Shown in pieces: positions 1 through 64,000 of a stretch of 64,000 bases of DNA (positions are counted from its first letter, which is position 1; each line of letters begins with the position of its first letter). The translations under genes and the position numbers were made by a program. The notes under the pieces were generated by a model. That model made no database searches and was not told the DNA's origin. It worked only from the letters and a program-made list of their open reading frames with translations. Origin of the DNA: Eutreptiella sp. 'Long Island Sound 2002' (taxonomy: Eukaryota > Protista > Euglenida); assembly GCA_964036045.1 (NCBI GenBank), contig OZ038379.1, positions 11,594,001 to 11,658,000 on the forward strand, given 5' to 3'.

Positions 1-1418
1 GATGTTTGGGTGCCCTTCTCCTGTTCATAACAAGAAGTGCGGGCCCTTGGACTATGGGATCGCACGCAGTCCATGCCACACACATAGGTTGGTTGAACTC
101 GAGGAGTGCCATACACTTTCCAATCCGTTTTCGGGCACTTTCAATCTTGGTGTCACTCAAAGTCTTCATCGCTGCTGATGTGACAATGAGGCAAGCAAAC
201 CCTTCCACGTTAGAAGAGCCACAGGGTCCCACAACTGGGCAACAAGGGTGACTGCTGCAGGGCCAGCAGCAACATTCAAAATCCCAACAACCATGGCTCT
301 ACAGAAATCAGACAGAATGTCCAAATCTCCTCCAGCAGCAAAACGAAGGGCTGCAATGTCATGGGGCACAACGGACCAACCAATACACTTGCTCCATCTG
401 AACACAATGCGACATAAACAACCCAGCAATCAGGGTTTGTAGAATGACGTCTTCCAAAATTGCTCCCAGACCTCTTGGGATGCCCAAAACGAGTGTTTTC
501 AGCCTGTTTTGAGGCCGTCCTGCCCTGTGTGGCCCCCGAACAGTCCCGAAACCCTTTGAAAACGGGCCATTTGGCGCCCATAAGTGCGTTAAAAATGGGG
601 TCAACAACGGATTTTTCCAGAAATGATGGGGCTGTGTTGGTCCCATGTTCAGTCGGTTTTGCCATGTACGTATGGCATGCCCATGTTTGAGGAGTCCCAG
701 GGTGAATCCCCTCTGTTTTGAAAATAGAGGGGTGGGGAATCCATTTTTGAAGATTTTGGGGCCTGTCCGTAAATCCTCTGCCCAGAGATTCCGATTTTGT
801 ATCATTTTTGCCATGTTTTCACCAACATCTGGCAAGGCTGCATCCCGGGCATCTTACAGGCCCGATTCCTTCAAAATAGTGTCAATGGGAGGTCATATTC
901 ATTCAGAGTAGATTTGTTGCGTCTGATGTGTAGAAGCCATGTGCAAAGTGGCTCGACTCAACTCAACAATACTTGGCACAACCATCATGGGCACCCCCCA
1001 TGGTGCTGCCAGTTCGCATCAGGCTGCACAGGGGTGTTAGTGTTCAGATTAGCCAACATATCATTGGGATGAGGGGAGCTACTTTGCACATGGCTTCTAA
1101 ACATTAAAATGCAACCAATCCACCCTCAATGACTTGACCACTCACTGACAATATGTCGGAGGATTTGGGGGGGGGGGGGGGGGGAGCAAGGTCGAGACGC
1201 CGGGAGCTGAGCCAACAGCAGGTCGAAACCATGAAAAGTTCAAAATTGCGTCTTCGGTACTCAAAAATATGGCCTCAGGACCCCCCATGACGGATACCTC
1301 TTCGAATATCCCTTTTTTTGGAGATTTCAGCCCCCCCCCCCCCCCCCCCCAGTGACAATAATCTTAAGCAATTCGGCCGAAAAATTGACAACCCGTTTTG
1401 TGGATTACCCCCTCCCGT

Positions 1419-1800
1419 TTCTACAACGCGTATTTCTGTGTTCTACAATGCACAGTATTGCCTACACTGCATATTTCGTTTTCTACAAAATGACATGACA
1501 CACACTATAATTTCCACAATACGTAGTAAAGCGTTCTCCAACGCGCGATATATTTTCCACACGGCATAACAAATTTCATGCAAAAATGTTACATTCTCTA
1601 CAATGCGCATTCAATTGGCTACAATGCAGATTACATCTTCTACAACACACACTACATTTTCTTCGACATGCATTGACCTTTCTGCAACACACGCTACACT
1701 TTCGTTCGATTGTGTACCATTTCCACAACACGCCTTGCATTTTCTGCAGCACATGTCAACCACATTTTCTGCACTCCACATTGCAATTTTTGCAACGTGG
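1419..1800. repeat. Degenerate low-complexity minisatellite-like region (TTTCTACAA / ACAATGCA / CACACT motifs)
   Basis: Recurring ttctacaa, ttccacaa and tctgca motifs at irregular short spacing; the ORFs here are Cys/His/Leu-rich noise. Confidence 0.55.
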
Positions 1801-4800
1801 TACAGCCTCAACTGCTGATGGTGCATACCTCGATCCACTCCTTGCGGGTCTTCTGCTTTGGATGCCCAGCAAAGATGAAGCCATATCCTGAATAAGACAC
1901 AGTCAAGATGGCCATTGGTTTTGAGAGAAATACCATGACCGGAGATTCGTTGCTCTGGGATTGCTCACCAAGTAATGGGGCTAAACCACAGGAACTAGAG
2001 GAAAAGTGTGGTGCATAATTGTGTGTGTGTGGGAAATTGCCAAAAAGGCTCAGTAAATGTGCTGGTGAGTACTTCTGGGCGTATTGGTGGGTGAGAGTGT
2101 GTCAGTTGTCCATGTGATCACAAGGGGTGCTTCTGCCCCTGTGGCATCCCTGCCATGCTGGCGATGGCAACCTGTTCATGAAGGCCCTCCCAAGACTGTG
2201 AAGATATAGAGGGGGCTCGCCACTACCACTGATGTGGCAAATGTAGCACCGGGCCAGGAGGTTCCGGGCCACTGAGTCTTCTGAGGGGGGAGAGGAGGGG
2301 AAAGGGGCACAGGAATTCGGGAACGATGGGTCATTGAGCCACCAAATATCCCGTCAGATATTACAGTCTGCATTACAACAGCCCTCTGTCCTTCACTACA
2401 GCAACGAAGCAAGCAAGCAACAAGCAAGTCCACTGGCAGCTGTGTCAATCACCCCATCCCAACGCTGTGGGCTCAACTCTACTCCTGTCCCCTTATGCAA
2501 CCACATGTGCCCTGCCCTGCCGTAACCTGCCCTGACCTGAACAATCGCTGTGGGCTCCAAATTGGGAAAACACCCTGTGGAAACCGTCCAGTTCGGCGAC
2601 GTCCGTCCAGTCAAGTGTGCCCCAAACCGGCCACAGCGCAGATTTAGCGGTGAGTGTGCCACAGTTTCACTTCCCTTGCTGCGCCATTGAGGGTTGTTCC
2701 AGCCTCTACCTCCAAGACAACTCTGGGTCACGCCTCAATAACTGCCCCACGTGTCACAGGCCGCCCAACTTGTCCGATGGTGCCTCGAAGGCTCCTTGTG
2801 TTTGCAGTTGTTGCATCCAACAAAGGCGAATCTGCTAATTTGTGCTTGAATGCTGCACATTTGGGACTTTGGTGCCAAAACTTCCGCCGTAGTTTTGTGG
2901 CATATGCCTGTGGCAGGCGTTTTTCTTTTGTCAAGTGCCTTGAGGTCCTCACATGCACAACTCCCAGCGATGGACTTGGACACTTGTGCTTCTCCTTTTG
3001 CTTGATCTCACTTGGGGTTCCGCCCACTTCAGAGGGCAAGTCGCAGATGAAAAAACCAACCTTGTTCAGCGACTAGCCACAAGTTCCAACTTTCAACACG
3101 GCTCCGCAGAGCGTGAGGCGACCTATTTCGCCACGGTGGACGATATCTTTGGCTGTATGGCTCGGAATCCGAATTTGACGGCACGTACTCTGACCGCCAC
3201 CACCCCCACTTTTTGCAATCTGGACCCTGTCCAGCGTGTCCCTAACCCCATCCCAATCGCTGGACATACCCTGCCCAAATGACTCTCCAAAGGTGCCCCA
3301 ACGCGGACCATTGGAGCTATATTCATGCGCCAAAGTGCACGCACAAGCGCATACATGCAAGCCTACCCGCACCTAGGCCGAACATGCACATCGCGCACTG
3401 ATACCATTCAGGTGGGGCCCACGCGAACTCTGAGATCATGCTGCTGCTGGGCACTGTGCCGTGGTCCAGCAGATGAGCCACGAAAGCCTCCGTGACGATC
3501 AGAATGTTGTTGTGCACTGCTTTGTCGTAAGCTTGGGTGGTGTGCCCTTTCTCACCACAGACCAAGTGGGTTACCTGCCAGGACATTGGGACGGAGGCTG
3601 TTGGAACGATTCCATCATCTGACATGGGCATGCAACTCAAAGATGTGGTACTTTCGTGTCCTCTCTACAGCTTCGTATAGTGCAATGAAAACGCATTTTT
3701 TACGATGGCTGCTGGTAAAGAGGTTGCGGATAGGTGTTATTGCAACGCGTAGACACAGGTCATGCTTTTGCACTTCGCGCAGCACACGTCTGCGCTGTCC
3801 CCAGCATCCAGGGACGAATTTGGTGAAAATAACATAAAAAGAAGAGAAAGATGATGCACAAGCAACTTGCACCACCATGCATGGCAAATCTGTTTCAGAA
3901 ATTTCGATTATTCCACTCTTGTGGCTCAAAACAGCCAAGCCCTTTAGGATCACAATGGCAAGGGTAGAATCCTGTGCCGATAGCTGAACCCCCCCCTTGC
4001 CCGAAAAACAGCTGTCGAAAATTTCATTATTTTTCGGGCCCCGGCTTGACAACACCTTAGTCTCCTTTGGGCCATTGTCCTATGTAATAAGGTGGTGCTC
4101 ATATCTAGACTCAACATTTACATAGCCACTGATATTGCATGCTCTGTGTGTTGCGTCTCCCCCAATTGTTGTGTCCGTGGTCAACAATGATGTCCTAGGT
4201 GCAAGCACTTCCATTTTGCAAACTTCGCTCAAGTTTGCATACCAACAATCCCAGATTCCAACATTGTGCCCAAATTTCCCATGCACAGTTTGGTGTCAAA
4301 GCACAAACCTCAATGTGATGACGCTCATGCACTGTACCTATTCTCAAGTGCCTGGCACCTTTTGGCCCAAGTGGGTGGATGGCTAACACAAAATGTGCGG
4401 CATGTGTGTGATTGAGCATTCAAGCATTGTCTACATAGGCTTTGCAATGATGCATCTACACTCCATCTACCACATACACACACGAGCAAGAGGATAAATA
4501 ATGGCCAAATGAGTCACACAAGGTAGCAACAAGGCCACTCACTGCCTTGTCCAATTGGCAAGTCAAACACACACAACACTCAAACAACACAATACCAACA
4601 CAAAAAAAAGACAACACAAAACAAGAAAGCACAAAAGGTGGTAAGCATGCAACTTATTCTAGGACACCTACAAACCGCCACAAATACCCAAACTCAACAA
4701 ACAACAGACCACACAAAGAAATTACGCCTGCATAAAAAAAGGGCCAGCAACTATTAACTCCAACAGCTGGCGGGCAGGCTTGCGGCGGAATTGACCTAAC

Positions 4801-4995
4801 GGCTGGCCACCACCAACAACACTATGTTGACATAGCCCAAAGAAAGACCGCCCATGTGGTTCAAGGTCATGCCCATGTTATAGCAGCCCCGCCCCCCCCA
4901 AAAAAATTGGGCATCTATCCTACCACACATTGCAACTGTGGAGTCTTTTGCATTGCAAGCTGGACAGGTTTTCATGAAAGTAACCAAAAAAAGAG

Positions 4996-5792
4996 CAAAT
5001 TCGTGCTTCTGCTTTGGGGAGCAAGCTCTTTCCTCGCTGTGTCTTTTTCCCAATCAGGGTCTTTGGTGGCTTCAACACAGAGCACGAGGGCATCTGGTGG
5101 CCAAACGCGACTCCTTGAGTGTTGAACGGAATATTGAGAACGACTTGGAACTGTACACAAATGTGCAGTGCACATAAAAAAAGAGCATCCTCCAAGCATC
5201 CGTCCGACGCAACGACACAAACAACGTGCGCGAAACAAGCTTCACCTGCAAGGAACGAGTGGAAGCACGTCCTCGTCAGGAATAGTCGACGTACGATGTG
5301 CGAAAGCCGTCGAAGAACTGCAGAGACGAATTCACGACCTTGTGGCGGCACTCTGAAGACAAAAACAACATTGTGGACTTCTCTGGCACTTGGTAGAGCT
5401 GGTGTTTTGTGTGCATTGCTGGATTCGGACCCCTTGGAGCTACATACTGGATGCAAACAAAAAAAGGATGCATTTGAACTGTGTTGAACTCTCCACTGTT
5501 TGAACACAAAGCAACACAAAAAAGGTAACGACACAAATTCGTGCTTCTGCTTTGGGGAGCAAGCTCTTTCCTCGCTGTGTCTTTTTCCCAATCAGGGTCT
5601 TTGGTGGCTTCAACACAGAGCACGAGGGCATCTGGTGGCCAAACGCGACTCCTTGAGTGTTGAACGGAATATTGAGAACGACTTGGAACTGTACACAAAT
5701 GTGCAGTGCACATAAAAAAAGAGCATCCTCCAAGCATCCGTCCGACGCAACGACACAAACAATGTGCGCGAAACAATCTTCACCTGCAAGGA
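4996..5792 (+). repeat. 259-bp direct repeat, two copies (4996-5254 and 5534-5792), 538-bp offset
   Basis: Near-identical sequence from caaattcgtgcttctgc to cacctgcaagga in both copies; duplicated peptides appear in the ORF track. Confidence 0.95.
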
Positions 5793-6102
5793 TTCGCGAG
5801 GCACGAATGGAAGCATGTCCTCGTCAGAAATAGTTGACGTATGACGTACGAAGCCGTCTCGTACGAAGCCGTCTAAGTGAGAGTTCGCGACCTCGTCGAG
5901 GCACTCTGAGCGATGAGAGCTAGCCACGTCTCGGACCTCTTGAACGTTGAAGGAATCCGTCTGGTGGCAAGCCACCACGTCGGTAGGCACGTCGGAGTGA
6001 TCGTTGAAAACAGACAACCCGTACTTGGAAATGGTCCGGGCCAACACGTGTATCTCGTCACCAGCAATCAAATACAGAATGGGAATCCCCCGAGCTCCCA
6101 GC

Positions 6103-6290
6103 TCCCCCGAGTCTCGCTTTGCCTGCTTCCCCAAGCGTAGCTCGGGGCATAAAAAGGTACGGCGGATCCCCCAAAATTCGCTTCGCCTGCACGGCTCCCC
6201 CAAGCGCAGCTCCGGCCATAAAAAGGTAAGGCAACTCCCCCGAGTCTCGCTTCGCCTGCAAGGCTCCCCCAAGCGCAGCTCTAGGCATCT
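6103..6290 (+). repeat. ~63-66 bp tandem repeat, about 3 copies
   Basis: Repeated ...tcgcttcgcctgca..gctccccaagcgcagctc..g.cataaaaaggta unit. Confidence 0.8.
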
Positions 6291-6598
6291 CCACAAGTCC
6301 CATGTTCTGGTGGAGAGACCTTGAGCAAAAAGGTAAGGTGAAGGCACACCCAACAAAGAGCAAAGGTAAAGGTCAGAGGTAAAAGGTCAAAGTGCACACA
6401 ACAAAGAGCAAAGGTCAAGTTCCAAGGTCAAAGGTCACAAGGGTGCAAGTCAGTTTGGAGATGATGCAGGTCACTGTGGAGAAGGTGTAACTGACAGCAA
6501 GCAGTAAAGGCAAAAGAAAGCACCTAGCAGCCTACAATGCGACGACCAAACATGCCAACTAATTTGCCTAACTGCAATAATTATGTATTATGTATACA

Positions 6599-7915
6599 TG
6601 AACTAACAAGCGTAGCGTCATGACACAAGAACTTTTGCGGAGTAGCTGCGGAGTAGCGGCACGAGCAGACAATTGGGTTTACGGTGGGTGCAAAAGTATT
6701 GAAATGCCCTCCCTTTAGCATTTACAGCATGAGGGCAAACACCTACGTACTATGCAATTGAACTTTATGACACTTGCTACTAACATCGGTGCTTGCACTC
6801 CATCATTTTGCGTTGATTCCAAAGCACAATATGCGGGTGAGACACATGCAGCCCATCCATGTCCTCAAAGCTTCACGATGCGTGACACTCAGATGGTTTA
6901 TGTTCATCCTTGCTTCAAGAGACAAATACAAAACCTTAAGGCTCCCAATTAGGAGGTGTGTTCAAATTCACCCGGATAGTACATGGAAGGGTGAATTGTA
7001 CAACACAATGCAAAGCAAGCGAGCAGCGCTCAAAAGCTCAAAGACATGGAACTCGATATAGACAGCAAAATGCGGTGCCCCATGTGCTGCTGGTCTCAAC
7101 ACCAATAATCTGATGGGGGGCACGGTACAAAAGGGATTGAAAACAGGAAAATGGACGACCCTTGGACGTCTCAGTTTGAATGGCATCGCATCTATACCAT
7201 AAACAATTTGTCATTTGGGGCACGCCAACTCTTCGGCAATCGCGAAGTCTCCCGAGGCAGAAGGAATACCTTCTCGAGCCTTCCGTAGGATGGGATCAAA
7301 ATTTTACCCGCGCCCGCAAGGGTCGGCCAAAACCAAAACCAAACAAAACCAAAATTTGGTGCCACGCACAGGTTAGCAGCTGCTACAAGCGGAAAAGTAA
7401 GGATGCGGGCTTCAATGGGGGAGAGCTGATGAAAATGTTCTCAAATAAAATGCATCCGGGCTGCACCCGTGACAAGTGGTAAAAGAGCCTTCTCCGTTCT
7501 CAAATTGTGCAATGCCAGTAAGGGAAACCACTTCAAGTGATAGCGACATCCACACGATGCAAGCCAATCCACCCTCCACCATTGAGTGCAAAAAGTCCAA
7601 GATATCGCACTTTTGATGCCAATTCAAACGAAAGCGGATGGTTCGCCGCTGCTGTGCATAGCGCATGACGTCGTGCCTGCAAAATCGTTCAAAAACCCAG
7701 TTCAGCCGCAAACGGTGGTCACTAGCGAAAAAACATGAACACGACTCTCCAATACGGCCATGTGGTTGGTCGGCATGGCAAATCCCTGCTCTGGCACTCC
7801 CGGGAACCTAGTGACTTGGGAGGGAATGGGCCCAATTGTGGTGGTAGCTCACGTGTTCCCTTTGCAAGATTTTGTCCTTCATGCAAAACGGAAAATCTTT
7901 GAATCTTTGAATTGA
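6599..7915 (+). repeat. Left arm of long inverted repeat (~1.32 kb); contains the empty target site of the YR retrotransposon at ~6939-6940
   Basis: Reverse complement matches 9832-10733 joined to 15781-16120 almost perfectly, apart from a 74-bp indel (7761-7834) and a few SNPs. Confidence 0.95.
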
Positions 7916-9831
7916 GCCGCCAACCTAAGCTTGGTTGGGGTTTGGATACATGTGAAAAATTCCTAGATCATCGAACAAAGGTTCTGTACTCCGTTTCCCA
8001 TCCGGAGCCCCCGTTTGGCGTGAAGATTTCCCCGACAACTTTACCACAAGAGCACACACCCGAGGCATTCGTTTAGCGGAATTAGACGCAAGGTTTTGGT
8101 GGAAGCCCCGTTTTTGGTGCGGGAACATGCATCGAGTTTACTGAAGACGTGCCGCGAGGTACATGTTGCTTCACGGATGAACTTACCGTGACCGGCAGTG
8201 CTGAGGATGGCCTGAAGGGAGACGGGGCACGCAGTTTGCGCTCTTGTTGCACCGTGAGAGCGTGTGCTGGTGAGGGTTGTACTTGTTGGGGTACATAGGC
8301 TCACCACCACTAGCGGAACACCACTCCGCTGTTGGACAGAGTGTTTGCACTTCGTGCTGAAAGGGGTATTGCCGTGTGGATCCCCAAGGGAATGTGCATA
8401 TCCCAAGATGTTCCCTTCATAAAGTCCGTTCCGGACCCTGGCAACTCATTCCATTTGAAAAACTCCGTTCCAGCTAAACTCCATTCCATTCCATTTTGAA
8501 ACTCCTATCCCAAGATCTCGAATATTCTTGTCGTACTGCAGAATTTGTGTTAAATAAGGAATAATAATGGCCTCGGCCACCGCGGGCTTTTTTCCTTATC
8601 CTTATGTTCTAATAATGTGTTTTGTAGAGCCAGGATGTTTTCCTAATTTTCTAATGGAGCCCAACCTCAGGGATGTATTTTGATGTGTTCCTCATTCTTT
8701 GCTTCGCCGCCTTCGGCGGTATTGTTCCTTGAATGAATGCACATAAGCATGCATGGGCACAAAGCAGGCACAAAGCGTAAGAGGGAATTCTGAATGTGCT
8801 AAGCACGGCTAACCAAGGACGTGCAGCGAATCACGTCGCACATCTGCTCCCACCAAGTATGTCAGAGCCGACTTGTGCCGAGGCTGAGCCTTTTGGGCAG
8901 TGATCGAGTAAGGCAAGCCCAAGGCACCAAAACCAGAGCGGCAATTTCATGAACGCAAATTCGGGGTGCGAAGCACAAAAAGTTTTTTCCCACCTAGTGC
9001 TGTAGTGTGTCTCCAAGCACTTGTTGTGGAATCCGTCCCCTGGAGTTGAGGCACCGGCACTTTAATGAGGATAGTGATGAGGATGATGAGAATGACCCAG
9101 CTTGGGTTGATTTCATGGTAGAGATGGGGAGGAAGATGAGGAGGTTCAAGAGGAGGAGGACGATGACAATCAATTGCCGACCAATCTTGCTGATTGATAG
9201 CTTTAAAGCTACTACCACCCGCGGTGGACGAAGTACATGCATTCGACCCAAGTACTCATGAGTTTAGTGTCACATGTGGACAACGCCGATGTTTTGGCTG
9301 CTGTCGGATCTGTGGCAGATTGAAACTCAGGTATCACACCTGGGTGATCGATCAATCACTCTACTGTATATACAGGTCAACACAGTCAGGCACCGTTTTG
9401 GTGCCTTCGCGGTCCCCACAGTAGCCACAGAAACGGTCAAGCGGGTAACCGGGCAGATCACGGAGTGTCAAACCACCAGGTGCCAGTATGCAATTTGCAG
9501 CCTATAGAACGGCGCTGGGGCCGCCAGCGGCAAGCTGTGGCAAAGCGCGTACAAAAGTACGAACTAGAGTCTCTGTACACAGAGCGCAGACGCTACGTAA
9601 TTCGCGGTCGTCTCTGGACGATGTCTGTGTTGCGGCGTTCCTGACACATTTGTGGGATGCGGCTAAGTAAGGGATAAGTCCCTTACTTAGCCGCGTCATC
9701 TTTTCTCCTCAGTATCTGACAGGACTTTCAGAAATTGACACAATGTTGGAACCGGATTTTTTAGGATCACATTTCTGATTCTGATTTCTATCTATTGCAG
9801 AAATTTGGCAATTTCAGAATGCATTTTTTTA

Positions 9832-10731
9832 TCAATTCAAAGATTCAAAGATTTTCCGTTTTGCATGAAGGACAAAATCTTGCAAAGGGAACACGTGAGC
9901 TACCACCACAATTGGCCGTATTGGAGAGTCGTGTTCATGTTTTTTCGCTAGTGACCACCGTTTGCGGCTGAACTGGGTTTTTGAACGATTTTGCAGGCAC
10001 GACGTCATGCGCTATGCACAGCAGCGGCGAACCATCCGCTTTCGTTTGAATTGGCATCAAAAGTGCGATATCTTGGACTTTTGCACTCAATGGTGGAGGG
10101 TGGATTGGCTTGCATCGTGTGGATGTCGCTATCACTTGAAGTGGTTTCCCTTACTGGCATTGCACAATTTGAGAACGGAGAAGGCTCTTTTACCACTTGT
10201 CACGGGTGCAGCCCGGATGCATTTTATTTGAGAACATTTTCATCAGCTCTCCCCCATTGAAGCCCGCATCCTTACTTTTCCGCTTGTAGCAGCTGCTAAC
10301 CTGTGCGTGGCACCAAATTTTGGTTTTGTTTGGTTTTGGTTTTGGCCGACCCTTGCGGGCGCGGGTAAAATTTTGATCCCATCCTACGGAAGGCTCGAGA
10401 AGGTATTCCTTCTGCCTCGGGAGACTTCGCGATTGCCGAAGAGTTGGCGTGCCCCAAATGACAAATTGTTTATGGTATAGATGCGATGCCATTCAAACTG
10501 AGACGTCCAAGGGTCGTCCATTTTCCTGTTTTCAATCCCTTTTGTACCGTGCCCCCCATCAGATTATTGGTGTTGAGACCAGCAGCACATGGGGCACCGC
10601 ATTTTGCTGTCTATATCGAGTTCCATGTCTTTGAGCTTTTGAGCGCTGCTCGCTTGCTTTGCATTGTGTTGTACAATTCACCCTTCCATGTACTATCCGG
10701 GTGAATTTGAACACACCTCCTAATTGGGAGC
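9832..10731 (-). repeat. Right arm of long inverted repeat, inner part (interrupted by the retrotransposon)
   Basis: Reverse complement of ~6941-7915; identical peptides on opposite strands in the ORF track (7180..7482+ and 10190..10492-). Confidence 0.95.
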
Positions 10732-10806
10732 CTCGTGTTTTGTGCTTGCTCAAAACACTGGTTTAACTTAATTACCTCTTCATTAGGCATTTGTCAGTTT
10801 GTTCCC
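10732..10806 (+). repeat. Split direct repeat A1 (75 bp)
   Basis: Matches 15259-15333 with one mismatch. Confidence 0.95.
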
Positions 10807-10814
10807 TTTTTGCC

Positions 10815-11492
10815 ATGTCTGGGCTTCACGGGAGCAGCGGGATGCAAGAGGACGCAATTTTTGTGTCCGACGATTCACACGCGGAATCGGGTACGGCCAA
10901 GGAATTGGCCGAGTTGAAGGCCATGCTCCGTCGACAGGATGCGGAGGTGGAGCGCTTGAGGGTACAATTAGCCGCCACGGAGATTGAAAAGCGCGAGGAC
11001 ACGGAAATCCCGGACCTCAACTTGGATGGGATAGAGGAGTTTTTGAAGAAGGAAAGAGTCACGGTTTGGATGAAGGATGCATGTGCGGTATTAAAGCAGT
11101 ATGTGACGGCGGTTCCGAAGCCGAGTAGGCCAGCAGACGTGGGAGGTAAGCAAGGAGAACAATTAAGTCTCGGAGATGCGTTGGCGTACAGAATGTGGAA
11201 AGTCCTCATTGTTGCACATGCGACTTACGTGAAGAGGTATTCGCCGGGACAAGCATCGGGGCCCAAAGGAAAGTCGGAAAATTTTGATGAGGCCATGGCG
11301 AGTGGCGGGGATTCCTGGAGATACAAGAGTATTCAATTCAAGAAACGGGACGGGGTAGCCTACTGGTTATCCAAGGCCGGAGACTGGATACCGGTGGACG
11401 CACAACCCAGCGAAGATTGCCGTAGATGCACGGCGGCGGGAAAGCTGGAGAACTTGCGGTACTGGTGTTTCCGGTGCCCATTGTGGTCGTGA
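10815..11492 (+). CDS. Gag-like protein (coiled coil plus C-terminal Cys motif)
   Basis: ATG just after A1; heptad segment AKELAELKAMLRRQDAEVERLRVQL; C-terminal CRRC...YWCFRCP resembles the zinc-binding motif of YR-retroelement Gag-like proteins; first-ORF position. Confidence 0.75.
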   Translation: MSGLHGSSGMQEDAIFVSDDSHAESGTAKELAELKAMLRRQDAEVERLRVQLAATEIEKREDTEIPDLNLDGIEEFLKKERVTVWMKDACAVLKQYVTAVPKPSRPADVGGKQGEQLSLGDALAYRMWKVLIVAHATYVKRYSPGQASGPKGKSENFDEAMASGGDSWRYKSIQFKKRDGVAYWLSKAGDWIPVDAQPSEDCRRCTAAGKLENLRYWCFRCPLWS

Positions 11493-13211
11493 CGAGAAAA
11501 CCCGTGGCGGTATCGGGATGCCGTCGCGGGGATCGAACCACCGGGAGAGCAGAGGCCGACGTACCGGTGGTTGGCGCTTGAGTTTGAGTCGCACCGACGT
11601 GAGGAAGAACCCACAACACCTGTGGGTGTTGCAATTCGGGGTTGGAAGCCGTCTACGACGGCTGGATACGCGTCCAGTTTGCGAAGGTTGGGAGACCTTG
11701 AGGAATCCTTGGGAGAAGAGGGCAACTTGCCTTCCATCCTATCTCGGAAACTCGCTCAGCACGTTCAAAATGGTGGCAGCTCAAGTGGGGCGAGAGGCAT
11801 CATCTCGGTAGTGCGGGCTTGTGAAGACCTCCAAATGGTTGCAGGGGTCGTCAAACCACTGCATTGGCGGCTTGCTAAAGCGGGGGCCCAAGCGGGAGTC
11901 CAAGAATATGCAAGTCCTGTACTGCTGCGTCATTTGGTGGATAGAACGACTTCGGATGGCGAAAGGGCGGTCGTGGCAATGGCCCTGGTGTCATATGTTT
12001 GTTTTCTTAGAGTGGCGGAGGCTGCTAGCGTACGTGTTGGGGATGTACGTGACAGCAGTTATTTGGTTTTTTGGAATAGTAAGACAGGACATGAAGGGTG
12101 GCAGAGGAGGCCGGTGCCTCCTTGGGTCAGGCCGTTTGTTGAGTGGCTTCACGACTGGGCTGAGGGACGAGGGTGCGCCAGGGACGACTTGCTCTTTCCT
12201 GCAGGGGCTCCTCAGCTCGAGAAAACAATGGCGGACTTGGTGCGTGGGACGGCATGGTCCCGACATCGGTGGCACTGTTTCCGACGTGGAGGAGCTGCAG
12301 CGTGCTGGAAGAGAGGACCGGCCCTGCCTCATTTTAAATGGTGGGGCAGATGGGCAGCAACGGCGACGGCAATGGCGTATGCGCTTGGGTACCGAGATGA
12401 AGAGGTTGTGGCCCCGCTTTGTCTACCACAGGTTTGGGGTTCCGTATCAGCGGCAGCTTTCGCGGATCCGCAGCAAGTATGGGGAGACATCATGTTCGAT
12501 GAGCGGCATCAGGACAAAAACCGGCCGGTGTGGGGCCGGAGCGAGCGACGCCGAGCAGCGCCCAGTATGTTCAGGGGTAAGAGATTTGCAGGGGAACCGA
12601 GATCTGATGCGGCAGACTTGGGCAGTTCATCGGAGGACACGGGATCAGGAGTATCGGCCGATGATGGGCCGAGTGTGCGTTCGGGTGTCCGGAGGACTGC
12701 AGAGGTTGTTCCAGCGCCAGAGGCAAGAAGGAGTTCAAGAGCAGGACCGACGATGGGGAGGCCAGGTGTCGCTGAGCGGGGACTTGCGGGTCCTGCCGGT
12801 CCACTCCCCAGCGGGGGATCGGATGCCAGCGATGCAGCGAGTGCTGGGCAGCAAGTGCCCGGCAATGGAGGAGAGAGGGCAAAGTTCAGATTCACGGCGC
12901 CGCCGCCGGGACGACCAAAGGCGCCAACGAAGTCGGGGCCATGGCGGTCAGCCGCTGAGCCTGCCCGAGGGCACCGAGGAGTCAAGCGTACGGTGGGTGG
13001 CAGAGCCCTTTCAGTACCAGCAGGCCGGAAGGGTGGCGCGGCGGTGGCGGTGGCGACGCCTTCAACGAGACGCCCGGTTACCACAAGGGTGGCGGGAGCT
13101 ACACGACGACCGCGGCACAGCGATGGAGAGTCCGGACCGGGACGGAAGCGATCCAGGACTCTACCCAGTGGAGCCGGCAGCACCAGGGGGGGGGCTCGCC
13201 AGCAACGGTGA
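11493..13211 (+). CDS. Tyrosine recombinase with Arg/Gly/Ala-rich C-terminal tail; frame opens directly after the gag UGA and has no ATG before the conserved N-terminal region
   Basis: KPSTTAGYASSLRRL N-terminal motif; catalytic set FLRVAE (R, 12009), SKTG (K), HCFRRGGA (HxxR, 12273), WGRW (W), AMAY (Y, 12378). Confidence 0.92.
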   Translation, partial: RENPWRYRDAVAGIEPPGEQRPTYRWLALEFESHRREEEPTTPVGVAIRGWKPSTTAGYASSLRRLGDLEESLGEEGNLPSILSRKLAQHVQNGGSSSGARGIISVVRACEDLQMVAGVVKPLHWRLAKAGAQAGVQEYASPVLLRHLVDRTTSDGERAVVAMALVSYVCFLRVAEAASVRVGDVRDSSYLVFWNSKTGHEGWQRRPVPPWVRPFVEWLHDWAEGRGCARDDLLFPAGAPQLEKTMADLVRGTAWSRHRWHCFRRGGAAACWKRGPALPHFKWWGRWAATATAMAYALGYRDEEVVAPLCLPQVWGSVSAAAFADPQQVWGDIMFDERHQDKNRPVWGRSERRRAAPSMFRGKRFAGEPRSDAADLGSSSEDTGSGVSADDGPSVRSGVRRTAEVVPAPEARRSSRAGPTMGRPGVAERGLAGPAGPLPSGGSDASDAASAGQQVPGNGGERAKFRFTAPPPGRPKAPTKSGPWRSAAEPARGHRGVKRTVGGRALSVPAGRKGGAAVAVATPSTRRPVTTRVAGATRRPRHSDGESGPGRKRSRTLPSGAGSTRGGARQQR

Positions 13212-15150
13212 CCAGCCCCTGGGCTCCCCCTTGAGAGTGCCTGGGATTCTGGGGGGTTGGGTGGGCACGGAGGCTGGCCTGCATCTTAAAGGTGGAATTC
13301 TCCTGACCATCATGGCTGTGCTGACCCAACACTTCTGGTGGCTCAAGTGTAGGCTACAGTGTGCAGTAGGGGTTCTGGTGCGTCGTCTGTGGATACTGTT
13401 GAATCACATTATTTCTGTTTGTGAGGACTTTCGGTTGGATGAGCCACTGGGGATTTGCCTGATGGCAGTACAGTACCTCTCGCCAGGGGTTTGGGATTCT
13501 GTTAATCACCTCTCCACCTCTCCCAAGCCTAGGGAAGCGAAGGTCACCCCGGAGATTTTGGAGGCTGGTATAGGTAATGTGGGGTGCTATGCGATGTCTG
13601 AAGCGGAATGGGATGCTGCGGTGCCCCCGGAGTTTTTGGAATTCATGAGAACTTTTGATCTGCGGGAGGCTGACAGGGGAAATGGGAGGGTGCGAGCAAC
13701 GGTGAGTGGAATGACGGACGCCATTCGAAGGACTGGTGTTTTACATGATGAATCACCCTCTCTACCGCCAACCTGTTTTCCTTTTGTAATACCCAAAAAT
13801 GATATTAAGTGCTCCTTGATTTTAAGTTGCGTGGGTATTCACAGGGGATTGCATCTCAAGCCACCAAAGTTTTCACTAGCGTCTTGGGAGGGAATAGGTA
13901 GATGGATGGCGGAGCAGCCGGCTGGGGTGGAACTGTACGGTACTCATATCGACCTCTCTAATGCCTTCTGGTCGTTCCTGTTACCCAGAAAAGCGAGGCG
14001 AATTTTCCGCTTCTTTACCCACCAGAAGGGGGGGCTCGTGTCGCTGGACCGCCTCCCGTTTGGGTGGGCCTTTTCGCCCTATCTGTGTCAGGAGATATTG
14101 GGGCGGGTGGTGGGAGATGCAGTGCCGGATGGGGTCTTTTTGGTGCATTACTTGGATGACTTTATTTTGTTATCCAGCGACAAACCCCTGCTTGGGACAA
14201 CCACGAGTCACTTGAAAGATCGTATCGTGCGGGCGGGATTCTTGGTTAGTGCTAAGAGCACACTGAGCCCCGTCCAGAAGCTACAGGCCTTGGGGAAGGT
14301 GGTTGATTTGAAAGAACGTTCCATCCAAGTGCAGCCTTTTGTGTTCCTCCAGTTCCTGGTTGCGTGGTTGCGACTGGCCACGGGGGGGTACTCGAAGCGG
14401 CGGCTGGACAAGCTGCTGGGTACCCTGCAGTGGCATTTGCGGCCACGACGCGGGTTTTCAGGGGTGCTCGCAGGAGCGTATGCCTGGTCGAGATTTGGAC
14501 CGGAAAGGGCGCCAGCCACCCCTGTTAAAGTGTTGGAGGGATTGGCGACAGCAATTGCGCGCATAGGCCAGAAGTGGAGACCGCTGTCGGAGTCGCGCAT
14601 GCGAAGGGTATGGCAGCTGGGAGGTTGGTGCCTCTCTGAAAGGCCGGCATCTAGAGGCGATTTGTTTGGGGCTGTGATATTGGTGGATGCCGCCAAAGAC
14701 GGTGTTTGCTACAGGGTGGGTGGTGTGTTGCCTGCTAACCAGTCTGTGCGAACATGGGTATGCCCGGACGGACCCTGTAACCAGCAGGTGGCGGAGCTCA
14801 TGGGCATAGCGTGGGCGGTGAGATTGGCGGTGCGGTTGGGTTGGAAGGTTTTCACTGTCTTCGCCGACAGTATGGTGGGCATTGCTCAGGTGAGGGGTTT
14901 GAAGGCAGCATCCCATCTGCGTACCCAGTTGCGTGTGTTGCGCGCACTGACGTGGGTGCTGTATAACACAGGAGTGATAGTACGTCTAATTTGGGTGCCG
15001 TCAGAGCTTCATCCTGCCGATCCAATGAGTCGAGTGGACATGGATTTCGGGGGGCGGGTGCACCAAGCTGAGTTGGAGGCGTGGGAGAGATGGCGAGTAT
15101 TGCAGAAGTATCCTGAACTCTGCTGGGTGCAAGGCCTAGCTTATGTATGA
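11821..15150 (+). CDS. Reverse transcriptase / RNase H ORF (conserved core ~13750-15060; true start uncertain, candidate ATGs 11908 and 13123)
   Basis: FVIPK, IDLSNAFWSF, LPFGWAFSP, YLDD (14149-14160); RNase H VDAAK, QQVAELMG, FADS, WVPSELHPADPMSR. Confidence 0.93.
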   Translation: MKTSKWLQGSSNHCIGGLLKRGPKRESKNMQVLYCCVIWWIERLRMAKGRSWQWPWCHMFVFLEWRRLLAYVLGMYVTAVIWFFGIVRQDMKGGRGGRCLLGSGRLLSGFTTGLRDEGAPGTTCSFLQGLLSSRKQWRTWCVGRHGPDIGGTVSDVEELQRAGREDRPCLILNGGADGQQRRRQWRMRLGTEMKRLWPRFVYHRFGVPYQRQLSRIRSKYGETSCSMSGIRTKTGRCGAGASDAEQRPVCSGVRDLQGNRDLMRQTWAVHRRTRDQEYRPMMGRVCVRVSGGLQRLFQRQRQEGVQEQDRRWGGQVSLSGDLRVLPVHSPAGDRMPAMQRVLGSKCPAMEERGQSSDSRRRRRDDQRRQRSRGHGGQPLSLPEGTEESSVRWVAEPFQYQQAGRVARRWRWRRLQRDARLPQGWRELHDDRGTAMESPDRDGSDPGLYPVEPAAPGGGLASNGDQPLGSPLRVPGILGGWVGTEAGLHLKGGILLTIMAVLTQHFWWLKCRLQCAVGVLVRRLWILLNHIISVCEDFRLDEPLGICLMAVQYLSPGVWDSVNHLSTSPKPREAKVTPEILEAGIGNVGCYAMSEAEWDAAVPPEFLEFMRTFDLREADRGNGRVRATVSGMTDAIRRTGVLHDESPSLPPTCFPFVIPKNDIKCSLILSCVGIHRGLHLKPPKFSLASWEGIGRWMAEQPAGVELYGTHIDLSNAFWSFLLPRKARRIFRFFTHQKGGLVSLDRLPFGWAFSPYLCQEILGRVVGDAVPDGVFLVHYLDDFILLSSDKPLLGTTTSHLKDRIVRAGFLVSAKSTLSPVQKLQALGKVVDLKERSIQVQPFVFLQFLVAWLRLATGGYSKRRLDKLLGTLQWHLRPRRGFSGVLAGAYAWSRFGPERAPATPVKVLEGLATAIARIGQKWRPLSESRMRRVWQLGGWCLSERPASRGDLFGAVILVDAAKDGVCYRVGGVLPANQSVRTWVCPDGPCNQQVAELMGIAWAVRLAVRLGWKVFTVFADSMVGIAQVRGLKAASHLRTQLRVLRALTWVLYNTGVIVRLIWVPSELHPADPMSRVDMDFGGRVHQAELEAWERWRVLQKYPELCWVQGLAYV

Positions 15151-15201
15151 CGCCCACCTGGGTCGCGCCGCGGGTGTCAGAAGCCAGCCTGGTAAAGCTT
15201 T

Positions 15202-15333
15202 CCAGTGAGCCGAGGCAAGCATTGTTTAGTATTGTTTCGTGCATGCACTAGGGTTAAACTCGTGTTTTGAGCTTGCTCAAAACACTGGTTTAACTTAATT
15301 ACCTCTTCATTAGGCATTTGTCAGTTTGTTCCC
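15202..15333 (+). repeat. Internal B1-A2 junction (B1 15202-15257, A2 15259-15333), equivalent to the circle junction
   Basis: B1 is identical to 15722-15777 and A2 matches 10732-10806; the junction reads gggttaaa-CT-cgtg. Confidence 0.93.
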
Positions 15334-15721
15334 CCCCCCCCCCACCCCCTGCCACTAATCGGGGCGGGTTTCTGCCACACTTCATAGCTGTTTTGTGGAG
15401 TGGGAGCGGTGGGATGTCCAGCTTAAGAGCGACAGTAGTGGGCGCAGGGGGGGGGGTTTGAAGGTGAGAGGGTGGCCTGCTCTGACCCCACCCACCCACC
15501 CCCTGCCGCGATTGAGTTGCATCCGCGCATGACCAGCTATGATGGGCAGGGACGGGGCACTGTATGTTGAATGTATCTTTGCTTTCGTCGGCGGGACATG
15601 ACAGAATACGCGGGTGAGTGAGTGCGTGAACGTGTGGGTATTGGTCGGGTCCCCTGCGGGGAGGCGAACGCTGTCGGTCACAACGATGTTATACTGGCCA
15701 CTACGGTGGCAACTGAACAGG

Positions 15722-15777
15722 CCAGTGAGCCGAGGCAAGCATTGTTTAGTATTGTTTCGTGCATGCACTAGGGTTAA
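15722..15777 (+). repeat. Split direct repeat B2 (56 bp), right end of the element
   Basis: Identical to 15202-15257. Confidence 0.95.
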
Positions 15778-15778
15778 G

Positions 15779-16120
15779 CTTAAGGTTTTGTATTTGTCTC
15801 TTGAAGCAAGGATGAACATAAACCATCCGAGTGTCACGCATCATGAAGCTTTGAGGACATGGATGGGCTGCATGTGTCTCACCCGCATATTGTGCTTTGG
15901 AATCAACGCAAAATGATGGAGTGCAAGCACCGATGTTAGTAGCAAGTGTCATAAAGTTCAATTGCATAGTACGTAGGTGTTTGCCCTCATGCTGTAAATG
16001 CTAAAGGGAGGGCATTTCAATACTTTTGCACCCACCGTAAACCCAATTGTCTGCTCGTGCCGCTACTCCGCAGCTACTCCGCAAAAGTTCTTGTGTCATG
16101 ACGCTACGCTTGTTAGTTCA
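15779..16120 (-). repeat. Right arm of long inverted repeat, outer part
   Basis: Reverse complement of 6599-6940 (cttaaggttttg...cttgttagttca). Confidence 0.95.
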
Positions 16121-16299
16121 CAAAATCATTGTTTTCCATTATTTAAATTATGTATTATGTATGTTCATGTATTACATATTATTCATTTCGTTTATTTACA
16201 TGTAAAACGTGCAAGTAACCCGTTTTACCGGCACGAAAACGGGCTATTAACCCGTTTTTCTCGGCCATGTAACCCGTTTTACTGCCGAAAAAATAGGTG

Positions 16300-16872
16300 C
16301 TGTTTCTATTTTGTTTTTGGTTGCAAAGGCAATGCCATAGACTCCGGGTACCATGGACGCATCCCTACAACCCTTGGACTCGAGTCCGGAGACTCCACCC
16401 CAATAGGCTATGGTCCGACAGTCCAATCCCCCATCGTCCTCAGCATATGTATGCCTTGCAACAGAAGACATATTAAGGATGACTCTATGTATCTGGCATA
16501 TTCATCACCAAGACCATGTCTTATGTGACTGCACTACATTTGGTACCGAATTCAAGTAGGTTTGAAATAAATACGGTCCCTACTTACTGTGGCATGGACA
16601 AGGGCGTGGCTATGACAAAGGCGAGGGGTACCTTGTTTGACACAGCCACCTACCATGAGCTGCTGCATCACTACTACGGAAACCTACTATGGAAAGGCAC
16701 ACAAACGGTGTTGTTTCTATTTTGTTCCTAGTTGCAAAGGCAATGCCTCAGACTCCGGGTACCATGGACGCATCCCTACAACCCTTGGACTCGAGTCCGG
16801 AGACTCCACCCCAATAGGCTATGGTTCGACAGTCCAATCCCCCATCGTCCTCAGCATATGTTTGCCTTGCAA
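16300..16872 (+). repeat. ~160-bp direct repeat, two copies (~16300-16460 and ~16711-16872)
   Basis: gttgcaaaggcaatgcc..agactccgggtaccatggacgc...cctcagcatatgt.tgccttgcaac occurs twice. Confidence 0.9.
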
Positions 16873-17290
16873 CGCCAAGCGCAGGGAGCAAAAATTCAGA
16901 AGTGGTCCCCAACAAAGGGGAGCAAAATCAGAAGTGGCTACCTCACCCCTGCCTTCTCGGGGGCCAAAAAGGGGGCGGAAATGCTATGGTGCCCCTGCAT
17001 TCTCGGGGATCCCCAACGCCAAGCGCGGGGAGCAAAAATTCAGAAGTGGTCACCAACAAAGGGGAACAAAATCAGAAGTGGCTACCTCACCCCTGCCTTC
17101 TCGGGGGCCCAAAAGAGGGCGGGTATGCTTTGTCACCCCATTCTCGGGGATCCCCAACACCAAGCGCGGGGAGCAAAAATTCAGAAGTGGTCCCCAATAA
17201 AGTAGAACTAAATCAGAAGTGGCTACCTCACCCCTGCCTTCATGGGGGCCCAAAAGAGGGTGACGTATTCTTTGTGGCGTTTTGGCGACA
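16870..17290 (+). repeat. ~141-144 bp tandem repeat, 3 copies
   Basis: Units start at 16870, 17014 and 17155 (caac.ccaagcgc.gggagcaaaaattcagaagtgg...). Confidence 0.92.
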
Positions 17291-20200
17291 TTCTCGAATC
17301 CCCTCTTAATTCCATTTGAGTCCACACGGGCAAGGGAATGGTGACACAAGTGGGCGGTCAGGTTCACGCAAGCCGGGGGTCAGAACCCGCTCCCCAGTCG
17401 CCACGTGTGAAACCGAAACAGGGCATTCCCGCAGACATACAAATGAACCCACGAGGCACACGCAGAGCGTTGCTAAAGGGTGGGGCTGAGCTGTGCGGGG
17501 GGGACCCCAACCCCGCAGAGGATTGTGAGGCCTTTGTCTTCACATGGGACGGGGCACAACAAACCCGACTGAAACCCCCCGTTCCCAGAAGACCAACAAA
17601 TGCCATACTACTGCAGCTGTACATTGGGGGGGGGGGGGGTGGCAGGACAGGGCAGACAGGGGACTAGGGCCCGAACCCACTCCCATGTCCCATCTCCACC
17701 CGCGCTTCTTATTGCCATCCCTGACCGTCCTTGTCGGCCAATGGACAATGCGGCCCAATCACTTACCGGGGGCTTTGGGGGGGGTGTTAGATCCCCCCCA
17801 CCCCACCCCCCACCCGCGAGATGTTGAGTTGTGAAGCAAAATTCTGGGCACCCGCCTAAAATGGTAAAAAAAAATCAACCAATTGAAGACAGCCTTTGAC
17901 GAAGGTGTGGGGGTCTGTAAAGGGGGGACGGGGTGCGGACGTACTCCGCGGCCGCCATCTCCATCGTGGCTAAGCGCCAGTGAACATCAAAGCCCAGAGG
18001 AACCCACGCCCACGGCAGGTATTCGTCTCCGCAAAGCACGGGGTCTCTGGGGCTGAGGTGATCGTACAGTCGACGTGCTCCAGGACCCCTACAAGCTGCC
18101 CCATGACTGCCAAGCGGTGGATACCGATGCCTTCGACTTCATCCAGCGTCATCTCAAAGCACGACCAACCCTAGGTGCACCCGGGGGGCCTCTACCAGAG
18201 ATGTATTGGATATACTGGATCCTTGTATGGTCCCCCTGACCCCGGCGTCAAAGGTGCCAGAAAAAAATTTTTAAGCTTAAATCCTGTTGCACCAAAGGCG
18301 CAGAAGAAAATTCTGCCTCAAACAGTGGAACGGGAGGAGGGGCGGGGGGGGGGGGGGAGAGGGGTCCAGCCGGGGGGGGGGGGGATCCCCCCTCCTCCGA
18401 CGGTAAACGGTCGTTCTAATACATCCCTGGCCTTTACACCATCTCCAGCAGATGCCTGTACATCAGCCCCCTCTCTTTCTGGCCCTCTTTCTGAAGGTCA
18501 TGCCGTGCCCATTGCTGCACCCCTGCGCAACCCCATGCTGCGCCCTTGCGCCACCTTGCCCTGCGCCCCTTCGCGGTCCCACCCTGCGCCCCTGCGCAGC
18601 TCTGCACTGTGCCCCAAGAATTTGTACGCTGCCCCCGTGTGCGCCTTTCTGGTGCGGTCCTTCAGGTTTCGACGCAGAGTGGCTTCCTATGAGCAGCCAT
18701 CTTCACGATCCGCCTCCTGTAGCATGGACTGCAAGCCGTTCCGAATTGGTACCGCCTGCTTGCTCCGCTCGCATGTCCCATCGCCAACTGTAACCCCTCT
18801 TCCAGGACCCCAGGGTCAGTCCTCCTCCACCACGGATTTGCACGTGGGCTGTGCATCCGCCGGCTCCATTCTTCGCCTGAGAAGAGCGGGTGTGCGACTG
18901 AGAGACAGGGGGTTCCTTCGAAGACCTCTGGTATTTGTGGTCTCCCCCCCCCGGCCCAGAACCGTCCCCCACCCTCTTCCCTTTGCTCAGTGCCGAGTGT
19001 GCGCATTGGCGTTGCTTGCCGATGCTTTTGAGGTCTACCACGTTTTTGGGGGGTTCTTTTGACCCCCTCCCCTGAGTTTTGCTTAAAAGGGGGCGCGGGG
19101 GGTCTGGAACCCAAAAGTCCAACAGTTTGTGTACCAAAAAAATTAGCCCAAATCAATATTTCCTGTTGTACATTTCACTTTTTTCCCACAATGTTTCAAA
19201 TCGCATCACTGGCTTCTGTAGGTTTGTCAGATGCTGCCTGTCAAAAAAATCAACCTCCTAACGCTTTGACGGCACTATTAACCGCAAAAGCCAGGTACCA
19301 CATGACTACGCGTATAAAGGCAACTTTTTTGGGACGAAATTTGAATATGTGCTCGCAATGTTGATGCTTCTTATGAACAGATATGCAAGTTGCAAAGCTC
19401 CAAGATCATGAAATCATGGGTGTTGGTCAAATCGGGTCCGAGAGGGAGGGGTGTTAGCCCCCCCCCCCCCCCCCAAGGAGATGCTGAGTTGTTAAGCAAA
19501 ACTCTGCCCCTCCCCCACAAAAAAATTCTTAATGAATTGCTGCCATGACCTGCCACCCCTCGAGAAAATGGTGGGCTAACAGCGGTGTCCGAAAATGGCT
19601 AAGATCGCCAAAAATTAATCCAAATAACGCTGTGCAAAAACGGCCGAAACGCCTGAAAACAATACAACTACCGCCATCCGAAAACGGCCAAAGCTGTGTC
19701 TGCGGCATATTGCACATCACCGGTCCCGCCCCCGCTCAGGCGCAAGATGTGAAGCCAATGGGTGTCCGTTTGTGGCTGTTGTGGAATCCGGGGATATCCG
19801 TGGCCTCCTGTTAAATCGGACACGAGCGTGCGGTACCGCCTTTGCTGGAAAAGATCACGGAAAGGCGTGCCAAGTGGTGCCGGCAACAATGATCACTTGG
19901 CAATGATCATCGCGGCATCATGGCAGGGGGTGGTGTCTTCTATGCATGTTGAATTTGTGTTTTGCTTTGCGCTGCCTATGTTACCAATGCAACCTAAGTC
20001 TTGAGACTTGTCTCACCCCGCCCCCGCCCCCCCCTCTGGCAACATTCGGAACTGGTTGGCAATGGCCATATGCCTTGGGTGCTGTGGACGGGAGTCCCCA
20101 AGAAACTGGTGCACAAATTGCTTAACCAGTTTGCTGCCCCAATAGCACAGCAACCCGTACCTTCAACATGTGACCACGCACCATGTTCAAAGCTCATATA

Positions 20201-20402
20201 TGAAGGTGCGTAGTCTTGCCGCATTCATGTGAGTGGTACTCGTCGTGTGCCCACAGGTAACACAGTCCCCTCTACGCTTCGAGGTGTGTTGCCGAAGGCA
20301 ATAGAGGTTTGGTTCGGCGCCTTTGGCCCCGGATTTCATGGCGAGTGCTGCATCGATGGTGGTTGGCGGTCAACGGCAGTGGCGGCAGGCGTTCACACCA
20401 CG

Positions 20403-23400
20403 GATGGTTGGAACAGGGCTGTATGACAGTGCGAGGGCCGACTGCAAAGACCATAGGCTGCAGTCTTGGTCTTGACGCGCACACGATGCCTCGCGCCAGA
20501 CCTGGGCCGGTCGGCACAGACGAGGGTGAGTACTTGAATGCTTGGCAGGAGCCTACTACTGCCAAACTGAGGAAACTTGTGCTGTGTGCATGTCAAATCA
20601 CATCATATTTTTTGTAGTGCGCTTTGGCCTGTGGTGGTGGGGCTACGAGAATATGCCACACAAGCCCTACACAACTGTCGTGCAGGATTCGTTCCACAGA
20701 ATTTCTCACCTGGAAACCCCCCCTTGGCCCAGAAAGAAGACTGGGTTGTGGCAGTAAGCCGGCAAGCGTTAGCAGCGCATGAAGCAGAAGAAAGCCCCGT
20801 CAGTGGCTGTGGAGGACCATGGGTACCTTTCTGTCACAAAGAGGGACGGATTGGTGGGCCCTCGATGAACAGGGGCAATCAGCGGTTCAACAGCGGCGGT
20901 TGGCGGTCAACTGACGACGGTTGGCGGCTGGCAGGACGGTGCACCAGGTGCAGGGGGGGGGGGGGCTCCCGAGGGCAGAAAGAAGAACAAAAAGGGCCCC
21001 CACAAGACCCGTGGCAACGCACTTTGCACAGTGCCCAACAAAGAGCATCATGCCGGTCCCCAAGGCCCCCCTTGTGGGCAGCACTTCTTTTCACGTAGGC
21101 ACACACACACATACCGTCCCATGATGGTGCCCTCGTCAGGGCTCTGCAGCAGATCACTGGATTCGGGGTCCGCCCACGTCAGCTCCACCCACTTACATTG
21201 TGTAAGCACCAGCTGCTCCTACAACACGCAAGCCGTGCAGACTGGCGAGCGTTGGCCACGCAGGAGATCAAAGGCCGGGGTTAATCTCCAAGATCAGCAC
21301 AACTCATTTCACAGCCCATATCACATCCTGTACACATCTCTTGTGGCGCCCCCCCCCCCCTTTTGCAGGTGCACGCATTTTGTGTGCACTAGGCAACCCC
21401 CCGCCCCCTTGTGGTCTGCCATGTGACAGACCCACTCGCCGGCCCACACATATCACACGCTGTGCAGATCCATTGAAGGGAACACCCGCTGGTGGCATCG
21501 CACAGTAAAAAATGAGCCAAAAGCGCACGAGTAACCCAAAAGCGGGCCCATGGTGCTTTAAACCTGGGCGGGCTTGGAAGAGGGAGTGTGGTAGGCGCAG
21601 GGGTATGCCCCTCAATCCGCACTATAAAATTCGCATTATTTTTCTGGGTTCACTTTTTCAGGTTTGGAGTAGTGTTAGGCCAAAAGAAAGGCCCTGATAA
21701 CCCCAGCCCTACCCCTACTCCTGGAACACGGACCCTTCTTTGATTCGGATTAGCGGTCAGTGGTGGGGTTGTAGGAGAAGCAAAGTGAAGCACAGAGAAA
21801 AGGTCCTGCATTGGACAATGACACACAACAAAATTCTGTGCTGGGCAACTGCATTGACTTTGGTGTTCGCTAATCCTACGCTTACTCAACTTTCCTCAAC
21901 GTTGAAATGTGAAATCAGCAGCACCATTGGTATCATGATCCTGAAGCTACAATCTGTCAAACATAGGGCAAGGTGGGGGGGGGGGGGGTCCGCATACAGG
22001 GAATGGGCCCGCCTCCCGCCTTATGACCACATAATCTACATGGCATTGACAAAACCAGCATCAACATGGTGATTGTCCCGGTAAAGTGTGCAAGATTCAC
22101 GCAAAAAAAATTAGCTGCCCGCCCCGACACGACCGCCCATCCACCCTGACACGCCTACCAGCCAGCCCCAACATGCCCGCCTGCCCACCGTGACACGCCC
22201 GCCTGCCCACCCTGAGACACGTGCCTGCCGGTGTAGACACACGTGCCTGCCCGCCCCACTGCGCCCGCCCGACACGCCCTCCCGCCCACACCAACACGCC
22301 AGGCTGCCCGCCCTGACACGCCCGCGACACACGTGCCCACCCGCCCGCCCACCTACCCTGACATGTGCATGCACCCCCACATGCACGCGCTCCCGGACAC
22401 GCCCCCGGCCACACACCCGCCTCATTTTGAGATAATAGGAAAATGAGGGGCTCAAAACCCGACCCCAGAGTTTTGCTTAAGGGAGGTGGGGGATGGGGGG
22501 GGTCCAAGGGGGGGAGGGGGGGCTCACCACAAATGTGTACCATAGTATCACAGTGCAGGTCAGCTTCGGCGCCTTGTAGAAATTTGCTTTGGCGCCTTCG
22601 GCGCCTAGTATTTCCTATGCTTTCTGGGCCAAGGTGACGGTTCCCCCCCTGGGGGCGGGGGGATTTCAAAGGGGGTAGGGAAGGTACCATTGACGAAGGG
22701 CAGTGGCAGCCTTCGTAGCCCATGCACTCCACCGCAAAAACTCTTTCGCCACATCTTCATACCCCATGCTTTGGCTCCGGGTCTGGCACTATTTCGGCTC
22801 ATTTTCAACCCAGGGGAATCGCCCTTCAGCCACTACACTCTAAACACATACGCTGTGTAGAGGGGTGGAGTGCACAAAACGTAGTGTGACGCACAGTCTG
22901 AAAGGCAGTCAACCTGCACTTTAGGGTCCATCACCTTTTTTGTCTCCTTGGTCTCCTGCTGCTGCAGGGCCAATTTCTCGTTCAGCATGTCAACAAACTT
23001 CCGTTTGGCCTCGGCGTGCGATGGATCAGTGGATGCAACCTGAAAACACAGACAAACATGCTTGCAGTAAATCCGAACCCAACAGTGACCTCCTGAGCAG
23101 ACCCATGGGGTGCGTGCAGGAAAGGCTCAGTACGTGTGCCGGGTGATACAGATGTAGGCAGAGGGTTGGGTTTCACCAGGAAATTGTCCGGATTTTTTGT
23201 CGACAGACGGTCAGGAAGTGTTTTTTGGGAGATGAAAATGGGCCTTATGCCCACAGATGTGCTTCTGCCCCTTGGTGTTCCTCCAGTGCTGGCGACACCC
23301 ATGGGGGGAGAGGGGGGGGGGGGTTCTGGATATCATGAAGCACTTCTACCCATGCGCAGACCGCGGTGCTGCTGCTGAGCACATTCCACTCATCCAACAT

Positions 23401-23831
23401 CAACGCCTCTGAACTATCACTTTGGTGAGCGAGAGACCGGCCAGTCTGAGGCTATGAAGCGACAAACATCGAAACAGTCTTGAGAGCAATCAAAGCAAAC
23501 ACAGCGGGGGGGGGGGGGGCTGTGCCAGGGAAATTCTGCAGCAGCTTATTCTGATGGACGGGGGGGGGGGGCTGTGCCAGGGAAATTCTGCAGCAGCTTA
23601 TTCTAATGGCACACATTCTATGCAAATTGTACAGTAGCCAGAATATGCCCATGGATCGTCACCGAGGTGGTCCCCTCCGTTGGGCAAGCCACCGTCGGCA
23701 GCCCCAAATGGCGGCAGCCGTTCAAATCACGGATGATTGAAACAGGGCTGTATGACAGTGCTAGGGCCGACTGTAAAGACCATCGGCTGCAGTCTTGGTG
23801 TTGCCACGCAGGCGATGCCCCGCGCCAGACC
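20403..23831 (+). repeat. ~100-bp dispersed repeat, two diverged copies (20403-20503 and 23732-23831)
   Basis: aacagggctgtatgacagtgc.agggccgactg.aaagaccat.ggctgcagtcttggt...cgcgccagacct is shared. Confidence 0.85.
22110..22420. repeat. C-rich low-complexity tract (ccgccc/acacg motifs)
   Basis: Repeated gcccgcc/acacg words; only low-complexity ORFs. Confidence 0.75.
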
Positions 23832-24187
23832 TTGAAAAACCTTGAGTGAGAGCACCTGGTCACACTCAACGTGATCGGGGCACGGTGCCAGTCACTGCAA
23901 CACACACTGTAGGCTAGGAAACTGAACCCGAGGCTGGGAGATGGCCCACGCTACCCACAGCAATGCACACCCTTCTACCCACCGCTGTGTGCAGGACACT
24001 ATTCACATCATGCCACATCGTATCCAGTACCACCTCCCCCACCTCGCCTACATGCGATGACAACACTGCACACAGTGCCATCGCAACGGTTCAGCCTTGC
24101 AACCCCAGAAGTGTGGTCGTGCAATTTTGCTTCCGGTGGGGCTTTGCGTCATGTACGAGGGGTTCGTTCCACTGCCACGTCTTACTG

Positions 24188-25750
24188 CTGTTAGTCGCGT
24201 TGTTGGTGGGTAGTGACGAGGAATGTGGTGTGGTGGTGGGGGGGGGGGGGGGGGAGGCATTTTTCTGGTGGTGGGGGTTGTAACCACAGGTTGAATCTGG
24301 GCCGGACGTCTGGGGCAAGGGGAAACAGGCTATGAGCACTCGGGAGTCCCCATTGGCCTACGTCCACCGTTGCCTCTTCTGTCAGGCCCTCTTCTCGCTG
24401 TGAGTCACGTTGTTGGTGGGCAGTGACGTAACGTGGTCTGATGGATGGGTGGGGGGGGGGGGTGGCGCAGTTTTCTGGTGGTGGGACTTTGGAAATGGAG
24501 ACATTGTGACATGTTGGTTGACTCCAAATGATTCATGCTGCACAGGGCATGTTCGTCGCTCGCTGGCACTTTCAGGTGCACAGTGCAGGTGCCAGAATTG
24601 AAATGGGAATGGGAGAGCCCTGTGACACGCTGGTTACCCTAAATGATTCATGCTGCATAGGGCCGGCTTGCTGCGCGATGGCTCATGCAGGGCGTAGTGC
24701 GGGCAGTCAAATCGATTGAGTGGCATCCTACGGTTCGTTGAGTCCAAATCATTCACGCTGCACTAGGCAGGTTCACTGTGCGCTGGCACATGCAGATGCA
24801 TAGTGCAGGCACCAGTAGAAATGGGAATGGAAGAGCCCTGTGACTTGTTGGTCAACCGAAAGGTTCATGTTGCACAGGGCCGCTTTGCTGCGCGATGGCA
24901 CATTCAGGGCACAGTGCAGGCATCAGAGTTGACTGAGGGGCACTCACCAGTTGGGAATGGGAGAATCTTGCGACGTGTTGGTTAACCCAAACGATTCATG
25001 CTGCATCGGATTGGTTCGCTGCACGCTGGTACTTTCAGGTGCTCAGTGCAGACATCAGAATTGACTGAGAGGCACTCAACCGCAGGAAGTGGGAACTGGT
25101 GTTAAATGAATTTCGTGACGTTGGGCAGTGATGAGGAATGTGGCGTGACGGGGGGGGGATGGCAGTTTTCTGGTGGCGGGACGCTGCAACCACAACTGAA
25201 TTTGGCCCGGACGTCCGGGGCAAGGGGAAACGGGCTATGAGCACTGGAGAGTCCCCATTGGCCTACGTCCACCGTTGCTCCTTCTGTCATGCCCTCTTCC
25301 CGCTGTTAGTCGCGTTGGTGGTGGCCAGTGACGAGGAATGTGGTGTGGTGGTTGGGGGGGGCGGGGTCGGCATTTTTCTCGTGGTGGGGCTTGCAACCAC
25401 AGGTTGAATCTGGGCAAGACGTCTGGGGCAAGGGGAAACAAGCTATGAGCACTCAGGAGTCCCCATTGGCCTACGTCCACCGTTGCCTCTTCTGCCAAGC
25501 CCTCTTCTCGCTGTGAGTCGCGTGAGGGGAGGGGAGGGTGGCGCAGTTTTCTGGTGGTGGGACTTTGGAAATGGAGACATTGTGACATGTTGGTTGACTC
25601 CAAATGATTCATGCTGCACGGGGCATGTTCGTCGCTCGCTGGCACTTTCAGGTGCACAGTGCAGGTACCAGAATTGAAATGGGAATGGGAGAGCCCTGTG
25701 ACATGTTGGTTACCCTAAATAATTCATGCTGCATAGGGCCGGCTTGCTGC
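24188..25750 (+). repeat. Complex tandem repeat array: ~490-560 bp unit duplicated (~24188 and ~25303) with nested ~120-bp subunits
   Basis: Long near-identical blocks; duplicated peptides in the ORF track (24410.. and 25483.., 24528.. and 25604..). Confidence 0.85.
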
Positions 25751-27780
25751 ACGCTGGCACATTCCAATAGCTTGCGGCGTCAAAATCTTGTGTCAATAGC
25801 TTGCATCAACAGTTGGTGCCAATGTCTTGTGTCAAGAGCTTGCGTCACTAGCTTGTGTCAATAGCAGGTGTCAATAGCTTGTGTCATGGTTTGCACTGGT
25901 TTGAAAATGTGCGGCAAGCTGACTAGCGCGGAGCCAAGGGGCACCCTGGTTCATCACCCCCCCCCCCACCCACCCCCAACCCCCCAACTCCCCAAAGTTC
26001 TTGAACCCAGTTTGAGGCAATTTCAGGTTTTGGCTAATTGACACAAGCTCAGCACTGCCCTTTTGTGCAGGCTCAGTTCACAGGAGCCCCTGCAAACCGC
26101 CCAAACCTTCAATTTTGAGGGGGCTTGACACTCCCCAGCCCTGTCCCCCTCTGTGTCTGTGTCCCACTCCCCTAGTACCAGGGCTATGTCCTATGTGCCC
26201 CTGAGCTGAGCCGTCCGTACCGCATCCCCGCCGTTGACCATATCTCTGCTGGAACTCGCCTCACGCTTGACCAAACAACACATACCGCTGCCGGGGACGA
26301 GGTACCCTTTGGGGTACTGTTGGCCTTTGCATATTATCGCGAGCTCTGCCCGCTGACTAGGGGCGATTCGGTGGTGGTGGTGGAAGTGTTGGCTTTGGCA
26401 TGGACTTCCTGGCTCTACTTCTGCACGGCACTGATTCCATGTGAACCCACCATCGCAGTCATGGCAGCTGTAATAAGAACGAGCGGGCGCCCTCATGACA
26501 AACCCAGTCTGTCTCCATCGATAGCCCCACCTCCTGGTGGAGACTCGACGGATGCGTTGTTTCATGGTGACTGTTGGAGTCTTGCTTGCCGGAGTTAGTG
26601 AGACTTTACGTTTGCTAAGATACTCAGTTTTTGTTTCTAGGATACACATTGGGTACGCCCTTTGGAGAGTTGGGGGACACAAGGGATGGGACACCGTAGC
26701 ACACACACATTGATATCTTTGCAAAGAAATATCGTCGGGGGGGGGGGGGGGGAATAATTTGAAGGGGGATTTTTTTTGGGAGGCCCCAAATTAAGGTGGG
26801 AAAATTGTGGACATTTTGGCACATAGCATCCTTAATGTTGAAGAAGATATTGGCTAGGAGGGAGGGCTTCCACACAAGTACTGCACAAGAACCAACAAAA
26901 ACCACTAGTGTGTTTCAAAGCCGGCCCATCCCGCCCAAGTCTCGTTGCTTAATCAAATGGAGTTGGTGTCAATGTTACGCGGTGACGTTTCATCAGGTGA
27001 AATCCGGCCCTTTGGTCCATGCCTCATGGTAGTGATCGCCGTGTTTGTCAAGCTAGTGTGGTTGGGCGTGTAGCCCTTGTTCTTGGATAGCGATAACATG
27101 TGGCTCACGCTAGGTTTGGGTGGAGGTGGTGCAACGGCAAACCCGCTCGGTTGAACCAGCCTTTGCCCCCCCCCCCCCCCCCTCCACCCGCCCCTAGACC
27201 CTATGCTTGGGTCAACTTCTTCTGCACACCACCAATCAACACCTTTGATGTGCAACTCGCGGAGACTCGGTGACCACAAGCTTCCAATAGCGCCTAGTAC
27301 TCCGATCTCGATTTGGAATGTCCGCAAAACACAAATGGTATTGTTCTCCATGCTTCGGCGAAGTATCCGAAGCATCATCTACACATGACAAGTGAAAAAG
27401 ACGAAGGCCGAGCTTTCTTGAGTTGAACACGAGCAACTAGCTTGTCTTGCAAAATTCCCGACGTTACGATCATTTTGGATCGGTTCGGCATGGCAACCAA
27501 AACCCGTCAAACCAAGTGGCCGCGGAATTCGGGTTCGAGAAGGTGAAAAGATGGCTTCTAGGACTAGAGGACTACGAAGGTCACACAACAAATGACGCGA
27601 CACTACGTGCGGTGTTGGTTACCTTGAAGCTTGCCGTGTGCACTTGTTTGGCGATACCATGAACGCACTTCGTGGATCCAAACATTGTCTACATCCCAGT
27701 CTACACAACAGAAGAAAATTGGTGGCCACTCGGCGTTCCCAATGCTTTAGGACCACTTTCTTCTTGCTTTTTCATTCGTT

Positions 27781-27785
<5 letters not shown>

Positions 27786-27847
<62 letters not shown>
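27786..27847. repeat. (CT)n microsatellite
   Basis: About 30 CT units. Confidence 0.99.
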
Positions 27848-27849
<2 letters not shown>

Positions 27850-27867
27850 CTGCCGAAAAATCGAATC

Positions 27868-28068
27868 CAAACTATACTCTATGCATTTTGGGCGACCGGC
27901 CTACTCCCTCTAGCAAAGGAGAAGAGGGAAAGAGGGTAGACGAGTGAGAGGAGCATCGGGATCATAGAAATGCCGCAAACTATACTCTATGTATTTTGGG
28001 CGACCCGCCTACTCCCTCTAGCAAAGGAGAAGAGGGAAAGAGGGTAGACGAGTGAGAGGAGCATCGGG
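27868..28068 (+). repeat. 93-bp tandem duplication (27868-27960 and 27976-28068)
   Basis: Near-identical copies, 108-bp period. Confidence 0.92.
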
Positions 28069-30786
28069 GTCATGAAATGTCGAAGTCCTTGTTGCGAGGA
28101 ACCACGTCTCCTAGTGCTCCGGATTGGGCAAGCCTATTATTCTAGATCAATGCCCACCATGTATGCGGAATTCGAGAATTATTGTAGCTACATCTCGATG
28201 GCCGAGTTTCCTAAGAGGCGAAGCACGTCAACACGTAGAAATCATTAGGAAGCTATAGCCTCTATTATGAGCCGTCACGCAAGGAGCTACACTCGCTACA
28301 GTAGTTACATTAGGAACCCTTGTTATTTAGGTCCCTCTCGTGGACGTTCTACGAAATCTATACACGAAGAAGGCAATATCCATGGGAAGGGTTACCGGCC
28401 TGAATTGTTATGCAAAGGAAAGGGTTGCATCTCAATAGTCCCAGTTGGTGAGGCCTTTTTGTGTGATATTTTGGATGTGATCACCCAAACCGGAAAAACG
28501 TCAAGAGGCAAAGGAACAGATGCTGGCTATCCTTGTGGCTAGGATGGTTGAGCATACGTAGCACGTACAAAAATATAGGCGCAAAGGAAGGCGTGTAACG
28601 CTTAAAGATTGAGAAACAACCCATTTGTGGGTCGGGAAACACTGGATGATGCAATGCACAAAGCACTCACTCATCTGTTTCAGCTTTTTGCTAGTTGAAC
28701 GCTTTCTCTTTGGGTTTTGCAACAACTTGACCCCCCTTGTTTTGGTGTTGTGATTGTTGGACCTTCGTTGGCTCCCCTTGTGTCTTCATTCACTTGGAAG
28801 ACAGCCCAAAGTAGTGACAAAAGTTTCGATATGCAGCACTCCTGCGATGAATTATTTCCGGATTTCCCGATATCGATTACTTCGTGTGAAAATGCAACTT
28901 ATGTTCGACAGCACATCTAGCAAATAAATTTTCAATCGGAGAAAAAATTGGCATGCCTTCCGAATAACAAAATTTACCTGAGTAGTTGTTCTGTGCAGGC
29001 CGCGCACGCGACTCGAGTACCGTTACTTTTGGTTCACTACCACGTGTAAATCACCGTTCAGCATCTTTGTTTTTCAATATATATATCTATATATATATAT
29101 ACATATATATCTTTTTATTATTAGTATTTATGTACATTTTTGTGTTGTTCGTCATGGTAATTAATTGGCCATGAATTGGGAATTTAGCATGCATGGCTTC
29201 ATGCATGGGCGTGACACATTCTTTGGCATCTTCACACAACTTGACACATGTGGATGCGCCAAGTGGCGGTTGCTGACACGCAATTTCAACCCATTTTGAG
29301 GAAAATGTCAACATTAGACAACGGGAATGCATTTGTTTATTATTTAGTCGTGTTGACACTGCAAATTGAGTTGACCAATATGCCGCAAACATGCAGATCA
29401 AGACCCGCCTTTCAAGTATTACACCTTCTCTTCGGGGACTAGGCGATGTGATCCCCCCTGGATTAGAGTGGTGGAACCCTCCCAATGGACCGGATCACAG
29501 ATTGGACATGGATATGACCCCCCACCCTCCTAACCCCCCCAAAATGGATTAGAGAAAAAAATCCAACAAAGACCGTACGCGCGTGTACTGCCATGGAAGC
29601 CCCAACCACCAAGTCTTCCTGAACTTTCCAACGTAGAGCCACGATGGGAGGCCACAAAGAGACAGGCACATGGCAAAGCAAATACATCCTTGACCATGCT
29701 AAATTTGAAAATTCCAAATTAGGTGCCCAAAGATGAACTTGCCAAGCAGCATTGGGCAGATCACTCATGAGTCATGCTATCTTTGGGGGTCTTGAAGATG
29801 ATGCGAGCACTACAAAGAACAACAAAGTTCTCGATCCATAAAGCAAAACTGAAGCAAGTTCCTAATGGACAACAAATGCTTGGTTTGCAACATTGCACAC
29901 GTGTACACACACCACACACATGCACACACAACACAACAACGGTGAATGAGAGCCAAGGAGCCATGGACACCGCACACACCCCCACACAACACACGCACGG
30001 CGCACCGCAACAAACAATCACCAAAGTTCTTGATGCACAATAAAGTTCCTCATTCATAAATGCAAAATTAATGACATGAAGACACGTTACCACGAAGCAC
30101 ACAAACTAATTGCCCAATGAAAGTTCTTGATTCTTCCAAAAAAAAACATAGCTACTATCCACACATCATCCACATCATCAACTTGCCACAATCCAAAATG
30201 CATCAAACGAGATTGGAGGGCTAGATTGGATTGATTGGAGGGCTAGCAGATAGCACAAAAGCAAAAGACAGTGCACATTGGACCAGGCGAAAAAAATTAG
30301 ACACTCAAAAAAGACAAGCGTGCACGCCCATAAAAATGGATCAGGGTGTTGACCCCCCCCCCCCCCCCCACTCCCCAAGGACCAGATCATGAATCGGGAT
30401 TCCCCCCCCACCCATTCGACTCCCCTTCAAAATATCCTTCAACCATCTTTGCTACCACCCAAGAAATGATGCCCTCTGCCACATCTCCACGGAAAACCTT
30501 TTGTACCTTTTGTACCTTTTGTTGTTGCACGTCGGAAGACGTGTTGGCAAGGGTTTGGATTGTACTTGCCTATTCCTATAACCTTCTACAGATTACACGG
30601 TGGGGGGCGGCAAACCGGGGCATGTTTATTTTGTTTATTTTGGTTGATTGGCTGGTGGTTGGTGGTTGGTATACATGACCAGTTCGCTTGCCTTTCATCG
30701 TGTTGCACGCGACGTTTTGTCAATACCTTCACACTTTCATCAAGATTTTGTGCCATGGGGTCGTGCGGATCCACTTCGTAGACCAG

Positions 30787-32106
30787 ATGGTTCATGGGCG
30801 TGCGGCATGGGTACTCTTGACGTGGTTGTTCGTGAGCGCCTCGGCAAGCCCATTCCGATACGCCACGATCAGTTACCAACGCGTGAAGGAGCCGGGGCAC
30901 ACTTCTTGGCAAACCTCGAACACGATCGAATTCTCGTCGACCTTTGCTTTTAATGCCTCGGAATTCGGGGAGGAAGACTTTGCGCCTGGGGACCCCTTTT
31001 CATACGGTGACCTTGTCATGCACTTCGGCGACGCGCAGTCAACCGCTTTTTCCAACGAAACTTGCGTCGTTACGTTGCACGATGACGTGGAGGACGTGGT
31101 CATCACGCAATGCAAGGTCACGCACACATACAGCCCCGTAGCGGTCGCGGCCTTGGACAACAAGGCCGCGGCGTACGTGGAGACGTGCTGCCGGCCGGTC
31201 GAGTTGCAGAACAACCCGAACACCACAATGCGGATTGCCGCCGGGGTCGATTTCCGGAGCAACGCGACGTCCGGCATGGTGCTGGGGACGACCCCCACGG
31301 TGCGGATCTTCGTGCCGGTGGGGGAGCACAACTTCACGTTCACTCCGGTGCTGATGGCCGACCCCTTGGGGCGGATCCCTCACTTTCGGTTCGCCACGAG
31401 CCAAGAAATGAGCGGCAGCGCAGAGGGCTCGGGGGCCCCGGACGGCATGACCATCGACCCCGTCACGGGGTCCATCACATGGGTCAACGCCACGGGGACG
31501 GTCAACGGGGGCCTCTACAGCCTCCAGCTCGTCGTCACCGACGGCGACCGGACCGCCGCCGTGGACTTCCTCGTGGAGCTGCACCACCTCGGCCGCCGCT
31601 GCGACGACGCCTCCGGGGCCTTCGCCGGGGTCGCGTGCGGCACCTCCGCGGAGTGCGGCGCGGGCGGCTGCGCGCTGCCCGACATCCCGACGTTCGTCGC
31701 CCCGTCACCGCCCGCCGGGACGCGGTACGTGGCACTGGTGGGCGCCGCGCGCAACCTCTCCGTTGCCGCGCGCTCGCTGTCCTCGCATCCCGGCGGATAC
31801 CTGGTGATGTCCCCGGGCTCAATTCCGCTGTATTTCGGGCCTCCCCGGCAAACCGGGCGCAACCCCCTGCAGCATGTCCACACGCTGTCGCCCTCTGTCA
31901 ACCACACGAGCCCTGAGATCGTGTGCTGGACGGCCACGTGGGTGAACACGTCGGTGTGGGAGATGACCACGTCGCTGCCGTACTGCCTGCAGGTCCAGCC
32001 CCTACTCGCCCCCTCGTACAGCACGGCCCCGCCGTCCGTGCACGGCTCCCAGGAGTTCGCCATCTATTTCGAGGGCCAGGCCTTTGCGGAAGGCGATCTG
32101 TTTCAG
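30787..32106 (+). CDS. Exon 1: signal peptide, N-terminal extracellular domain and Ig/cadherin-like module
   Basis: MVHGRAAWVLLTWLFVSASA hydrophobic leader; CCR..LQNN; GMTIDPVTGSITW; donor cag|gtgagt at 32107, phase 0. Confidence 0.88.
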
Positions 32107-32642
32107 GTGAGTCGCCTCCTTCGCCTCCTTTGGCCCGTTGTGAGGGCTGCGGTGTGGCTATCCATTTAGTGCCCCTTACCCCCAAAACGTAATGCCCCCA
32201 CCCCCTTCGCAATGGTGCCCCGGTCCTTTAAAAGGCATGCGTGCCCAAAAACACATGTACCCCCCCCCACACACACACTACCCCTGACAAGGTACGTCTA
32301 CCAAAGGTTCCACCTACACCCTCGCTTAGCTCCCCGTAATTCGGTTTTACCACACACACACACACACACACCGCAGAAGGGGAGGGTCCAACGTTCCACA
32401 GAGGCCTCAGCAGTCCTGAGCCAAATGGGGCGTCCTGCCCAGCGCTGCACAAGGATCCACCTCTATAAGTACAGATCACACACACACACACACACACATT
32501 TCATTCCCACTCCTTTTTGAAATCATTTGCCTTTGAGTGGTTGCAATCCAGTAGGTGGGTGGGTGGGTAGGTGGGTTTGTGAAACATGGTAAGTCTACCA
32601 AAGGGCCCACCTTCGCTTAGTTCCCCTTCATCAGGTCTCAAC

Positions 32643-32648
<6 letters not shown>

Positions 32649-32714
<66 letters not shown>

Positions 32715-32823
32715 ACGCACGCGCACGCGCACGCGCACGCACACGCACACGCACACGCACACGCACACGCACACGCACACGCACACGCACACGCACACAC
32801 GCACACACGCACACACGCACACA
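32649..32823. repeat. Compound (CA)n/(CACG)n/(CG) microsatellite
   Basis: ~175 bp of alternating purine-pyrimidine sequence; further (CA)n at ~32349-32371 and ~32476-32498. Confidence 0.98.
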
Positions 32824-33656
32824 CCGAAAAAAAAACGAATGTAACCCGCCCCACGCACACACTTACTAACACCCAAAACAATTCAATGTACCACCCCATC
32901 CCCCAGACACACGCTTGATGTCTCTCACCCCCCAACTCAAAATAACCCCCACGTCCCACACGCACGCACACCAACGCAACCCCTTTTGTCGCGTCGCGAT
33001 GCCGGTCTCTGTCCGGCTCCAGCCCAGAACCCCCGTTGCTGCCAGGGGACCATACCGGCCACACGTCAAGCCTCACCCATGTTGTGTGCAATGCTCAGAG
33101 CTTTTACAGTTTCCTGGCTGACACGGGGGATAAGTGCTATTGCACAGTGCAATTCATGGGCGCCACAAGAAACACAGCTGTTGTTGAGATAAGACGCAAC
33201 GAAATGGAAGCCCGGGACCTGGGGAGCTGGTGCACACCTCCTGCCTGATGAACACCCCCCCGCCCCCGTTGTCCAACACACCGTGCCCAACGAACAGTAG
33301 GCGTTCGGACGATCTGGGACCCCGTTTGATGGGGTAATGGTTTTGAGATAACAACATTTTGGGCCGAGAACTCCGAGGGAATGGCGCAACGGATACCACG
33401 TGTCTGTGGAATGATCGTTGTGCCATTGATGGTGAGCGGAGTTGGTGACCGGCAGGTGCTGTACGAACAACCATCACCCGTCGACCCCTGCGCCCCCCAT
33501 GTCCAGCGAACACCCGGTGTTGCGACCCATTTCAGGGGGGTCGCATACAGGTTTGCAGGGCAAACGGCCCTAGGCCTGGTCAGCAGTGGCGCCAGCAGCG
33601 CTAGAACCCGTGGGGGGGGGGCTGGGTCCATCTTCCCATTGCACCGCTTTCCACAG

Positions 33657-34694
33657 CTCGTCGACGCAGCCCACAGCCCATGCGGGAACTATTCAGAGCC
33701 GTTCTACGCCGTGACCCAGGGCATGCTCAACCCCGAGCGCACGCGCGTCGACGCCAGCGCGGTCACCCTCGAGTCCCGCCCGATGCGCGCCACGGTGTGC
33801 TACCGCTTCGGGGACAACCCCTGGTTCGCCCTCGATGCGCCGCTCGCGATCGCGGGGCCGCACGGGTACGCGAGCGCCGAGGCCCCGGTCCTGCAGCTGC
33901 GCAACGGCACGATCGTCGTGCGCGGTGTGGGGCTGGCGGCCGCGGATCGCGTCGCGGTGGCGCTGCAGCCAGACGACGATTGCGACTCGCCCTCAGCCGC
34001 GTTCAACGTCACGGAGGAGATGGTGCTGGACGATGAGACCGTCGAGCTGCGGGACCTGCGGCTGACCGCCGGGGTATACCACCTCTGCTACCAGTCCCAC
34101 ACGTGGCATGCGCTGCAGCCGCCGCTCGAGGTCACCGGGACCGTCCGCTTGCACACGGTCCCGGCCGTCCCCGTTTCACGCGCCAACTTGACGCTGGTTG
34201 TCGAGGGTGTCGGGCTCTCGACCGCGGACCATTTCGCGATCGCGCTGGAGGCGGAGGAGTGCACCGCCGTCGCGCGCACCAACGTGACCAGCGGCATGTT
34301 CACCGGCGCAGACCCCCCGCGGGCCACCCTCACAATCCCGGTCTACCCGCTGGTCGCGGGCGCGTACCGCGTGTGCTACTTCTTGAAGGGGGAGCCGGAC
34401 CTGTTCGAGCCCGCGTTCTCCGTCCAGGGGGTATACGGCTATGCCGTGACCCCGGCACAGCCCCAGCAGACCACCAATTTCACCCTCTCGATGCTGGGGA
34501 TCAGGCTGTCGACCGAGGACACGTACGGCTTCTCGGACGAGGCCGCGGGGTGTGACTCCCTCAGTGACGGCGGCGTGTGGTCAGTGCATAGCGGCCTGCT
34601 CACGGGCTCCACCGGGTTTCTGGAGGGAGGGCTGCAGCTTCCGGCAGGACGCTACGTCGTGTGCTACAATGTGAACCGGACCGGGTGGCTGCAG
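33657..34694 (+). CDS. Exon 2: Ig-like repeats
   Basis: Acceptor ccacag| and donor gcag|gtatgg, phase 0/0; YHLCY, YRVCY, YVVCY repeats. Confidence 0.9.
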
Positions 34695-35379
34695 GTATGG
34701 ACGGGCCTCCTCTTCCATCTTTTCTCTGCACTTCTGCTCGTCTGCTCGCTCACTGCCTCTTCTCACTTCTCGTGATGGGCGTTCTTCGTGGGCATCGGCG
34801 GCATTCACGTTTCTTCGTGCTTTTGGACGGACCCCCCCTTGGTCCCGCTTCCGTGCGTCAGGATGGGGCGCAAAGCAGAACCACCCGCACCCGCCGGCTG
34901 CAGGAAGGGGGGGGGGTTCCGGAGCGGTTGACCGGGCAATCTCTGCACGCCAGCTATCCCTGCAGTGTCCCTCCCCTCGTGGGGTCACCGACACCCTGGC
35001 GCCTGAAACAGCCGTGCGTGCCAACTTACCACCCGGCCTGGGACTCATACTTGGGACCTCTAGTTCAAGTGTCAGGGGCATCACCAATTCGCTTTTGCGT
35101 GGGGGGGGGTCCCATGCTAGGCAACCTTACGGCGGGGGGCCAAGAAGGGGGGGTTTTGCCATGGCATGGGAGGGTGCAATTTGTCATTTGCAATTTTTTT
35201 TCACAAAGGGTTTTTTGTGGTGCGGCAGGGCAGGAGGGCTTTATTGTGCCACCGCAGGGCAGCAGGGCTGTTTTGTGTGTTTTGTCTATGTCCCTTTTGT
35301 TTTATTGTTTTATTTATTTTGTTTTTTTTTGTGCTGCCATCGGGCAGTAGGATTATGTGAGCTGCCATAGAGCATCCAT

Positions 35380-35572
35380 CCAGAGTGCACCAAGAAATAG
35401 CAGCAACCATCCAAAGCACACCAGGAAATAACAGAAATAACATCCAAAGTGCACCAAGAAATAATAGTAACCATCCTGAGTGCACCAGGAAATACCATGA
35501 ACCATCCAAAGCGCACCAAGAAATGTGAGCAACCGTTCAGAACGCACCAAGAAATCATGGCAACCATCCAGG
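35380..35572 (+). repeat. ~30-bp minisatellite (gcaccaagaaat...aaccatccaaa), about 6-7 copies
   Basis: Recurring gcacca(a/g)gaaat and accatcc words. Confidence 0.85.
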
Positions 35573-35883
35573 GCCCTGTGGGACTAACAGTGTTTGTCCA
35601 AAGCAATAGCAATGTCCATCAAGGACTTTGGACGTTGGCCTGCACAAAGATGCAATTTTTGTGGACAATGGACAGCAATCATGCGGAAGCCTTCGGAAAT
35701 AAGAAACAGTAATACGCGGGGCAGGGGTTGTGTGGCGCCGCCGTATTGTTTTGTCCACTACAAAATGATCCCCCATTGCCCATTCGGGGTCTTGACTGGT
35801 GTGCCCAGCTACCATAGGTTATGAGGGGGATCACATTTAGCACATATGGGAAGCAACAATGGACGATGTAGACCCCCTCCCCC

Positions 35884-36650
35884 TTGTCCATCTCTGCCCT
35901 TCCCCTTCAGATAGAAAAAATATTTTTTGGTTATTGTATTGGTTTCCAATCACCAGGTAGATGATTTTTGTTTACAGTACTGGCACCGTAAACATTTTTG
36001 CAGGGAGATTTCGCATTGAGAATTAATCTCTACACCAAACATTACAAAAAATGGGAGCATTGACAGTGTGTTCGGGTTTCATTTGATCAATGTTTCCCTC
36101 CTTGCAGTTGTGCAATTAGGGAGATGTCTTTTAAATTGTCTGGAGAATGCAACTTATAACTATCTGTCTTTTTGTGGATCTGCTTTACACATTCCCCAAG
36201 GGTTGCCAATGACCCGTCGTACCATATCCAAACAAGGTCCACATCGTGCGCTACTAGTTTCGGCTGTTGCTAGAACTGTGTTTTTCAGATACAACTCGGT
36301 GTAGAGAAAATGCAAAATCACCTCGAAGAGAGATCAAGCGTAGTTGCGGACACCATACACCCCCTTTTGGGGTGTCATTCGCGTATCCCTGACTGACTGC
36401 TTCCCTGACTGACTGACGGATTGGCTGACTGTCAGCCTCTCTTCGAGGCCCCTTGCCAAAGGCAATAGAATTTGACCGAGATTTGTCAATGTTTACAGCG
36501 CCACCGCCGTAAAATTTTCATTGGTCATACATTTCCGTTCCAGTCAGTTGGTGCCTTGTCGTGCGCATGTTTTCAAAAAGAGTGCATTTTTTACGGCGCC
36601 CTTGGGTTTGGGGGTTTACGGCTGTACGTGTGCGTGTGGTGCACCCCAAG
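35884..36650 (+). repeat. Interspersed repeat family copy 1 (diverged partner at 47667-48254)
   Basis: Colinear shared blocks from ttgtccatctctgccctt to gtgcaccccaag with many substitutions; this copy has an extra ~150-bp insert. Confidence 0.85.
36321..36448. mobile_element. Putative MITE with 12-bp terminal inverted repeats, nested in the repeat above
   Basis: cctcgaagagag ... ctctcttcgagg; absent from the 47667-48254 copy; a related left end occurs at ~63299. Confidence 0.6.
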
Positions 36651-36865
36651 GCCAAAGTAGCGCATCTTCATGCAGAGCCCCCCCCCCCCCCTGCCAACCC
36701 ACCAAACACCTTGAGGAGGGAGGAAATGGGCAATGATGCATTTTTGGGGACGGGGGCGGGTCCCCTCCCCATACCATGCTCCTTAGGGGGGGGGGGGGGG
36801 CTTAGCGGGGGGTGGGGCGTTTTGCCATGGCATGGGAGCCCCCGCCCCCCTGTAAACGCGAATTG

Positions 36866-36975
36866 GAAGGGAGCAGTGTGACAGGCAAAGACACCCGAGG
36901 GTTTGGTCGGGGTACTGTGCAGGCATCGTTTGCTGAGGAAGTAAATTGGAGAGCGCGCGGGGAGGCGGGGGGGGG
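36866..36975 (+). repeat. ~110-bp dispersed repeat; inverted copy at 42351-42461
   Basis: Near-identical reverse complement; same peptide (EGSSVTGKDTRGFGRG...) on opposite strands in the ORF track. Confidence 0.9.
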
Positions 36976-37224
36976 GGAGCCGAGCTGCTGGCAGCCCAGA
37001 TGCATGACGACTGAGCTATGTGACCTCATTGAAGTAGAGGAAGAGGAGCAGGGGAGCGGACAGAAGAAGGAAAAGGGCGGGGGATGGGAATGGAGGGACC
37101 AGCGCACCGGGCAGGCGGTGCTGATGCGGCTCCTCAGGCTCCGCCGCGTGTGCGGGCGGCCTCTACGCCCCCCTGCCCCTCCTCGCCTCTGGCCCGTGGG
37201 GCCTATCCCGCGCCCCTCTCGCAG

Positions 37225-38385
37225 GTGGGGCCGGCATTCGTGGTCCTGGGGCCCACCGGCTATGTCACCGACCCGGCCCCGGTGCCGCAGGACGTGCCCT
37301 TCACTCTGACGGTGGCGGGGCACGGGCTTTCCGAGTGGGACCAGTGGGACGTGGTGCTGACCGCCACCGAGGCCTGCGGCGACCACGCCCGAAACGTCAC
37401 GGGGGCGGGCCTCAACGCCACCAACGACACGGTGCGCGTCGTGCTGGAGGCCCGGGACGCGGAGAGCTACACCGTGTGCTACAAGTTCCGGCACATGGCC
37501 TGGCAGGGACTGGGCGCGCCCCTGCTGGTGCGGTTCGGCGCGGCGGCCATCGGGACGGACCCAGCGCCGCTGCTCCCGTACCAGCGCTTCAACCTGACGC
37601 TGACCGCGGCCGGCCTCGCGGCCGGGGACAGGTACGCGCTGCGGTTCTACGCGGACGCGTGCCGCGACGCCGGGCCCGGCACCAACGTTACCGGCGAGAT
37701 GCTCAACGGCACTGCGCTGACGGTGCCGGCCCTGAGTCTACCCGCCGGCGAGTACACTGTGTGCTATCAGCTCGGCGACCGGCTCTGGGTGCCCTTTGGG
37801 TTCCCCGACCTCGGCCCGGTGGTGGTGCGCGGCGCGGCGTACTTCCGCACCGAACCCGAGGAGGCCTCCAACCTGCTGGCCTTCACCCCGATCGTCACCG
37901 GCAACGGCATGTCGACCGGTGACCGGTACGCGGTGGTCGGTGGTACCGGGGACGTCGGCTACTGCGAGTCGCAGCTGAGCCCCACTGGCGGGGCGCCCGC
38001 GGCTCCCGTCGACAACACGACCGTTGTGCTCGCGGGAATGACCAAGAGCCCCGGGGATTTCACGGTGTGCTACCGCTTGGACGGGGACGTGTGGAACGCG
38101 GTGCCCCGGCGCACCGGCGAGCACCTGATTGTCGCCGGCGCGGTCTACGCCCTGAGCGACCCTGTGCCGGTGCTCGTGAACAGCAGCTTCAACCTCTGGA
38201 TCGTGGGCTTCGGATTCGACGTGGCGGCGGACCGATACGCGATTCGGTCCGGGGCGGAGGGCTGCGCGATGGACTCCGGGGCAAACTTCTCGGCGGCCCA
38301 GGTCTCCGAGGACCGGACGCGCGTGTTCGTGCAGGGGGCGTTTGTGCCCGCCGCCGGCATGCGTGTCTGCTACAACGCCCGACAG
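37225..38385 (+). CDS. Exon 3: Ig-like repeats
   Basis: Acceptor ctctcgcag| and donor acag|gtagcg, phase 0/0. Confidence 0.9.
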
Positions 38386-38542
38386 GTAGCGCCTCTTCTT
38401 CTCCGTGGGTTGTGCACACGTGCTCATCCCCCCTGGAGGTGATGGATGACGGGCATGCCTGCCATCTGGAGTGTCTGTCCCCAACACCCAATCCGTGAGT
38501 ACGTAACCAAGAGGATGTTCCTGGTGCGGGGTGTGTGTCCAT

Positions 38543-38596
38543 GCGCGCGCGCGCGTGCGTGTGTGCGTTTGTTTGCGCGTGCGCGCGCGCGCGTGT
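38543..38596. repeat. (GC)n/(GT)n alternating tract
   Basis: Seen directly; a similar tract lies at ~38985-39016. Confidence 0.9.
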
Positions 38597-39747
38597 GTGC
38601 TCTCACCTTTCTCCCTTGTGACTGTCTTGCCTACAGGTACACCTGTAGGCCTGCGTGTGCGCGGTCGCCCCCCTGCTACTCATTCAGGCAGATTCACGAC
38701 AGTTCTTGTTGTGTGGTTGGGGGCTGGTGCCCAACAATGTAGGTGAACCATGGGCTCCGCTGTGGAGAGCTTGCGATCTGTGGGGTTTGGGCGGGAGTGC
38801 ACGCCTGTCTGTCTATCCATCTGTCTGTCAGTCTGTCTTTGCCCTGACAGCTTACACACCCTTTTGACTCTGCCATAGAAGAAAAGACGCCAAGAGCTGC
38901 TCTGCGGCGCCTGTGGAGTCTTCTCCAGCCGCTTGTTTAGCGTTGTCTGCTTCTTTGTTTGTTTTCCTTGCAGATCTCATCGCGTGTGTGTGCGCGCGCG
39001 CGTGCGTGCGTGTGTGCTGGGGTGTGTGAATGATGGCATTTTTCAGGTGAAGAGCCAAACAGCGTCGTCGATGGGCAGTTGGTGTACATGTGTGCGTGCG
39101 TGTGTGCGTGTTGAGCTGCCTGTACGTAGTTTTCTGCGCATGGGTGTACGTGTAAGCGCGGCACATTTGTGGGTATGCCCGCAGGAAGTTGTCGGAATCG
39201 GTTGTTGGGCGCCTGCGGGTCATGAGTTGTGGCTGGCACTACAGCAGGTCCTGGCTGCTCCCGGGGTGCGCACTGTTGTACCCGAAGTGCTTTGCCGCCC
39301 ATGCGCGAGTATCGTACGATTGTGGCTGGTCGCATGTGCGCGCCGCTCTACGGTGGGAAGCTTCGTGTCAGGCCCGGGCGTTTCGCCGCGGTGCCCTCTC
39401 CCGGGGGCCCGTATACCCTTGCCCGTGCTTGGGATTCGGGAGCGTTCACAAGCGGCGATTCAGTAGTTAAAGGCCAAAAATGGCATGTGGAGGGCGGACG
39501 AGGAGGTTGCTTTGGCCATCCGGGAAGCGCCGGAGAAGCGCTTGCCCATACAATGGCTGTACCCGGTCATTTGTGCATTGGAGGCTGCCTTGGACAGCTA
39601 CGCAGTTGCTGAGTCACTTCCGGTGTTAGTGAGAAGGATACAAGCGGAAAAAAGCCCTTGGTCACAATGCATAACTAGACACCGCGCCCCCCCCCCAAGC
39701 CCACCCCTCACCTCCGCCCTGGCTGCCCCTTCCTCGTCCTTTTGTAG

Positions 39748-41268
39748 GTGGGGTGGCTGCTGACGGCCCTCCAGGGGCCCACGCTCAGCTTCACCACAAG
39801 CCCCGCGGCCCCGGTGCGGCTGACCGACTTCACGCTCACCCTCAGGGGCGCCACCGGCGCGCTGAGCGAGGGCGACCAGTACGCCCTCGTGCCCGTCGCC
39901 CACGCGTGCCACGGCGCCCTCAACGTCTCCAACACGCTGGTCCTGGGCGCCGGCACCAACGCCACCGTCGCGAGCGACGCCTTTGGCTCGAGCCTGACGG
40001 TCGCCGCGGTGAACGTGCCGGCGGGCGCGTACCACATCTGCTACGCCCCCGCGGGGCAGGCCTGGGTGCACCACCAGGAGCTGCGCGTCGCTGGGGGCGT
40101 CTCTTGGAGCACCGCAGGGTCGCCCGCGCACGGCGTCCCGTTCGCCATCGAGTTGCAGGGCTTCGGGCTGAGCCGCAATGACTCTGTCAAGGTCGTGCCA
40201 TCGGGCGCGGAGTGCGGCGTGTGGCTGGGAGGCCCGTGGGTCCCGGGCGCCAATCTGACGGACGGCATGGTCGACGCCGCCGGGGAGGCCGCGACGCTGC
40301 CGGGGCTGCAGCTCCCGGCGGGCCTGTTCGACGTCTGCCATGACCTCAACGGGTACGGGGCGTTGAGGCTGCCGGGGTCGCTTGTGGTGGCCGGCGCGAC
40401 GCGCTGGGGAAGCGACCCGGCGCCGCCCGCGCGCGCGTCGAACTTCACTTTCGTCGTTTACGGGCACGCGCTGTCGGCCGACGACCGGGTCAAGCTCGTC
40501 GACACGAGTGCGCACGCGGACTGCCACAACGACACGCACCCGGGGGCGGAGGTGTCGGCCCCCGACCCGGACCGCGAGAACTCCGTGAACGTCACGGACC
40601 AGCGGCTGGACGCCGGGCGGTACCTCGTGTGCTACAACGTCCGCAACACGACGTGGGTGCCGCAGCCGCAGCCGCTGGACGTGTTCGGCGCGTCCGGCTT
40701 CAGCACCACCCCGGCCCTGCTCCTCCGAGACGTGGACTGGCTGATCGCCGTGCGGGGCCATGGGCTGGGCCCCGGCGACGCAATCGCCCTCGTCGCGGGC
40801 GCCGACGAAGCCTGCGCCGCGGCCGTCTATGCCCCGGTCTACACGCACAACGTGACCGCTCTGGAGGCCGTGACCGTGGACGGCGTCAGCACCGTCAACG
40901 TCACGCGCCCCGTCCGGCTCCCCGCCGGGCCCTACACCGTGTGCTACCGGCTCTTCGCGCACGCCGAGCGGGACGACACGGACCCGGTGTGGGTCATGGT
41001 CGGGGACCCCCTGGAGGTGCTGCCGGGGGCGGGCGCCTACAGCGTCGCGCCGGCCCAGGCGGCGGACAACACGCTCTTCTCCATCACCTTCACCGGCACC
41101 AGCATGGCCAACGGCGACCGCTTCGCCTTCGCTCAGGGCGGCTGCGGCGGCCTCAGTCCGGGGTCATCGGGAATCACGGTGGCCGGGGCCGCCGGGGATG
41201 GGACGTCAGTGACGGAGGTTGGGTTGCAGCTCGCCGCTGGCGTATACGATGTGTGCTACAGCCTCCAG
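39748..41268 (+). CDS. Exon 4: Ig-like repeats
   Basis: Acceptor ttttgtag| and donor ccag|gtatgg, phase 0/0. Confidence 0.9.
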
Positions 41269-43150
41269 GTATGGAGTGGTTGTCAGAGGGGTGGTTGTCA
41301 GGCCGGATGAACAACAAAGTCCGTTTGGACTACTGTTGATCAAGAACTTCGTTCTGACCCGTTTTCGGTGAACACGGTTTTTGTGGGCCCAGTATGCCCA
41401 TGTTTGGCAGCCTGTGGTCTTGCCGAGAGTCGCCCATGGGCCGTTTCAAAGATGCGAAATTGCTGCTTGCACTCAAAATTGCCAACACGGGTTGGCTGAA
41501 AAACCGAATTTTCAAGTGACCCCTAATGACCCCGAGGGAAGTTGGGTTTTCACTTCTGGGGGACCCCCGAAAACTGGTGGGTGGTTCGGGAAAAGGGCTC
41601 AATTGACAGGACCATTAATAAGTCATTATGAACTCTGGCGCCGAAGGCGCCGAAAATGTTTTTGAGCATTGAAGATGGTCAATTTTTTTTTTCACCAAAT
41701 ACATGGCAAATGTTGTTTTTTCTCAACCCCCTCGACGCACTGATTCCAAACATCTTATTTTCCCAAATTTTGGGTCCGGGTCACCTCCGGGCCCAGCATC
41801 GGTACGATTTTTGGGGGGCCCGTCAATTGAGCGTTTTTTTTGGGGGGGGTCTAGCCAGAGGGCTGTATCCAACCCCCCCCCCCCCCCGGAGACGAAAGCC
41901 CGTCCACCCCGAGGTATATTTGAACCAGGGTTTGGGTCATCGTTTGGTAACCATGGAAGTGCATATTATTATGGCCTAACAATTCATTTTTGACCCCTTT
42001 TGGTCAATCCACTGGGGTCCGGACACCCAGTCAATAGATAAATTTCATACAATGCCCTTTGGCCAAACAATCCAGTGCGGACCCATGGTCGACAGCTCGG
42101 CGTTGTACAGGTCTGTGCAGGTCTGCGAAGGGTTGTGTACGAAGAGGTGCGCTCGGGGTTGTCCCAATGACGGAGTTGTCATGACTGGAGGAGAGGGCTG
42201 TGGAGGCCTGTGGAGGGGCGCTGAGAAGCCCAGAGGGCACGCGTGGGCGCGCGCGCATTCAACAACGGAGGGTGGGGTCTGAGATTTTTGACCCACGCAG
42301 CTCGGCTGCCCGCCCCCCCCCAGATCAGATACCGAGGCCTTGTGCCAAACCCCCCCCCCCGCCTCCCCGCGCGCTCTCCAAGTTACCTCCTCAGCAAACG
42401 ATGCCTGCACAGTACCCCGACCAAACCCTCGGGTGTCTTTGCCCGTCACACTGCTCCCTTCGCGCCTCCCAAGGAGTGCACTGCGCTTGAGGGGGTCCCT
42501 ATCGCTGCTGGGGCCCGGAGCGGTCTCCCACTTGACTGAACGTGGGGGCGGTCCGTGCCCTGTTTGGCGTGACGCCCCCATCTGCATTGCTGTGCAGGCC
42601 TGTTGGCATCATGCAGCGTTGCTGGGGGTTTTTCTAATAAGTTTCTGAGGGCTGATGAGGGGCCAACGGGCTTTGAAGGGACGCTCCAAAGCTGGAGCGG
42701 AGGCTGGAGCTGAGACTCCGCAAGTGCGGCGCGATTGGAACGTGCGCCGTTCTGTCATACAATTCAGCCCCCGCTGGGTGGGTGGGTGGGTGGGTGGGTC
42801 TGCACCGCCCCAGCCCCCCCTTTGCTTGTATGGGCCCTGAGGTACAACCTTTCGCTGCTCCAGGCAAAGCCTTTTGGAATTCTCCTCCCCCCGCCCCAGT
42901 TCTTCCGTCTTCTTTGTGATGCACGCCTGATGGGCCTGGGCGTGTGCGGTGAGGCTGTAGGGCATGAAATACGGGTGCCTTGAACACTCAGCGGGAGCAT
43001 TCGAAGAACAAGTAGCAAGCGCGGGAGAAAAGGCTGCAACCCACGATCAAGGCCCCACCTCTCCAGGGTTCACAAGCAGAAGCGGCAGCCGCGACAACAG
43101 CACGAATGGCATCGATACTTCTTGGGTTTTGTTTTAATTTTTTTTTTGAT

Positions 43151-43228
43151 TTTTTGAATTCTCGGAAAATTTTGAATTCTCAGAAATTTTTGAATTCTCG
43201 GAAAATTTTGAATTCTCGGAAATTTTTG
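43151..43228 (+). repeat. ~19-bp tandem repeat (ttttgaattctcggaaa), 4 copies
   Basis: Seen directly. Confidence 0.92.
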
Positions 43229-43438
43229 GGACGAAATTCCCAAAATGCAAATTTCAAGCAACGGCTGACTATTGAGGGCCCCATAGAGAGCCGTAGACGT
43301 GGCGTTGCCGCATGCGGCAAGGGTTGTGGAGGGCGTGAGGGCGTCGCAAGGCAGTGGTGGGCGAGGGTGGACCAGGACCCCCCGGCATGTGCCGCCGGGT
43401 TGACGAACCGCGTGGGTTGATGGCTCCACAATCCGCAG

Positions 43439-43897
43439 GGGCTCGACTTCCTGGAGGTGGGCGGGAACCTGACGGTCGCCGGGGCCGCCGCGTGGACGAC
43501 GGATCCGGCCGCAGTGGAGAACTACGAGAATTTCACGGTGACGATCACCGGGTTCAACCTGAGCGCCGCCGACAAGTACGCCGTTGTCAACGCGCGGACC
43601 AGTCTCAGCGGCTGCGACCAGCCGTCGAATCCCGCCTACGTCAGTGACGCTGCCGTGGACGGTTTGTCGGTGGGCATCCCGGGCCTCCTGGCGCTGCCGG
43701 CGGGCGTGTACCTGATCTGCTACAACACGGGGGGCATCTCCTATTTGGATTCCGCGGCGCCGTACGTGGCCGTTGGGCCGCCGCTCCGCGTCCAGGGCGT
43801 GGAGTTCTTCTCGTCCGACCCCACGCCCCCCACCGACGACGCGCCGTTCACCGTTACATTCCACGGGCTTGGGCTCAACACGACGGACCGGTACCAG
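43439..43897 (+). CDS. Exon 5: Ig-like repeats
   Basis: Acceptor ccgcag|; donor ccag|gtcgtc (weak, inferred from repeat continuity RYQ|VVVG). Confidence 0.8.
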
Positions 43898-45396
43898 GTC
43901 GTCCTTGGGCTGGGGTGGGCGTTGATGTGGGAGTCAGCGGCGTTTCGAGGGGGGGGCAGCGGAGGTGAAACGTTGTGCTGGGTAGGGGGGCGGGCCATTC
44001 GGGACCCGCAGATGCAGCATGTAGAGGGTGGCGGTTTGGAGACGGTTTTCTCGTGCCGATAGCACGGTGGTATGCACGCAGTCGTCCCCCCCCCCCCCCA
44101 CAACCCACACCTTCCCTGGTCTACAAACATGTCGACAGTGTCTACAATCAGCAGACCGCGTCTACTTGTATCAGGTAGTGTTTACAACCCACAGAAGGTG
44201 TGGTCATTGCCCCGCCCCCCCCCCCTCTGCACGTGCAGCCTGGCGTTGCACCAAGTACGAGCGTTGAAGTACATTCCCTTGTAAAGGTATGGTGCGGTAT
44301 GCAAGAACGCTGACTATGTGTCAAAAGCCCCCCCCCTCATGCGATACATGGATGGCAGAGCACAGCGTGAATCGTGCAGAGGGTGCACGGCCAAGTGCTG
44401 GATGTGCAGCGCGCAAAGTGCAATGTGGAATGTGTGTTGTGGATGAGTGTGCCGTCGGATATGCAGAGAGTGCCAGGGTGGGTGTAGTGAACACGCTGCC
44501 GTGTGTAGAGTGCACAGGGGTGCAGTGTAGAGTGTGGAGTGCCATGTGCTGGATGTGCGGTGGGCAGTGGGCGAAGTGCAGTGCAGGGGTACAAGTGAGT
44601 GGTGTGCAGTGAGATGTGCACAGTGTGCCTTGTGGAGAACAGTGTGCAGTCGTCAAATATGTGGCGTGCAGAGCGTGAAATCGTGAGTCCAGTGCGCGGT
44701 GTGTAGTGTGCGCACTGTGGAGTGCACTGTAGTGCAAATTGCACCACCTGCCCCACCACTTGGGTCCCGGTGTTCAGTCTTGTTGAGGTCTGGGCCCCAT
44801 TCCCTTCCCGGTGCGCTACCTGGCCTGGCCACTGGCGGGGGCACACACCGTGCGCTGTGCGACAAGTAGGCTATTCTGGACCCGTTTCCCCCGATGGCCA
44901 AGGTGACCGCAGTAACTACGGTGTTCCCCTACACAGGACTACTGAGATTCTTACTCAGATCAGAAAATCAGACGACGCGTTGAAACAAATGGTGTTTCGC
45001 ACTGAAAATGCCAGAATGCTGTCTGAATCTGCTGTGTTTGCCCCGTGGGCGTGGCTTCCCCAGCGGTGGGTGGCTTTCAGGGTGGTCACGCAAATGCTGA
45101 CTTTCTATTGGGCGCTGTGCCCGCGCTGTGCAGAAACGACCCCCTGGATAGCAGCGCCTCTGGCGCAACGCTGCCACCCTCAAAAGCCTGCAACAGCTCT
45201 CGACTGGTGGGCACAGTGTCGCGTGTCTGAGGGGTGTGCAATCAGAAGGTTGTTGAGGGTTGTGGAGAGGTGCCCAGGGGTGATGGAGGGGGTGTGCGAG
45301 GTCGTGGAGGGTTGGAGGGGTAAGAGGATCGACCAGGACCTTCCCTAACTTCGGAACAAAAAGCCGACATCGCACCCTCTCGCACCCTCCGCTCAG

Positions 45397-46174
45397 GTTG
45401 TGGTGGGGACCTGCGTCAACGTCACGGACGGCACCAGCACCGGCGTGAACTTGACGGACATCTCAGGGGACGGGCTGGTCACGGTAGGGCCCTTTACCCC
45501 GGGGCCGGGCTGGGCCGTGTGCTACAGCTTCAACGGGCAGGAGTACCAGGTGGTGGACTTCGGCGGGGCCGTGGGGTGGGCCTCGGACCCGAGTCCCCCG
45601 TACCCCGAGGCAGACTTCGACCTCGTCGTCACCGGCGCCAGCCTCTCGGTGCTCGACAAGTTCGCCTTCGTCCCGGGCGACGCCGTCGGCTGCGCGCCCG
45701 CGACGTCCGGCGACGCGCGGCCCTACAACCTCACCGCGCCCGATGTGGCCCCGTCCCGCGCGCGCGTGAACGTCACCGCCGGAACGGCGCTGTCCGCCGG
45801 GATGTACACCGTGTGCTACGCCGTGGACGCGACGCGGTTCGTCTCTATCGGGCACACCTTGACGGTTGGGGGCGCGACTGGGTTCGCCTCCACGCCCAGC
45901 TTTCCCAAGCAGTACACGGGCTTCACGCTGCGGCTGGACGGGTACCTGTTTGGCGAGGGTGACCGGTGGGCGGTGGTGCCGCAGAGCGAGGGGTGTGCAG
46001 TGGCGGCAGAGGCGCGCGCGCGCAACGTCAGCGGGGCGACGTTCGCGATGGACGCGTACAACGTCACATCGTACACGGTGGCGGCCGACGGGCAGGACGC
46101 GGGGTACCATGACGTCTGCTACGATTTCCAGGGATCCGGGTGGCTAAAGGTGGGCACAACACTCCGCATCGACG
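45397..46174 (+). CDS. Exon 6: Ig-like repeats
   Basis: Acceptor gctcag| and donor gacg|gtatct, phase 1. Confidence 0.88.
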
Positions 46175-47666
46175 GTATCTATTGTGTCCTCTGATGGTTC
46201 TTGTCTCCTTTTGTCCCCGTTTGTGGTTGCTTGTTGTTTTTGTCGGGTTTTACTTGTTGTTGCTTGCTGTTGCTTGGTTTTACTTTTTGTTGTTTGTTTG
46301 TTCTTGCTCTTACTTGTGGTTGTTGTTTTTTGTTACTTGTTACTCTTTGGGTGCACTATGTGGACGCATAGAGCTGTAAAGTTAGGCTGCGCGGGGGCAA
46401 AAAGTGCCATAAACGCCACAGAGATCCATTTGGCCAATGCCAAAAGAGGGGTGGTAGGCGGATTGACACAGTTCTAACGCAAACGTTTACGGCACCATTG
46501 CCGTAAACGTTTACGGCGCCACCACCATAAAGCGGCACGGGTATTGGAGGGGAAGCTTTTAGGTAGCAGGAAGACGTGCCCCCCCCCCCCCCAGAGGAAT
46601 AGAGACTACACCCCCTCTCCCTTCTCTTCATCTTTCCACAGGCAAGAACCAACATGATCAAATAATTAGGCAATGGTGTTGAGACGATGGTGTGGACAGT
46701 AACAGCCTGCCTCAGGCCGGCCAGGTCATTTCCGAGGCAGGGCAGAGATGGAGAATTTGGGGCACCTGCGTAGCCCACTAGGTACGGGAAAGCATTTTTA
46801 CAGCGCTCCCGCCGTAAAACTGTACGGTGTTGCCGCCATAAGTTTGTGTATAGGTCCTTGATTGCCGGCGCAATGGTCTCAAAAATGTCATACCGCAACA
46901 GGAAAGCACTCAGTTGCACACTCTGGATATGAATAGAATAGGGCGCTCTCAAGAAATATATAGTAATCAAAATTTAGGGCTTTGGTGAAATTGAGCTCAT
47001 AGGCCATCTATTTGGCTACTTACGGTGTTGGTTAGTGGTGTTAGGCCGTACAATTTTTCCTGCGGATATTATAGATATTGCAGATATTGTTTTCTGCGAA
47101 AACAAATCCTGTTGATGGGCAGCATGCAGTTTTGCCAGTGGACATGCTTTTGCATGTGTGTTGGGGTGTCTAGAGAAGGTGGAGGGGGGGGGGGTAATGG
47201 GATAAAATTGTGCATTGGGTTGGCCTCAAAAGGCATCAAAATGGCACCCCGCGGTGGTAAGCGCTGCTTTGCAGCCAAGGAGCCCGTAGTGTCTGACGGC
47301 GAGATAGAGGAGATTGGTGCAACGGCCGCCCCTGCAGTGGTCAGTTAAGAACCCCGGGATGTACCCGAGGACAAGTTGAGTGATGGTGACGCCAAATTTG
47401 GTGCAGTGGGAAATGACAAAATTGAAGCGGGTGCTGTAACACCCATCTATGAGGACCCTGCCAAGCAGGATACCATTAGAGTACACAGGACACGGGTTTT
47501 GATCCTGCACCTGCAACAGATAAGGACTTGGACTTTGATGTGACGTCAGATGTAAGAACCGGTGGGGGGGCTCATTGTGTGTAGGGGTGACCACATGGTT
47601 AGCTCTGAGAGGGGATGACTGGTAGCATAGCATTGGTATAAGTGAACCATGCAGGTTCCTTCCAAT

Positions 47667-48254
47667 TTGTCCATCTCTGCCCTTCTCCTTCAGACAGAGA
47701 AATATTTTTCAGTCCTAGTATGGGTTTTTAATCACTAGGCCAACACCGTAAGCATTTTTGCGCTGAGATGTGCCATTGAGGGTTAATCATTACACCGAAA
47801 ATTAAAAAAAATGCGAGCATTGAACGACTGTTTGGGGCACATTTGATCAATATTCCCCTCGCTGCAGTTGTCCAATTAGGGGGACGTCTTCTGGCTTATC
47901 CGGGTCATGCAACTTATAGCTATCTGTCCTTTTGTGGATCTCTTTTACATTTCCCTGGGGGTGCCAATGACCTGTCGCAGCAATTCCGAACAAGGTCCGG
48001 ATCCCGCACTATTAGTTTAAAGCGCCGCTGGAGCTGTGTTTTTCAGATACAACTCGGTACAGAGAAAATGTAAAATTCGACCGAGATTTGTCAGTTTTTA
48101 CGGTGCTAGCACCGTAAAATTTTCATGGGTCATACATTTCCGTTCCACGGGGCTAAAGCCCTGTCGTGTACTTGTTTTTAAAAAGAGTGCATTTTTTACG
48201 GCGCCCTGGGTCTGGGGGTTTACAGCTGTACGCATGCGTGTAGTGCACCCCAAG
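47667..48254 (+). repeat. Interspersed repeat family copy 2
   Basis: Homologous to 35884-36650. Confidence 0.85.
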
Positions 48255-49862
48255 TTGCTTGTTGTTATTTGTTGCTTGTGTTGTTAGTTGTGGTTGCCCT
48301 TCATTCATATCTTTGCTTTTTGACTCAAAATAAACGCCCGGTCTATAGCCGTCTACTGAGCTGTGACTCGATTTTACCCTTACCGTACTTTCATTGCTAT
48401 GAGTAGGGGGCTGGTTTGTTGTGTGTCGCCCCCTGTGGGCTGGCCCTGCTACTGATGTGCCCGCTGCCAAACGTGATGAAGTCCGAATCAGCCCCCCCCT
48501 CCCAAAACAAATCCGCCGAGGCCCGATTTGGTTCCAGTGCTGCCCCATATTGTGACCGCCTGCCTCTTGCTGGAAGGTCTGCACCTGCAACAATCCTGCC
48601 AAACGCCGACCCCCTTCGTGGCCATGCTCCCACCCTCCGGCAATGGATTCACAGTACTTACCCCCTCCCCCCTCAAGAGCGCGTGCCACCGCTGTTTTTC
48701 TGACCGTAGTTTTTGCGGCCAAGAGTATCCAGTGACGTGGTTGGGTGCCGATTGTGGAGAAAAAGAGGGTGGCAGTATTTCCTGTTGATGACAGCGTTCT
48801 GTTTGACACTAAAACCCAATGCTCACGGGGGGGGGGTCTGACATACTGTAGGATAGTCTGCTTTGTGATATCTATATGAGCCCTCTATAACAGTCTTGTC
48901 AGGGTACTGCATTGTACCACAGAGAAAGGTGCCTATGGCAATGTCACTAAAGAGCTTTTTGTCCTGACCCTGCTGCTCTGCAGCCTTGTGCCTGTGTGGT
49001 AAAGGTGTGGCAAAGCATACAACATCTGCATCCCACAGCGGGGGCCCTTGGTTTCCATGCGCGACTCCCCCTGTCCCTGCCCTGGGGGCCCAGTTAGTTG
49101 CAAAGGGTGGCCGCGTTTGGCCCATAGTACTGGTGCCGCCGAAGGTGTTGGGTGACGCCGTACGTCAGGTGTCATGCTCTCCTCCACCCCATGGCGATCG
49201 TTGTAAGGTGCATATATGTTGGGGTACCCCCTCCCCCGGCCGCTGGCTAGACCCTCCCCCTCAAAGGAGCCTTCGGCCCACTTCTACTTGGGGGAGGTGA
49301 GTCGCGTATCAACCCGAGGGGTTGGCCCCCGCGTGACCCAATGCCATTCCTGGCAACCAACAGAAAAGGGATGCCAGGGATCGGAACCAGGGATGCTCTT
49401 GTAACGATGTGATGTCGTGCATCATGGACAAGTCACTGGAACTAAATTTTGTCGGCAAGACGTCTGTATATTGTGTGGCTGCTGTGCTCATGTGAAACCT
49501 GGTCTGGATGAGGTCTGGGTAGGTTTTTGGTGTATCCATCGGATCTCAAAACACGGGTCACAGGCAAGCACCATTTTGTGTCGAAGCTCCGCCCTGTGCT
49601 ACGGTCGTTTCCCCGACTCCGGCCGACCAATTGTTCAAGATCTCTATGTTTGCCGAACACCAACAGGGTTCCTTCCGGTCAGCCCCCCCCCAAATCGACG
49701 GGGTTCGCTTGGACCCAACTTATCCAAACAGACCAAACGGCCACATGCCCCCTTCCGGGGTTGTTCGCATTGTGTGGAGGGCACCTGCGCAAGGGTGTGG
49801 GAGGGACATGCCTTGCCACTGGTCTCGATGTCTCGATTCTCCTCCTCCCTCCCGTCTGGCAG

Positions 49863-50554
49863 GCGCCCTGGCATACTCACACGGCTACCCCATCGCCAAC
49901 GAGGTCTTCACGCTCACCATCACGGGACTCGGCCTGTCCAACTTCGACTCCTACGCAGTCGTCCCGGAGGCCGAGGGGTGCGGCGCCCCGACGGCGGTCC
50001 CCGTCGCCGGGGTATCCGGCACAACCTCCGCGACCCTCTCCGTGTCGCGTGCCGCCGGGAGCCACGTGGTGTGCTACCTCCTCCTGGGCGCGGCCTGGAA
50101 GCAGGTTGGCGCGCCGTTCGTCGTCAACGGGGCCTCCGACGCCTACACGACGCCGCACCCGGCGGCGCGAATGACCAATTTCACCCTGGTGGTGTCCGGC
50201 AGCGGCTTCGACTCCGGTGACAAGGTCGCGACGGTCCCGGCCGCGATGTCCTGCTCCGCAGTGAGCCCTCTCACCGGGGGTTACCTGTCGGTTGGGCCGG
50301 ACATGATCAGCCCGGACAACACCACCGTCAATGCCACGCTGGTGCAGTACGCCGCGGGCGCGTACAAGGTCTGCTACAACGTCCAGGATCTGGGGTGGCA
50401 GCAGGTCGGGACCTACGAGTTGCAGGTCGCCGGGGTGTCGTCGCACACCACGATCGGGAGCCCTGCGGCCGCCGGGGTGCGCTTCACGTTGAACCTGCAC
50501 GGCAGCTTCTTGACGGACGAGGATGTCTACGGCATCGCGACACCCGGGCAAGAG
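49863..50554 (+). CDS. Exon 7: Ig-like repeats
   Basis: Acceptor tctggcag| completes the split Gly codon; donor gag|gtctgt at 50555, phase 0. Confidence 0.88.
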
Positions 50555-50555
50555 G

Positions 50556-52044
50556 TCTGTTGAGGGCTGCAGGGAAGGGTAGCGCAGCGCTTAACACGGG
50601 GGAGCTGTGACAGTTCATTCCGCCGCAACTACTTCTGCCCGCACCCAGCGGTTTGCCAACCGAATGGTAGTCGCCAAACCTGGGCCCACAACCGCTTTTC
50701 CAACCATTGTTAACCGCCTCCGGCACCCACTTTTGAACTCCCCCTCCAGTCCCCCACTTCCAATCCCAACAATTATGACTGTCCTCCATTTGGGATGCCA
50801 GGGTATCTTCCGGCTGTTGTTGCTTTGCAAAATGGCGCTGCATCTGAACTGGTTGCCCCCCCCCCCCCCAAAAAGAGACAACACACAAATACAAAAAATA
50901 GTAGCAGACACAACCTCCCAACCCAACCCAACCCACCGACAAGCAGCACGATTAACCCGACCACAAATAAATTATCCGCCACAACAACTATCCGCCGACA
51001 TTTTCCAGACTCCTGTTCCGACCTTGGTGTGTGGGGCTTGATTTGTCTGGGGTATTGTGCTGTAGTTTTTGATCTTGCGTGTCGTTGCTTCTCCATGAGG
51101 GTCCTTTGGTGCTGTCATGCTTTGTGGATGGTCAGATTGGTTGAAGGGTCATTTGGGCCGTATTTGGCCGTACTGCCCTCTACGGTGCCCCGCTGGCGCA
51201 AATTCCTCTATGGTCCACCCAAGGTGAGCACAACCCCCTCTATGGTGCCCCTACAGTGAGCACATTCCCTCTATGGCCTCGTGTAGTGATCACTCCCCTC
51301 ATGGCCACTCAAGAGGGGGCAGACACTCTGAAATGGCGCCCCTTCAGTGAGCACAACCCCCTGCTATGGCCCCCCTGCAGTGAGGAGAAGCGCCTGTATG
51401 GCCCTCCAGGCGGCCCAACAGGACAACAAACAGGGCCCCTCGGTGCTAGCCATGAGGCAAGGGCGGGTGTAAGGCTCGGGGTGTACGTGGGTGGATTGGA
51501 GGGAGAGAAGGAGCGGGAGACCAGGAGGCAGCCCCGAGGGACGCCGCCCCCCTCCCTCCAAATGACGGTAGGCAGGTCTTCTTGTCCAAAGTAAGGAAAA
51601 ACTCTCCATCAAAATTGCATCTGCAATGTGCCCCAGAAACGCATGTCAACCATATACATGCCTCCAGCAACAAGCAGCCCCTTCGTCCATGAAAAATCCG
51701 ACGGCCAGTCCCTATCCTCTGTCCTGCACCTCATTGCGCCGTGCTCCTGTTCCCAAACAAAACTCCTGCCCCCCCACCCGCCATCCATCTGTCAATACCC
51801 GCTTTTGCAACCGCTCTTGAAACCGCCTTCATGCCCCTGCTGTGCCCTTGCAGTGCGACAACGTGACGATGGTGGCAGTTTCTGCCGGTTGGGTGTCGGG
51901 TGGTGGCGCGCTGGTGGCAGTGCCGGAGCAGCAGCTGGACGCCACTGGGACGTACACCGTGTGCTACAACTTCCGCGGCCTGGGTCTGCTGTCCATCACT
52001 GACCTGGTGGTGGTGAGCGGGGCGGTGGCCTTCCGGACCGTTGG
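50556..52044 (+). repeat. 1,489-bp host segment (intron 7 from +2 plus the first 191 nt of exon 8), copy 1
   Basis: Matches 60472-61963 except for 2 noticed SNPs (50648/60564, 51561/61480) and 3 extra C in a homopolymer. Confidence 0.97.
51854..52044 (+). pseudogene. Truncated copy of exon 8, fused to the retroelement
   Basis: Same sequence as 61773-61963; breaks at ttgg|atgtat; the host frame runs on to a stop at 52384. Confidence 0.88.
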
Positions 52045-53394
52045 ATGTATGCAGCGCCACTACTGCAACCCACGCAAATCACCGCCAGAACCGCCCAGGG
52101 GAACCCCATCTACGTCTATCACCCCACAGCAATCGCCCGCCTACCCATACCCAGCGACACCGACATCATCTTCTTCACTGACGCATCCGGCACCCAGCAA
52201 CGCACCCCCACGGTCGGTTGCGCCTCCGTGCGCATCACCCGGCACGCGGACGGCCTCCACGTGGAACACCACACCGGGGCCACCATCTTTGGGGCGTCCT
52301 CCCACGGCGAACTGCGCACCATGGCAGACGCCGTCACCGCCACACCGCCACCCACGACGATCCGGCCCCGCAACATCTGGGTAGTCGTGGACGCCACGGT
52401 TGACATCCACCTCACCAGGAGCCTTGCGGACCTGCCCCTCCACAAAGCACTCGAATCCGGCCTCACCACACAAGCGTTGGGACTATGGATGGCCTTCAAG
52501 GGCATGCACCCCCAGGACACCCTACACATCATCAAGCAGGAGTCACACCGCTACGCATACGGCAATGGACGCGCAGACACGCAGGCCAAACACCAGAACA
52601 CCAACCACACCCTAGGGCTCGAACGCGTGCGACTGGACACCCCACACCACAGCCACCTGCAGCACCTGCCCCCGATACCCCCGGCCACACAGCCCCCCCA
52701 ATGGATGCCCGAGGACACGCCGTACACGGATCGAGACAAGCAGTACCACTACCCCACACCCATCCAGCAACTGGCCACCACACTGGGCCACCCAGCGAAC
52801 ACCGAACTCCTCCGACGCCTCGAAGACTCCGTCCACACCCCCCTCTACTACTCCGCCCTGCGCCCGGATAGCCTCCCAGCACACCTACAAAAGCCCCGAC
52901 TCCAACTCGCCCTCGAACAACTTCCCCTCCTCACCCGATACCACCGATGGTATACGCGCCGCTCGATCCACGTCCCCGCAGGACACACCAAATGCATCTG
53001 CAGCCACGCGGAAGAAGAAACATGGGACCACTTCAAGGCGTGCCCCCTGTACAGAGGACTGGACACCCTCACAGACTGGAACCCAACCCACACCATCGCA
53101 CAGCACGCCGGATGGCTGACGCAGTCCCCGGCGACCCAGCAACTCACCACCGTCCTCAAGCAGACGGAGGTGCTCGAGGCAGTCCGCAGGGGACTCGTCC
53201 CCACTGCCGTCTACACCTTGCTACGCACCCACGCGGAGGACCCCCAGGCCACGGCGGCGCACATGCAGCGGACGGCCGTTGCCAAGACGGCGGAGCAGCT
53301 CACATACCGCACCCACAAATACCTGCAGCATGCGGCAACCCTGCCCCCAACAGACCAAGCCCACCTCCTCAAACTCCTGTTCTACCAACCATGA
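52045..53394 (+). CDS. C-terminal part of LINE ORF2: RNase H plus CCHC zinc finger
   Basis: FFTDAS, HGELRT, VVDAT, HIIKQESH..YGNGRADTQAK (RNase H D-E-D-D/H pattern); CICSHAEEETWDHFKAC. Confidence 0.88.
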   Translation: MYAAPLLQPTQITARTAQGNPIYVYHPTAIARLPIPSDTDIIFFTDASGTQQRTPTVGCASVRITRHADGLHVEHHTGATIFGASSHGELRTMADAVTATPPPTTIRPRNIWVVVDATVDIHLTRSLADLPLHKALESGLTTQALGLWMAFKGMHPQDTLHIIKQESHRYAYGNGRADTQAKHQNTNHTLGLERVRLDTPHHSHLQHLPPIPPATQPPQWMPEDTPYTDRDKQYHYPTPIQQLATTLGHPANTELLRRLEDSVHTPLYYSALRPDSLPAHLQKPRLQLALEQLPLLTRYHRWYTRRSIHVPAGHTKCICSHAEEETWDHFKACPLYRGLDTLTDWNPTHTIAQHAGWLTQSPATQQLTTVLKQTEVLEAVRRGLVPTAVYTLLRTHAEDPQATAAHMQRTAVAKTAEQLTYRTHKYLQHAATLPPTDQAHLLKLLFYQP

Positions 53395-53409
53395 GAACCT
53401 ACCCCGTGA

Positions 53410-55560
53410 CATACCAACACGGAACCCCCACCACGTCTACACACCATCCACCGAGCACAGCACTGGCACAGCACACACGGACGCCACAGGCACCGCACAC
53501 ACTCCCACCAGCATGCGCGCGCCACCAGCCCCCATCCCCCCACGCCGCCGTCCGTCCACAGGTACCACCAACCACCAGCCACCGCATGTCCCCTCTGCGT
53601 TAGCCGGCGGCTACCACAGACAGCCCTGCCCTGCAACCCAGACCACTGGGTCTGCCTGGGAGCCGCGCACCGCCTCACCCGCTGCCCCCACTGCGGGGAC
53701 CTCAACCCCCGCCACCACGAGCGGCCCGCGGCCCCAGCCGCACCCCACCCCGCCAGCCACCCCAGCTTCTTCGGGTTCCTCACCGACACCCTCCGGGACC
53801 ACCTGGGAGGGTACTACGTGGCGGACGCGGCGGACCACGCATGGACCATAGCCGTGGCCACGGGCAGCACACCCCTGCCCCCCCACAGCCCACCCCTACG
53901 CCACAGCGGAGGCGGCTTGAACGTGGCGGCCCGCCACATCCTCCTCGCCCTATACCTCCACCACCGAGACCTACACCTCCCAGGCCCACAACTCCCGGCC
54001 CCCCAAGCAGCAGCCCTGACGCCGGAAGCGTGGGCCGACACGGCACCAGAGGAGATAGCAGCCTACCTCCGAATCACTTGCCGCCGGTTCAAAAACGCCC
54101 TCGGCCGACGGAAGGGAACACCTTACCCCCTCAGCGCACTCCTCTACCCGGCACACCACCCCCACCCCGCACAACAGACGCCCCCGGAGGGCTGGGCGTC
54201 TTTTCGGGACGCCCACCTGGCCGCCCCCGACGAGGCCACCGCCACGCGGATGGGCCTCACGGACCAGGAAACCTACGTCAGAGGCCTCAAGACGAGCCTC
54301 CAAGAGGCACACCGCTGGCACGCCCGCTCCCCGTCGCCCCCACAGGGACAGGGGGGTTCACCCGCCCCCGACACCCACCAGGCCAAGAAGACCAAGACAG
54401 GTCAGGGGGCCCGCCAACGCGCCCACCAGCAGGGCGCGACGCCCCGACCAAGGCCCGGGTCCAGCCACACCGCACCACCCCACGCCCAGACCCCCGGGGC
54501 ACACCAACAACACCGCCACCGCCAGCGCCCACCACCACCACCGTACCGCAGCACCCAAACCCTGCAGCCCAGTCAGCCACCACCGCCCACACACGTCCAC
54601 ACCATGCCAGGACCACCATACGCGCAGAGCCAGGGGACATGGCACCACCAACACCACCACCACGCCCCCGTCCCTCCCAACCCCTACCCCCTAATGCCCC
54701 CAAGCTACAGCGACCCCCACCAGCTACATCCCCACCACGCCCCAGCACAACCAGGCCCCGCGAACCACCCACCCCACATAGCGCACATCACCGCACCACA
54801 CCATCACGTATTCCACCACCACCAGCCCCTGCCACCACACCCACCAACGCCGGGGTACCACACACAACCGGCACACCCTCCACACCACCACCACGCGGTC
54901 CAGCACCACCCGCCGCCCCCGCTACACGGGCCCACGACATACGAGCCACGGTACACCCCCATGGACCCGCGAGGAGCCGCGCACGCACACCAGCAACACC
55001 AGGGCCTAGTAGGAGCGCCCCACCACCACCAACAGCCCCCCCACCCACACCCCATACCAGCGAGCACCATCCACCAGCAGCCACCCATCACATACGGACC
55101 ACAGCCCCACCCGGGGGCTCATGCGGCCGCCTCCCACCCGCACCCCGGCACCACAACCAGTCAAGAACCGCAAGGGCCACACGGCGCACACACGCAACAC
55201 CCACACGACCCACAGGGACGCCCGGACCCCCAGCCGGCACAACACCCACCCCCGCCCCCCCCACCCCACCACCACCAGCAGCCCCCCCACCCACACCCCA
55301 TACCAGCGAGCACCATCCACCAGCAGCCACCCATTACATACGGACCACAGCCCCACCCGGACGCTCATGCGGCCGCCTCCCACCCACACCCCGGCACCAC
55401 AACCAGTCAAGAACCGCAAGGGCCGCACGGCGCACACACGCAACACCCACACGACCCACAGGGACGCCCAGACCCCCAACCAGCACAACACCCACCCCCG
55501 CCCCCCCCACCACCAACAGCGCCACCCCCACACCACCCCCCCCCCGCCCCCCCCCCCGAG
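53410..55560 (+). CDS. Extra ORF, N-terminal part: RING-like finger, helical domain, His/Pro/Gln-rich disordered region with an 82-aa tandem duplication
   Basis: Frame open 53410-56184; CPLC-x11-C-x3-H-x2-C-x2-A-x6-CPHC at 53587-53694; likely start is the ATG at 53391 overlapping the ORF2 stop (ATGA), which needs one frameshift. Confidence 0.6.
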
Positions 55561-56861
55561 ACCAGGCCACGGACACAACACGCGGCAGCCAGCACCAGCC
55601 AATCGACGTCGATACCCCCGCCGACACACGCCACCGCGAATCCCCCCTCCCGCGACCGCCACAAGAGACCCCATCACCGGACCCCACGCGCGACAACGAT
55701 GACCACCCCCCCCAACCCACACCACCCCCCCCATCACACCCCGCACCACCAGTCGCCGCACCGGCCGAACCCTACGCCCTACACAACCCCGCAGCGGTAC
55801 GGCAGCACCTCCGGGGACTCGGGGAACAGGACGTCGTGCTGTACCTCCGCACCTCCGGCACCAGCACCCCCATCCGGGCGGCCACCCTGGTCCAGGCGGC
55901 CACCCTGGGGGAAGGCGTCAGAGACTTCCTCTTCGACGCCTTCCTCCACGTCGCCCGACACGAGCGCCCCCCGCGCGCCACCCCAGACGGCGAGAGCCCG
56001 CCCCCCACGGGGAGCCGGATCTGGGTGCCCCCCATCGACTGGGGGCGACACCTGGTCGGACACCCCGTGCCGGGGCGGGTGGGCACCAAGGGCCGCACCC
56101 GCTACCACGAGCCCGACATGGCCCACCCCCCACCCGACGCCACCCCCGACAGCACCAAAGAGTGGGAGCGGGAAACATGGGTAGCCCGGATGGCCTCCCT
56201 GAGCAACTTCCGGCACCACGTCCCGGGGGACATCCCCACCCCCGACGAGCAGCAGCCAGCCCCCTCCACGTACATGACCCTCATGTACAATCTGCACTAC
56301 ACCCTCTCCACCACCACCTACGACGCACCCACAGACCACTGGGTGGTACACGGCACCGACTCCCTCCTCCCCGCCGACTACACCCCCCCCCCACACAACC
56401 CAGGCCCCGACACGTACGCCAGGGGGGACGACCCGGACGACCCCCACATCTGGGGCACGTGGGAACCCAAATCCCTGGACACGCTGCTCTCCATCCGCAG
56501 CGGCTACCAGGGCCTTGGTAGGGCGATGTATTGCCTCGCCAAGTGGACCCAACGGACCTGGGGGATCCCCACGGACCGATGGGTGTGGGTGGTCACGCTG
56601 CGCCCCCAGCAGAGGGAAGCCCCCCCAAACCGCAGGGGACCCACCCCCCCACGCCCCACCACCCTACAACTATGCCCGTACATGGTGGCAGCCCGCCTCA
56701 TGACGCTGCTGTGGACGGGCCCCCACACCCCCACCCAAAACTACCCCCACCTCACAGAGGAGGACATGCCCGGCATCCAGCGATGCTTCTTCCAGACCCT
56801 CGACTACCTCCAGCAAACACACCCGCACGTCCTGGAGCAGATATGGCCACCCCCCGGGTAA
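55560..56861 (+). CDS. Extra ORF, C-terminal part: Ulp1/SENP-like (peptidase C48, clan CE) cysteine protease
   Basis: Motif order IRAATLVQ..GEGVRDFLFDAFL, RIWVPPIDW, YNLHYTL (His 56295), VHGTDSLL (Asp 56358), PQQ, LQLCPYMV (Cys 56673); joined to the upstream frame across poly-C runs near 55500-55560. Confidence 0.55.
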   Translation, partial: DQATDTTRGSQHQPIDVDTPADTRHRESPLPRPPQETPSPDPTRDNDDHPPQPTPPPPSHPAPPVAAPAEPYALHNPAAVRQHLRGLGEQDVVLYLRTSGTSTPIRAATLVQAATLGEGVRDFLFDAFLHVARHERPPRATPDGESPPPTGSRIWVPPIDWGRHLVGHPVPGRVGTKGRTRYHEPDMAHPPPDATPDSTKEWERETWVARMASLSNFRHHVPGDIPTPDEQQPAPSTYMTLMYNLHYTLSTTTYDAPTDHWVVHGTDSLLPADYTPPPHNPGPDTYARGDDPDDPHIWGTWEPKSLDTLLSIRSGYQGLGRAMYCLAKWTQRTWGIPTDRWVWVVTLRPQQREAPPNRRGPTPPRPTTLQLCPYMVAARLMTLLWTGPHTPTQNYPHLTEEDMPGIQRCFFQTLDYLQQTHPHVLEQIWPPPG

Positions 56862-58304
56862 CCCACGTGCCCGCGCAGCCGAGACAACGCCGCCACGCCA
56901 GCACCAGCACGCACGGATCACCAGGGAAAACGCGCGCACACGCCCGATGCCCGAACCTGCACCCTCGTTCTCGCTACTTACAGGACCCAGCATCATACGC
57001 CCGCCCCCGAGGCCCAGGACCCTCCGCCGTCTCCCACAGCCCTCTCCTCCGCCTCCGACTCCACAACCTCCACCACCACGACCACCTCATCCACCACCAC
57101 CACCACGTCCTCATCCAGCACTCCACCCCCCAGGCCGCGGGGGACACCTCCCAAACGGGCCTCCAAACCCGCCCCCACCGCGAGCAGCCCCGCCGCCGCC
57201 AAGGCCCACGCCCCGACGAAGCCCACACCCACGACCCAGCCGACGCCCAAGACCGCCGCCAAACGGCCACCCAAACCCAAGGGTCAACCCGCAGCCAAGC
57301 CCAAACCCAAGCCCAAACCTGGCGCCACGACAGCAGCGCGAGCCCGGCCCCCCGAGGACGTCCTCTACGACATCCGGCCCCAGCCGTCCCAGGCCCGAAG
57401 GCAGCAGCGCCCAGCGCGGCGCCCCCCCACCGTCACCGACGCCACCGCCACCACCTTCATGGCGGAGCGCGCCGCGGCCGAAGCGCGACGCACCTCGTCC
57501 CGCCACCTCTCAAAGCCCGCACCCCAGGCCCACGGACCGCTCCCGACCAAGCCAGAACAACGCCAGGGTCCACTAGCAGCGTCCCCGCCCCCCTACCGGC
57601 CCTCGATGACAGCCCACATGCAACGCATGCCCCACTACCGCCGCCGCCGCGAATCCCCGCCCAACCCCGAGGCGGAGACCGTACGCGCACACCCGCGGGT
57701 CCACATCCGCGTGCACCCCCACTCCCCACGCACCCCCACGGAACAGGACTACGAGGAATCCCCCAGGCCCGCCACCGCCGCCGGTCCCCACGACCACGTC
57801 ACACCCACCCACGCCCACTCCTCCGCCCAAGACCGCAGGCCCGCCCAGGAACAGTGGTGGCAGCGCTGGACCCACACGCAGCTCTGGGAGCTGCGGAAGT
57901 GGGGCCGGGGAGAGCCCTCCCTCGAGGGCCTGGTCCATCGGCCCCGCAAGGGGTCGGTGGAGAACTGCCGCCTCCGGCCGGCGGGGGGGTGGATGCCGCA
58001 GGCCGCATGGGAAGCCATGCTGGCCGATGCGCTCCACCCCCTGGGAGTCCACCCCCGCAACCTCCCCGCGCCCCAGGACCACCCGTATGTCCTCAGGCGC
58101 CTGCGGGAGACCCTCCAGGAAACGCAGCGAGACGGCATCCGCCTGTGGGACATCACCCAAAGCCCAGCTCCGCACGCACACACCCCCTCACCACCCCACA
58201 AGCGTCGGCGCACCGACACCGGCGACACCCACAGCACCCCAGGAGCCCTGCGCGCCACACAACACGACGCGCCTGACCCCCCGGCCAGCGGCGCCGCCAT
58301 CTAA
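56862..58304 (+). CDS. Extra ORF: Ser/Thr/Pro/Lys-rich region plus Trp-rich C-terminal domain of unknown function
   Basis: 480 sense codons directly after the protease TAA in the same frame; first ATG at 57459; WWQRWTHTQLWELRKWG...WEAMLADAL. Confidence 0.55.
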   Translation, partial: PTCPRSRDNAATPAPARTDHQGKRAHTPDARTCTLVLATYRTQHHTPAPEAQDPPPSPTALSSASDSTTSTTTTTSSTTTTTSSSSTPPPRPRGTPPKRASKPAPTASSPAAAKAHAPTKPTPTTQPTPKTAAKRPPKPKGQPAAKPKPKPKPGATTAARARPPEDVLYDIRPQPSQARRQQRPARRPPTVTDATATTFMAERAAAEARRTSSRHLSKPAPQAHGPLPTKPEQRQGPLAASPPPYRPSMTAHMQRMPHYRRRRESPPNPEAETVRAHPRVHIRVHPHSPRTPTEQDYEESPRPATAAGPHDHVTPTHAHSSAQDRRPAQEQWWQRWTHTQLWELRKWGRGEPSLEGLVHRPRKGSVENCRLRPAGGWMPQAAWEAMLADALHPLGVHPRNLPAPQDHPYVLRRLRETLQETQRDGIRLWDITQSPAPHAHTPSPPHKRRRTDTGDTHSTPGALRATQHDAPDPPASGAAI

Positions 58305-58929
58305 CCCCGTTACCCAGCAAACCACCACCACGGGGCGCCACGCCAGGCCCCGCCCAGAAGTCACCAAACGAACCGGACGCCGAAGGAAGCCAACACACAC
58401 GACAACGAGCACCACTACGCCCAAAGACGCCGAACCCAGGCCCGCTACCGTGGGCTCCTCTCCACCCTCAGCACGACACACACGTCGCTGGCGTCACTCC
58501 TCCGCCGTGCCCCCTCCCACGCCACCGCCCCGCCCCCCCCCCCTCCCGCCGCACGTCCCCACGCCGCCCAGCACCCAGCCCCACACACTGCGCCACAGCA
58601 TCGCCCTAGTCCGGCTCCTCCACCATCGCGCCACTTGGCACCTCACAGTAGACCGCCGTCCTGTGGTCCCGCTCCCCCCGGCACCGCTCCCGGGGCCGCA
58701 CCCGGCCCACGTCGTGTTCGCCCCCACGTCGCGGGCCGCGGACATCCTCCCGCTCCTCGCCGCCACCCCTCCCGGGCATCGCATACTGCTTGCCGCCAAC
58801 CCCTCGGTCCTCAGTGAGGTCCTCATCGGGCACGCCGACGCCCTGCACGTGCGCCCGCTGCTGCCCAACCTGCACGCTGCGTACGCCCCCGGCACGCCCG
58901 TCGACCCCTCCGTGTGGGACTCCCAGTGA
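58305..58929 (+). CDS. Extra ORF with probable frameshift in poly-C: small alpha/beta-like domain of unknown function
   Basis: RYRGLLSTLSTTHTSLASLLRR in the frame after the TAA, then HSIALVRLLH...HVVFAP...RILLAAN...VWDSQ in another frame. Confidence 0.45.
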
Positions 58930-59030
58930 GGCCACCGGCCACCGGCCGGCCCGCACGCACCACCCCGCACTCGCCTCGGGCGCACGACCCCGTGGACGCC
59001 GCTACCCACACGCCCGGCCCCGCGCAACCG

Positions 59031-59404
59031 CCTAACCGAGCCAGAACCCAAGCACAAATCAAACCCGAGCCACACCCCAAAACCGCTAACCCTTGACTCC
59101 TAACCAAGCCCGCCAAGGGAACACCGAAACCACAGCCCACACCCACAGCCCACACAGCCGCCTAACCAGCCAGCTCCAGAAGCAAAGAGACACCTCACCA
59201 AACCCACCCTGACCCAAGCCTAACCGAGCCGAAGCCCCAACACAAATCAAACCCGAGCCACACCCCGAAACCGTCAACCCTTGACTCCAAACCAGGCCCG
59301 CTGAGGGAAATACGTAGACACAGCCCACAGCCACAGCCCACACAGCCGCCTAACCAGCCAGCACCAGAAGCAAAGAGACACCTAACCAAACCCACCCTGA
59401 CCCA
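59031..59404 (+). repeat. 188-bp tandem repeat, 2 copies, in the retroelement 3' region
   Basis: Units start at 59031 and 59219 (cctaaccgagcc). Confidence 0.92.
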
Positions 59405-59545
59405 TACCCGTGTACATCAGGACACGCGAGCCGCACCCCTGGGGCGCGACCGCCGCCACAGCACCGACGACACACGCCAGAGGACACAACGCTATTGCAC
59501 CGCCGCACCAACTGCCCGTGCCTGTGCCTGCAGTGTACGCGCCCC

Positions 59546-59663
59546 TGTTTTTCTCTTTTTTGTTTTTTCTTTTTTTTTCCCAAAAAAAAAAAAAACAAGT
59601 AAAAAAAAAAAAAAGTAAAAAAAAAAAAAACAAAAAAAAAAAAACAAAAAAAAAAACGAAAAT
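59546..59663 (+). repeat. T-rich tract immediately followed by an interrupted A-rich tract
   Basis: T-rich ~59546-59578, A-rich ~59582-59663. Confidence 0.95.
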
Positions 59664-59721
59664 TAGGGGGGGAGGAAGAGGGACACAACCACCCATGGCA
59701 CACGCGCACCGCACACAGCAC

Positions 59722-59890
59722 GCACACCGGTGAACAGGAGCCCAGTGGCCCAGGACACCGCACATGCAACACAACACACCGAGCGAGCACACCGGTGAAC
59801 AGGAGCCAGCTGGCCCAGGACACCGCAGACGCACCACAGCAAACCGCGCGGGCACACCGGTGAACAGGAGCCCAGCGGCCCAGGACACTG
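59722..59890 (+). repeat. Three copies of a ~37-bp motif with palindromic core CACCGGTG at exact 65-bp spacing
   Basis: gcacaccggtgaacaggagcc....ggcccaggacac at 59722, 59787 and 59852. Confidence 0.93.
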
Positions 59891-60471
59891 CACACACGTA
59901 GGGCGGCCGAGGGACAGGAAAGAACCAATACCCCATGGGTCGGACGCACTGGGGCGACCCAGCCGACCCACCGGGCCAGTGGCAGGAGCGGTACTCCAAG
60001 GCCACTGGTCCGAGCCCGGCCAGGCTGCATCGGGGACCATGGCAAACGTCACCCGGAGCCATGGAAGCAACCGGTGACAGGCGAGCCGGTACACAGTCCA
60101 GGAGGGGGTCACCTGCCAAGCAGAGTGGCCCCGCAACTCAAGCCACAAGGGTGAGGCGGACGTACCGTAGACAAGCGGGAGCAATACCCCTTGTGGTGAG
60201 AGATACTCCACACGGCTGGGCAGCCCCCCAGAGCTGCCGCCCAAAGGAGGGGGCATGTGGCCCTACCCATGGACACATGTGGGGACACCCTCCCACCTGG
60301 GACACATGGACCGGGTGGCCGCGACAATGCCTTCCCAAGCACATGCGGGAGCGGCTCAAGAGGCACCTGACATAGGGCAGTGGGAGGGACAGGACGTCCC
60401 CTTGGTAAGACCTTCTTCCTGCAATGTCAAAGGAGGCATCCCGAGCTCCCGAAGATACCTACCTACCTACC

Positions 60472-61963
60472 TCTGTTGAGGGCTGCAGGGAAGGGTAGCG
60501 CAGCGCTTAACACGGGGGAGCTGTGACAGTTCATTCCGCCGCAACTACTTCTGCCCGCACCCAACGGTTTGCCAACCGAATGGTAGTCGCCAAACCTGGG
60601 CCCACAACCGCTTTTCCAACCATTGTTAACCGCCTCCGGCACCCACTTTTGAACTCCCCCTCCAGTCCCCCACTTCCAATCCCAACAATTATGACTGTCC
60701 TCCATTTGGGATGCCAGGGTATCTTCCGGCTGTTGTTGCTTTGCAAAATGGCGCTGCATCTGAACTGGTTGCCCCCCCCCCCCCCCCCAAAAAGAGACAA
60801 CACACAAATACAAAAAATAGTAGCAGACACAACCTCCCAACCCAACCCAACCCACCGACAAGCAGCACGATTAACCCGACCACAAATAAATTATCCGCCA
60901 CAACAACTATCCGCCGACATTTTCCAGACTCCTGTTCCGACCTTGGTGTGTGGGGCTTGATTTGTCTGGGGTATTGTGCTGTAGTTTTTGATCTTGCGTG
61001 TCGTTGCTTCTCCATGAGGGTCCTTTGGTGCTGTCATGCTTTGTGGATGGTCAGATTGGTTGAAGGGTCATTTGGGCCGTATTTGGCCGTACTGCCCTCT
61101 ACGGTGCCCCGCTGGCGCAAATTCCTCTATGGTCCACCCAAGGTGAGCACAACCCCCTCTATGGTGCCCCTACAGTGAGCACATTCCCTCTATGGCCTCG
61201 TGTAGTGATCACTCCCCTCATGGCCACTCAAGAGGGGGCAGACACTCTGAAATGGCGCCCCTTCAGTGAGCACAACCCCCTGCTATGGCCCCCCTGCAGT
61301 GAGGAGAAGCGCCTGTATGGCCCTCCAGGCGGCCCAACAGGACAACAAACAGGGCCCCTCGGTGCTAGCCATGAGGCAAGGGCGGGTGTAAGGCTCGGGG
61401 TGTACGTGGGTGGATTGGAGGGAGAGAAGGAGCGGGAGACCAGGAGGCAGCCCCGAGGGACGCCGCCCCCCTCCCTCCAGATGACGGTAGGCAGGTCTTC
61501 TTGTCCAAAGTAAGGAAAAACTCTCCATCAAAATTGCATCTGCAATGTGCCCCAGAAACGCATGTCAACCATATACATGCCTCCAGCAACAAGCAGCCCC
61601 TTCGTCCATGAAAAATCCGACGGCCAGTCCCTATCCTCTGTCCTGCACCTCATTGCGCCGTGCTCCTGTTCCCAAACAAAACTCCTGCCCCCCCACCCGC
61701 CATCCATCTGTCAATACCCGCTTTTGCAACCGCTCTTGAAACCGCCTTCATGCCCCTGCTGTGCCCTTGCAGTGCGACAACGTGACGATGGTGGCAGTTT
61801 CTGCCGGTTGGGTGTCGGGTGGTGGCGCGCTGGTGGCAGTGCCGGAGCAGCAGCTGGACGCCACTGGGACGTACACCGTGTGCTACAACTTCCGCGGCCT
61901 GGGTCTGCTGTCCATCACTGACCTGGTGGTGGTGAGCGGGGCGGTGGCCTTCCGGACCGTTGG
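60472..61963 (+). repeat. 1,492-bp host segment, copy 2
   Basis: See copy 1; begins directly after the (TACC)4 tail. Confidence 0.97.
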
Positions 61964-62201
61964 GTCGTTGGGGCAGTACCAGTCGTTCTCGCTGATCGTG
62001 GATGGCGCGGGGCTGTCAACGGCCGACAGATACGCCCTCGTGGCCAACGCCACGGCGGACTGCTTTGAGCTCACCGACCTGGGGACGCTGATCCTGGCCG
62101 GGCAGTTGGCGGGCAGCACCCAAGTCAATATCCCAACGTTGCAGATGGGCGCTGGGCTTTACAGGGTTTGTTACCAGCTGGGGACCAATGTGGCGCGGCA
62201 G
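61773..62201 (+). CDS. Exon 8 (intact copy)
   Basis: Acceptor ccttgcag| and donor ggcag|gtaccc, phase 0/0; joins PGQE|CDNVT. Confidence 0.88.
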
Positions 62202-62668
62202 GTACCCCCCCCCCCCCGAAACTGCACCCGTGTGCCCTGTATCCCCTTTGCATGCCCCGTATACCCATGTGTGTGTGTGTGTGTGCCGCAGCCGGAGGGG
62301 AGCTTAAATGACATTTCACATTGTCCTTCACAGGCCCTTGGCTTAGCGCTCAGCGCGGCTGCCGAGGGCTGGAGACGGTCGGGATCGGGTGCAGGATGTG
62401 CCTCTTCCTCCCTGTACTGCAGAAAGGCGCCTAGTCCCTGATGGTCATGTCTGTTCTTTGACTGTTTGCGGCCTGACGAGGATCTACTTACGACCAGTGC
62501 CTGTGCCTGTCCTGTTCTTGCTGGTTCTGGGCTTTGGTCGCTTTGCGTCATCCGCGTGTGTGTGTGCCCTGTATTCCCCCCCTGTACACCCTGTCCCTCC
62601 TGTATGCCCGGTGTTCCCCGTGCTCGCTCTGTATACCACCACAGCCCCACATTCATCGCATGCTTCAG

Positions 62669-63152
62669 GTTGCGGGCAATTACACCATTTTTGGTGCCAC
62701 CCAGTACACCACACTGCCCGCCACCCCATCCCGCAACAACCAATTCAACCTGACCATTTACGGCTACGGGCTCTCCGGGGACGACAAGTTCGCGCTCATC
62801 GAGGGCCACCCATCGACTTGCGATGACTCAGTGGGGGGGCAGCAGATAACTCCCCAGCTCCTGAAGAGCGACGAAGAGGTCAATGCCATGGCGTACACGT
62901 ACGCCGCGGGCACGTACACTGTGTGCTACCGCTGGGGATTCTTCAGTTGGGCTGCAATGCAGGAGCCGCTGGTGGTGCTGGGCGCTACTGGGTACTCCAC
63001 AACACCCTCCCAGCCGACGGACATGGTGGCCTTCACAGTCACCATCTTGGGCAGCGGATTCAGCACCGACGACAATTACGCGTTGCTTGAATCCGCCAGC
63101 GACTGCAGCGGGGCAGGAGGTGCCTCACAGGACGTCACCAGTGGAATGATAG
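62669..63152 (+). CDS. Exon 9: Ig-like repeats; gene continues beyond the window
   Basis: Acceptor cttcag|; probable donor atag|gtctga, phase 1. Confidence 0.82.
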
Positions 63153-64000
63153 GTCTGATCTAACCCCGCCCGCATGTCTGTACCCATGCCCAGTGCTCGG
63201 GCCAACCCTGCCCAGGCCTTGTGCCAGCCTTGACCATTGGTTAGCAAGGTTTAATCACTTGTAGGCTAAGACATAGGCCATACCAAAATGGACCAAATCA
63301 CCTCGAAGAGGGTTGTTAGATCAAGCGCAGGCGCAGGCGTCGTATAACCCTACCCTTTTTTGGGTGTTGTTCGCGTAGCATACCCAAAGTTGTGGTATCG
63401 GATGTCCAACCCCTTGTAAAATCATCATTTTGGGCCAGAAAATGATCCCCCAATGAACTTTTCGATTTTGACACCCCTACCCCCTCGTACCTGGGTACCC
63501 CGTTTGGGGTGTGTGGGGGTGTGTGGGGGGTGGGGGCCAAAACTTCTTTGCATATTGTGGGCGCTGTGTGTTGACTCAGACCTAGGTCCCGAAGAACTTT
63601 TTTCTTGTATATGGAGCCCCTTACTCACGGTGGGGGTCTCAGGTCTGAACTCCGGGTACCCTCGGTCGCCCCCCCCCCCCCCCCCTGAATGGGCCCTTGC
63701 CAATGAGGACTTCGCCATTTTCATGCTGGTCAGGCTGCCTAGTGTCACCTGAAAAATTTCCAAAATTCGACTTTTGCCGCAACCCTTCTGTCGCCCCTAC
63801 GATGGGTTTGGGTGATCATTTGGTGACAATCCGGGTACTTGAGCACCCATAGGGACCCACATAGTAGCCGCTAGGTCCAAGTAGCCCCCGCCATGGCCCC
63901 CCCGAAAGCCCCAACATTGCTGTTGTTTACGGGCAGGACGGGCTGGGGAGCGGGCTTTTCCCGCAAGTGCTGCAGCCGGGGGAGCACGACCGTTATCCAT

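Follow-up and report, generated by a model that had tools for sequence, protein, structure and literature searches.

The window that we analysed is a 64-kb stretch of DNA, and the features described within it are all on its forward strand. A host gene within it is interrupted by a retroelement. Exon 7 of this gene (49862–50554) encodes repeated modules of about 75 amino acids in an open frame that ends in phase 0. RNA contigs from X1, X2 and X4 cover it over 49862–50552/4, and its acceptor, marked by a loose contig end, lies before 49862. A Pfam scan of exons 7 and 8 gave no usable match. The original intron 7 (50555–51853; 1,299 nt) is of the GT..AG type. Contigs from three RNA runs reveal it as a skip from 50552 to 51852 with two ambiguous letters, labelled 'GT..AG (cut +2)'. 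The donor is located at 50554|50555, which confirms the position assumed in the preliminary description of this locus, and there are two acceptors, at 51853|51854 and 61772|61773. In the mature mRNA, exon 7 is spliced to an intact exon 8. The contigs continue beyond nucleotide 191 of exon 8 into GTCGTTGGGG..., which is the sequence from 61964 onward, and they match it for at least 255 letters. The minimum extent of intact exon 8 seen in RNA is 61773–62218, and its frame remains open to 62441.

Local alignment uncovered direct repeats of 1.49 kb around the insert. Copy 1 (50556–52044; 1,489 bp) consists of intron 7 from position +2 and the first 191 nt of exon 8, where its right edge lies. Copy 2 (60472–61963; 1,492 bp) adjoins, with no gap, a (TACC)4 tail (60456–60471) that forms the 3′ terminus of the 8,427-bp insert separating the copies. 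They differ by two mismatches (50648 G/A and 51561 A/G) and one 3-bp indel. The alignment agrees with the preliminary description on the near-identity of the two host copies and on the position of copy 2 directly behind the tail. A start of the repeat at intron position +2 is likewise borne out by the RNA-defined donor, although the T at 60472 is common to tail and target. Because a T follows the tail in 10 of 10 family members, the duplicate could begin at either +2 or +3.

Judged by its sequence, the insert belongs to a young LINE family, for which there are roughly 2,000 candidate copies, and is truncated at its 5′ end. Three filler nucleotides (ATG, 52045–52047) form its 5′ junction, and the alignments of all 15 independent family copies begin no earlier than 52048. 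The T-poor body (52048–60455), which comprises part of an RNase H-like ORF and then a long 3′ region, matches more than 2,000 candidate places genome-wide at 98–99% identity; no further copies were found within the window. The 5′ ends vary between family copies (52048, 57911, 58187 and 58986 in window positions), and full-length copies extend upstream of the equivalent of 52048. The family's 3′ end reads ...CCCGAAGA(TACC)n. This simple-repeat tail varies in length, from (TACC)3 to (TACC)6, and is joined directly to the target in 10 independent copies. At all 10 of these junctions the tail is followed by T, the family's usual priming signature.

The ORF that remains in the insert (52045–53394) putatively encodes an RNase H-like domain and a Cys/His knuckle. 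We read the motifs FTDAS, GEL, VVDA, GNGRAD and CxC..H..C by eye from its translation. In the Atlas, the clusters closest to it are those with RNase_H and zf-RVT (scores 0.93–0.95), and Pfam was silent. All long ORFs of the insert and the upstream LINE ORFs were without a usable Pfam match; the sole row, Peptidase_U49, was below the cutoff and was disregarded. A PDB sequence search with the RNase H-like ORF returned chance matches only, and a single-sequence AlphaFold prediction of its residues 1–202 reached a pLDDT of 31. In full-length copies, the frame-2 ORF of copy L057, within 1.5 kb upstream, had no Pfam match to a reverse transcriptase (RT) domain. The Atlas neighbours of the same ORF include Prp8 RT-like and RVT_1 clusters, which are weak leads only. 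The copy in the window is truncated downstream of any RT, and neither an RT nor an endonuclease domain was found in the ORFs scanned, a point that counts against the LINE reading.

If the first acceptor were used, the reading frame would enter the LINE and reach a stop ending at 52384. This frame analysis reproduces the truncated chimeric protein that had been proposed for splicing to 51853. Based on the alignment, the RNA and this stop, the first 191 nt of exon 8 in copy 1 (51854–52044) appear to be an orphan segment that now lies within a composite intron. The composite intron (50555–61772; 11,218 nt) would have to be removed to give the observed mRNA from an insertion-bearing unit, and a search of the assembly for an insertion-free (empty-site) unit found none. 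Because the duplicate holds the whole intron and its acceptor, splicing from the donor at 50555 to the acceptor at 61772 is still possible. It is plausible that the distal acceptor rescues the insertion-bearing gene in this way. The mRNA with intact exon 8 agrees with the earlier proposal of such a rescue, in which the insertion would be skipped.

The whole locus occurs in the assembly as about 17–21 near-identical units (~100% identity). The insertion is present in all of them, and the left and right flanks are each also found 17–21 times. Position 50648 is G in copy 1 in 15 of 15 units, and the equivalent position of copy 2 is A in 19 of 21. Since this split holds across units, the duplication is older than the amplification.

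Read depths in X9, a DNA-like run, conflict with two copies per unit. At 50648, the A of copy 2 has a depth of 190 and the G a depth of 474, against 464 in the flank, and the repeat as a whole (539–664) reaches only 1.2–1.4 times the flank rather than twice, although the tool warns that depth is not copy number. The allele depths hint that insertion-free units may exist. An estimate of copy number from X9 was dropped, given its conflict with the assembly and the warning against such use.

The low repeat depth and the under-represented copy-2 allele would also fit an assembly artefact, in which LINE-bearing and LINE-free alleles or paralogous units were stitched together and no single molecule carries the duplication. 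We consider this extremely unlikely. The same pair of copies, spaced by 9.9 kb, recurs in at least 15 assembled units with unit-specific variants and in both orientations, and these units are distributed over one chromosome-scale contig and several unplaced ones. Moreover, a stitch of alleles cannot set copy 1 flush with the truncated 5′ end of the LINE and copy 2 flush with its tail, and the tail-to-copy-2 and copy-to-right-flank junctions are both present in X9 contigs.

Direct repeats around a retroelement superficially resemble LTRs. The 1.49-kb repeats might then be terminal repeats of the element itself, or a tandem duplication might already have existed, with the LINE inserting at its joint. 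Each repeat, however, is host intron plus exon and is spliced accordingly. Outside the amplicon units it is absent, within them the same flanks always accompany it, and other copies of the family are flanked by different sequence. An earlier tandem duplication would demand a second coincidence, namely an insertion that hit the joint exactly and left no additional base to its left or right. These explanations are therefore hardly credible. An LTR retrotransposon as such was rejected, because the repeats do not travel with the element and its other copies lack them.

Long flanking duplications also accompany other insertions of this LINE family. An independent insertion at 178.3 Mb of C1 has a flanking duplication of 222 bp in the same layout, with 6 nt of homology between tail and target (ACCTAC). 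Another, at 5.55 Mb of C8, has one of 3,289 bp, also in the same layout; this duplication starts directly after the tail and ends at most 2 nt from the LINE 5′ end. Its two copies are 98.5–99% identical, versus 96% or less for the other genomic copies of that repeat. The 222-bp and 3,289-bp duplications have C|T and A|T rather than G|T at their left ends. The junction T is found in the upstream target copy as well in each of the three duplicated cases, including that in the window. At one further family copy, no duplication reaches 12 bp.

The duplicated insertions examined in the family number three, and three additional insertions were uninformative. At L034 the flank is repetitive, and a duplication shorter than about 400 bp would escape listing. 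The flank sequence of L040 recurs 36.4 kb upstream, and that of L032 recurs inverted, 6.6 kb off. It is an evenly balanced question whether the family routinely generates target duplications of 0.2–3.3 kb.

The preliminary description had offered another origin for the duplication, in which the first template was the gene's own splicing intermediate (the intron lariat with its 3′ exon). A nick in exon 8 would have primed its reverse transcription back to the 5′ end of the intron, the RT would then have switched templates to the LINE RNA, starting at its 3′ end, and copy 2 would be cDNA of host RNA. Several features are consistent with this proposal. The donor of intron 7 is confirmed by RNA, and the duplicate starts at position +2 (or +3) of this intron; the gene and the LINE are on the same strand, and the duplicate holds only pre-mRNA sequence. 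When scored as a possible RNA-templated copy, its left end at intron +2/+3 is compatible with such an origin, and the segment contains no complete intron to score for loss.

Regardless, the comparison within the family argues against a splicing intermediate as template. The identical layout occurs at two other loci, where the left ends are C|T and A|T. Neither of these other duplications starts at GT, contrary to the expectation that long duplications would begin at 5′ splice sites, and their lengths remove the premise that an origin at the DNA level cannot yield a kilobase duplication. The junction between tail and copy 2 obeys the family's priming rule, with T in 10 of 10 cases. Since each of the three duplicated insertions has the junction T in its upstream target copy too, the priming nick is placed at the left edge of the duplication. 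Reverse transcription of a splicing intermediate instead requires an exon 8 nick at G|G, and none of the 10 family junctions has a nick before G. There is also no branch-point scar between the copies; the lone near-fixed difference, at 50648, lies 1,205 nt upstream of the acceptor. In U6/L1 template-switch chimeras, the event begins on the LINE tail, and the segment from the cellular RNA is on the 5′ side of the LINE sequence. Here the RT would have to begin on foreign RNA and then turn to its own, the reverse of that order. We consider a splicing intermediate as template very unlikely.

Chimeras of U6 or other RNA with L1 do show that a LINE RT can copy a cellular RNA as far as its 5′ end (PMC6789731, 10.1101/2025.02.02.635956). 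Unlike in the U6/L1 chimeras, the host segment here follows the tail on its 3′ side and has the same sequence as the adjacent DNA.

The structure is probably the product of an ordinary target-primed insertion of a 5′-truncated LINE, with a target-site duplication that is unusually long but typical of the family, followed by segmental amplification; the match to the splice donor would be coincidental. According to this target-primed scheme, the bottom strand of the host gene would have been nicked just to the left of the T at 50556 (intron 7 base +2). The freed 3′ end, with its terminal A, would pair with the U of the (UACC)n tail and prime cDNA synthesis, which would halt in the RNase H region, at the counterpart of 52048. 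A break in the top strand would follow 1,489 bp downstream, after nucleotide 191 of exon 8, and the 3′ end of that strand would be joined to the cDNA via the three filler bases (ATG). Fill-in of both long single strands would yield the layout A-B-LINE-tail-B-C. The distant top-strand break might be a second nick whose position is only loosely set. Alternatively, it might be a break that was already there or the end of a sister chromatid, as has been suggested for human L1. A large segmental amplification afterwards copied the structure about 17–21 times.

Counting against target-primed insertion, the left edge lies exactly at the RNA-confirmed 5′ splice site. The unit of exon 7 and intron 7 contains 394 T's, and so, given the T rule, a nick would fall at the donor T in about 1 of 394 cases. 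Such a chance is unremarkable because there are about 2,000 candidate copies in the genome, and the agreement between left edge and splice donor is best attributed to chance.

Several properties are shared with target-primed reverse transcription of non-LTR retrotransposons: the 3′ tail is a simple repeat, 5′ truncation is variable, the 5′ junction has filler or microhomology, the target is directly duplicated, and tail and target have a base in common at the priming site. The duplications differ in length. Those made by L1 ORF2p are 12–18 bp (PMC11702581), in contrast to 222, 1,489 and 3,289 bp in three of the insertions examined here. L1 insertions that bridge tandem duplications are known in tumours and cell models (10.1101/179705; PMC11702581), and they share with our cases a LINE at the joint of a direct target duplication. 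Such L1 events are proposed to arise when the cDNA is joined to a 3′ end at a break that lies downstream of the nick used for priming. Those events, however, are rare somatic accidents of kilobases to megabases, whereas here the duplications recur in one germline family of a protist, and one instance lies within an expressed gene.

Duplications of hundreds of bases to kilobases have thus been produced repeatedly by this young LINE family, of which the euglenid-like protist has about 2,000 candidate copies. Their recurrence suggests that in this family the position of the second-strand break depends only loosely on that of the priming nick. Long duplications may neutralise a genic insertion: in the present gene, the duplication restored a complete exon together with a new acceptor, and correctly spliced mRNA is observed. 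A LINE with kilobase direct repeats also resembles an LTR element to structure-based finders. The published assembly of Euglena gracilis has a very high LTR share, which was derived with structure-based tools (PMC11252322), and this share may be inflated by LINEs with kilobase repeats.

The insert in the host gene is a LINE on structural hallmarks, and is flanked by two direct copies of host sequence. Local alignment places copy 1 at 50556-52044 (1,489 bp) and copy 2 at 60472-61963 (1,492 bp), with two substitutions (50648 G/A, 51561 A/G) and one 3-bp indel between them. The intervening 8,427 bp are strongly T-poor, C- and A-rich, and closed by (TACC)4 at 60456-60471. Copy 2 starts immediately after this tail, as the preliminary description had it. 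The host sequence left of copy 1 reads ...GCAAGAGG|TCTGTT, and the sequence left of copy 2 reads ...TACCTACC|TCTGTT.

Fifteen independent genomic copies match the insert at 98-99% identity from exactly 52048 and carry other sequence upstream of that point. Therefore, the window copy is 5′-truncated and the ATG at 52045-52047 is filler. Elsewhere in the genome, family members have their 5′ truncation points at 57911, 58187 and 58986, and family tails are (TACC)3-6. In genome searches, the 5′ part had more than 2,000 candidate sites, and a 3′ variant had 1,864. The residual ORF (52045-53394) contains, as read by eye, an RNase H domain-like motif and then a Cys/His knuckle, and the language-model clusters closest to it are annotated with RNase_H and zf-RVT; no match came from Pfam, from searching PDB sequences or from a single-sequence fold. 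Pfam showed no RT domain either in the window copy or in a frame-2 ORF (L057) from the 1.5 kb that precede this point in full-length copies. The long 3′ region of the LINE includes repeat or variant tracts (55018-55509, 58452-59022, 59030-59404 and 59582-59656), and holds a 246-bp unit twice, a 188-bp unit twice and a 75-nt A-rich tract. The commoner variant of the family is without segment 58452-59022. Long ORFs in this region had no Pfam match and may simply reflect the scarcity of T.

Splicing of the host gene was examined in contigs of RNA and DNA runs over 48000-53500. One contig each in two estuary metatranscriptomes (X1 and X4) and in a run of “organism A” taken by guess to be RNA (X2) skips 50552 to 51852 with two ambiguous letters. 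The skip reads GT..AG once the cut is moved by 2 nt, so the intron is 50555-51853; the proposed donor of intron 7 and the join of exon 7 to exon 8 are thus both seen in RNA. Exon 7 starts at 49862 in the contigs. The contigs cross the 191-nt part of exon 8 and then read GTCGTTGGGGCAG..., the stretch that follows copy 2 (from 61964), and a 6,959-nt contig in X2 contains the exon 7 start, the splice and this continuation together. The reading frame across the two exons is unbroken (GQE|CDNVT). A reading-frame check likewise bore out that the frame via the first acceptor stops at 52384. No contig over 48000-53500 joins exon 8 to the LINE, although contigs cannot prove such a transcript absent. 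The Atlas cluster nearest to exon 7 is from Euglenozoa, and TIG-like domains there are a weak lead.

The arrangement seen in the window recurs at other insertions of this LINE family. We tabulated four insertions, including that in the window; three more were uninformative. The window insertion (C2:11.64 Mb) kept 8.4 kb of LINE with (TACC)4, and its 1,489-bp duplication has the left end G|T. At C1:178.3 Mb (L036), 1.3 kb of LINE with (TACC)3 accompanies a 222-bp duplication with 4 mismatches and left end C|T; the target there, ACCTAC|TGGCCC, is homologous to the tail over 6 nt. At C8:5.55 Mb (L035/L072), 2.26 kb of LINE with (TACC)6 accompanies a 3,289-bp duplication, 98.5-99% identical, with left end A|T. 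The first base of this duplication is the T that directly follows the tail (GCAATGA|TATGC), and its end lies no more than 2 nt from the LINE 5′ junction; the identity of further genomic copies of the target repeat does not exceed 96%. The insertion at C1:21.2 Mb (L038; ~1.8 kb of LINE, (TACC)4) has no duplication of at least 12 bp.

The base after the last TACC is T in 10 of 10 independent 3′ junctions, and the upstream target copy also has that T in all three duplicated insertions (window, C1:178.3 Mb and C8:5.55 Mb). Thus, the T is common to target and tail; base pairing of the nicked target end with the U of UACC would produce this pattern. Since the tail-to-copy-2 junction is then an ordinary priming junction of the family, the first nick would fall at 50555|50556. 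The second strand would break at 52044|52045, 1,489 bp further downstream, to give 3′ overhangs, whose fill-in would yield the order A-B-LINE-B-C, where B is the duplicated target. For tandem duplications that a human L1 insertion bridges, the explanation put forward is that the cDNA joins a 3′ end lying downstream, supplied by a pre-existing break or a sister chromatid (10.1101/179705), and L1-expressing cells also show small tandem duplications at insertion sites (PMC11702581).

The preliminary description had instead suggested that reverse transcriptase copied the lariat/3′-exon RNA of the host and then switched to the LINE RNA, and that long duplications of the family might start at 5′ splice sites. 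The RNA-confirmed donor at 50555 does fit the left edge at intron 7 +2. However, the same layout occurs at two other insertions whose left ends are not GT, and the tail joins copy 2 at an ordinary priming junction, whereas copying of the host intermediate requires a nick at the opposite end, at a G|G step, and a start of reverse transcription on foreign RNA. Under the T rule, a nick in this exon-intron unit would fall on the donor’s T with a chance of 1 in 394; across ~2,000 candidate copies genome-wide, a single event of this kind would be unremarkable. Considering the family layout, the priming junction and this estimate, we regard an ordinary insertion with a long duplication as quite probable, and a host splicing intermediate as a very improbable template.

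Other arrangements around family copies were noticed. The 450 nt that flank one copy on its downstream side are found again, on the same strand and with 99% identity, 36.4 kb upstream (G000:C19:30491196-30528048), with other genomic copies at most 91% identical; a very long duplication bridged by the LINE is one possible reading, and an unrelated segmental duplication is another. At G000:C2:7320882-7333076 and G000:C2:7604905-7611955, LINE 3′ ends and their downstream flanks face each other inverted, with 6-9 kb between flanks. These pairs could be assembly artefacts or else LINE-centred palindromes, which would recall the fold-back inversions that L1 is reported to cause in tumours (10.1101/179705).

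The host gene region that carries the insertion belongs to a segmental amplification. At least 38 near-identical matches to the 1.49-kb segment occur in the genome, nearly all paired at 9.9 kb spacing, and the left and right flanks have 17 and 21 matches. The amplification, to which 49300-63200 of the window belongs, comprises 17-21 units of ~100% identity, in both orientations, on C2 (6.68-7.33 Mb and 10.9-12.27 Mb, 150-230 kb apart) and on several unplaced contigs (C523, C763, C912, C1045, C1065, C1132, C1953 and C2256). Among assembly matches of the segment and flanks, no insertion-free unit was found. At 50648, copy 1 has G in 15 of 15 units and copy 2 has A in 19 of 21; this split by copy indicates that the duplication arose once, before amplification. 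Two units (G000:C2:11049842-11064845 and G000:C2:6841445-6856460) have the copies 13.5 kb rather than 9.9 kb apart, and therefore ~3.6 kb of extra sequence inside their insert.

The duplicate restores the acceptor and the entire exon 8, and the correct mRNA is present in the RNA contigs. Because the insertion is in all assembled units, this mRNA should arise by splicing out a composite intron of 11,218 nt (50555-61772). Depths in the DNA-like run X9, which the tool warns are not copy numbers, are 464 for the flank, 474 for G at 50648 and only 190 for A, the copy-2 allele (also position 60564). The repeat is below twice the flank depth, which conflicts with an assembly that has both copies in every unit. 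These depths would fit a sample with copy 2 in under half of its units; if so, some strains may have insertion-free units, a possible source of the mRNA. On balance, we lean towards rescue of the gene by the duplicate.

Two further repeats lie in the window. One, in the right flank, is a ~280-bp repeat (62286-62566) that matches no fewer than 696 candidate genomic sites with 94-97% identity, and is probably a young SINE-like element. Segment 6599-7770 forms inverted repeats with 9902-10733 and 15779-16120 at 99.4-99.5% identity.

Follow-up and report, generated by a model that had tools for sequence, protein, structure and literature searches.

Further coding sequence, with a candidate Ulp1/SENP-like protease domain, downstream of ORF2 in an abundant APE-type LINE of a euglenid

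The common view is that ORF1 and ORF2 suffice for a LINE. Those of the I group (I, Ingi/L1Tc, Tad1, R1 and LOA; Ingi and L1Tc are LINEs of kinetoplastids, which are related to the euglenid host considered here) resemble the element described below in that their ORF2 combines APE and RT with RNase H (an RNase H-like region in the element below) and has a Cys/His knuckle at the C-terminus; they end soon after ORF2, and we know of none described with 5.5 kb of extra ORFs. Dualen/RandI LINEs, which are said to have been reported from green algae by Kojima and Fujiwara in 2005, are closer in layout. Dualen is ordered APE, RT, RNase H, a zinc finger plus a region X, and a Josephin-related cysteine protease (PMC9977147), and the target duplications of Dualen-4b_cRei have a median of 900 bp. 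In NeSL and Utopia an Ulp1-like protease lies N-terminally in the same ORF as the RT and the endonuclease is restriction-like, with RNase H also present in oomycete Utopia (PMC4640811). Ulp1-like (Peptidase_C48) domains are carried as well by DNA transposons, as plant MULE/CACTA captures and in Ginger2/TDD (PMC2836005).

The window, that is, the whole 64,000-nt stretch analysed, comes from a euglenid with a 2.3-Gb genome whose repeats are mostly unclassified (PMC11252322). In keeping with that host, the euglenid spliced-leader 24-mer occurs 5,458 times and the reversed control 0 times. Positions 52045-60471 are the 3' two-thirds of an APE-type LINE that is very abundant and recently active in this host, present as a truncated copy between two copies of a host segment:

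50556-52044, no strand assigned: upstream copy of a 1,489-bp host duplication (intron plus exon), adjoining the truncated 5' end of the insertion
52045-60471, + strand: 5'-truncated LINE copy (full element ~13.9 kb)
60472-61963, no strand assigned: downstream copy of the 1,489-bp duplication, ~99.8% identical to 50556-52044

The genome holds at least 2,000 near-identical candidate copies. Six of them, on other chromosomes, are ~98% identical across 52048-60472, share an identical 3' end and then run into unrelated flanks; four extend upstream into APE and RT, while the other two begin within the 3' module (truncation at 53608 and 54102). Truncation has left 5' ends at five different positions along the element, and all copies have one 3' end, (ACCT)n, at 60457-60471 in the window. 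As the window copy is itself truncated downstream of RT, these domains were read from siblings: the RT matches PF00078 (E=1.8e-15 in sibling copy L026; best PDB matches, human L1 ORF2p and R2), and upstream of it the APE matches PF03372 above cut-off (E ~1e-6 in L026 and L027), which bears out the earlier note's call of a non-LTR element. The order APE, RT, RNase H-like region plus CCHC, and 3' module recurs in diverged subfamilies that are 78-94% identical. That independent insertions, one nested in the other, brought together the RNase H ORF and what follows it has a negligible probability. The one thing found in its favour, a sharp shift in composition at 52045, is simply the insertion boundary; against it, every copy and subfamily has the same internal junctions, 5' truncation points lie inside the module, and a sister family also has ORF2 followed by a protease-like ORF. 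Since copies on other chromosomes and diverged subfamilies carry the same order, we rejected nesting; all copies that were examined have the 3' ORFs physically joined to the RNase H-like ORF.

The 5' part of the window copy divides as follows.

52045-53394, + strand: ORF2 tail, frame 0, 449 codons, stop TGA at 53392
53392-53409, + strand: two in-frame TGA codons between ORF2 and ORF3, at 53392 and 53407
53410-55535, + strand: ORF3 N-terminal part, frame 0, fitting the periodicity
53587-53694, + strand: RING-like Cys/His cluster, C-x2-C-x11-C-x3-H-x2-C-x4-H-x4-C-x2-C
~54300-55545, + strand: His/Pro/Gln-rich linker
55536-55557, + strand: poly-C tract, C10 G C11, varying in length between copies
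55560-56861, + strand: ORF3 C-terminal part, frame 2, stop TAA at 56859
55767-56858, + strand: protease-like domain, 364 residues, with His56295, Asp56358, Gln56610 and Cys56673

The ORF2 tail runs on from RT and APE in the sibling copies and is present as the earlier note had described it, stopping at 53394. It contains a CCHC knuckle (52993-53043) and an RNase H-type D-E-D-H-D motif (52180, 52309, 52390, 52546 and 52576) that lines up with residues D10/E48/D70 in E. coli RNase HI. Compared with relatives, its changes by codon position number 63/51/106, a third-position excess (p=1e-5). The tail has no Pfam or PDB match, and when its RNase H-like profile was aligned to E. coli RnhA with hhalign the register was right and the probability, 0.3, was not significant. 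Family and fold tests are therefore low-powered on this element's proteins.

After ORF2, the LINE has additional coding sequence, which is real and is mobilised as part of the element. The earlier note had proposed about 5.5 kb of same-strand coding sequence here, and codon periodicity and comparison with a sister family support it up to 58929. The length of an open frame says little by itself on a sense strand with only 6-12% T: two frames are open simultaneously (53407-56182 and 53601-56859). In dinucleotide shuffles open stretches typically reached ~470-515 codons (maximum 1047) against 1085 observed, a length reached in 0 of 500 shuffles, and stops were depleted twofold (25 observed, ~50 expected). 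The composition keeps the ORF2 signature, with C at ~0.55 and T at 0.01-0.04 in third positions, up to 58929 and loses it in 58930-60471. Substitutions shared by diverged copies are distributed 10/17/28 over the codon positions in the N-terminal part of ORF3 (p=0.011) and 28/42/52 in ORF4 (p=0.027). We consider it very improbable that the downstream ORFs are non-functional, either as open frames of a T-poor strand or as decaying captured sequence. Such a reading would draw on the T content (6.5-12%), on the doubly open frames, on the ~500-codon open stretches of the shuffles, on the missing short-term codon bias in the protease-like part and linker, and on ORF3 having no conserved preceding AUG; it is opposed by the end of the periodicity at 58929, by conserved stops, by the third-position excess just given, and by a frame-specific homology to the sister family with saturated third positions.

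This sister LINE family, family B, has an RT 46% identical to that of the window's family (family A) and encodes the protease-like domain alone, in a 386-codon ORF directly after ORF2, with no finger region. Aligned with family B, the protease-like domain scored z=22 in the proposed frame and ~1 in the other frames. Nucleotide identity between A and B by codon position was 0.44/0.57/0.40, against 0.30/0.28/0.41 at random; positions 1 and 2 are thus conserved, identity at position 3 is what chance alone gives, and synonymous sites are saturated. Judged by these alignments, the comparison shows the ORF3 C-terminal domain to be an ancient part of the element, common to two families with RTs this far apart. 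It also tells against the earlier idea of a finger-protease pairing as a conserved module.

Where ORF2 gives way to ORF3, the window copy and four siblings have the same double-TGA junction. The ATGA overlap noted previously is present at 53391-53394, but its ATG is in frame 2 and the Cys/His cluster and linker are in frame 0, the frame of ORF2. The ATG-initiated frame of the window copy ends at TAG 53601 (most genomic copies have C at 53602), and a 78%-identical relative keeps the first TGA and lacks the ATG (it reads GGTGA). We therefore rejected re-initiation at ATGA as the start of ORF3, the ATG being out of frame with the finger and not conserved. In the window copy the protease-like part is in frame 2; a poly-C tract shorter by 2 nt brings frame 0 into frame 2 and gives a single ORF3 of 1,149 codons, and only in copies with that shorter tract are finger and protease-like part joined. 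We infer that intact copies have ORF1, ORF2, ORF3 and ORF4 in one frame, split by conserved stops, the stop contexts being UGA-C, UGA-G...UGA-C and UAA-C. With such a layout, little of the downstream proteins would be produced, whether ribosomes read through the stops or re-initiate, or whether spliced-leader trans-splicing supplies separate sub-messages. A search for RNA data found no run recorded as RNA, and the contigs of four runs showed no consistent splice joints.

The N-terminal part of ORF3 contains the Cys/His cluster that the earlier note had read as a RING. The cluster is there, 7 of its 8 ligands line up with those of the SIAH1 RING, and they are kept in copies 65-91% identical; all matches, however, stay below threshold. 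SIAH/IAP-type C3HC4 RINGs are its best PDB and Pfam matches (SIAH1, E=0.033; Pfam zf-C3HC4_3 and Sina_RING, E ~0.009 and 16 bits, where the cut-offs are 27 and 29). It differs from them in lacking ligand 6, with a His two residues further on, and its scores of 16-18 bits are below threshold. The RING-like reading of 53587-53694 is a lead that rests on these sub-threshold matches. Between the cluster and ~54300 lies a stretch of ORF3 without assigned identity, and after it comes the His/Pro/Gln-rich region, present as previously noted and containing a 246-bp tandem duplication (55018-55509).

The His-Asp-Gln-Cys order had led the earlier note to a tentative Ulp1/C48 call for ORF3's C-terminal domain. 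That order stands: the conserved residues (H177, D198, Q282 and C303 of the domain; H56295, D56358 and C56673 are the first, second and last) occur in clan CE order in both families. H177 is conserved in 46/49 sequences of family A and 68/69 of family B, D198 in 39/48 and 60/64, and C303 in 46/49 and 21/22. Family B reads PQQ-x3-CG, and the domain may resemble SENPs in their C-terminal motif. The Gln-to-Cys spacing is indeed non-canonical. The predicted order of elements (three strands bearing His and Asp, helices, a strand, and Cys at the start of a helix) is compatible with the fold. In a language-model neighbour search (ESM Atlas), 24 of the 30 nearest clusters carried Peptidase_C48 (score 0.93), those nearest being plant C48-bearing hypothetical proteins; the match comprised 162 shared features, fewer than the 170 that true members of a family usually have in common, and the same search with family B gave noise and did not repeat the C48 result. 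These three lines, the conserved H/D/C, the predicted strand-helix order and one language-model search, make the Ulp1/C48 reading a lead.

Every formal test of family or fold, by contrast, failed. The domain, its pieces and 56 relatives had no Pfam match, PF02902 and Josephin included, at E up to 10, and a profile search of PDB sequences returned nothing. Among large protein libraries 137 representative clusters match the domain, all of them ENA records (the 5 of 5 whose contigs were checked come from one assembly); none has a name or Pfam tag or forms a bridge to known families. An hhalign comparison of the family profile with E. coli ElaD, a Pfam C48 member, had a probability of 0.09, which is not significant. 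AlphaFold gave pLDDT 37 from the single sequence and was still poor from a 126-sequence alignment (pLDDT 56, pTM 0.28), and with these low-confidence models no clan CE fold match was found in PDB, BFVD or ESM Atlas: Foldseek (PDB, BFVD), a wide VIA-align search and the ESM Atlas shape search returned generic helical or chance matches only. The structural check on the triad proposed earlier thus ended with a compatible strand and helix order and no clan CE match.

The failures could mean that the domain, though a real and conserved accessory protein of LINEs, is no clan CE protease and has another fold or role, for example in RNA or chromatin binding or in RNP assembly. This would also fit the unrepeated language-model match and the relaxed short-term constraint: changes by codon position are 50/54/51 in the family A protease-like domain, without the bias of the RNase H part, and in family B 58/49/55 compared with 37/33/69 in the RNase H part. 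We nevertheless think it the less probable reading, though a substantial one. H, D and C keep clan CE order across two families that are ~30% identical, the secondary-structure order fits, and the nearest clusters are mostly C48; moreover, the RNase H domain was missed by the same tests, so the negatives carry little weight. We therefore lean, somewhat, towards the LINE with extra ORFs whose ORF3 C-terminal domain is a clan CE (Ulp1/SENP-like) protease. The predicted enzyme would use His56295, Asp56358 and Cys56673, and would either strip proteins of the host or the element of SUMO or ubiquitin-like modifiers or cut the element's own products.

Compared with NeSL and Utopia, the window element is likewise of LINE class, with a putative clan CE/Ulp1-like protease next to the RT; it is of APE type, however, and has the domain downstream of RNase H-CCHC, in an ORF of its own that follows stop codons, fused in family A to the RING-like finger. 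NeSL domains align with cellular Ulp1, whereas the window domain reaches no HMM threshold. MULE/CACTA and Ginger2/TDD share with it a C48-type cargo domain in a transposable element, but they are DNA transposons and their C48 domains score above the Pfam cut-off.

Dualen already provides a LINE with a cysteine protease at its 3' end (PMC9977147), and the earlier suggestion of an undescribed non-LTR architecture is not supported in the form in which it was made. Could the window element itself belong to the Dualen/RandI group? Its finger and the stretch after it would then be a restriction-like endonuclease in degenerate form, and its 3' domain the Dualen protease. The gross order agrees (PMC9977147): after APE, RT and RNase H (RNase H-like here) come additional domains, the last of them a cysteine protease in Dualen and a candidate one here. 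Both also have exceptionally long target-site duplications, those flanking the present LINE (1,489 bp in the window, at least 637 and at least 792 bp in two siblings) resembling those of Dualen-4b_cRei. Yet Dualen has a restriction-like endonuclease and a Josephin-related protease, and neither was detected here: by eye, no PD-(D/E)xK motif is seen in 53700-54300 of ORF3, where there is no Pfam match either, and Pfam scans of the downstream ORFs, domain pieces and 56 relatives revealed no Josephin or other match. In addition, the order His...Asp...Cys is the reverse of Josephin Cys...His...Asn, the finger region is wholly absent from family B, and the Dualen host is a chlorophyte while that of the window LINE is a euglenid. 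We regard membership in this group as improbable.

On the most far-reaching reading, euglenid APE-type LINEs would long have had a SENP/Ulp1-like deSUMOylase of their own, fused in one family to a RING-like finger. The fused protein, made through read-through of the in-frame stops or from trans-spliced sub-messages, would manipulate SUMO or ubiquitin and would guard the element, or its RNP, against silencing that depends on SUMO. We consider this full scenario unlikely, and the anti-silencing role of the 3' module is speculation; if true, it would be both a new LINE architecture and a new counter-defence. Whatever its activity, a LINE family with thousands of young copies retains several extra proteins, one of them since two families diverged to 46% RT identity. 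A SUMO/ubiquitin-like protease would be a retrotransposon tool acting on host modification and silencing systems. The one-frame layout with stops bears on how multi-ORF LINEs are translated, and the very long target duplications on how such LINEs reshape genes.

The remainder of the element comprises two further ORFs and the 3' UTR.

56862-58304, + strand: ORF4, frame 2, 480 codons, stop TAA at 58302, supported by periodicity
58027-58929, + strand: ORF5, frame 0, 300 codons beginning with ATG; the last part of ORF4 overlaps it; frame-0 periodicity over 58305-58926
58930-60471, + strand: 3' UTR, without codon periodicity

The 3' UTR contains tandem repeats of 188 bp (two copies, 59030-59404) and 65 bp (three copies, 59707-59901). 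ORF4 is Ser/Thr- and Lys/Pro-rich with a C-terminal region of ~100 residues, and its stop is kept in the subfamilies; its C-terminal part weakly matches family B (E ~0.005-0.009).

At position 52045 the composition shifts and the plus strand turns C- and A-rich and T-poor. Since the host sequence at 50556–52044 is repeated almost identically at 60472–61963, 52045–60471 is an 8.4-kb insertion with a 1,489-bp target duplication on both sides. It belongs to an APE-type LINE family, here family A, of which some 2,200 candidate copies were picked up in the 2.28-Gb genome with a 1.2-kb probe (identity 99–100% in the 40 scored). Six copies on other chromosomes align to 52048–60472 at about 98%, and all finish in (ACCT)n at one common point, beyond which the flanking sequences are unrelated. 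Two of the six are 5'-truncated inside the 3' module, at the equivalents of 53608 and 54102. Four extend upstream, where they encode the APE endonuclease (PF03372) and reverse transcriptase (PF00078) that the earlier note wished to see confirmed; the closest solved relatives of this part are human L1 ORF2p and R2. Two copies with unrelated flanks start at the same element position, and the full-length element is therefore near 13.9 kb; the window copy is an element truncated at 52045. The same domain order is kept in subfamilies 78–94% identical (ENA assembly). Because the junctions recur in copies and subfamilies and the copies share one 3' end, nested independent insertions are excluded, and the proposed linkage of the 3' ORFs to the RNase H ORF stands.

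Family A seems to be characterised by very long flanking duplications. Target duplications of 0.6–1.5 kb were seen in 3 of 7 copies, the window copy included, whose duplication begins at most 3 nt from a GT intron start. In L013+L019 (a genomic copy joined from two pieces, as are the other paired names below) the downstream flank recurs, over at least 637 bp, at a point 477 bp before the recognisable 5' end; in L014+L020 the figures are at least 792 bp and 1,072 bp. L014+L020 also carries, within the RT region, a 1,668-bp segment (7739–9406) inverted relative to three other copies, and L017+L023 sits inside a satellite array at least 3.5 kb long whose units are offset by about 320 bp.

Downstream of RNase H the window copy is laid out as follows.

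53392, plus strand, frame 0: TGA ending ORF2, with a second in-frame TGA at 53407
53587–53694, plus strand, frame 0: Cys/His cluster of the ORF3 N-terminal part, which continues with an unknown region and a His/Pro/Gln-rich linker containing a 246-bp duplication
55536–55557, plus strand: C10-G-C11 tract, the frame switch between the ORF3 halves (copy comparison)
55767–56858, plus strand, frame 2: protease-like domain, the ORF3 C-terminal part
After TAA 56859 to stop 58302, plus strand: ORF4, an open reading frame of 480 codons in the frame of the protease-like domain
Overlapping the end of ORF4, plus strand: ORF5, an open reading frame of 300 codons

In six other copies the C10-G-C11 tract is 1, 2 or 3 nt shorter than in the window, which could reflect true slippage or assembly errors at the homopolymer. 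Where it is 2 nt shorter, ORF3 is a single ORF of 1,149 codons, and the C-terminal part of ORF1, ORF2, ORF3 and ORF4 lie in one frame with stops between them, a layout with a chance probability of about 1/27. These stops are retained in the subfamilies covering them; one frame with conserved stops would suggest graded read-through, while a search for sequencing runs recorded as RNA returned none. Along the intact element the stop contexts run ORF1, UGA-C, ORF2, UGA-G, four codons, UGA-C, ORF3, UAA-C, ORF4, UAA-C, the ORF1/ORF2 boundary stop lying at 6785–6787 of joined L015+L021. The ATG at 53391, pointed out earlier, is not where the finger protein starts: it lies in frame 2, and a relative at 78% identity reads GGTGA there. 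Its frame ends at 53601 in the window copy, though most genomic copies read C at 53602. At 53602, 53606, 57574 and 55700 the window subfamily departs from the reading of most genomic copies; A53602 makes a frame-2 TAG, and C is found there in nearly all contig depth of four runs.

ORF length is poor evidence for coding in the 3' part, because the sense strand of 52045–60471 holds only 6.5–12% T (3' UTR included), two frames are simultaneously open for 2.6 kb, and open stretches of about 500 codons already arise in dinucleotide-shuffled sequence. Yet none of 500 shuffles reached the 1,085 codons observed, and stops occur at half the expected frequency. T is almost absent from third codon positions of the element (0.01–0.04). 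The ORF2 codon signature (at third positions C about 0.54 and T 0.03, with A and T abundant at second positions) continues in frame 0 over 53410–54309, in frame 2 over 55560–58300 and again in frame 0 over 58305–58926, and is absent from 58930–60471; the linker shows a first-position C period, as for CAN and CCN codons. Substitutions common to at least two diverged copies are in excess at third positions in the ORF3 N-terminus (10/17/28, p=0.011) and ORF4 (28/42/52, p=0.027), and weakly so in the protease-like part (34/29/45). Periodicity, shared substitutions and homology to a sister LINE, family B, thus agree with the earlier reading of further same-strand coding sequence to 58929.

A protein library search with the 364-residue protease-like domain matched 137 representative clusters, down to 28% identity, the most distant belonging to family B. 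Between the families the proposed frame scores 22 SD above residue shuffles (other frames z=1.0 and 1.4). At codon positions 1/2/3 the nucleotide sequences are identical at 0.44/0.57/0.40, where composition predicts 0.30/0.28/0.41; synonymous sites are therefore saturated and replacement sites kept, which means long-term purifying selection on the domain's protein. Closer copies have no codon-position bias in the domain (changes 50/54/51 in family A, 58/49/55 in family B), whereas a bias is seen in their RNase H part (63/51/106 and 37/33/69). The expected conservation of the 3' ORFs is thus borne out for this domain between families but not among closer copies; either its constraint is much weaker than that on ORF2 or selection on it is partly diversifying.

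What the domain is can be judged less firmly. H177, D198, Q282 and C303 (His56295, Asp56358, Gln56610 and Cys56673) are conserved in both families; an alignment of 126 sequences has just two nearly invariant columns, H177 among them, and family B has PQQ-x3-CG ahead of the Cys helix. In the predicted secondary structure three strands come in succession, with His opening the second and Asp lying just past the third, and then come helices, a strand, and Cys at a helix start; Ulp1 has the same order of strands, helices and these three residues. Peptidase_C48 clusters made up 24 of 30 neighbours in a language-model search, a result not repeated with family B. The structure and profile comparisons proposed in the earlier note did not favour its Ulp1-like protease: Pfam and PDB profile searches found no match for the domain, two AlphaFold models were of low confidence, four fold searches with the domain model gave no match, and hhalign against ElaD was not significant. 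These negatives are tempered because the RNase H-like domain, despite an obvious D-E-D-H-D motif and an in-register alignment to E. coli RNase HI, likewise finds no support from Pfam, PDB or hhalign; such tests are low in power here, the proteins being too divergent and their composition too biased. Every formal test failed, but we give membership of clan CE slightly better than even chances.

For the finger, the best solved match is the SIAH1 RING (E=0.033), with 7 of 8 ligands in register, followed by several IAP and XIAP RINGs. The ligands are retained in copies 65–91% identical. Pfam (zf-C3HC4_3, Sina_RING) gives E about 0.009 but only 16 bits. The cluster reported earlier is present, and calling it RING-like has a fair, not proven, case. 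Family B is about 46% identical to family A over the APE-RT and RNase H-CCHC parts, and its protease-like ORF (386 codons, own ATG) starts soon after the ORF2 stop. Neither finger nor linker is detectable there. A conserved finger-protease pairing is therefore not upheld: with just the protease-like ORF present in family B, finger and linker were added later, in family A. Both families may have the C-terminal part of ORF4 in common (weak match, E about 0.005–0.009). In large family B subfamilies the putative catalytic Cys stretch (PQQSLTCGY) is out of frame with the His-Asp part, and in others it is in frame (proteins P0273 and P0286 versus P0298 and P0281; 10950–11100 of L034, a sequence with a family B copy). 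Close to that copy, L034 19062–19523 holds an RT-RNase H ORF of LTR type (PF17917, PF17919), distinct from the LINE and without bearing on the observation.

Among known elements, NeSL and Utopia carry an Ulp1-like protease at the N-terminus (PMC4640811), and Dualen has a C-terminal cysteine protease annotated as Josephin-related and very long target duplications (PMC9977147). The 0.6–1.5 kb duplications of family A resemble those of Dualen-4b_cRei in Chlamydomonas (median 900 bp; PMC9977147), which makes a Dualen affinity conceivable, though unlikely. Neither a signature of Josephin nor a restriction-like endonuclease turned up, however. The searchable literature yielded no account of Euglena LINEs with such 3' ORFs. 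The family A LINE with its extra 3' ORFs is real; that one of them encodes a protease is a candidate reading, and any anti-silencing role would be speculative.

Finally, a 24-base euglenid spliced-leader sequence occurs 5,458 times in the genome (reversed control 0), in keeping with Euglena or a close relative as host. Among the matches listed on one contig, C1 (e.g. C1:29492, 113346, 144516), spacing is irregular with no obvious tandem arrays. Scattered copies would fit many retroposed trans-spliced messages.
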